NCBI GenBank assembly: GCA_045594425.1
Contig: JAZNYK010000013.1
Location: 119,244 to 143,243, forward strand
Direction: 5' to 3'
Length of the DNA: 24,000 nt
From: Clostridia bacterium
GTDB lineage: Bacteria; Bacillota; Clostridia; Christensenellales; UBA1242
Part shown: positions 1 to 24,000 of the stretch, piece by piece
Position numbering within the stretch: the stretch's first letter is position 1
How the letters are laid out: every line of letters starts with the position of its first letter
Program-made: the position numbers and the translations under genes
Notes under the pieces: model-generated
Databases searched by the model: none
Seen by the model: the letters and a program-made list of their open reading frames with translations, nothing else
What the model was told of the DNA's origin: nothing

Positions 1-491
1 TCATGTTCGTCATGCTTTTCTTCAATTTGACTAACAATATGATTTTCTGAAACTGATTGATTTGCTAGTGGGGTTTGAATTTTGTTGAAGAATTTTTTAT
101 AGCAAAACATTGCAAGGTATCCAATTGCAAGTGCCATAACAATTTTTGTTGCAATTAAAAGCAAAAGGGCAGGGATTGTTTTATAGTCTGCAAGCATAAG
201 TGGAATGGCTTCGTCACTGGTTGCAATATAAACTGCAATAAGTGCACCAACTGAAATTTTTTGTTCTGCATAAAGTTCAGATGAAACAACCGAAAATCCA
301 CATTGTGGAATAGAACCAACCAAAGCACCCATAACAGGACTGGCTTTTCCTTTTAATAGTTTTGAATTTTGATATTTAAAAACGTGCTTATATTCAAGAT
401 ACTCAATTACAAGATAAACAAGCAGCAAAAGTGGAAGCATTTTTGCTGTGTCTAATAGTGAATGTTTAAGCACATGAAGAAATTCTTCCAT
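1..491 (-). CDS. Partial CDS (N-terminal part; runs off the window edge): polytopic membrane protein resembling the ArsP_2 / putative 10-TM heavy-metal exporter family
   Basis: Reverse-strand ATG at 491 preceded by AAAGGAG. Translation MEEFLHVLKHSLLDTAKMLPLLLLVYLVIEYLEYKH...GSIPQCGFSVVSSELYAEQKISVGALIAVYIATSDEAIPLMLA contains the IPQCGFS and TSDEA blocks I associate with that family. Not in the ORF track because it is truncated. Confidence 0.6.
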   Translation of the reverse strand, partial: MEEFLHVLKHSLLDTAKMLPLLLLVYLVIEYLEYKHVFKYQNSKLLKGKASPVMGALVGSIPQCGFSVVSSELYAEQKISVGALIAVYIATSDEAIPLMLADYKTIPALLLLIATKIVMALAIGYLAMFCYKKFFNKIQTPLANQSVSENHIVSQIEEKHDEH

Positions 492-522
492 GGTTTGCTC
501 CTTTGATAAATTACATTTGCAT

Positions 523-551
523 ATTATATATGCAGAAGGTTTTTTTGTCAA
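523..551 (-). promoter_or_regulatory. Sigma-A-type promoter for the truncated permease gene
   Basis: On the minus strand: TTGACA (551..546), 17-nt spacer, TATAAT (528..523), about 30 nt upstream of the SD/ATG. Confidence 0.6.
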
Positions 552-772
552 GAAAATCTGTTTAAAACGGTGGTTTAAGGTTTCTGTTTTTGAAGTGAAA
601 CCAACTATTCAAAAAACTGCAAAACAATAATAAAAATATATGAAATAATATGTTATTTTGCAAAATTTTCAATAAAAATTACAATTTTATACAATTTTGA
701 CAATCTCAAGGCTGGTTTTAAAATTTAAATTTAAAATGTAAATTTTGCTATTATTATTCTGATTTTTTACAT

Positions 773-1660
773 TTAAGGCAATTCGTTTAGTATCTCAGTT
801 GTTTTTTCATGACATTTGTCAAATTCAGTTTGATTGAAATTTTTTATTTTGTTTTTTGACTTTTTAGGCTTGCCCCAAATGTTAAAAATGCGTGGTCCAA
901 TCCATTCATTTTGCTTTGTTTCAAAAAACAATCCTGCAACTTCGTTTAGACATGCTTTTTTTGCACTTGGAAACACAAGTTTCAAAAGTGGCGAAAATAT
1001 TTTGAAACTAGAATTTGAAAATAAAGCGGTTGGGCTAACACCCGGATGAACAATGTTCACATGGACATCCTTGCTTTCTTCTTTAAGTTTCATGGCTGCG
1101 TAAGTTAAAAGTCTTTTTGAATTTGCATAAGCATCAATATCTTTTTTATTGTTTTTAAATTCAAAGTCTTCAAAGTTGATTCTTGTAAAATTTTTACTAA
1201 TACTGCTCAAGAAAATAATTTTTGAATTTTGCTTCATTTCAAGAAGAGGCAAAAGGGTTTTGCTTAAATATATTGGTGCAACAAAGTTTGTGAAATAGTG
1301 ACGTTCATGACCATTTTGCAAAAGTTCTTTTGAGTTTGAAAAAACACCAGCGTTGTTAATCAAAGCGTCAATTCCAAATGAACACAAAAAGTTAACTCTG
1401 TTTGCAAAATCTTTAATCGACCTTGCATCAGATAAATCAACTTTTAAAATTGTGATTTCTGCCGTTGGATATTTTTTTAAAATCTCACGCTTTTGTTCTT
1501 CTGCACGAACTGTGTTTCTCACACCAACAATCACACTTGCTTCAAGTTTTGCAAGAAGTTTTAAGGTTTCTAAACCAAGCCCATTTGTTGTTCCTGTGAT
1601 AACGATGTTTTTATGTTTTAGGCTGGTGGTGTTTTTGGCTAGCCAACTTTTTAAAGACAT
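773..1660 (-). CDS. Short-chain dehydrogenase/reductase (SDR) family oxidoreductase
   Basis: N-terminal ITGTTNGLGLET (TGxxxGxG Rossmann motif), NNAG, and catalytic YANSK (YxxxK). SD AAGGA lies 7 nt upstream of the ATG. Confidence 0.8.
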   Translation of the reverse strand: MSLKSWLAKNTTSLKHKNIVITGTTNGLGLETLKLLAKLEASVIVGVRNTVRAEEQKREILKKYPTAEITILKVDLSDARSIKDFANRVNFLCSFGIDALINNAGVFSNSKELLQNGHERHYFTNFVAPIYLSKTLLPLLEMKQNSKIIFLSSISKNFTRINFEDFEFKNNKKDIDAYANSKRLLTYAAMKLKEESKDVHVNIVHPGVSPTALFSNSSFKIFSPLLKLVFPSAKKACLNEVAGLFFETKQNEWIGPRIFNIWGKPKKSKNKIKNFNQTEFDKCHEKTTEILNELP

Positions 1661-1716
1661 ATTTTTATCCTTTTTTTCATTATTTTTTAATATTTTTTTC
1701 GCATATTTTGCAGTTT

Positions 1717-2271
1717 TTATTTGTTATTTTTTAGCCAGAGTTCATACTTTGCAATCATTCGTTTAATTGAAATGTCTTCTGGATTAACTAGTTTTTTTGC
1801 TTGTTTTATGCTAACCCATTTGATATCAGAAGATTCTTCTGAAATTTTAAACTCATTGGTTTTTGTGATAAACAAAAAGTTGATGTCATAGTGTGTGTGC
1901 TGTGGTTCATCTTTTTCAGGGCGAGCATCAACAACGTTGTTTGCTATGTCTAAAATATCATCACTTTGAGATAAAAAGTCACGGATACCGCTTTCTTCAA
2001 AAACCTCTCTTTTTGCAACTTCAAAAGAATTTGAACTGCCATCTGAGTGACCGCCAAATTGAAACCACATATTGGTGATTTTGTGATGGTTTAAAAGAAT
2101 GTTTCCGTTTGCATCACAAACAAGTGCACCGGCGGTGATGTGACCATTTTTGTTGCTGCGGTCATAGCAGTTTGTGTTTTGTTTTAAAAATTCAATTGTT
2201 GCAAGTCTTGATTGTTCTTCGTTTTCGTCAAAAGACTTATAGTTTTCTAACTTTTTTAACAAATCAAACAT
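1717..2271 (-). CDS. NUDIX hydrolase
   Basis: Nudix box GGHSDGSSNSFEVAKREVFEESGI (Gx5Ex7REUxEExGU). Start moved to the internal ATG at 2271 (MFDLLKK), which has AGGAG 9 nt upstream; the ORF-track start at 2292 overlaps that SD. Confidence 0.8.
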   Translation of the reverse strand: MFDLLKKLENYKSFDENEEQSRLATIEFLKQNTNCYDRSNKNGHITAGALVCDANGNILLNHHKITNMWFQFGGHSDGSSNSFEVAKREVFEESGIRDFLSQSDDILDIANNVVDARPEKDEPQHTHYDINFLFITKTNEFKISEESSDIKWVSIKQAKKLVNPEDISIKRMIAKYELWLKNNK

Positions 2272-2364
2272 GATTTTTTCTCCTAAATACAATATACCAT
2301 AAAAAATTTTATTCTCATAACAATAAATTTAATAAAAAAATATATTTTTTTTAGAAAAAGGGTA

Positions 2365-2393
2365 TTGAACTAGTAAAAAAATTATGTTATATT
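2365..2393 (+). promoter_or_regulatory. Extended -10 promoter directly abutting the first paralog
   Basis: TTGAAC (2365..2370), 17-nt spacer ending in TGt, TATATT (2388..2393). Only 9 nt separate the -10 from the ATG at 2403. Confidence 0.5.
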
Positions 2394-2402
2394 ATTATTA
2401 CT

Positions 2403-3401
2403 ATGATGAAAAATGTGTTGCAGTGGTATGAAGGTGTTTGTGACAGTTGGAAACAAAATGAATCACATTTTGAATCCGACACACTTGCCATGAGCAAAAT
2501 TTCGGAAGCAAATCGCAGTTATGTGACACTTGGAAACACAAGATATTTTGTTAAAACTCCACATAGCAGAAGGTTTAAATTTGGTTGTGTTAGATTGGGA
2601 AGTGCTTGCAGAGATAACTTTTTATCAACAACAAGCGAACTGGTTTCACAAAAGAAATTTAAAGAGTTAGATTTTTTCACGGCACAATATAAACCAATCA
2701 TGCGTTCAGCATTAAAAAGTGCAGTCAAAAAAAACGAACAAGGTCTTTCAGAGTCATTTGTTCTTGTTTCACCAATTTTGATATCAAATCAAAATATGCA
2801 CACAGCAACTATTCATGCATTGCAAGAGCAGGAACATTTGCTGTTTCCAGACACTCAAATGGATAGCATTATGTTTAGTGATTTGGAAACCGCTCTTGAA
2901 AATAAAGACTATTTTTTGCAGTTTATGACAGAAAATTGTTATGACGAATACATAGAATACATTTTGGCGTCAATTTTTGACTTTACAGACGATGACCATC
3001 TTGGCAACATAATTTTATGGCACCCAAAAGATAGTCATCGATTTGAACACCTTTTAGTGCACGATAAAGAGTCTACTGCATTCAACCCAATGGTTGCAGA
3101 AGGTTATTCTTATAAGGATGTAAAAAAAGGAATTTGGGAATTTTCACATTACAACGGAGTTCCAATCAAGCACAAAGATGAAAATTCAGCGGATAGGGTT
3201 ATGGAAGTTACCAGGCTTATTGCAAGCGGAAAACTCCAAAAAAAATACTGTGAATTTTTGAGCAGGATTGCTTGTCTTGACTATCAAAAATTTGCAAATG
3301 AAGTTTGCACAGAAACGGGGCTTGTTCCTAGTCAAAAACAAATTGATGTGTATCAGTTTGGTGCAGAATGCGCAGGTGAAATTGTTATAAGAGAAATGTA
3401 A
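2403..3401 (+). CDS. Hypothetical protein, paralog A; possible HipA_C-like/protein-kinase-like fold
   Basis: 332-aa ORF colinear with the next ORF. Shared blocks: WYE at the N-terminus, K..HSR, SEL[VI]SQKK, FLTAQ/FFTAQ, MTE.C[YF]D.YI.Y.LAS.F.F[TS]DD.H..NII, F.DKEST.FNP, IA.GKL.KKY.FL. D-x-H-x-x-N at 2991..3008 and a conserved Asp at 3063..3065. No SD upstream. Confidence 0.7.
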   Translation: MMKNVLQWYEGVCDSWKQNESHFESDTLAMSKISEANRSYVTLGNTRYFVKTPHSRRFKFGCVRLGSACRDNFLSTTSELVSQKKFKELDFFTAQYKPIMRSALKSAVKKNEQGLSESFVLVSPILISNQNMHTATIHALQEQEHLLFPDTQMDSIMFSDLETALENKDYFLQFMTENCYDEYIEYILASIFDFTDDDHLGNIILWHPKDSHRFEHLLVHDKESTAFNPMVAEGYSYKDVKKGIWEFSHYNGVPIKHKDENSADRVMEVTRLIASGKLQKKYCEFLSRIACLDYQKFANEVCTETGLVPSQKQIDVYQFGAECAGEIVIREM

Positions 3402-3420
3402 ATAAAAAGGGGGAAGACTT

Positions 3421-4398
3421 ATGGTAAAAGATTTTTTTAAATGGTATGAACAAAGAATTAGCGAGACCACAGTTGACCCCATTTACATTTGGAAACATGG
3501 CATGAAAGAGGCTGACCAATATCGCAGAAATGGTGGAACCATTAATATGGGCGATGATGAAACCAAATATATTTTTAAAATGAGCCACAGCAGGTATTAC
3601 AAAAACCATCGCAAAGAGTTTGCTGCACTTCCTGTAACTGCAAGAATGGCCGACAACAGATTAAGCCTTGGAAGCGAACTTATTTCACAAAAGAAATATG
3701 AAGATTTTGAGTTTTTGACAGCACAACATCATTTGGTTCAATATCATCATGAATATTATGTTATTTCACCAAACTTGCTTCAAGGTTATGTTGATTATCA
3801 AACAGCATATCAAATTAGCCAAGACGGTTATGGTGATATGCCTTTGCATAGCAAGGTTTTAAGAAAATCATCAAGACTTTCATTAAAACAAGTTTTGAAG
3901 AAAAAGAAACAATTTTTGTCTATCATGACAGAAGAATGTTTTGACCAATATATCAAATATTTGCTTGCATCGGTGTTTGAGTTTTCAGATGACGAACATT
4001 CAAACAACATCATATTTGTTCGTAATCACAAAAGTGATAAATTTGAAGCACTTTTTGTGTTTGATAAAGAATCAACTGTGTTTAATCCACTTATTGCAAA
4101 GGGTAACAAATGGGGTGAAGTAAAATATCAATCAGTTATTTATGACCACTATGTTGGAAAGTTTATTGCGTTTCCTGGAGAAAGCATTATTGAACGCACC
4201 AGAGAAATAGGCGAACTTATTGCAAAAGGCAAGTTAGAAAAAAAGTATGTTGATTTTTTAAATGCAATTGCAAACTATGACTATTGTGAAACTGCAAAGC
4301 GTGTGTATCACGAAACAGGCAAGCGTGTTAACCAAATGCAAATTGATATGTATAGAGTTGGTTCTGAATATGCCGCTCAAGCACTTGAAATGCAATAA
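3421..4398 (+). CDS. Hypothetical protein, paralog B of the preceding gene
   Basis: 325-aa ORF starting 19 nt after paralog A, with SD AAAGGGGGAAG upstream. It has the same conserved blocks. D-x-H-x-x-N at 3991..4008 and Asp at 4063..4065, with the same 19-residue N-to-D spacing as in A. Confidence 0.7.
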   Translation: MVKDFFKWYEQRISETTVDPIYIWKHGMKEADQYRRNGGTINMGDDETKYIFKMSHSRYYKNHRKEFAALPVTARMADNRLSLGSELISQKKYEDFEFLTAQHHLVQYHHEYYVISPNLLQGYVDYQTAYQISQDGYGDMPLHSKVLRKSSRLSLKQVLKKKKQFLSIMTEECFDQYIKYLLASVFEFSDDEHSNNIIFVRNHKSDKFEALFVFDKESTVFNPLIAKGNKWGEVKYQSVIYDHYVGKFIAFPGESIIERTREIGELIAKGKLEKKYVDFLNAIANYDYCETAKRVYHETGKRVNQMQIDMYRVGSEYAAQALEMQ

Positions 4399-4430
4399 AA
4401 AAAGAAGGTTTTATTACCTTCTTTTTCTTT
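4397..4430. terminator. Bidirectional intrinsic terminator between convergent genes
   Basis: A-run, then AAGAAGGT tttatt ACCTTCTT hairpin, then T-run. It overlaps the last codons of the minus-strand acyltransferase gene. Confidence 0.7.
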
Positions 4431-5202
4431 TGAGTTTTGGTGCTTTTTTGTAAGCAACTGAACATTCGTTTTTAACATAAGAATCAATCATTGAATCATA
4501 TAAATATTCAACAATTTTTTGTTTTTCATCGTTGGTGTCATTTTCAGGATTAAATGTGATTGGTTTTTCAATGTAAATAGTTTTGTTTTGTTTTGAAATA
4601 AACACTGGATAAAAACTTATGCATTTGCCAGTTTTTTGATGATAATATTTTGCAAGATGTTCAAACCCTGTTTGAAATTTTCCAACACCAGAGGTCACAT
4701 AAGATTCTTCTGGAAAAATCAAAACATTTTTGCCTTTGTTTAAAAGGGCGGTTGATTCTTGAAGGGTTTTTATGTTTGCTCTTGGGTTTTCTCTTGAAAC
4801 CGAAATTGCTTTTGCGTGTTTCATGGTGAAAACCATTAAATTTCGAAGTGCTTTAACAGCAAGTTTTTTGAACCACATTGGAAATTTTGGGAAGTTATTA
4901 TAAACCCCAGTGCTCATTTGTTCTTCAACTGATTCAGGTGTCATTATTCTGTCGATAACCCATGGTCTGAAATTGTATGGAAATCTTAAATACATAATAA
5001 CAGGTCCATAAACTTCATAGTGATTGGTCACAAAAACTTTGATGTCGTTTTTTCTAACATTTCCTTTGCCCTTTGTTTTTGCCGGCATAAGAGGTTTTAC
5101 AATTATGTATAGCCCCAAGAATTGTAGATACAAAGAAAACTGTTTCAAGCCATGACCAATGGCACCAAAAAATCTCGCAAAAATATTCTTTCTTTTGTCC
5201 AT
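4414..5202 (-). CDS. Lysophospholipid/glycerolipid acyltransferase-like protein (PlsC/LPLAT superfamily), atypical
   Basis: VTNHYEVYGP occupies the HX4D position, and LIFPEESYV resembles the FPEGTR block. N-terminal hydrophobic segment. SD AAGGGA 4 nt upstream of the ATG. The Asp of HX4D is not present (H-Y-E-V-Y-G). Confidence 0.45.
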   Translation of the reverse strand: MDKRKNIFARFFGAIGHGLKQFSLYLQFLGLYIIVKPLMPAKTKGKGNVRKNDIKVFVTNHYEVYGPVIMYLRFPYNFRPWVIDRIMTPESVEEQMSTGVYNNFPKFPMWFKKLAVKALRNLMVFTMKHAKAISVSRENPRANIKTLQESTALLNKGKNVLIFPEESYVTSGVGKFQTGFEHLAKYYHQKTGKCISFYPVFISKQNKTIYIEKPITFNPENDTNDEKQKIVEYLYDSMIDSYVKNECSVAYKKAPKLKRKRR

Positions 5203-5270
5203 AATATCCCTTAAAAAATAGTCTTCTTATATGATAATGCTTAAACCTTGATTTGTCTAGTTATTTTTTT

Positions 5271-5302
5271 GCAAAATAAAAACAGGTGATATTTTCACCT
5301 GT
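5271..5302 (-). terminator. Intrinsic terminator of the surface-protein gene
   Basis: Minus strand: ACAGGTGA aaat aTCACCTGT hairpin followed by TTTTTATTTT. Confidence 0.75.
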
Positions 5303-5311
5303 TTTTTGATT

Positions 5312-8300
5312 TTAATTAAATTTTGGAGTGTCATTTTCATCGTCTGATTCAATGGCTTGAGAATCTTCTTCAACTTCCAAATCTGCAAGACCTTCATTCT
5401 TTAAAAGTTCATCAACCTTGCTTGCAATTGCTGCATCTTCACTATTGTCTTTCATAGATTCAATTGTGTTTCTTGTGTCGTAGATAGAATGTTTCTTTTC
5501 GTCTAATGGAACAATTCTATGAAGTTTTACAAGTTCGTAGACAAGCAAGATAAATCCAAATAAAGCAAGTGAACCAAAAACTAAAAGCAAAACAAATTGG
5601 TTTGTTGTAACAATTCCAAATGGAAGTGCAATTGCAAGTGTTATGGTATCAGTCTTTTTGATTTTTTGCATTTTCTTAACAATAACAATAACAACAATTT
5701 CTGCAATGATTAAAACAATAAGTAAAACAATTAACCATGTTAAGTTGAGTGTTTTGTTAATGATTTCAAATCCATCTTCAACAACCATCAAATATTCAGC
5801 GTAATTATCGTCTTCTGCACGGAAGATTCTAATATCATACTTTCCAATTTCAGTTGGAAGAAGGTGTGTCCATTCGCCATTTACAAGGTATTCAACATAA
5901 AAACCACTAATATCACTATCAACAACATATCCTTGTCTTGTGTCAATCACGGTTGATTTTGCTGGGTGCTCAATCATGATAACTTCTTTTTCTTCCCATT
6001 TAGCGTAAACAGAAATGTTTTCTGCTGGCATGGTTCCAAAAGTGTATGCTGTTGTGCAATCTTGGTCTTGATACCATCCTTCAAAAGAGTAACCTTTTTT
6101 GGTTGGTTGTGTAGGGAAGGCTACGGTTTCACCGTAGTTATATGTTTCTTCAATTGTTGATGGGGCAGTGTTTGTTACAAAAGTTATTTTGTATTGTTTG
6201 ATAACCCATTTAGCAAATGCCATTGAGTTATAGTCTGGCATGGTGCTAAACACAAATGCGTATTGATAGTCAGAAGATGTATACCAACCATCAAATTCAT
6301 AACCTTCAGCGGTTGGGTTTGCTGGTTTTTCAACAGTTTCACCATAAAGTTTTGCAATTGTGCTAATGGCTGAAGATTGTAATTTTGTATCACGTTTTGG
6401 GTTTACATCAAAGTAGATGTAATATTCTTCAAGGCTCCACACTGCATGGAGTGTGATGTCACTTGCAGGAATGGTTGTTCCAGCATAAAGTTCAGAAGAG
6501 TTTTCAGTGAGAGTCCAACCGTCAAGTTTGTGACCCTTTTTAAAGATTTGTGCATTTGTTGGAAATTCAATTTCCGTTCCAAATTGAGCAGTTTGTGAAC
6601 CAGCAGGTGTGCCTTCATGAATAAATGTGATGGTGTATGTGTTGATGTTCCATTTTGCATAGAGAGTGATACTTGTGTCGGTCATTGTTGAGAATGTGTA
6701 TGGAAGCATCAAGGTTGTATCTTTGAACCAACCACCAAATGAATAGCCTTCTTTTGTTGGGTCGGTTGGTTTTGTAATGGTTGTTCCATAAGGCTCTGAA
6801 ATTGTGCTTACAGCAGAACCACCATTTGAATTAAATGAGATTGAGTATAAAATATCTTCCCACAAAGCAACAAACTGCATATCAGTTCCAAGTTGCAATG
6901 CAAGGTCAAAATAATAATTGTTTGTGTTTGTTTTTGTTACATCATAAATATAACCAGTGAATGCTGTTAAGTTGTCAAATGTGTCAGTTGAGGTTTTAAA
7001 ACATTCTTCAATTGTGCTTGTGTCAAAGCCGTTTGCTTTAAATCTTGCAAGAGCAACTGTGTCATAATAATAAACGTTTGAACTTAAGCCATAATGAGTT
7101 TTTTGTTCATCTGAAAATTCGAGTTTTCCGAACCAACCAACAAATGTTGAATGATTTTTTGAAATATTTGTTGATGTTGGGAAGTCAATTTGTTCAGCGG
7201 TTGTGTAGTTATAGTTTGGAACAGTGTATCCATCAGCATATTCACCGCCATTTGCGATTAGTTCAATGTTAAGAATTGAGTATACCCAATATTCTTTGTT
7301 CATGATAAATTGATTGATGTGATAGAATGTGTCATTTTCTTTAAAAATGAACTTGCTGTGGTTACTGTTATTAAAGTTTGTAAGCAAACAAACGTTGTCG
7401 TATGTGTAGTCAATGCTTGCATAAATTGGATTTGCAACATCGTTTTTGAGCATTGTGCTTAAATCAATTGTTAATGATGGGTCATATTCAAACAAGAATG
7501 TTGAAGTGTGAGAGTTGGTTTCTAAAAGTTTAATGCTGTGGCTGGCATTTGTTGTAAAATTGATTGCATAACTATTAGAAACTGATGTGTTTAAATGTGC
7601 GTTTTCTAAAATTAGGTTTGCAGAATTGTCTGTGTTACTCAAGTCAACAATCACGTCAGCATTTGAAGAAATGGTTATGTTTAAGAAGTGATATGTTGAG
7701 TTGTTTGCTGAAGGGGTTAAACTTAAAACAGGAAGGTCACTTGTTGATGTGATTGAACCAGAAAGTGCAATGTTGTTAAAATCAAGTGAAATTGTTTCTT
7801 CTTCAATAAGTGTGATATTGTTAAAGTTGATTGATACTGTTGTTGGGTTGTAGATGTCTGACTTGATTGCATCAATGGCATCTTGCAAAGAAGTGATTTC
7901 GTCAATAAGTTCATAATTTAAATCATCTTCATTTGTTTGACCAATAACGCTTAACTTTGAATCGTTTTCATATGTTGAAATTGTGTAAGTGTTTGTTTTT
8001 GTTGCCCAACGTGCAGAAAGGGTTGTGATTGATTCAAAAACTTTAGTTGAAAAATCAACAGGCTCTGTTCCAGCAACTTCAAACCATCCAATAAAAACAA
8101 AGTCTTCATGTGTTGGTGTTGGAATTAGTGCAACATCAAGTTTGCCATCATCACCAGTTGTTAACTGATAATTGTCAGTGCTTCCGTTAATTTTTCCGCC
8201 AGTTGCATTAAATGTGACATTTACTGCTGCAGCGCTTGCAGTTGTGTTTGTGTTAGGTGCAAAAAAGTTTACACCTGCAACCATTAGCACGGCTAACATG

Positions 8301-8332
8301 ATTCCACATAAAAATTTTGATATCTTCTTCAT
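5312..8332 (-). CDS. Large secreted/surface protein with Listeria-Bacteroides (InlB B-repeat/Flg_new type) repeats, a beta-helix-like central region and a C-terminal multi-TM anchor
   Basis: Signal peptide MKKISKFLCGIMLAVLMVAGVNFF..ASA. At least 6 repeats of the type G[YH].[FL].GW[FY]....(Y.F).TM......YAKW. An N/S/T-rich repetitive middle region (NITISSNADVIVDLSNTDNSANLILENAHLNTS). Hydrophobic C-terminal segments (LTWLIVLLIVLIIAEIVVIVIV, LAIALPFGIV..LLLVFGSLALFGFILLVYELV) followed by an acidic tail. Start set to ATG 8332 (GGGGG SD 5 nt upstream); the GTG at 8344 lies inside that SD. Confidence 0.8.
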   Translation of the reverse strand: MKKISKFLCGIMLAVLMVAGVNFFAPNTNTTASAAAVNVTFNATGGKINGSTDNYQLTTGDDGKLDVALIPTPTHEDFVFIGWFEVAGTEPVDFSTKVFESITTLSARWATKTNTYTISTYENDSKLSVIGQTNEDDLNYELIDEITSLQDAIDAIKSDIYNPTTVSINFNNITLIEEETISLDFNNIALSGSITSTSDLPVLSLTPSANNSTYHFLNITISSNADVIVDLSNTDNSANLILENAHLNTSVSNSYAINFTTNASHSIKLLETNSHTSTFLFEYDPSLTIDLSTMLKNDVANPIYASIDYTYDNVCLLTNFNNSNHSKFIFKENDTFYHINQFIMNKEYWVYSILNIELIANGGEYADGYTVPNYNYTTAEQIDFPTSTNISKNHSTFVGWFGKLEFSDEQKTHYGLSSNVYYYDTVALARFKANGFDTSTIEECFKTSTDTFDNLTAFTGYIYDVTKTNTNNYYFDLALQLGTDMQFVALWEDILYSISFNSNGGSAVSTISEPYGTTITKPTDPTKEGYSFGGWFKDTTLMLPYTFSTMTDTSITLYAKWNINTYTITFIHEGTPAGSQTAQFGTEIEFPTNAQIFKKGHKLDGWTLTENSSELYAGTTIPASDITLHAVWSLEEYYIYFDVNPKRDTKLQSSAISTIAKLYGETVEKPANPTAEGYEFDGWYTSSDYQYAFVFSTMPDYNSMAFAKWVIKQYKITFVTNTAPSTIEETYNYGETVAFPTQPTKKGYSFEGWYQDQDCTTAYTFGTMPAENISVYAKWEEKEVIMIEHPAKSTVIDTRQGYVVDSDISGFYVEYLVNGEWTHLLPTEIGKYDIRIFRAEDDNYAEYLMVVEDGFEIINKTLNLTWLIVLLIVLIIAEIVVIVIVKKMQKIKKTDTITLAIALPFGIVTTNQFVLLLVFGSLALFGFILLVYELVKLHRIVPLDEKKHSIYDTRNTIESMKDNSEDAAIASKVDELLKNEGLADLEVEEDSQAIESDDENDTPKFN

Positions 8333-8371
8333 AAAAACCCCCACTTTCAGAGATAAAAATACTATAGTTTA

Positions 8372-8400
8372 ATAGTAAATATTTTTACTAAAATTGTAAA
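8372..8400 (-). promoter_or_regulatory. Candidate promoter for the surface-protein gene
   Basis: Minus strand: TTTACA (8400..8395), 17-nt spacer, TACTAT (8377..8372). Confidence 0.35.
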
Positions 8401-8451
8401 CCAAATTGCACCAAAATATACAAAATATGTGAGAATAAATGACAAAAAATT

Positions 8452-8481
8452 CAAAAAATAAAAGCACTTATTGAAGTGCTT
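8452..8481 (-). terminator. Intrinsic terminator after transketolase
   Basis: Minus strand: AAGCACTT caat AAGTGCTT hairpin followed by TTTATTTTTTG, immediately downstream of the stop at 8487. Confidence 0.75.
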
Positions 8482-8486
8482 TTTTA

Positions 8487-10409
8487 TTATTTTATTTTTT
8501 TAGCGATTTGTTTTAACACGTTTTCTTTGCTAAATCCAGCATTTACGTAAACTTCTGAACCTTTTCCACTGGTTTGATAATCAGTCACATTAACAAGCAA
8601 TCCATTTTCACCAACATATTTGTGCCACATCATGTCGTTTGATGCTTCAATAGCAACTTTTAAAACTGGCGATTTAACTCTGATTTTTGATTTGTAAGTT
8701 TTGTCTTGACTTGCAAAAAGGCTTTCGCATGGCATTGAAATAACTCTAGCACCAATGGTTTCAAGTTCTTTTGCAACATTTACGGCAAGTTCAACTTCTT
8801 TTCCTGTTGCAAAAATTTCAATTTGTGGTTTTGTTTTTGTTTCAAAAATCACATATGCGCCTTTTTCAGCATCTTCAAGGGTCACGCCTTCAAATTTTGC
8901 AAGTTTAGATTTTGTTAAAACAAGAGCAGTTGGCTTTTTCTGTTCAACAAAGAACTTATATGCTGCAACCATTTCAACTTCGTTTGCTGGTCTGAAAACA
9001 TTTAAACCAACAAGGCTTCTGATTTGAGAAAGTTGTTCAATTGGTTGATGGGTTGGACCGTCTTCGCCAATATCAATTGAGTCATGTGTAAACACTGAAA
9101 GGACTGGAGCATTCATCATTGCACGCATTTTTAATGCAGGAAGCATATAGTTTGAAAATGCCATAAATGTGCTATCAAAAACTCTGAATCCACCATAAAG
9201 AGCCATTGCGTTGCAAATTGAACCCATTGCGTGTTCACGAATTCCAAAATGAATGTTTCTGCCGGCTCTGTTATCAGCGGAAAAATATTCAGATTTTGAA
9301 ATCACTGCTTTTGTTGATGGTCCAACATCGGCGGTTCCACCAAAAAAGTTAAAGTTTTCTTCTAATGCATTTAAAACCAATCCAGAAAGGTCCCTGCCGG
9401 CTTGTTCTGGAAGTTTTGAAAGTTGGTTTAACAAGGTGTTATAGTTAAATTGTTTTGGAACCAAAAATTTCTTTAAAGATTCTTTGTTAATTGTTGCATT
9501 GTTGTTCCAGTTTTCGATTGCTGGTTTGTTTCTGATGATTGCCTCGTGACAAAAATCATATACATCTTGAGGGACAAAGAAACTTTCAGCAACAGAAAGG
9601 CTTTGTTTAAAAGCAACAAGTTCTTCCGCTGGAAGTGGGTAAGCGTGAGATTTTTCTGTGCCTTGCTTGCTTGTTCCAATACCAATAATTGTTTTGAAAA
9701 TAATGATAGTTGGTTTGTTTGATTTTTTTGCTTTTGCAATTGCTTTTGAACAAGCGTTATAATCATGACCATTTTTAACGTCAATTGTGTTCCAGCCCAT
9801 TGCTTCAAATTTTGCTTTAACATCTTCTTTGTTTGCAAGTGTTCTTGCACCATCAATTGTGATGTTGTTGTCATCATAAAGCAAAATAAGTTTGTTTAAA
9901 CCAAGTGTTCCAGCAAGTGAGCAAGCCTCAACTGCAACACCTTCCATCAAACATCCATCACCAGCATAGCAATATGTGTAGTTGTTAAAAACCTTTGGAT
10001 AAAGATTGTTTGCCTTTGCTTCTGCAAGAGCAAAACCAACAGCATTGGCAACTCCTTGACCAAGTGGACCAGTTGTTGTTTCAGCACCAGGAACAATGCC
10101 GAATTCTGGATGACCTGGAGTTTTTGAACCACATTTTCTAAAGTTTTTTAAGTCGTCAATAGAAATGTCGTAACCAAACAAATGCAAAAGTGAATAATAC
10201 ATCGCACTTGTGTGTCCAGCAGATAAAACAAATCTATCTCTGCCCGCCCAGTTTGGGTTTGTTTGGTCAAATACCAAATGGTCGTGAAAAAGTGCAAGCA
10301 TAACTGAACTTGCTCCAAGTGCAGAACCTGTGTGACCAGATTTTGCATTTGAAATTGTTTCGGCGGTTAATGATTTAAAATAATTTAAAGATTTTTCAAC
10401 AATTTCCAT
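8487..10409 (-). CDS. tkt: Transketolase
   Basis: Full-length similarity to transketolase: SGHTGSALG, GHPE, GPLGQG, GDGCLMEG (ThDP-binding motif), EDGPTHQP. Start placed at ATG 10409 (MEIVEKSLNYF) with AAGGAG 6 nt upstream. The ORF-track extension to 10460 overlaps the upstream gene. Confidence 0.9.
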   Translation of the reverse strand: MEIVEKSLNYFKSLTAETISNAKSGHTGSALGASSVMLALFHDHLVFDQTNPNWAGRDRFVLSAGHTSAMYYSLLHLFGYDISIDDLKNFRKCGSKTPGHPEFGIVPGAETTTGPLGQGVANAVGFALAEAKANNLYPKVFNNYTYCYAGDGCLMEGVAVEACSLAGTLGLNKLILLYDDNNITIDGARTLANKEDVKAKFEAMGWNTIDVKNGHDYNACSKAIAKAKKSNKPTIIIFKTIIGIGTSKQGTEKSHAYPLPAEELVAFKQSLSVAESFFVPQDVYDFCHEAIIRNKPAIENWNNNATINKESLKKFLVPKQFNYNTLLNQLSKLPEQAGRDLSGLVLNALEENFNFFGGTADVGPSTKAVISKSEYFSADNRAGRNIHFGIREHAMGSICNAMALYGGFRVFDSTFMAFSNYMLPALKMRAMMNAPVLSVFTHDSIDIGEDGPTHQPIEQLSQIRSLVGLNVFRPANEVEMVAAYKFFVEQKKPTALVLTKSKLAKFEGVTLEDAEKGAYVIFETKTKPQIEIFATGKEVELAVNVAKELETIGARVISMPCESLFASQDKTYKSKIRVKSPVLKVAIEASNDMMWHKYVGENGLLVNVTDYQTSGKGSEVYVNAGFSKENVLKQIAKKIK

Positions 10410-10419
10410 AAACAACTCC

Positions 10420-11295
10420 TTATTGTTTTTTGTTTCCAAATTTTTGAAGGCCAGCCTCATAAGATACTAGTGTTGAAGCAAAGCCAACATTTAAACTTTC
10501 AACAGAACCGAGCATTGGAATAATAATGCTTTCAGAACAAGAAAGTTTGCGCCAAGAATCAGAAATACCCGTGTGTTCGTTTCCTGAAATAATTGCAATT
10601 CTTCCGGAATAATCAATTTCACGATAACTCTTTTTTGCTTGAAGGTCAGTAACAACGCATTTAAAGTTTTGTTTTTCAAGCCATGCTTGAACATCACTTA
10701 TTTCTGCTTCAAGAACAGGCAACATAAAACTTGCACCAAGACTAGAGCGAACAAGTCTGCTGTTTGAAAGCCTTGCTTGCTTGTTTGTGACAATTGCAAA
10801 ATCTCCACCTGCACAATCAAATGAACGCAAAATCGCACCAATGTTTCCTGGTTGTTCAAGACCATCCATAACAATTGCCAAAATGTTGGTTTTGTTTTTA
10901 ATTAGATTTTCGATATCTGCAAGGGTGTAAACAGGAAGTTCTGCTACAATAAAATATTCATCAAATCCATCACGGTCACTAATCTTTTTGCAGGCTTTTT
11001 CTGAAATAGCATAACTTTTTTGAGCGTATTTTGCCATTTTTGCGATTTTTTGCAAATTTTCTTCAGTTATTTTACCGTTTTCAAGTTTGTCTGAATTATA
11101 AAAGAAGTGTGTAACTTTTAACTTTTTTTCAATAAGTTTTTCAACAGCCCAAAGCCCTTCACAAACAAAAAGTTTTTTGTCTTTGCATTTGTTGTCAACC
11201 AAACTTTTTGCAAGTTGAACTTCGTCTGATGAGATTCCACAAATAGTGGAATTAAGTTTGATTTGTTGTTTTAATTTTTCTTGAATTTCACTCAT
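10420..11295 (-). CDS. TrmH/SpoU-family RNA 2'-O-methyltransferase
   Basis: SpoU motifs GNIGAILRS, ISGNEHTGIS and IPMLGSVESLNVGFASTLVSYE. Start at ATG 11295 (MSEIQEK) with GGAGA 5 nt upstream. The stop lies 10 nt before the tkt start, so co-transcription is likely. Confidence 0.8.
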   Translation of the reverse strand: MSEIQEKLKQQIKLNSTICGISSDEVQLAKSLVDNKCKDKKLFVCEGLWAVEKLIEKKLKVTHFFYNSDKLENGKITEENLQKIAKMAKYAQKSYAISEKACKKISDRDGFDEYFIVAELPVYTLADIENLIKNKTNILAIVMDGLEQPGNIGAILRSFDCAGGDFAIVTNKQARLSNSRLVRSSLGASFMLPVLEAEISDVQAWLEKQNFKCVVTDLQAKKSYREIDYSGRIAIISGNEHTGISDSWRKLSCSESIIIPMLGSVESLNVGFASTLVSYEAGLQKFGNKKQ

Positions 11296-11383
11296 AATTA
11301 TCTCCAATTACAAGTGTATAACAACCAAAAAATTTTGTCAATTTTCTCTTGCTTAAAAAGCACTAGTTTTCAAAAAGTGTAAA

Positions 11384-11412
11384 TTGACATTGACGTATAT
11401 GTGTGTTAAAAT
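11384..11412 (+). promoter_or_regulatory. Extended -10 promoter for the PHP-domain gene
   Basis: TTGACA (11384..11389), 17-nt spacer ending in TGt, TAAAAT (11407..11412). Confidence 0.6.
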
Positions 11413-11429
11413 AAAGTAGGAGTAAGCGT

Positions 11430-12710
11430 ATGAAAAAATATGATTTGATTGATTGGATGAGAAGAGCATATGAAAGAACAGGTGGCAGAGGCGCTGAACT
11501 TGCGTTTATGTTTAATCCTGATGTTAATGATATGATTGACATTCATACGCACACCACATATTCTGATGGTGTTAAGTCAGTTCCTGAAATGGCATCGGAT
11601 GCAGAGGCTGAAGGAGTTTCAGTTTATTCAGTCACCGACCATGATACAATCAAAGGTGAAATTCAACTTGTTATGGGAGAAGAAGACCTTGCAGATTATA
11701 CTGGTGAGTTTGTTAATGGTGTTGAAATCACATCAAGGCTTGGCAAACGAAGAATTGAAATTTTGATTTATGGATATGATGTTGAAAGAGCATCATATTT
11801 AATTGAAAATTATGATTTTCCATACCTAAACAGAAAATTTAAGATAAAAAGAAATATTTATAATTTGCAAAAGCGAATTGACACAGTAAATAGATTAGGG
11901 CTTACAGACAAAAAACTTTCACTTTCTGACTTTTTGTCGATTGACGTAAAAGGCAGAAGAGGTGAGCCAACAACAAAAACATTTTCAGAACTTGGTATTG
12001 ACGCAAATCAATATTGGAAGTTTGACACAATTGAATCAACTTTATCAAAAAAAGATATTCCACAAACCATAAAATATAATGGAAAAGAATATCCTGTTAA
12101 CTTTGACTACTTTAACTCAAAACTATTCAAATTTATTGTTCAAACAGAACAAGGCAGAGAATATCTTTCAAAATATCAAAACAAAGACGGACAACCAGTA
12201 ACAAACTTTCCAGACTTTAATCGTCATGTTTTGCAAATCGATTCTGGAGATTTTTCGGTTGACGATGAAAAACTTTGGCCTAGTGTTAAAGAATGTTGTG
12301 AGTTTGCAAGAAAAACAGGTGGCGTTGCATTTTTGGCACACCCTTATGGTTATGGTCCAGAACAAGGTTTGCCAGAAGCAATTATTGCTGATTCAATCAA
12401 GGCAGGCATTGACGGCATTGAAGTTATGCATGGTTTTAATTCTGCAATAGAGGTTGAACAACTTTATAATTGCTGTTATGAGTTTGGTTTGCTTATTTCA
12501 ATGGGAAGTGATAGTCATGGCTATCAAAAAACCAGAGAGGGCAGAAACTACAGACTTGGTCACGCACCTGGAAAAAATGACAAACTTGGCAGGGCAAACT
12601 ATATTTATGAATTGCCACTAACCCTTCAAAATTTGCATTATATTGGGATGGGTAAATATAAAAACAAAAAATCATCGGCATCTGAAAAACAACAGGGCTT
12701 TGGATTATAA
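11430..12710 (+). CDS. PHP-domain metal-dependent phosphoesterase (TrpH/YciV-like) with a long internal insertion
   Basis: N-terminal IDIHTHTTYSDG and SVTDHDT. C-terminal LAHP, GIEVMHG and GSDSHG. SD GGAG 8 nt upstream. About 170 residues of non-PHP-looking sequence separate the two halves. Confidence 0.7.
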   Translation: MKKYDLIDWMRRAYERTGGRGAELAFMFNPDVNDMIDIHTHTTYSDGVKSVPEMASDAEAEGVSVYSVTDHDTIKGEIQLVMGEEDLADYTGEFVNGVEITSRLGKRRIEILIYGYDVERASYLIENYDFPYLNRKFKIKRNIYNLQKRIDTVNRLGLTDKKLSLSDFLSIDVKGRRGEPTTKTFSELGIDANQYWKFDTIESTLSKKDIPQTIKYNGKEYPVNFDYFNSKLFKFIVQTEQGREYLSKYQNKDGQPVTNFPDFNRHVLQIDSGDFSVDDEKLWPSVKECCEFARKTGGVAFLAHPYGYGPEQGLPEAIIADSIKAGIDGIEVMHGFNSAIEVEQLYNCCYEFGLLISMGSDSHGYQKTREGRNYRLGHAPGKNDKLGRANYIYELPLTLQNLHYIGMGKYKNKKSSASEKQQGFGL

Positions 12711-12712
12711 AG

Positions 12713-12740
12713 GTCGCACAAAATGCGACTTTTTTCTTTT
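12713..12740 (+). terminator. Intrinsic terminator
   Basis: GTCGCA caaaa TGCGAC hairpin followed by TTTTTTCTTTTTT. Confidence 0.75.
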
Positions 12741-12778
12741 TTATAAAAAAAAGTATAGTTACATTTTAATAATTTCTA

Positions 12779-12807
12779 TTTACAAAAACATATAATTGAT
12801 ATATAAT
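12779..12807 (+). promoter_or_regulatory. Sigma-A-type promoter for the CNNM/CorC gene
   Basis: TTTACA (12779..12784), 17-nt spacer, TATAAT (12802..12807). Confidence 0.55.
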
Positions 12808-12847
12808 ATGAATTATATTAAATTATTTTAGGAGATTTTAAATTATT

Positions 12848-14212
12848 ATGGACCCGTGGAGTTATTTATCATCAAAAACAGTTTTTGGAATGACTGACAT
12901 TTTGTCAGTTGTGGCAGTGATTTTGTTATTGTTGTTATCTGCATTCTTTTCTGCGAGTGAAACGGCATTTTCATCTGTTAACACACTTCGCATAAAAACC
13001 TATGCAGAAGAAAAGGTTAAAGGTGCAAGACGTGCACAATATATTTGCGACCATTATGACAAGGCTCTTGCTTGTTTATTGGTTGGAAACAACCTTGTTA
13101 ATATTGCAAACACAACAATCTGTGCTTATATGTTTTCAAGATTTGTGTTAAACCCAACAATCGCTAACATTTTAAACACTGTCATTATGACAATTGTTAT
13201 TTTGATTTTTGGCGAAATTTTACCAAAAGCGTATGCAAAGCACAACTCAGAAAAATATGTCTTAAGGTTTAGTGGTGCTATTTATGCATTTATGAAAATT
13301 ATTTACATTGTTGCAGTTCCATTTTTTGCATTGCAAAAACTTGTTTTGAAAAATAAAGAAGTTCACAAAATCACAGAAGATGAATTTGAAACTATTGTTG
13401 ACACAATGGAAGACCAAGGTGTTATTGATAGTGAAAATGCAAGTATCATTCATGGTGCGTTAGATATTTCAGAAAAAACCGTTTATGACATTTTTGTGCC
13501 AAGAGTTGATATGGTTGCTATTCCTGTGACAGCGTCTGTTGATGATATAAAAAAGATGTTTATTGAAAGTCAGTTTTCAAGAATCCCGGTTTATGAAGAC
13601 GATAAAGATGATATCTTGGGTATTTTGAATTACAAAGACTTTATGATTGCTGAATATAACAAAGAAAAATTTGATATTCAAAAATTAATCAAACAACCAC
13701 TCAAAGTTACAAAAACCATGAAGGTTGACGAACTTATGCGTATCATGCAAAAAGAAAAGAAACACATGGCTATTGTTTATGATGAGTATGGTGGAACAAG
13801 TGGTCTTGTTACTATGGAAGACGCGTTAGAAGAAATGGTTGGTGAAATCTATGACGAACATGATGAAACAGAAGACGCTCCAATTATTAAAATTTCTGAT
13901 GATAAATTTAGAGTTGACCCAGATATTGCCGTTGAAGACTTGTTTGAATATTTAAAAATTGAACACTTGCCAGAAACAACATATCCTTCTGTTGGCGGAA
14001 TTATTTATGAACTTTCAGAAACTCTTCCAGAAAAGGGAACCGTTGTAAAAATCACAGCAATAGATGATGTTTTAAATGAAAAGAATGAATATATTTCAAT
14101 GATTGCGGACCTCACATTCACAGTTGAAAAGGTTGAGGATAACCGTATCCAAAAAGTTCTTTTAGAAGTCGCAAGACGTGAAGAATTAGAAAAAGATTCT
14201 AAAGAAGATTAA
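12848..14212 (+). CDS. CNNM/HlyC-CorC family transporter (DUF21 TM domain + CBS pair + CorC_HlyC C-terminal domain)
   Basis: N-terminal TM region with SASETAF. A central CBS-pair-like region (IFVPRVDMVAIP...FSRIPVYEDDKDDILGIL, ...KKHMAIVYDEYGGTSGLVTMEDALEEMVGEI). C-terminal transporter-associated domain. Confidence 0.8.
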   Translation: MDPWSYLSSKTVFGMTDILSVVAVILLLLLSAFFSASETAFSSVNTLRIKTYAEEKVKGARRAQYICDHYDKALACLLVGNNLVNIANTTICAYMFSRFVLNPTIANILNTVIMTIVILIFGEILPKAYAKHNSEKYVLRFSGAIYAFMKIIYIVAVPFFALQKLVLKNKEVHKITEDEFETIVDTMEDQGVIDSENASIIHGALDISEKTVYDIFVPRVDMVAIPVTASVDDIKKMFIESQFSRIPVYEDDKDDILGILNYKDFMIAEYNKEKFDIQKLIKQPLKVTKTMKVDELMRIMQKEKKHMAIVYDEYGGTSGLVTMEDALEEMVGEIYDEHDETEDAPIIKISDDKFRVDPDIAVEDLFEYLKIEHLPETTYPSVGGIIYELSETLPEKGTVVKITAIDDVLNEKNEYISMIADLTFTVEKVEDNRIQKVLLEVARREELEKDSKED

Positions 14213-14213
14213 T

Positions 14214-14242
14214 AAAAAACACGGAAATTATCCGTGTTTTTT
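14214..14242. terminator. Bidirectional intrinsic terminator
   Basis: AAAAAACACGGA aatta TCCGTGTTTTTT. It overlaps the stop codon of the minus-strand VanZ-like gene. Confidence 0.7.
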
Positions 14243-14761
14243 GTTTGTTTTAAATGCTCCAAACTTTAATAACAAGTTGCAGTATATCGCTGAAATAAGT
14301 CCGCTTATGGTGTTAAATAAAATGTCAGAAAGTTCGGTGTTTCGGTGAATTGGAAGCACCCATTGATATATTTCAATAAAAAGGCTTATTGAAAGTGCGA
14401 GCAAAATAGTTTTAATAAACTTGTGTTTTTCACAAAAAGTATAAACCAAATATCCCACAGGGAAAAGCAAAAACAAGTTAATCAAAGCATTGGTTTTTGA
14501 AAAACTGAACCATAAAAAATAAAGCGAAAACCAGTTACCTGAAAAATTGAAAGAAATATTTAATGTGTTGTTTTTTAAACTGACCTTTCCAGCGGTTCCA
14601 ACAAACAGCAAAAACAAATATATAACAAACAAAATAGAAAGGCTCCATTTGAGCGTCCTTGGTTTGTGCTTTAATGCAAACACGAGTGTTGTTGGCAAAA
14701 TTAGCATAAAAAACACAACAAGAGTTAATGCAAAATAAAGATTTATAGTCATCATGTTCAC
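14228..14761 (-). CDS. VanZ-like family membrane protein
   Basis: Multi-TM protein with LINLFLLFPVGYL, SLFIEIYQWVLPIHRNTELSDILFNTISGLISAIY (the VanZ-like E..Q ... R..D...N..G pattern). The exact start is uncertain because there are three ATGs within the first four codons, next to a GGTGA SD. Confidence 0.6.
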   Translation of the reverse strand: MNMMTINLYFALTLVVFFMLILPTTLVFALKHKPRTLKWSLSILFVIYLFLLFVGTAGKVSLKNNTLNISFNFSGNWFSLYFLWFSFSKTNALINLFLLFPVGYLVYTFCEKHKFIKTILLALSISLFIEIYQWVLPIHRNTELSDILFNTISGLISAIYCNLLLKFGAFKTNKKHG

Positions 14762-14851
14762 CTGTATTTATTATACACAAAATTGCAATATTGGGTAAAT
14801 TTTATTCTGCAATTTTTTTATATTATGCTAAAATGTTTTTGGAGGATACTT

Positions 14852-15103
14852 ATGGAAGAAATTAAAGCAGGTGTATATAAACATTTTAAAGGACGTTTCA
14901 GCAACGTTATTGGTGTTGCAAAACATTCAGACAGAGAAGAAATGTTGGTTATTTATAAAGGGCTTAACGATGGTGGGCTTTATGCTAGACCAGTTGAATC
15001 ATTTTTAGATATTGTTGATGACAAACAAGGAAACAAGGTTCCAAGATTTGCTCCAGCAACAGAAACGGAACTTGAACAACTCAAAAAAGACGGTCTTATT
15101 TAA
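14852..15103 (+). CDS. DUF1653-family small protein
   Basis: GVYKHFKGRFSNVIGVAKHSDREEMLVIYKGL matches the DUF1653 Y.H.KG..Y.V...A.HSE..E..V.Y pattern. Start moved to ATG 14852, with GGAGG 6 nt upstream; the ORF-track start at 14783 has no SD. Confidence 0.7.
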   Translation: MEEIKAGVYKHFKGRFSNVIGVAKHSDREEMLVIYKGLNDGGLYARPVESFLDIVDDKQGNKVPRFAPATETELEQLKKDGLI

Positions 15104-15197
15104 ATTTTGAAAATTTTAGTTATTAATTTATAAAAAACTATTCCATAATTAAAAATATTGTGTTAAAATATTTATAATATGTGGGGAGGGAGTTTTT

Positions 15198-15560
15198 ATG
15201 GAAAATGTAAGAGGATATAGCGATTATAAAGTGTTGCCAGGTATCTACAAATCACCAAACGGTAGATATGTTGATGTTTTTTGTGTGGCTTGGGATACTT
15301 CAAGAGATGGAAAAAAAGTGGTTGTTTACACAGGTCTTGAAGACAAGATTCAATATGCAAGTGATTTTAAGTGGTTTGATTTAAGCACTCAAAAATCACC
15401 AAGACAACAAAGATTTGTTGAAGCAACAAAAGAAGAAATTGATGAACTTGTTGCACAAAATATGGTAACAAAACAAATGTTATCTGACATTGCTTATAGA
15501 CGTGCTGCAAAAAAATACACTGGCAGAACTGATGAATATCAACCACAAAGAGTTCAATAA
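15198..15560 (+). CDS. DUF1653-like small protein with C-terminal extension (distant paralog of the preceding gene)
   Basis: GIYKSPNGRYVDVFCVAWDTSRDGKKVVVYTGL parallels the preceding protein. Both then carry RF..AT.EE...L (VPRFAPATETELEQL vs QQRFVEATKEEIDELV). SD GGGAGGGAG upstream. Confidence 0.6.
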   Translation: MENVRGYSDYKVLPGIYKSPNGRYVDVFCVAWDTSRDGKKVVVYTGLEDKIQYASDFKWFDLSTQKSPRQQRFVEATKEEIDELVAQNMVTKQMLSDIAYRRAAKKYTGRTDEYQPQRVQ

Positions 15561-15571
15561 TTAGCAAAAAT

Positions 15572-15599
15572 AAAAAACACGGAAGTTCCGTGTTTTTTT
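15572..15599. terminator. Bidirectional intrinsic terminator between convergent genes
   Basis: AAAAAACACGG aagtt CCGTGTTTTTTT. Confidence 0.75.
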
Positions 15600-15610
15600 G
15601 TTTTAAAAAT

Positions 15611-17008
15611 TTATTGCAATGAACTTGAGTTTGTAAGTGCAACATAGTTTGCAACATCTTCTTTGTTTTGTGCCTTAATTTTTTTGTCAAGAATTGATTT
15701 CTTATCTTCATCTTTTTCAGGGTCACCATTAAGCACAATGTCTGCACCCTTTTCAAGACCAGCATCAAGTTCTTTTTGTTTAACCATTTCTTTAATAAGG
15801 TCAGCAATTTCTCTGCGGGCAACGTTTTTAAAGTTGATTCTTTCGTCATCTGCAAGCAGATTTTCATAAGATGCATTATATTCTTTTGGTAATGCACCAA
15901 CTGTTCTTGCTTGAGCCCTCCAGTGATTGTAATAAATTGAAGCACATTTTTCAAGGTCTTCAAAGGTGAGTTCACTTTTTCCTTTTAAAATAGGTGCGAC
16001 TTCAGATTTGAAAGTTGCTTTAAAGTTTGCATATCTAGCAAAATCTGTTTTGTTTTGTTGTTCAAGCAAATCTTTAATGCTTATAAGTTTTTCAAGATAT
16101 GCTGGGTTTAGTCCAGATGCAATTGATTTATCCTTAAAGAGTTCTTCAATTGCTCTAACAACAATCGATCTGTTTAATGCCAAAATGTTTGGTTGGAAGG
16201 TTAGTTCTTTTGAAATAGAAACAATTTGAGCACGGTCTTTGTCTTTTTCATTGTTTGTTTCTGACTTAACCAAAAGATGTTCATAAGGGAATAATAATCT
16301 AACGTCAGCCCAACTATGTTCACGTTCCATCCATTCAATGTGAACGTCATGAGCCATGTTTTCAAAAACTTCAAAAATTTGTTCTTTTGTGCCCTCAAGT
16401 TCGCCATTTTCAACACATTTTTTTACAAGGCAAAGTGCAAATTTTGCAGCATCGAGGTTAGCATCTTGCCATTTTTTTGTTAATGCTTCAAATGGAACTC
16501 TGATAAGGTCAAATTGAACTTCTTCAACTATTTCAGTTATTTCTTTTTTTGAACCATCTGGTTGTTCTTCCTCTCTTTTAACTTCAACAGGAACTATTCT
16601 AAACAACTTTTTTGGGTTTTCTTTTTTTGGTGCGTTTGGGTCAATTCCATAATGCTTAAAAATTAAATTGTTTTGTTCTTCTTCGCTTAAGTGAGGATAT
16701 TGTTTTTTTATAACAGGCAAAAATAGTTTTTGGTATGTTTCAAATAAATTATTTTCATCAATGTTTTCAAACTCTTTTCTATGAGCAAGCACAATTTCTG
16801 TAAATTTTTTATCTTTAACTGCTCTAAAGTGTTGATAGTCTGGACCTTTTTCGTTAATAAGGTTTTGTTTCCAGTCCTCATGAAGACACTTACTGGTGTT
16901 TTCTGAAAGTTTTAATAATTTGTCACCTTCTGGAGAGTTGAACATTGCAAGCATTTGTTCATGATTTAAATATTTTGCTAGGTGTTCAAAAAATAGTGTA
17001 TTTTTCAT
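15611..17008 (-). CDS. Hypothetical 465-aa protein with three RyR-domain-like repeats
   Basis: SD AAAGGAG upstream of ATG 17008. Three segments with H-x-x-W followed by an aromatic-E-x-L acidic stretch: CLHEDWKQN..., DVHIEWMEREHSWADVRLLFPYEHLLVKSETNNEKDKDRAQIV, and YNHWRAQARTVGALPKEYNASYENLLADDERINFKNVARREI. Resemblance to RyR (PF02026) is judged by eye only. Confidence 0.6.
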   Translation of the reverse strand: MKNTLFFEHLAKYLNHEQMLAMFNSPEGDKLLKLSENTSKCLHEDWKQNLINEKGPDYQHFRAVKDKKFTEIVLAHRKEFENIDENNLFETYQKLFLPVIKKQYPHLSEEEQNNLIFKHYGIDPNAPKKENPKKLFRIVPVEVKREEEQPDGSKKEITEIVEEVQFDLIRVPFEALTKKWQDANLDAAKFALCLVKKCVENGELEGTKEQIFEVFENMAHDVHIEWMEREHSWADVRLLFPYEHLLVKSETNNEKDKDRAQIVSISKELTFQPNILALNRSIVVRAIEELFKDKSIASGLNPAYLEKLISIKDLLEQQNKTDFARYANFKATFKSEVAPILKGKSELTFEDLEKCASIYYNHWRAQARTVGALPKEYNASYENLLADDERINFKNVARREIADLIKEMVKQKELDAGLEKGADIVLNGDPEKDEDKKSILDKKIKAQNKEDVANYVALTNSSSLQ

Positions 17009-17152
17009 AAAATGCTCCTTTTGTTGTTTTTATTATAGGATAGTTTAAATTTCAAAACAAACAATATTTTAAGAAAGTTTAAAAAACATCTGAATAAATC
17101 AAAATTTTTGTGCAATTTGAAAACTTTTTTAAAAAACTTTATAAAATAAATA

Positions 17153-17181
17153 TTGACATATATTGTTTTGGTGGTATTATA
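17153..17181 (+). promoter_or_regulatory. Promoter of the tyrS leader transcript
   Basis: TTGACA (17153..17158), 16/17-nt spacer, TATTAT/ATTATA (17175..17181). Confidence 0.6.
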
Positions 17182-17208
17182 GATGTAATAACACAAAAGG
17201 AAAGGCAT

Positions 17209-17256
17209 ATGAAAATTGTTAATTTTTCAGTTTCATATTACTACTACTGCATATAA
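17209..17256 (+). CDS. Leader peptide MKIVNFSVSYYYYCI with four consecutive Tyr codons (TAT TAC TAC TAC)
   Basis: SD AAGGA (17197..17201) 7 nt upstream of the ATG. 15 sense codons plus TAA. Tyr codons at 17236..17247. The ORF end is embedded in the 5' arm of a hairpin, and the gene downstream is tyrS. Confidence 0.6.
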   Translation: MKIVNFSVSYYYYCI

Positions 17257-17337
17257 GGCTATATGTAGTGTTTTGTGATGAATAAAAAAAACAAACCTGT
17301 CATATAGCAAAAATTGCTTGTGGCAGGTTTTTATTTT
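17245..17337 (+). promoter_or_regulatory. Transcription attenuator: alternative hairpins 1:2, 2:3 (antiterminator) and 3:4 (terminator)
   Basis: Hairpin 1:2 pairs 17245..17255 (TACTGCATATA) with 17260..17270 (TATATGTAGTG), 11 bp including 2 G-U. Hairpin 2:3 pairs 17258..17265 (GCTATATG) with 17301..17308 (CATATAGC), 8 perfect bp. Hairpin 3:4 pairs 17295..17310 with 17314..17328, about 15 bp with one bulge, followed by TTTTTATTTT. Confidence 0.55.
17294..17337 (+). terminator. Intrinsic terminator inside the tyrS 5' leader
   Basis: AACCTGTCATATAGCAA aaa TTGCTTGTGGCAGGTT followed by TTTTTATTTT, 150 nt upstream of the tyrS ATG. Confidence 0.75.
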
Positions 17338-17486
17338 GTATCCATAAGCAAATTTGTTCGGCAAACCTTTGTTTTTTGGAGGAAATTATGATAAAATCGT
17401 TGTTAGTTACAAAAACTTATGCCCTGTTGGGGCAAGTTTGTTAGTTTTATTATCAATCAAAAATAAATTATAAGGAAAAATATATT

Positions 17487-18734
17487 ATGACAAAAGTAGA
17501 CACAAATTTATACAACGAACTTAAAGAACGTGGATTGTTATATCAATGCACAGATGAAGAAGCATTAAAAAAAGCATTAGAAAGTGGTGAACCTATCACT
17601 TTGTATGAAGGAACTGACCCAACAGCAGACAGTTTGCATATTGGTCACTGTGTGCCTTATACAATCTTGAGAAGATTTCAAAAAGCAGGTCATAAAGTTT
17701 TGGTTTTAATGGGTGGTGCAACTGCTAGCATTGGTGATCCATCTGGCAAGTCTGAAATGAGAAAAATGCTCTCATATGAAGAAGTTCAAAACAATATCGA
17801 AAAAATCAAGAAGACACTTTCTATTTTCTTGGATTTTGAAGGTGAAAACCCAGCAACTATTGTTAACAATGCAGACTGGTTCAAAAATCTTAACTACATT
17901 GATTTTATGAGAGAAATTGGTGTTCACTTTAACATCAACAAAATGCTTTCAAATGACATTTATTCAAACCGTATTAAAGAAGGTGGTTTGACACTTTTTG
18001 AACTTGGCTATATGCCTATGCAAGCATATGATTTTGTTCATCTTAACAAAGAATATGGATGCACTCTTCAATATGGTGGTGCCGACCAATGGGGAAATAT
18101 TGCTGCAGGCACAGAACTTCAAAGAAAACTCAATTTTGTTAATGGCACAAACATCAACTTGATTGGTGCAACAAACCCACTTCTTTTAACTCCAGAAGGC
18201 AAAAAGATGGGCAAGACTGAAAGAGGTGCAATTTGGCTTGATACAGACAAGATTTCTGCTTATGATTTCTATCAAGGAATTTATCAAACACCAGATGCTT
18301 GTGTTAGAATGATGTTTGCTCTTTTCACAGATGTTCCAATGGCTGAAATTGATGCTATGATTGCTGAAAACATTGTTACAGCAAAAAAACGTCTTTGCTA
18401 TGAAATCACAAAGTTTGTTCGTGGTGAACAAGATGCTATCACTGCACAAAAGATGAGTGAAAATCTTTTCACTGATGGTGGAAATGATGCTCCTGAATTT
18501 GAAATAAGCAAAGCAGATGCAGATGCTGGTGTTGGTCTTTTGGACCTTCTTGTGGCAACAAAACTTTGTTCAAGCAAGGGTGAAGCAAGAAAAATGATTG
18601 AAGGTGGCGGAATTTCAGTTAAAGGTGAAAAAGTTTCTGACACAACACTTTATTTAAAAACTACTGATTTTGATGACGGTTCAATTCTTCTAAAAAAAGG
18701 CAAAAAGTCTTTTGTTAAAGTTGTTATAAAATAA
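17487..18734 (+). CDS. tyrS: Tyrosine--tRNA ligase
   Basis: Class I signature HIGH (DSLHIGH), KMSKS variant KMGKT, the GADQWGNI block, and a C-terminal S4-like domain (SKGEARKMIEGGGISVKGEKV). Confidence 0.92.
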   Translation: MTKVDTNLYNELKERGLLYQCTDEEALKKALESGEPITLYEGTDPTADSLHIGHCVPYTILRRFQKAGHKVLVLMGGATASIGDPSGKSEMRKMLSYEEVQNNIEKIKKTLSIFLDFEGENPATIVNNADWFKNLNYIDFMREIGVHFNINKMLSNDIYSNRIKEGGLTLFELGYMPMQAYDFVHLNKEYGCTLQYGGADQWGNIAAGTELQRKLNFVNGTNINLIGATNPLLLTPEGKKMGKTERGAIWLDTDKISAYDFYQGIYQTPDACVRMMFALFTDVPMAEIDAMIAENIVTAKKRLCYEITKFVRGEQDAITAQKMSENLFTDGGNDAPEFEISKADADAGVGLLDLLVATKLCSSKGEARKMIEGGGISVKGEKVSDTTLYLKTTDFDDGSILLKKGKKSFVKVVIK

Positions 18735-18737
18735 AGC

Positions 18738-18762
18738 AAGACCACGTTTGTGGTCTTTTTTG
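18738..18762 (+). terminator. Intrinsic terminator after tyrS
   Basis: AAGACCAC gttt GTGGTCTT followed by TTTTTG. Confidence 0.8.
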
Positions 18763-18789
18763 TTGCAAGTAAAAAATTTTTGATTGCTA

Positions 18790-18818
18790 TTGAAATGAGA
18801 AAGGTTATTTGATAAAAT
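18790..18818 (+). promoter_or_regulatory. Extended -10 promoter for the 319-aa orphan gene
   Basis: TTGAAA (18790..18795), 17-nt spacer ending in TGa, TAAAAT (18813..18818). Confidence 0.55.
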
Positions 18819-18852
18819 AAAGATGTTAAGATAACGTTTTGGGGAGTGTGTT

Positions 18853-19812
18853 ATGTTGACGATTAGTGAAGCAAAAAAAATTCCGTATAGTCAAGTTGAC
18901 AGTGAAACGGAAGCATATTTATATGATATGTTCAGAAGATATGTTGTTAGAAAGCAAATTGCAGATAACAACAATATGTTAAAGAGTGTGTTTGCAAAAA
19001 AGTTACGCACATCAAATCCACGAGATTTTTCAAACTGTTATAATCATTTTAACAGTGCATTTGTTAATGCAAATTTGATTGGGCAATTGTCTTATGATGA
19101 AGCAAGCACAGATTTTTTAAGAAGTCTTTCAGAAGACGAGTTTAACAGACATTTGAACTCGCCACATAATTCATTTGAAAGAAAAATTGCTTTGATTTGT
19201 TATTCTGGCAGAGCAAGTGAAAGAATTGCAAATCGTGCAGAATTTTCGGTTATGGTGGCTTATGCAAATATGCAACAAAAAGTGATGGAATATGTTAAAA
19301 AGTTTCCACAAAAATCATTAACACAAATTATTAGCATTGCAGCCGAAGAGGTTAGAACAGAACACAAAACAACCACTGGAATAAAAATAAATGACACTTC
19401 TGTTGCTGAAAAGCGAACAGATTATAAAAGTTTAGCAAAAAAAGCAGCACCTGTTTGGCAATCGATGCTAGCAAGTTTTTTAGTTGATTTAGATGCTGGT
19501 GGAAGTTTGGATGTTGAAAGTTTTATGCGACAATATTTTATTTTTACAAAGGCAGATAAACAACCATTTGATGAAATGTGTGAAGAAGCAAAATCAAGGG
19601 CAGATGTTTCATTAAAAAAGGAACAAGGTTCTGCAACCGCAAGAAAAATAAGATTTAATTCATATTATGATGTGTCAGATTATGACGAAGTTTTTTCACC
19701 GGGCTATGCAACTGAAGTTTATAATGATGAATTGAAAATAGAGGCAAAAAAGATATTTAACAAATATATTGAAGATTTAAATTTCACCCCAAAAGAAAAG
19801 GGTAAACAATAA
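18853..19812 (+). CDS. Hypothetical protein (319 aa), no recognisable domain
   Basis: Long ORF with SD GGGGAG 6 nt upstream, its own promoter and terminator. Predicted soluble and helical-looking. No motif I can name. Confidence 0.6.
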   Translation: MLTISEAKKIPYSQVDSETEAYLYDMFRRYVVRKQIADNNNMLKSVFAKKLRTSNPRDFSNCYNHFNSAFVNANLIGQLSYDEASTDFLRSLSEDEFNRHLNSPHNSFERKIALICYSGRASERIANRAEFSVMVAYANMQQKVMEYVKKFPQKSLTQIISIAAEEVRTEHKTTTGIKINDTSVAEKRTDYKSLAKKAAPVWQSMLASFLVDLDAGGSLDVESFMRQYFIFTKADKQPFDEMCEEAKSRADVSLKKEQGSATARKIRFNSYYDVSDYDEVFSPGYATEVYNDELKIEAKKIFNKYIEDLNFTPKEKGKQ

Positions 19813-19814
19813 AA

Positions 19815-19855
19815 CAAAAAAGGCTTAAATCTAGATTGATTTAAGTCTTTTTATT
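19815..19855. terminator. Bidirectional intrinsic terminator
   Basis: A-run, then GGCTTAAATC tagatt GATTTAAGTC hairpin, then TTTTTATT. Confidence 0.7.
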
Positions 19856-19861
19856 AGTAAT

Positions 19862-20770
19862 TTATTCCTTGTTTTCAGGAGTTTGTTGTTTTTCTATCCT
19901 TTTTTGCTTATATTCTTTAATTTTTTCATTAGTTTTGTTCCAAGCAAATTTTACATCTTGTGCAAATTTTTTGTGGTCAAAAATCATAGATAACGCAAAT
20001 GATAGTGGAACAACCAAAATAAAGCATGGGAATATCAGCCAGAACCAAGGCCAATATTTTTCTTGACCAGCGTATGGACCTACTGGAATTTTTGTAAAGA
20101 AGTCTGGACAGAAGATTGCAAGAAATTCGCCAATTGCATCGCCGTCTGGACCCCATATATATGAAGAGTTTTTATAGTTAATGTCAAACATATCATCATC
20201 ACGAAGTGGAATGTAGCCAAGTTCACTTTGAAATAGTTGATTGAGCATGATAAATAGCATAACCAAAAGCAGTCCAATTGGAACGCACCAAACACGTTTG
20301 TATGAAAGAGTGTGATGTTTAAATAGAACCATCAAAAGAGGCACAGCCATAACCATCCAGTGGTGATAATAGAACCTTAAAATATCTAATGTTTCACCGA
20401 GTTGGTTTGATTTTGCGAGCGGTTCTTGTGGGTAGAACAATGCAATAAGTCCGCTTATCACGCCGATATAAAACATATAGTCTTTCACATATTTGTTTTT
20501 AATAAAAAACAGAAATGGAAAAAGTGCAATGTTTGCAGCACAAATGTTTACAAACCACGCATCACGAAGCATTCTTGCTTCATCAACAGAATAAGGTGGA
20601 ATGTATACTTTTAAAAAGTGCAATAAAAGTCCAACTGCTAAAAGTGAAAATAAAACAATCTTTTGAGTTTTTGTTGACCTGTGTCTTAACAAAAAATATA
20701 GACCAACAACTAAACCGGCTGAAAGCAATAGCCAAAAGAAATACCAGCCATTAAACATTTCAATAACCAT
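19862..20770 (-). CDS. Polytopic integral membrane protein of unknown function
   Basis: 302 aa with about 7-8 hydrophobic segments and a basic C-terminal tail. SD AGAAGG upstream of ATG 20770. The family could not be assigned with confidence. Confidence 0.6.
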   Translation of the reverse strand: MVIEMFNGWYFFWLLLSAGLVVGLYFLLRHRSTKTQKIVLFSLLAVGLLLHFLKVYIPPYSVDEARMLRDAWFVNICAANIALFPFLFFIKNKYVKDYMFYIGVISGLIALFYPQEPLAKSNQLGETLDILRFYYHHWMVMAVPLLMVLFKHHTLSYKRVWCVPIGLLLVMLFIMLNQLFQSELGYIPLRDDDMFDINYKNSSYIWGPDGDAIGEFLAIFCPDFFTKIPVGPYAGQEKYWPWFWLIFPCFILVVPLSFALSMIFDHKKFAQDVKFAWNKTNEKIKEYKQKRIEKQQTPENKE

Positions 20771-20831
20771 AAAATTTGCCTTCTTTTGAATATTAGTATC
20801 TAATAAAACTTATTATTTTATACCTATATAC

Positions 20832-20861
20832 ATTATATACTTGAAAAAAGAAATGTGTCAA
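20832..20861 (-). promoter_or_regulatory. Promoter for the membrane-protein gene
   Basis: Minus strand: TTGACA (20861..20856), 18-nt spacer, TATAAT (20837..20832). Confidence 0.55.
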
Positions 20862-20924
20862 ACTACTTAAAATAGCCATAATATATCGATTATTTATATT
20901 CAACATTAATGAAATTTTTTGATA

Positions 20925-20950
20925 ATAAAAAAGAGTGGAATTTCCACTCT
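20925..20950 (-). terminator. Intrinsic terminator after glgB
   Basis: Minus strand: AAGAGTGGA aat TCCACTCTT hairpin followed by a T-run, starting right after the stop codon at 20951. Confidence 0.7.
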
Positions 20951-22966
20951 TTATTTCTTTTTGCGTTTATTTTTCTTTTGTTCTTGTTTAACTTCTTTTA
21001 AAACAATTGCAGTTCTTGCAGGAATGTATAGTTCAATATAGTTTTGACCATCAAACTTTTTTGATGGATATGTCATATGATAAACAAGTCCATTTCCGCC
21101 ATATTTGAAATCGTCTGAACAAAAAGCCACTTCATAATCACATTCTTTAAACACAGGAACAAGAACATTTGTAAGTGAATTGTTTGGACTGAAATTAAAC
21201 GCAAACACAAGCCCGTTTCGATAGAACACAATTGTTTGTTCTGGGTTTTTAAGAAGCAACAGGTCAGCCATTTTTTGGTCAAAGATGCGATGTTCTTTTG
21301 TTATTTTTATCATGTCTTTATCAAAATCGCCAAGCCAACCATATTTTAAAAAGCCGTTGTAATACAAACTCCATTGACGTCTGCAATAATGGAAACTCCA
21401 GCCATTGCCTTCACGAGGGAAGTCTATCCATTCTGGGTGACCAAATTCATTTCCCATAAAGTTAAGGTATGCTTCGCCACCACCAGCAAGCGTGAAAAGG
21501 CGAATCATTTTATGAAGTGCAATAGCACGGTCAATTATTGGGTTATGGCAGGCTCTGTCCATGTCGGTATACATTGCAGCATCTGCAAGCCTAAAGATTA
21601 CGGTTTTGTCACCAACAAGCGCTTGGTCATGGCTTTCAACATAAGCCACAGTTCCTTCGCCTGGACGTCTTAAACACATATCTGCCCACATTTTTCCAAT
21701 ATTCCAAAACTCGTCTTTGGTTTCTTTTATGGTTTTTATCCACATATCAGGGATGCCCATAGCAAGGCGATAGTCAAAGCCAACGCCACCTTCATTTATT
21801 GGAAGACACATTCCAGGCATACCAGACATATCTTCTGTTATGGTTATTGCATTAGGATTTATTTGTCTAATCAGTTCGTTTGCAAGTTGCAAATATGTGA
21901 TTGCTTCAACATTTGTGTTTGTTGAAAAATATTTTTTGTTGTTATCAAATGCTTCGCCCAAGCCATGGTCGTGATAGAGCATAGATGTTACACCGTCAAA
22001 ACGGAACCCATCAAAATGATATTCAGTCATCCAAAACTTTAAGTTAGACAAAAGGAAATGTATAACTTCATCTTTTCCGTAGTTGAAACACTTTGTGCCC
22101 CAAGCAGGGTGTTCACCTTTGTCACCATCATGGAAAAATTGCCATGTTGTTCCGTCAAACATATTAATGCCTTCAGTGGTGTTTTTTACTGCATGAGAGT
22201 GAACAATGTCCAAAAGAACTCTAATTCCAAGTTCATGTGCTTTGTTTACCAAATATTTCAAATCTTCAGGTTTGCCAAACCAAGATGATGCAGCAAAAAA
22301 GTTTGAAACTTGATATCCAAAACTTCCATAATATGGGTGTTCCATGATTGCCATTAATTGAATGGTGTTATAGCCACATTCTTTTATCCAAGGAAGGGTA
22401 TAATCTGCAAATTCACGATATGTTCCAACGTGGCCGTGTTCTTGAGCCATGCCTACGTGTGCTTCATAAATATATAGCAGGTCTTCACCTCTAAAGTTAT
22501 CATCAGTCCAGTTAAAGGTTTTTCTATCGTCAACAACTTCAGCACACCAGATGTATGTGTTTGAATCTTGAACCACTCGCTTTGCATATAATGGGATGTG
22601 TTCAGTGCGGGTCATGTTTGCATCAACAATTGTTTTAACTTTGCAACCATCCCAAAGGGCGTTGTCACCATCAAGTTTTAATTCCCAAACACCATTATCA
22701 AGTCTTGTTAAAGGGTGGTCAAGCCAGTGCCAATCATTAAACTCACCAGTTAGGTATAGTTGATGGGCGCTTGGTGCCCATTCACGATAAACCCAGCCAC
22801 CATTTTCGTGGTGAAAACCAAAATAGTTGTGGCCATTTGCAAATTCGTTTAATGATTTTTCACCACCAAGAAGTCTCCATTTTGTGTGGTGATAAAGGTG
22901 CATACGATATTCAATATCGCCCCAAAACTCTTTTAACTGCGGGTTATATTCAAAAATTCGATACAT
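20951..22966 (-). CDS. glgB: 1,4-alpha-glucan branching enzyme, GH13 (eukaryote-like subfamily 8 type)
   Basis: GH13 conserved regions DIVHSH, GFRFDGVTSMLY, EDMSG and YVESHDQALVGDKT, plus GNEFGHPEWIDFPREGN, which is typical of the GH13_8 branching enzymes. SD GGAG upstream of ATG 22966. Confidence 0.88.
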   Translation of the reverse strand: MYRIFEYNPQLKEFWGDIEYRMHLYHHTKWRLLGGEKSLNEFANGHNYFGFHHENGGWVYREWAPSAHQLYLTGEFNDWHWLDHPLTRLDNGVWELKLDGDNALWDGCKVKTIVDANMTRTEHIPLYAKRVVQDSNTYIWCAEVVDDRKTFNWTDDNFRGEDLLYIYEAHVGMAQEHGHVGTYREFADYTLPWIKECGYNTIQLMAIMEHPYYGSFGYQVSNFFAASSWFGKPEDLKYLVNKAHELGIRVLLDIVHSHAVKNTTEGINMFDGTTWQFFHDGDKGEHPAWGTKCFNYGKDEVIHFLLSNLKFWMTEYHFDGFRFDGVTSMLYHDHGLGEAFDNNKKYFSTNTNVEAITYLQLANELIRQINPNAITITEDMSGMPGMCLPINEGGVGFDYRLAMGIPDMWIKTIKETKDEFWNIGKMWADMCLRRPGEGTVAYVESHDQALVGDKTVIFRLADAAMYTDMDRACHNPIIDRAIALHKMIRLFTLAGGGEAYLNFMGNEFGHPEWIDFPREGNGWSFHYCRRQWSLYYNGFLKYGWLGDFDKDMIKITKEHRIFDQKMADLLLLKNPEQTIVFYRNGLVFAFNFSPNNSLTNVLVPVFKECDYEVAFCSDDFKYGGNGLVYHMTYPSKKFDGQNYIELYIPARTAIVLKEVKQEQKKNKRKKK

Positions 22967-23078
22967 AAATTCTCCAAGTTTATATTATATTTCAATATAA
23001 TATATGATAACTTTTATAGTTTTTAATTGTCAATAAATTTGTGAGCATATTAAAATCAAAATATCATTAATTTTTGTA

Positions 23079-23105
23079 TTGAAAATTATTGTTTTTTGAT
23101 ATAAT
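23079..23105 (+). promoter_or_regulatory. Candidate extended -10 promoter
   Basis: TTGAAA (23079..23084), 15-nt spacer ending in TGa, TATAAT (23100..23105). The spacer is short. Confidence 0.4.
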
Positions 23106-23137
23106 AAAATTATATAAAGAAAGGAGGTTGTTTGGTT

Positions 23138-23518
23138 ATGGTAAAAAGAAAGTTAACATTAATTTCAGGGATTATCTTTGGCTTGTATTTAATTGGCTTT
23201 GCGGTTATAAGTTTTGTTTTAAGTGTTGTAATTGCTATAGCGAAAGAAGTTGATTTAACATTTATGATATTTGTTTTCCCAATTTTGGGAATTGCAACAA
23301 TTGTTAGTGCGTGTGTTTATAAAAAATCTATTGTTGTTACGCGAATTATTTATACTATTTCAATAATAGCATATATTGCCGCATTAGTATTTTTTGGAAT
23401 TATGGGGATGTATCAGCAAATAAGTTTGATAACAGTGTTATTTTTTCTTTTTGCAATACTTGGAATTTTGATGACGGTTGTTTCATATCTCACAAAAATT
23501 GAAAAAATAAATAGTTAA
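23138..23518 (+). CDS. Small 4-TM membrane protein of unknown function
   Basis: Four hydrophobic helices. AGGAGG lies 10 nt upstream of ATG 23138; the ORF-track TTG start at 23132 is too close to the SD. Confidence 0.6.
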   Translation: MVKRKLTLISGIIFGLYLIGFAVISFVLSVVIAIAKEVDLTFMIFVFPILGIATIVSACVYKKSIVVTRIIYTISIIAYIAALVFFGIMGMYQQISLITVLFFLFAILGILMTVVSYLTKIEKINS

Positions 23519-23525
23519 AAGAAAA

Positions 23526-23555
23526 AAGGAACTCGGTTTTTGAGTTCCTTTTTAT
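23526..23555 (+). terminator. Intrinsic terminator
   Basis: AAGGAACTC ggttttt GAGTTCCTT followed by TTTATTT. Confidence 0.8.
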
Positions 23556-23656
23556 TTGATTTTAGTAAGATAATGCATAAAGTAAATATACTGGTCAGTT
23601 TAGAATAATTAAGATAACCTTTGTTGTGTTAGATAAATCTTTTTTATATGTAACCA

Positions 23657-23766
23657 AACTGGAGGGATTCGCCCCGCTACGAGGCCGCACTGGTGGTTAT
23701 GCCGCTATCACGCCACTCGCTAAGAACAGTCCAGTGGACTGTTTTTTTACGCTCCGTTCGAACCCC
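23657..23766. other. GC-rich island flanked by two fragments of a tRNA-Arg-like 3' end; nature unknown (tRNA remnant/att scar and/or small RNA)
   Basis: 23657..23671 (AACTGGAGGGATTCG) is identical to 23824..23838 inside tRNA-Arg. 23757..23766 (TTCGAACCCC) is identical to 23835..23844. The intervening 23661..23720 has 40/60 G+C in an AT-rich context. Confidence 0.4.
23726..23748 (+). terminator. Plus-strand intrinsic terminator at the end of the GC-rich island
   Basis: ACAGTCC agt GGACTGT followed by TTTTTTT on the plus strand only. Confidence 0.55.
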
Positions 23767-23780
23767 TGTTTAAATTTTAT

Positions 23781-23809
23781 AAAAAAAGAAACCCGAAGGT
23801 TCGAGTTTC
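23781..23809 (-). terminator. Intrinsic terminator downstream of tRNA-Arg
   Basis: Minus strand: GAAACTCGAACCTTCGGGTTTC hairpin followed by TTTTTTT, 9 nt after the tRNA CCA end. Confidence 0.7.
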
Positions 23810-23817
23810 TTTTCATT

Positions 23818-23894
23818 TGGTGCAACTGGAGGGATTCGAACCCCCGACCGTTCGGTTCGTAGCCGAGTACTCTATCCAGCTGAGCTACAGTTGC
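23818..23894 (-). tRNA. tRNA-Arg (anticodon ACG), CCA encoded
   Basis: The reverse complement GCAACTGTAGCTCAGCTGGATAGAGTACTCGGCTACGAACCGAACGGTCGGGGGTTCGAATCCCTCCAGTTGCACCA folds as a cloverleaf. It has a 7-bp acceptor stem, GCTC/GAGT D stem, anticodon loop CTACGAA and T-loop TTCGAAT, and is very close to canonical bacterial tRNA-Arg(ACG). Confidence 0.92.
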
Positions 23895-23910
23895 ATGAAT
23901 TAACGTGATT

Positions 23911-23939
23911 ATAATATTACTTTTTTGTAAGTTTGTCAA
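23911..23939 (-). promoter_or_regulatory. Promoter of tRNA-Arg
   Basis: Minus strand: TTGACA (23939..23934), 17-nt spacer, TATTAT (23916..23911), about 17 nt upstream of the mature 5' end. Confidence 0.6.
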
Positions 23940-24000
23940 TAGATTATGGCGCAATTGTTAAAATTAAACCATTCGAAAATGTGTTAAAAAAATTTAATAA

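Follow-up and report, generated by a model that had tools for sequence, protein, structure and literature searches.

To our knowledge, kinases of the HipA type are known almost only as the toxins of toxin-antitoxin (TA) modules. [quoted passage not shown] The core kinases HipG, HipI, HipJ, and HipM (279 to 321 aa; clade XI of Gerdes, Baerentsen and Brodersen 2021, PMC8262856) retain the complete set of four Hip motifs, the Gly-rich loop among them, and were defined by an adjacent putative antitoxin. YjjJ/HipH of Escherichia coli K-12, a Hip-type kinase that has no partner and no adjacent antitoxin, carries an N-terminal HTH domain together with a canonical Gly-rich loop (PMC8262856). The gene for CtkA (JHP0940) of Helicobacter pylori lies on the tfs3 conjugative element, whose type IV secretion system CtkA requires in order to act on host cells (PMC5536186).

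Here, we analyze a tandem gene pair, A and B, in a window of 24,000 nucleotides of a Clostridia genome, the window being the whole stretch of DNA that was studied. Both proteins are predicted to be core kinases only, without the N-subdomain-1 of HipA, as are HipT, HipG/I/J/M, and CtkA. They resemble CtkA in size (about 300 aa), in this restriction to the core, and in the absence of an adjacent antitoxin, but their sequence identity to it is only 11 to 12%, and they lie among synteny-conserved housekeeping genes, without secretion genes or an export signal. They share with HipA the order of Lys, Glu, D-x-H-x-x-N, and Asp, the distance from Asn to Asp being 19 residues in A and B versus 18 in HipA. 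Unlike HipA, however, they have neither a conserved Gly-rich loop with its autophosphorylated Ser nor, unlike HipA and HipT, a HipB, HipS, or other partner, and their inheritance is vertical and housekeeping-like. The size class is that of HipG/I/J/M, whose Gly-rich loop and adjacent antitoxin are both missing, and the solitary state is that of HipH, whose HTH domain and Gly-rich loop are missing as well.

What is new here is an orphan branch of predicted HipA fold, without a Pfam or NCBIfam model, that keeps its catalytic residues in the absence of an antitoxin and a Gly-rich loop; its genes pass down vertically in a very small genome, at a level of constraint typical of housekeeping genes. 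Neither the fold nor the chemistry is new, and the gain is incremental; because the HipA fold appears to be kept while an antidote gene is absent and inheritance is housekeeping-like, we regard the pair as a modest variation on a known enzyme family.

A tandem pair of paralogs and its predicted expression signals

The genes and the signals around them lie at the following positions of the window.

2365..2393, plus strand: promoter-like site TTGAAC-17 nt (TG-extended)-TATATT, found by consensus scan; ends 9 nt upstream of the start codon (ATG) of A
2403..3401, plus strand: kinase paralog A (ORF A), 332 aa; A ortholog clade; predicted HipA/CtkA-fold core kinase
3405..3420, plus strand: A-B spacer with the strong Shine-Dalgarno sequence AAAGGGGGAAG of B
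3421..4398, plus strand: kinase paralog B (ORF B), 325 aa; B ortholog clade; predicted HipA/CtkA-fold core kinase
4397..4428, bidirectional: intrinsic-terminator hairpin immediately downstream of the B stop codon

The original prediction, made from the sequence, had described adjacent same-strand ORFs of 332 and 325 aa with a 19-nt gap, and they are found exactly there. Its further claim of full-length homology is borne out by BLASTP, in which A and B align over their whole length at 33% identity (E = 6e-54), far beyond chance. The duplication is also old, as had been proposed: A and B belong to distinct ortholog clades, each with good support (100/98 for A and 99/98 for B) and each including genes of other species. 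The source genome, 1.28 Mb, is that of an uncultured gut commensal MAG of the Clostridia.

The −35/−10 pair and its 9 to 10 nt spacing to the ATG are kept in L043, L041, L001, and L012 and ahead of the stub in L040. No Shine-Dalgarno sequence follows this promoter-like site before A, so the first gene is probably translated leaderless or near-leaderless. Equivalents of the strong Shine-Dalgarno sequence of B are found ahead of each downstream copy in L041, L001, and L040. The hairpin that closes the pair is common to B and the convergent acyltransferase gene (4414..5202, minus strand). With one conserved promoter and a terminator at the end, A and B appear to form a two-gene operon whose members would be co-transcribed.

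A type II TA module is recognized by an adjacent partner gene, and none is present here: the flanking NUDIX and acyltransferase genes run in the opposite direction, the spacer of 110 nt upstream of A contains no ORF, and the terminator follows B directly. The locus thus has no small or HTH partner gene, in agreement with the earlier statement that no HipB-like HTH partner is visible, and the syntenic loci likewise have none. A gene for a sigma-70/HTH protein occurs downstream only in the L013/L014 subclade.

Predicted fold and remote homology to HipA

Searches with A and B against Pfam by hmmscan at E ≤ 10 returned neither HipA_C nor HipA_2 nor any kinase family, and no model in Pfam, NCBIfam, PADLOC, or PHROGs matched either protein, which agrees with the original prediction, in which no other family assignment was visible. 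Sequence profile searches of the PDB with 10- and 27-sequence alignments recovered no kinase, and scans of the window's own whole genome with PF07804 and PF20613 gave no match. Weak matches to DUF3536 (E = 0.047) and ChbR (E = 0.012) were discarded as noise. Because direct searches with the HipA_C HMM give no match, A and B are remote relatives of HipA and not members of the family by the Pfam threshold. The family is not described in the KINtaro paper on protein-kinase-like (PKL) families (PMC10870513) or in a preprint on PKL families of the oral microbiome (bioRxiv 10.64898/2026.09.18.752743).

Predicted structures place both proteins among the kinases. AlphaFold2 models of A (pLDDT 78.5, pTM 0.83) and B (pLDDT 95.3, pTM 0.93) were searched with Foldseek, and for both of these models the top matches were CtkA, HipA, and HipT, with a probability of 1.00 and TM scores of 0.5 to 0.6. 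The best predicted match was CtkA (PDB 3AKJ/3AKK/3AKL; E = 2e-5; TM 0.55 to 0.60 when normalized to CtkA, the higher value being that of model B), and HipA (HipA_C, PF07804; PDB 3DNV/3TPB) and HipT (PDB 7AB5/8EZR) were assigned the same fold at a TM of about 0.5. All matches at E ≤ 1e-3 for the two models, 27 of them for model B, were PKL kinases, with APH and eukaryotic kinases lower in the ranking at a TM of about 0.3. The models also predict a long helix that carries the conserved Glu (residues 65-88 in A and 72-95 in B) and, in A, β-strands 203-208 and 216-219 between the catalytic loop and D221, as in PKL folds. A phage origin was considered and rejected, the viral fold library having given generic kinases only.

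A chain of profile comparisons suggests the same relationship. No significant match was obtained when the family was compared directly by hhalign with canonical HipA or HipT-like proteins (0.1 to 0.3%), but the family matched a distant clade of ~305-aa proteins at 99.7%, the family and distant clade together matched short HipA_C-positive proteins at 94.1% (E = 1.3e-7), and the latter matched HipA, including that of E. coli K-12, at 95.3% (E = 2.1e-8); reversed and shuffled controls reached at most 1.1%. The nearest sequence-detectable relatives of A and B are ~300-aa HipA_C-positive "DRHxxN" proteins of Clostridia (L029-L036, L039), which are co-linear with the merged profile over 164 to 267 columns (94%). 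Through this chain, K51, D197, N202, and D221 of A correspond to K181, D309, N314, and D332 of HipA. K51 aligns with the Lys of YmlK in the short HipA_C proteins and of IIK181 in HipA, and S78-E79 aligns with the iSE of the short proteins and with the conserved, αC-like Glu of HipA. The proposed link to HipA is carried by this intermediate family and by the predicted structures. The HipA_C/kinase-like core of the original prediction is therefore upheld by exclusively PKL fold matches and a profile chain with clean controls, although direct searches against HipA_C in Pfam gave no match.

Catalytic residues and family-specific motifs

The residues that would form the active site are encoded at the following positions.

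2553..2579, plus strand: Lys segment K51-T-P-H-S-R-R-F-K59 of A, with the putative ATP-binding Lys (candidate equivalent of HipA K181)
3577..3579, plus strand: K53 of B
2613..2642, plus strand: D71-N72 ... S78-E79-L80 of A, in the long helix that follows the Lys strand
3676..3678, plus strand: E86 of B
2991..3008, plus strand: catalytic loop D197-D-H-L-G-N202 of A (candidate equivalent of HipA D309-G-H-A-K-N314)
3991..4008, plus strand: catalytic loop D191-E-H-S-N-N196 of B
3063..3077, plus strand: D221-K-E-S-T225 of A, with D221 as the putative Mg-binding Asp (candidate equivalent of HipA D332)
4063..4065, plus strand: D215 of B

All four motifs that had been reported as shared are present in both proteins where they were predicted: the Lys motif (YFVK51TPHSR in A, YIFK53MSHSR in B), the Glu motif (S78-E79-L-V-S-Q-K-K and SELISQKK), the catalytic loop, and an Asp exactly 19 residues after its Asn (D221 and D215). 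Among 25 family members, K51, E79, D197, N202, and D221 are each found in 25/25 and H199 in 22/25. When the comparison is widened to 64 superfamily sequences, the distant ~305-aa clade included, invariance is confined to the columns of the Lys, a single Cys, and the Asp, Asn, and Asp, so the conservation across homologs on which the original prediction depended holds in 64/64 for these four catalytic residues. Judged by the family criteria for Hip kinases (PMC8262856), A and B have the catalytic motif D-x-H-x-x-N, with its D and N conserved in 64/64, and the Mg2+-binding motif, its D221/D215 column being likewise invariant. The HipA-type Gly-rich loop is not conserved; the columns aligned to the sGa..K loop of the short HipA_C proteins are variable, and the β1-β2 turn holds only a semi-conserved [KR]-G (G in 14/25).

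The family has motifs of its own: K-x-P-H-S-R-x-[YF]-K after the putative ATP Lys, D-N, and D-K-E-S-T-x-F-N. In the first of these, P53 and H54 are each conserved in 21/25 members, S55 in 24/25, and K59 in 25/25, and S55 of A might have a role of its own. The helix segment is similarly constrained (D71 25/25, N72 24/25, S78 23/25), and the K-E-S after the putative Mg-binding Asp is invariant within the family. The distant ~305-aa clade lacks the conserved segment that follows this Lys and does not conserve the helix Glu.

Copy number, inheritance, and selection

The original prediction held that the duplication had been kept as a pair. This applies in part only, as relatives carry one, two, or three copies in the same genomic slot. 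Some relatives do have both A and B. Others have B alone (L040, in which A is deleted down to a 16-codon stub), an A-like copy alone (L012, whose slot lacks the SDR, NUDIX, and acyltransferase genes), or three copies. The neighborhoods therefore do not show constant co-occurrence, and the notion of a two-paralog module as a fixed unit fails, as do those of an obligate A-B pair and of one paralog serving as antitoxin.

The slot is flanked by constant genes, in a conserved neighborhood of DAG kinase, LtaS-like sulfatase, acyltransferase, and surface protein genes, and is inherited vertically across species that are only 44 to 64% identical, with no mobile-element genes nearby. Single-copy members occur in unrelated contexts, and the family is very patchy, being present in 1/201 genomes of the order. 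In the comparison with L043, dN/dS was 0.055 for A and 0.029 for B, against 0.053 for both tested flanking genes (dS about 0.39); purifying selection thus acts on A and B at the level seen in their neighbors.

Neither a Hanks-type kinase nor a PP2C_2 phosphatase was found in the window's 1.28 Mb genome. The idea that A and B replace a lost PrkC is weakened, as 2/2 sampled genomes of the same taxonomic family are also without Pkinase and 7/7 searched are without this kinase family.

Proposed function and alternatives

In our preferred reading, to which we assign a probability of roughly 0.6, A and B are both active Ser/Thr kinases that work on their own, have diverged in their targets, and play a regulatory or growth-modulating role. 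The absence of an antitoxin, the vertically inherited housekeeping slot, and purifying selection at the level of the neighbors together argue for stand-alone regulatory kinases and against both a HipBA-type TA module and an obligate A-B complex. We infer kinase activity itself and a protein, rather than a small molecule, as the substrate. Each protein would bind ATP-Mg through a Lys in the strand (K51 in A, K53 in B), a Glu in the helix (E79, E86), an Asn in the loop (N202, N196), and the Mg-binding Asp (D221, D215), with the Asp of the loop (D197, D191) serving as catalytic base for transfer of the γ-phosphate, whose acceptor would most likely be Ser/Thr in one or a small number of the cell's proteins. 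Should A and B prove active, the uses of the HipA fold would extend past persistence toxins, at least 100 clusters of "hypothetical protein" in uncultured Clostridia would gain an annotation, and the pair could serve as a simple system in which to ask how a kinase of this kind stays in check without an antidote gene. A bolder version of this reading, in which A, B, and a distant third paralog are resident, non-toxin signaling kinases of a domesticated, antitoxin-free HipA branch that adjusts translation or growth in a reversible way, with targets diversified through tandem duplication, strikes us as quite unlikely in its full form.

The original prediction had left a toxin-type, a signaling, or a small-molecule kinase pair as options; the kinase reading is supported, and the toxin-type option is opposed by the vertical, housekeeping-like inheritance. 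A HipA-like growth-arresting toxin or toxins of a TA or defense module, held by the sister paralog, an unrecognized partner, autophosphorylation, or proteolysis, is nevertheless given some weight because all characterized HipA-family kinases are toxins that inhibit growth. The close structural relatives that have been characterized, HipA and HipT, are TA toxins, and even the monocistronic, partner-less HipH can inhibit growth (PMC8262856). The varying copy number between constant flanks and the patchy distribution are accessory- or defense-like, and the translation signals of A and B are unequal, absent before the one and strong before the other. Neither paralog looks like a dedicated inhibitor, however, because both keep every catalytic residue, and neither can be the obligate antidote of the other because B-only and A-like-only loci exist. 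Together with the lack of an adjacent small or HTH gene and of any PADLOC match, the single housekeeping slot without mobile elements, and dN/dS values equal to those of the neighbors, these observations make a toxin role unlikely.

Less probable again is a role of A and B as small-molecule or lipid kinases of the PI3/4-kinase or APH type, with an envelope lipid, a sugar, or a metabolite as the substrate. PI4KII, APH(3'), and choline kinase are among the weaker fold matches, a member of the distant clade has a weak PI3_PI4_kinase match (E = 0.0033), the best viral fold match is a phage PI3/4-kinase-like protein, genes for lipid and envelope functions are frequent in the conserved neighborhood, and the protein-kinase-type Gly-rich loop of HipA is absent. 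The sole high-TM matches (0.5 to 0.6) are nevertheless protein Ser/Thr kinases, APH and PI4K remaining at about 0.3; the neighbors belong to separate transcription units on the opposite strand, and both the gene losses of the L012 slot and the unrelated contexts of single-copy members weaken the association with them.

We regard secreted, host-directed effectors like CtkA as very improbable: although both models match CtkA best and the genome comes from a gut commensal, neither protein has a predicted signal peptide or TM segment (maximum KD19 0.93 for A and 0.75 for B), the neighborhood has no secretion-system or ICE genes of the kind that CtkA, on the tfs3 ICE, needs for its type IV secretion (PMC5536186), and the small genome and low identity to CtkA likewise speak against this role. 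Least probable of all are non-catalytic pseudokinases or scaffolds, a role that the absent Gly-rich loop motif might suggest, since the invariance of the Lys, the catalytic Asp, the Asn, and the Mg-binding Asp in 64/64 sequences is the reverse of the pseudokinase pattern.

A diverged pair of reading frames in an unannotated family

The tandem paralogs A and B were found in the window exactly where the original prediction placed them, on the same strand with a 19-nt gap. BLASTP aligns the two along their entire length at 33% identity (E 6e-54), in agreement with the proposed homology and divergence, and each of the four shared motifs occurs at its predicted place in both proteins.

Features of the A/B locus (window coordinates)
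2365-2405 region, + strand: promoter-like site TTGAAC-17-TATATT, TG-extended, ending 9 nt 5' of the A ATG
2403..3401, + strand: ORF A, 332 aa
2991..3008, + strand: D-x-H-x-x-N motif of A, DDHLGN
GGGGGA, + strand: strong Shine-Dalgarno (SD) sequence of B
3421..4398, + strand: ORF B, 325 aa, 19 nt after A
3991..4008, + strand: D-x-H-x-x-N motif of B, DEHSNN
4397-4428, both strands: bidirectional hairpin directly 3' of B
Lys motif: YFVK51TPHSR (A), YIFK53MSHSR (B)
Glu motif, SEL[VI]SQKK: E79 (A), E86 (B)
Asp 19 residues after the Asn: D221 (A), D215 (B)

As had been noted from the sequence, neither protein has a recognizable family assignment: no meaningful match turned up in Pfam, NCBIfam, PADLOC, or PHROGs, even with E allowed up to 10, and profiles of the A/B family found nothing among PDB sequences. 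The family is also rare, with 8 clusters for A and 10 for B among 5.8 billion proteins and 22 representatives at E ≤ 1e-10 among 1.84 billion. A survey of 185,579 species genomes yielded five loci, every one in an uncultured Clostridia or Firmicutes MAG, and among 201 genomes of the window's order only the window's own carries the family. Discovery of protein-kinase-like (PKL) families from structure is being actively pursued, as shown by the KINtaro paper and by a PKL preprint of 2026, neither of which mentions this one.

Predicted fold and homology to HipA

AlphaFold2 models of A (pLDDT 78.5, pTM 0.83; 10 sequences) and B (pLDDT 95.3, pTM 0.93; 64-sequence alignment) bear out the suggestion of a kinase-like fold, as Foldseek against the PDB at E ≤ 1e-3 returned PKL folds exclusively (8 matches for A, 27 for B). 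The top match is the Helicobacter pylori kinase CtkA (TM up to 0.60), followed by the toxin kinases HipA (Escherichia coli and Shewanella; TM about 0.5) and HipT (E. coli and Legionella), all with a probability of 1.00; a viral fold library gave generic kinases only. Both models run from a beta-hairpin ending at the Lys, through a long Glu-bearing helix, to the D-x-H-x-x-N loop, after which two short strands lead to the Asp, an order compatible with a kinase core.

For comparison, we gathered genuine HipA_C members from Clostridia genomes, among which three groups can be told apart: long HipA (DDHxKN), HipT-like proteins (DMHLKN), and ~300-aa DRHxxN proteins. The last, from other Clostridia, are ~285-315 aa in length and clear the Pfam HipA_C cut-off weakly, at 45-68 bits. 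At the sequence level, these DRHxxN proteins are the bridge from the A/B family to canonical HipA. By hhalign, the family aligns with a distant ~305-aa clade (probability 99.7%, E 4.9e-26), the two combined with the DRHxxN proteins (94.1%, E 1.3e-7), and the latter with a HipA set including E. coli K-12 HipA (95.3%, E 2.1e-8); reversed or column-shuffled controls reached at most 1.1%. Direct alignment of the family with canonical HipA was not significant (0.3%, E 0.22). Through this chain, K51 of A corresponds to HipA K181, E79 to the conserved Glu, D197/N202 to D309/N314, and D221 to D332, which substantiates the claimed resemblance to the HipA catalytic core.

K51, E79, D197, N202, and D221 are invariant in 25 family rows. 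Peculiar to the family are K-x-P-H-S-R-x-[YF]-K past the Lys, D71-N72, and D-K-E-S-T-x-F-N. Neither a non-kinase fold nor a lack of conservation at these residues was found, given the exclusively PKL matches, the residue mapping, and the invariance of the catalytic residues.

Organization of the locus

No partner gene is present at the A/B locus, as the original prediction had stated for a HipB-like HTH protein: the flanking NUDIX and acyltransferase genes lie on the opposite strand, the spacer upstream of A contains no ORF, and a terminator directly follows B. The hairpin at 4397-4428 is a terminator shared by the kinase operon (+) and the convergent acyltransferase gene (-), whose ORF ends 16 nt from the B stop.

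The ATG of A has no SD. In all syntenic loci of other species (L043, L041, L001, L012, and L040), the first kinase gene is preceded by a conserved promoter (-35 TTGAA[AC], 17 nt with TG, TATAAT-like -10) at 9-10 nt from an ATG without an SD, and strong SDs precede all copies further downstream. The conserved spacing and SD-less first ATG suggest that the first gene of the operon is leaderless. Copy 1 of L001 (7974-8972) is publicly called from 8001 (323 aa); this start is probably 27 nt too far downstream, with the ATG at 7974 instead, because of the promoter spacing and the N-terminus MI-x-[DN]-[LM]-F-x-W-Y.

Evolution and copy number

In a maximum-likelihood tree, A and B fall in separate, well-supported orthologue clades with genes of other species, and the duplication is therefore old, as proposed. 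Relatives share a slot with the order ArsP_2, SDR, NUDIX, kinases, acyltransferase, Flg_new surface protein, and transketolase. The proposal that the duplicates are kept as a pair holds for the window, L043, L041, and L042, but elsewhere the slot contains three copies (A, a middle copy X, and B; L001-L004), an A-like copy only (L012), or B only (L040). In L040 (6830-6880; GCA_965320595.1, CBDNVY010000005.1), the A promoter and a 16-codon A stub, MLQNVLKWYNEHKSAV*, remain ahead of B, so most of A was deleted in that lineage. The remaining single-copy members occupy unrelated gene contexts. It follows that neither paralog is required by the other as its partner or antidote.

Relative to the close relative L043 (dS about 0.39), A has a dN/dS of 0.055 and B one of 0.029, beside 0.053 for both the flanking acyltransferase and the SDR gene, so the two paralogs are being maintained in the manner of housekeeping genes.

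Functional interpretation

Hip kinases are defined by four motifs and an adjacent, generally DNA-binding antitoxin (Gerdes et al., PMC8262856). Their catalytic and Mg-binding motifs are also present in A/B. The Gly-rich loop of HipA, however, which binds the ATP phosphates and bears the regulatory Ser150 (PMC10627512), is unrecognizable in the family, where a merely semi-conserved [KR]-G is found, and the adjacent antitoxin has no counterpart. The chemistry and fold are already known; what is new is an unannotated family without two defining Hip features and with an unusual inheritance pattern.

We consider it reasonably probable (about 0.6) that A and B are two active, stand-alone HipA/CtkA-superfamily kinases, co-transcribed, with diverged targets that are probably cellular proteins; kinase activity, the class of substrate, and regulation are all inferences. 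A toxin-type module under unconventional control we regard as unlikely. Still less likely is a small-molecule or lipid kinase: APH(3') and PI4KII do occur among the Foldseek matches, together with actin-fragmin kinase and eukaryotic kinases, below CtkA, HipA, and HipT. A secreted CtkA-like effector is very improbable, and neither a transmembrane segment nor a signal peptide was found in A or B. A pseudokinase is the least credible, the sole invariant columns in 64 superfamily rows being the Lys, one Cys, the Asp, the Asn, and the Asp.

In a single-copy subclade (L013:7007-8095 and L014:5486-6664), a second gene begins downstream of the kinase gene, within 14 nt of it in L013 and overlapping it in L014; its 362-392 aa product carries sigma-70 region 2/4 and HTH_23 domains and could be a DNA-binding partner restricted to this subclade.

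Host genome and a third paralog

The host genome (1.28 Mb, 98.8% complete) has no match to Pkinase (PF00069, Hanks-type) or the PP2C_2 phosphatase. Across the order, 53 of 81 genomes have Pkinase. Replacement of a lost PrkC by A and B is a weak proposal, since Pkinase is also absent from both same-family genomes sampled and the A/B family was not found in seven same-family genomes searched.

The same genome encodes a third, distant paralog outside the window, about 100 kb from A/B (G000:C13:22336-23259; L007:1144-2067; 307 aa, DYDRHVKN). It belongs to the larger ~305-aa clade, comprising no fewer than 99 clusters, none of them with a name other than 'hypothetical', which has neither the PHSR..K insert nor the helix Glu and, among 399 sampled Clostridia genomes, occurs in the window's own genome only. 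The gene appears monocistronic and adjoins tRNA-gene-like sequence.

Follow-up and report, generated by a model that had tools for sequence, protein, structure and literature searches.

In Firmicutes, control by a T-box is regarded as the norm for aminoacyl-tRNA synthetase (aaRS) genes. The T-box mechanism was itself discovered on tyrS, and the B. subtilis gene is the founding example. Classical attenuation through a leader peptide is exemplified by E. coli trpL, where a peptide of 14-15 codons carrying two Trp codons controls biosynthetic genes. E. coli pheST is attenuated via the pheM leader peptide (Springer et al. 1985, as summarised in PMC11802643 and PMC1262725), and classical attenuators have been predicted for trpS2 and leuS of Streptomyces (Seliverstov et al. 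2005, PMC1262725). The same 2005 comparative study concluded that classical attenuation controls none of the aaRS genes of Firmicutes (PMC1262725). His-leader attenuators of the his operon have been described in the B. cereus group, the Peptostreptococcaceae and the Erysipelotrichales (PMC9413887). Finally, the aroR leader of Corynebacterium glutamicum contains Phe-Tyr-Phe, controls aroF, and is reported to be unresponsive to Tyr (Neshat et al. 2014, as relayed in PMC11802643).

Here we describe a leader upstream of tyrS in the window, a stretch of 24,000 nucleotides from an uncultured gut Clostridia bacterium that is known solely from metagenome-assembled genomes and has a genome of about 31% GC. 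We consider it highly likely, on an entirely computational basis, that this leader is a ribosome-mediated leader-peptide attenuator that senses charged tRNA-Tyr and sets the transcription running from a promoter, P1, into tyrS. It combines an ORF led by a Shine-Dalgarno (SD) sequence behind P1, tandem cognate codons, mutually exclusive 1:2, 2:3 and 3:4 pairings, and a geometry in which the position of the ribosome decides which segment is masked. An earlier note on this DNA had proposed such an attenuator as possibly undescribed, and the literature searched, the coverage of which is incomplete, yielded no description of it: we found no published Tyr-codon leader, no attenuation of tyrS and no leader-peptide attenuator of a Firmicutes aaRS gene. 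According to that literature, it appears to be the first leader peptide built on Tyr codons and, within the phylum, the first case of an aaRS gene under a leader-peptide attenuator.

The consensus promoter of the earlier note was found at 17153..17180 on the + strand, where all the leader and tyrS features given below also lie. P1 consists of a -35 element TTGACA (17153-58), a 16-nt spacer and the -10 element TATTAT (17175-80), extended by TG at 17172-73. It matches 11 of 12 consensus positions in addition to the TG, it is the top promoter-like site within 16500-19000, and its block aatATTGACAtat...TGgTAtnAT is kept among relatives in the leader alignment. Transcription would start at about 17187. 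The SD-preceded ORF of 15 codons with four consecutive Tyr codons was likewise confirmed in all its coordinates: the SD AAAGGAAAGG (17196..17205) is seen in the sequence, the peptide ORF MKIVNFSVSYYYYCI (17209..17256) runs from ATG at 17209 to TAA at 17254-56, and the Tyr codons TAT TAC TAC TAC occupy 17236-17247. The gene that follows, tyrS (17487..18734), encodes a tyrosine--tRNA ligase of 415 aa with Pfam domains PF00579, PF22421 and PF01479, and its relatives are named tyrosine--tRNA ligase; the sequence scan gave it an SD, AAGGA at 17472-76, and a terminator of its own at 18738-18757.

Three alternative RNA structures can be drawn in this leader. Segment 1 (17245..17255), which spans the last Tyr codon, the Cys and Ile codons and the TA of the TAA stop, pairs with 17260-17270, as the earlier note had it, in a hairpin computed at 11 bp and -10.9 kcal/mol. 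Segment 2 (17258..17276), the 5' arm of the antiterminator, starts 2 nt past the stop codon and consists of the core GCUAUAUGUAG followed by a conserved UUUUGU(G) tail. Segment 3, ACAAACCUGUCAUAUAGC (17291..17308), is shared by two helices, serving the antiterminator as its 3' arm and the terminator as its 5' arm. The previously noted complementarity of segments 2 and 3, GCUAUAUG at 17258-65 with CAUAUAGC at 17301-08, is the core of the 2:3 pairing; the accompanying caveat that this helix is just 8 bp long did not survive, since the whole antiterminator (17258-76 with 17291-17308) comes to about 17 bp. It is made of an 11-bp conserved consensus helix and a variable extension that employs the conserved UUUUGUG. 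The intrinsic terminator (3:4, 17293..17337) has a stem of 17 bp (17293-17330), where roughly 15 bp had been estimated, and a T-run TTTTTATTTT at 17328-37; a simple terminator scan skipped it, its bulged stem being probably unfit for the loop and stem rules of that scan. The computed energies, whose comparison had been proposed as a check, are -14.2 kcal/mol for the antiterminator and -19.8 kcal/mol for the terminator. The fold of the leader has a z of -3.8 against dinucleotide shuffles, and the 2:3 duplex reaches -10.9 to -20.6 kcal/mol in 21/21 leaders, with z of -1.7 to -5.5 against shuffles.

A further pairing, of UUUUGUG at 17271-77 with CACAAAA at 17192-98 near the SD, was considered and set aside. 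Complementarity of 6-10 bp between these regions is present in 19 of 21 leaders and is mostly not clearly above that of composition-matched shuffles; UUUUGUG has a better-supported partner within the antiterminator, ACAAA at the base of the terminator. Both pairings may occur, because the minimum free energy structure computed without a ribosome uses the one with the 5' UTR.

The terminator is the equilibrium structure of the window leader at every ribosome position tried (16/17 pairs), so that read-through would require the 2:3 helix to be trapped kinetically. In the E. coli trp leader, too, the terminator is the equilibrium structure and read-through depends on kinetics. Masking simulations were run on the RNA as it stands before segment 4 is transcribed. 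All 8 core 2:3 pairs formed with the A site on Tyr11-13 (Tyr10-13 with a leading edge of 15 nt), none of the 8 formed with the A site on Ile15 or on the stop codon, and 1:2 formed when no ribosome was placed. A ribosome on the Tyr codons covers segment 1 only, and one on the stop codon covers segment 2; these folds agree with the proposal of the earlier note that stalling at the Tyr codons frees 2:3 and that arrival at the stop masks segment 2. Three relatives (L003, L081 and L166) show the same switch even at equilibrium with the full leader.

We propose that the P1 transcript would start near 17187 and that a ribosome would load on the 15-codon leader ORF. With ample Tyr-tRNA(Tyr) it would reach the UAA at 17254-56, where its footprint would mask the first bases of segment 2, from 17258 on; once it has left, 1:2 would re-form, segment 4 would find segment 3 free to pair, and the 17-bp terminator, together with its U-tract, would end transcription at about 17335-17338, so that the leader RNA would measure about 150 nt. 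With scarce Tyr-tRNA(Tyr) the ribosome would stall when any of the four Tyr codons (17236-47) occupies its A site, covering segment 1 and leaving segment 2 free, and 17258-76 would pair with 17291-17308 before segment 4 is made, so that the terminator would be blocked and the polymerase would enter tyrS. Without any translation, 1:2 and 3:4 would form and lead to termination. We infer that the leader ORF is translated, that the ribosome stalls on it, and that the 2:3 helix prevails kinetically. Johnson et al. reportedly described, in 2020, asynchrony of transcription and translation in B. subtilis. Such asynchrony, which is also reported for B. subtilis in PMC8586808, would make ribosome-timed attenuation harder there.

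Relatives were examined over about 6 kb around tyrS; a scan of metagenome contigs gave only two relatives at 78% identity or above, and the closer relatives came from an encoding-contig search. The same leader unit precedes tyrS in 22 distinct relatives, whose TyrS identities are 78-100%. Preservation of the YYYY run and of the ORF frame in orthologous leaders had been suggested as a test, and both are kept in the 22 distinct leaders: every one of them has 3-5 consecutive Tyr codons, 2-4 codons ahead of the stop, and the sORF has exactly 15 codons in 19 of the 22 distinct loci. An A(A)AGGA-type SD 5-9 nt 5' of the leader ATG is also kept in relatives, and the spacing from stop codon to segment 2 is 0-8 nt in all leaders. 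The four-segment 1:2/2:3/3:4 design put forward in the earlier note holds for the window but not for many relatives, which have a six-segment relay (with segments 5 and 6) or tandem terminators. Some clade members (L010-L012, L014, L015 and L169) have no attenuator, tyrS being preceded by a short promoter-proximal leader or lying in an operon, and these members indicate that the device is dispensable; L082, with 74 nt of upstream sequence, was not counted among them.

The pairings themselves were kept by compensatory change to different degrees. For the antiterminator, the leader alignment gave 11 consensus pairs, with 98.3% of cells paired and 6/11 pairs compensatory; none of 500 shuffles equalled it on any of five measures, and slid controls were 19-49% paired. 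Compensatory changes were seen in 9/17 pairs of the terminator, whose covariation score was reached by 0/500 shuffles. The 1:2 hairpin had 87% of cells paired across 21 leaders, against 10-64% when slid, and 4 pairs with changes on both sides, a covariation score that 37/500 shuffles also reached. This hairpin is consequently backed mainly by conservation, its covariation being weak, and the compensatory changes for which the earlier note proposed a test were thus obtained for 2:3 and 3:4 and not convincingly for 1:2. Two relatives have rewritten the 2:3 helix wholesale, to UUGGUGUG/CACACCAA in L001 and to CUAUGUG/CACAUAG in L164, and in both of them segments 1, 2 and 3 are altered in concert.

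Between the terminator and tyrS lies a second putative promoter, P2 (17387..17397), an extended -10 of the type TRTGn-TAnAAT (TATG-A-TAAAAT) with no good -35, and because its -35 is weak it stays under the threshold of the promoter scan. The motif is found at a comparable position in 21/21 aligned leaders and is the sole promoter-like element before tyrS in attenuator-less members such as L011, L012, L014 and L169. P2 would be active, with a transcription start predicted near 17404, and is probably constitutive and the source of basal tyrS mRNA. Since P2 is downstream of the terminator, the attenuator would probably add an inducible boost to this basal transcription. Expression of tyrS may also proceed from P2 independently of P1, in which case the attenuator would carry less regulatory weight. 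The claim that tyrS is controlled by a leader-peptide attenuator therefore stands with the reservation that this is probably not its sole control.

The same conserved P2, the only promoter of leaderless relatives, would also fit an autonomous small gene (an sRNA and/or a small protein) made of P1, the sORF and the terminator and lying beside a tyrS that is transcribed from P2 only, and so would the strength of the terminator and its place as the equilibrium structure of the window leader. We regard this as quite improbable, since the conserved codon run matches exactly the amino acid that TyrS handles, and since a covarying antiterminator overlapping the 5' arm of the terminator would be useless to a free-standing gene. 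Furthermore, nhmmer found the leader unit solely 5' of tyrS and on the tyrS strand, at 26 loci with 22 distinct leaders (E-values 2e-38 to 2.5e-16), and nowhere else among 173 loci, although the upstream neighbours differ and include HD-domain, DegV, amylase, M60 peptidase, VanZ and unknown proteins. One relative, L172, has an extra gene between leader and tyrS, and the unit remains 5' of both and still heads the operon. The varied neighbourhoods and this insertion show that the link between leader and tyrS is independent of context.

The UAY repeats might instead be read by a factor acting in trans, either a TRAP- or PyrR-like protein, TyrS itself, or uncharged tRNA-Tyr in the manner of a degenerate T-box. 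Firmicutes typically use protein- or tRNA-mediated antitermination (PMC1262725), coupling of transcription and translation is described as weak in B. subtilis in PMC8586808, and UAU/UAC triplets could in principle form a binding array. We searched the leader for signals of this kind. RF00230, the T-box family, had no match in the leader at the gathering score, none at E<=10 with permissive filters over 17000-17600, and none at E<=0.01 over the entire window. The leader sequence closest to the T-box core GGGTGGNACCRCG shows 5 mismatches and falls within the promoter, the T-box sequence AGGGUGGNACCGCG of the antiterminator bulge had no pattern match there, and neither a UGGN bulge nor Stem I nor a specifier signal was found in the leader. 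These empty covariance-model and core-pattern searches bear out the earlier statement that T-box sequence, specifier loop and stem I are missing here. Nor does the sequence hold a GAG/UAG array of the TRAP/PyrR type: there are just 4 contiguous UAY triplets, inside an SD-led ORF. TRAP sites have 9-11 triplets, far above the 3-5 of these leaders. Finally, an untranslated element needs no SD, ATG, frame or stop, so that the conservation in 22/22 leaders of an SD, an ATG, a frame that stays open over 9 varying codons and a stop followed 0-8 nt later by segment 2 counts against a trans factor, which we consider very improbable.

Among the other Rfam families, Phe_leader (RF01859) scored 15.5 bits on the leader against a gathering score of 55, with E 8.9, and the Trp, His, Thr and Leu leader families had no match on it; the window leader is analogous, not homologous, to the Rfam leader-peptide families. 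That Phe_leader hit, together with mir-4524 (29 bits) and the trpB motif (24 bits), was discarded as a sub-threshold look-alike of hairpin or terminator that is not significant. Antibiotic-inducible attenuators of the erm/cat type regulate a resistance determinant and carry a drug-dependent arrest motif in the leader; the window leader is not of this type, its target being a housekeeping TyrRS and the conserved part of its peptide a homo-codon run.

T-boxes do occur before tyrS in more distant relatives, at the same position, with scores of 59-84 bits and E-values of 2.5e-10 to 9.5e-17, and the specifier is UAC in the two T-box alignments of L025 and L066. These true tyrS T-boxes fall below the RF00230 gathering cut-off of 93 bits, and a gathering-threshold Rfam scan of L001-L020, which gave no T-box, is consequently uninformative; we relied on the E-value scans and the core pattern instead. 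A rough NJ tree places the leader-bearing TyrS proteins as one clade nested among lineages with a T-box tyrS. Because the distant relatives hold a Tyr (UAC) T-box in the same place, the comparison of sequences indicates that a classical attenuator took the place of the tyrS T-box in a single clade of Clostridia.

It could also be the leader peptide itself that functions, for example as a Tyr-rich signalling or toxic peptide, with the hairpins as its terminator only, and a conserved C-terminal motif, S-YYYY-C/Y-I, speaks for this. The conserved codons coincide, however, with RNA segment 1, so that RNA pairing explains their conservation, the Cys/Tyr swap being UGC/UAC opposite U. The N-terminal two thirds vary almost freely, the first 9 residues being MKIVNFSVS, MTKLFNAFS, MKKSFNAVS, MNNFKSTFS and others, and such a peptide would leave no role for the covarying antiterminator; we find a functional peptide barely credible.

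Within 1.08 Mb searched on both strands, with 95 tyrS loci, 29 of the 35 ATG-initiated sORFs of at most 25 aa that contain YYY sit at most 360 nt upstream of tyrS, and one of the remaining 6 is a true leader that has been displaced. When 29 clade loci were scanned generically for the combination of an SD, a terminator and an sORF with a triplet run of any amino acid, the tyrS leaders alone came up. The window contains a second sORF with YYYYY, MLYYYYYDEKCVAVV (2384-2431), which we dismissed as a leader and which overlaps both a promoter-like site and the beginning of the ORF at 2403-3401. Although about 31% GC makes TAT/TAC runs and AU hairpins easy and the sORF at 2384-2431 is an instance, a chance mix of AT-rich sORF and hairpins is effectively refuted by 22 conserved leaders with covariation, by the strong enrichment upstream of tyrS, by a generic scan without false positives and by the lack of SD and terminator at 2384.

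Downstream of the attenuator lies a second small ORF, sORF2 (MIKSLLVTKTYALLGQVC, 17388-17444; 17378..17444 with its SD), with an SD GGAGGA at 17378-83 and its ATG at 17388. As this ATG lies within the -10 region of P2, sORF2 would be present only on transcripts that read through from P1. It is kept in 12/21 leaders and has an invariant Tyr codon beside a GC-rich hairpin within the ORF, UGCCC-UGUU-GGGGCA (17420..17434), which occurs in 12/12 leaders with sORF2 (-7.3 to -10.6 kcal/mol in separate folds) with loops that vary. The scan listed this hairpin as terminator-like, and we rejected it as a second terminator, given that the U-rich tract that follows it in the window is not consistently present in relatives. 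One may speculate that the leader is a two-tier tyrosine sensor, with the attenuator as tier one and a tier two acting only on P1 read-through transcripts, during Tyr limitation. A ribosome stalled at the sORF2 Tyr codon could then open the hairpin or protect the mRNA against 5'-to-3' decay, and this stalling would stabilise tyrS mRNA or improve tyrS translation. More broadly, the whole Clostridia clade might have moved the control of its aaRS genes from T-boxes to ribosome-read leaders; such a clade-wide shift, if true, would imply effective coupling of transcription and translation in a lineage of Firmicutes. We hold this extended scheme to be unlikely.

The leader-peptide attenuator favoured here would mean that a well-sampled clade of gut Clostridia exchanged its tyrS T-box for an attenuator of the trp style, the T-box being retained in sister lineages. 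Two RNA devices for one signal, the charging of tRNA-Tyr, would have been swapped at one locus, which bears on why lineages prefer either of them. The locus would further provide a test case for ribosome-timed attenuation in Firmicutes, in which transcription is presumed to run ahead of translation, and a compact and specific Tyr-responsive part for synthetic biology. There is also a consequence for annotation: pipelines based on Rfam call this leader empty intergenic sequence, and the 93-bit cut-off misses genuine T-boxes of AT-rich relatives.

When compared with the described systems, the window leader, as proposed here, resembles E. coli pheST in being a leader-peptide attenuator before an aaRS gene, with a run of cognate codons and mutually exclusive antiterminator and terminator. 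It differs from this Phe-sensing system of a gamma-proteobacterium in sensing Tyr, in having no sequence homology to it, and in the presence of a second promoter past the terminator. The geometry is that of E. coli trpL: the regulatory codons lie 3-4 before the stop, segment 1 extends over the regulatory and stop codons, and of the 1:2, 2:3 and 3:4 pairings the terminator is the most stable. Unlike trpL, it controls tyrS, its sequence is unrelated, and many of its relatives add segments 5 and 6. Streptomyces trpS2 and leuS share with it classical attenuators placed before Gram-positive aaRS genes and recognised by comparative genomics, and differ in belonging to GC-rich Actinobacteria and in the amino acids sensed. 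The His-leaders are similar in being restricted to lineages of Firmicutes where T-box or repressor control is absent, and in having 3-5 tandem regulatory codons; they precede biosynthetic operons rather than aaRS genes, respond to His rather than Tyr, and belong to other sequence families. The aroR leader peptide, which belongs to an attenuator acting on aromatic amino-acid metabolism, also has a Tyr codon, a single one placed between Phe codons. The tyrS T-box (RF00230) shares with the attenuator proposed for the window the gene, the signal of tRNA-Tyr charging, antitermination at a terminator and, in the sister lineages, the genomic position; the T-box, however, reads uncharged tRNA directly through its specifier codon and T-box bulge, whereas in the window leader the reader would be the ribosome.

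The window DNA is low in GC (about 31%) and comes from an uncultured Clostridia bacterium. Its tyrS gene (17487-18734) encodes a tyrosine--tRNA ligase of 415 aa, whose closest relatives (84-100% identity) belong to metagenome-assembled genomes labelled Clostridia, Clostridiales or 'Christensenella sp.'. The gene appears to be monocistronic, because a terminator scan found its own terminator at 18738-57. All the leader features claimed in the earlier note from the sequence alone were recovered in place. Promoter P1 (TTGACA from 17153, 16 nt, then TG-TATTAT to 17180) agrees with 11 of 12 consensus positions, and no other promoter site within the 2.5 kb scanned scores better. It is followed by a Shine-Dalgarno (SD) sequence (AAAGGAAAGG, 17196-17205) and a leader ORF running from ATG 17209 to TAA 17256, with product MKIVNFSVSYYYYCI and Tyr codons TAT TAC TAC TAC at 17236-47. 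Segments 1 and 2 form a hairpin (1:2; 17245-55 with 17260-70, 11 bp, -10.9 kcal/mol), complementary octamers make the core of the antiterminator (2:3; 17258-65/17301-08), and the terminator (3:4; 17293-17330) has a 17-bp stem of -19.8 kcal/mol followed by TTTTTATTTT.

The claim that this leader has no T-box held in Rfam scans: RF00230 gave no match at E<=10 in 17000-17600 scanned alone with permissive filters, nor at E<=0.01 in the whole window, where one tRNA was the only match to Rfam 15 at gathering thresholds. The best window match to the T-box core had 5 mismatches and lay inside the promoter. This negative is meaningful because the identical E-value scan, applied to 11 more distant relatives, detected a T-box directly upstream of tyrS in 10 (59-84 bits; E 2.5e-10 to 9.5e-17), with the specifier GAAU-UAC-A, that is Tyr, in the two alignments inspected. 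These T-boxes (loci L018, L022, L025, L028, L030, L041, L044, L059, L062 and L066) lie about 40-270 nt upstream of tyrS, that of L018 reaching to about 390 nt. All score below the RF00230 gathering score of 93 bits in Rfam 15 and were therefore missed in gathering mode, so that annotation at the standard gathering threshold overlooks true Tyr T-boxes in these AT-rich Clostridia. A T-box core was present within 450 nt upstream of tyrS in at least 34 loci, mostly 65-80 nt before the start codon.

A TyrS search of genome contigs yielded 80 loci at 70-91% identity, and in 12, all closer relatives (78-91%), an SD-led short ORF with a Tyr run was found 210-300 nt upstream of tyrS. Look-ups of closer database homologues added further leaders, and a leader profile then detected the unit in 26 loci (22 distinct sequences), always upstream of tyrS and on its strand, with zero matches elsewhere in 173 loci. 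Among the products are MTKLFNAFSYYYYCS, MKVLNSVFAYYYYCI, MKLVNLFASYYYYYI, MKTSNFKFSYYYCYI, MKNTLFTLASYYYCI, MNNFKSTFSYYYYCN, MKNFKTNHKFELYYYCI, MNQTNSISLSYYYVYIY and MIANLIVSEYYYDYIF. Residues 1-9 drift freely among relatives. The open frame and the Tyr run, whose conservation had been proposed as a check, are both kept in the 22 leaders, the run at 3-5 Tyr codons; the length is 15 codons in 19 of them, and the stop codon is held 0-8 nt ahead of segment 2. Such a pattern is the signature of a leader that regulates rather than of a peptide with a function of its own. Many leaders also contain Cys, which RNA pairing accounts for, since UGC alternates with UAC opposite a segment 2 U.

The association with tyrS is specific. 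A search of 1.08 Mb on both strands gave 35 short ORFs containing YYY, of which 29 fall in the 360 nt before tyrS; the remaining six include one true leader, displaced by a gene insertion in locus L172. A generic scan of 29 clade loci for SD-led short ORFs with a triplet run of any amino acid, followed by a terminator, returned the tyrS leaders alone. The window holds a second Tyr-run ORF (2384-2431, MLYYYYYDEKCVAVV) with five consecutive Tyr codons and neither SD nor terminator; overlapping both a promoter-like site (TTGAAC-17-TATATT) and the start codon ATG of ORF 2403-3401, it is probably a chance (TAT)n run. The downstream ORF 2403-3401 may be translated from leaderless or near-leaderless mRNA.

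Compensatory change bears out two of the three helices proposed. In a 21-sequence alignment, 99.4% of cells in the 8-bp 2:3 core are paired, with double changes at 3 pairs. RNAalifold, applied from the stop codon through segment 3, predicts an antiterminator of 11 bp (98.3% paired, compensatory changes at 6 pairs); none of 500 shuffles reached any of five measures, and slid controls were 19-49% paired. CUAUAUG/CAUAUAG is swapped for GGUGUG/CACACC in L001 and for CUAUGUG/CACAUAG in L164, with segment 1 altered in step in both. The terminator shows compensatory changes at 9 of 17 pairs, and its covariation score was reached by 0/500 shuffles. For the 1:2 hairpin pairing is high (87%, versus 10-64% in slid controls) and covariation weak. 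The earlier caveat that 2:3 is only 8 bp and AT-rich does not stand: a conserved UUUUGUG after segment 2 pairs with ACAAAC at the terminator foot, and the window antiterminator comprises about 17 pairs (17258-76 with 17291-17308; -14.2 kcal/mol as a hairpin). Across all 21 leaders, 2:3 duplex energies range from -10.9 to -20.6 kcal/mol (z -1.7 to -5.5 against shuffles). UUUUGUG (17271-17277) is also complementary to CACAAAA (17192-17198), just 5' of the leader SD. This helix is present in the no-ribosome MFE structure and possible in 19 of 21 leaders, at a level not clearly above composition-matched shuffles; in the terminated conformer it might restrict re-initiation at the leader ORF.

The proposal that a ribosome on the Tyr codons frees 2:3 and one at the stop blocks it was borne out by folding the RNA from its start to 17312, before segment 4, with a 28-nt ribosome footprint made unpairable. 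With the A site at Tyr11-13 all 8 core 2:3 pairs form (at Tyr10-13 with a 15-nt leading edge), and at Ile15 or the stop codon none does; the unmasked RNA forms 1:2. In the window the complete terminator, once transcribed, is favoured at equilibrium whatever the ribosome position, and read-through must therefore rest on a pre-formed antiterminator. This would be formed before segment 4, as in classical attenuators; read-through of the trp attenuator likewise rests on a pre-formed antiterminator. In L003, L081 and L166 the equilibrium fold itself switches with ribosome position.

Some relatives elaborate the terminator. In L003, L004, L049, L081 and L173 the U-tract of the 3:4 hairpin has been lost, and the terminator is an additional hairpin, 5:6, about 110-170 nt past the leader stop codon. 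Segments 4 (UGGCAG) and 5 (CUGCCA/CUGCUGG) are complementary, and the result is a six-segment relay of unchanged logic. Two switchable tandem terminators are present in each of L001, L002, L005, L009, L164, L166, L171 and L172, and the second survives only as a decayed remnant in the window and in L161 and L162, which are nearest to it.

The attenuator, as originally proposed, is supported as a control of tyrS and probably not as the sole one. Every aligned leader carries a TRTGnTAnAAT motif between terminator and tyrS (TATG-A-TAAAAT at 17387-97 in the window), and in clade members that lack the attenuator nothing else ahead of the gene resembles a promoter. We infer that it is a constitutive extended -10 promoter, P2, which would imply basal tyrS transcription independent of the attenuator; near-consensus P1 with its attenuator would add an inducible surplus. 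Of the 21 leaders, 12 also carry a strong SD (GGAG) and an ORF across this region, the ORF starting at the ATG of the motif (sORF2; 17388-17444, SD from 17378, MIKSLLVTKTYALLGQVC). Its product has a hydrophobic middle and an invariant Tyr codon, followed directly by a GC hairpin (17420-34; -7.3 to -10.6 kcal/mol in all 12) with variable loops and no consistent U-tract. As sORF2 starts within the putative -10 element, it should be possible solely on P1 read-through transcripts, where it might act as a further Tyr-dependent step or have a stabilising role.

The genes upstream of the leader vary by locus (HD-domain, DegV, alpha-amylase, M60 peptidase, VanZ and unknown proteins), and the pairing of leader and tyrS is constant. 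L172 (1-1000) has a complete Tyr attenuator (MNAYFSSVSYYYYCI), with tandem terminators and a P2-like motif, some 950 nt ahead of tyrS, separated from it by a 237-aa ORF (274-987) with no Pfam hit on record. This ORF has been inserted, with the leader now heading both genes, so that the inserted gene would be tyrosine-co-regulated with tyrS. A rough NJ tree of TyrS places the leader-bearing sequences in a single clade nested among T-box lineages, the nearest being L022 and the L064/L069/L071 group. The simplest reading is a one-time replacement of the T-box by the attenuator, with secondary loss in L010-L012, L014, L015 and L169, where just a short promoter-proximal leader is left. Two tyrS genes lie on separate contigs of one MAG (isolate MGG03635_1680015435): L006, 83% identical to the window TyrS and with a leader peptide, and L063, 73% identical and with a T-box. 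Either these are genuine paralogues, each with its own kind of sensor, or the bin is contaminated.

Together, the window leader combines a promoter-proximal SD-led ORF, cognate tandem codons, fitting ribosome geometry and three mutually exclusive pairings, the last of them an intrinsic terminator. On evidence that is computational throughout, it probably functions as a Tyr-tRNA-sensing attenuator, as first proposed, now refined by a longer antiterminator, P2, and the relay and tandem terminators of relatives. A Tyr-codon leader or tyrS attenuator was not found in a full-text literature search of incomplete coverage, for which reason its novelty is probable rather than proven. The interest lies in how cleanly, at the level of a clade, a ribosome-read device has taken over from the archetypal T-box in Firmicutes, where aaRS genes have been described with T-boxes 'and none' under classical attenuation (PMC1262725). 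In that phylum a few lineages carry His-leader attenuators on biosynthetic operons (PMC9413887), and in B. subtilis, the Firmicutes model, transcription and translation are reportedly poorly coupled (PMC8586808). C. glutamicum aroR is reported to have a Phe-Tyr-Phe leader unresponsive to Tyr (PMC11802643). Classical attenuators precede E. coli pheST and are predicted for Streptomyces trpS2 and leuS (PMC1262725). The window leader is homologous to none of the Rfam leader families, is distinct from the T-box, lacks the array required for TRAP-like control and, unlike resistance-gene attenuators, does not precede a resistance gene. It is a known type of regulator, and its mechanism, which is not itself new, is that of the trp and pheST attenuators of E. 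coli.
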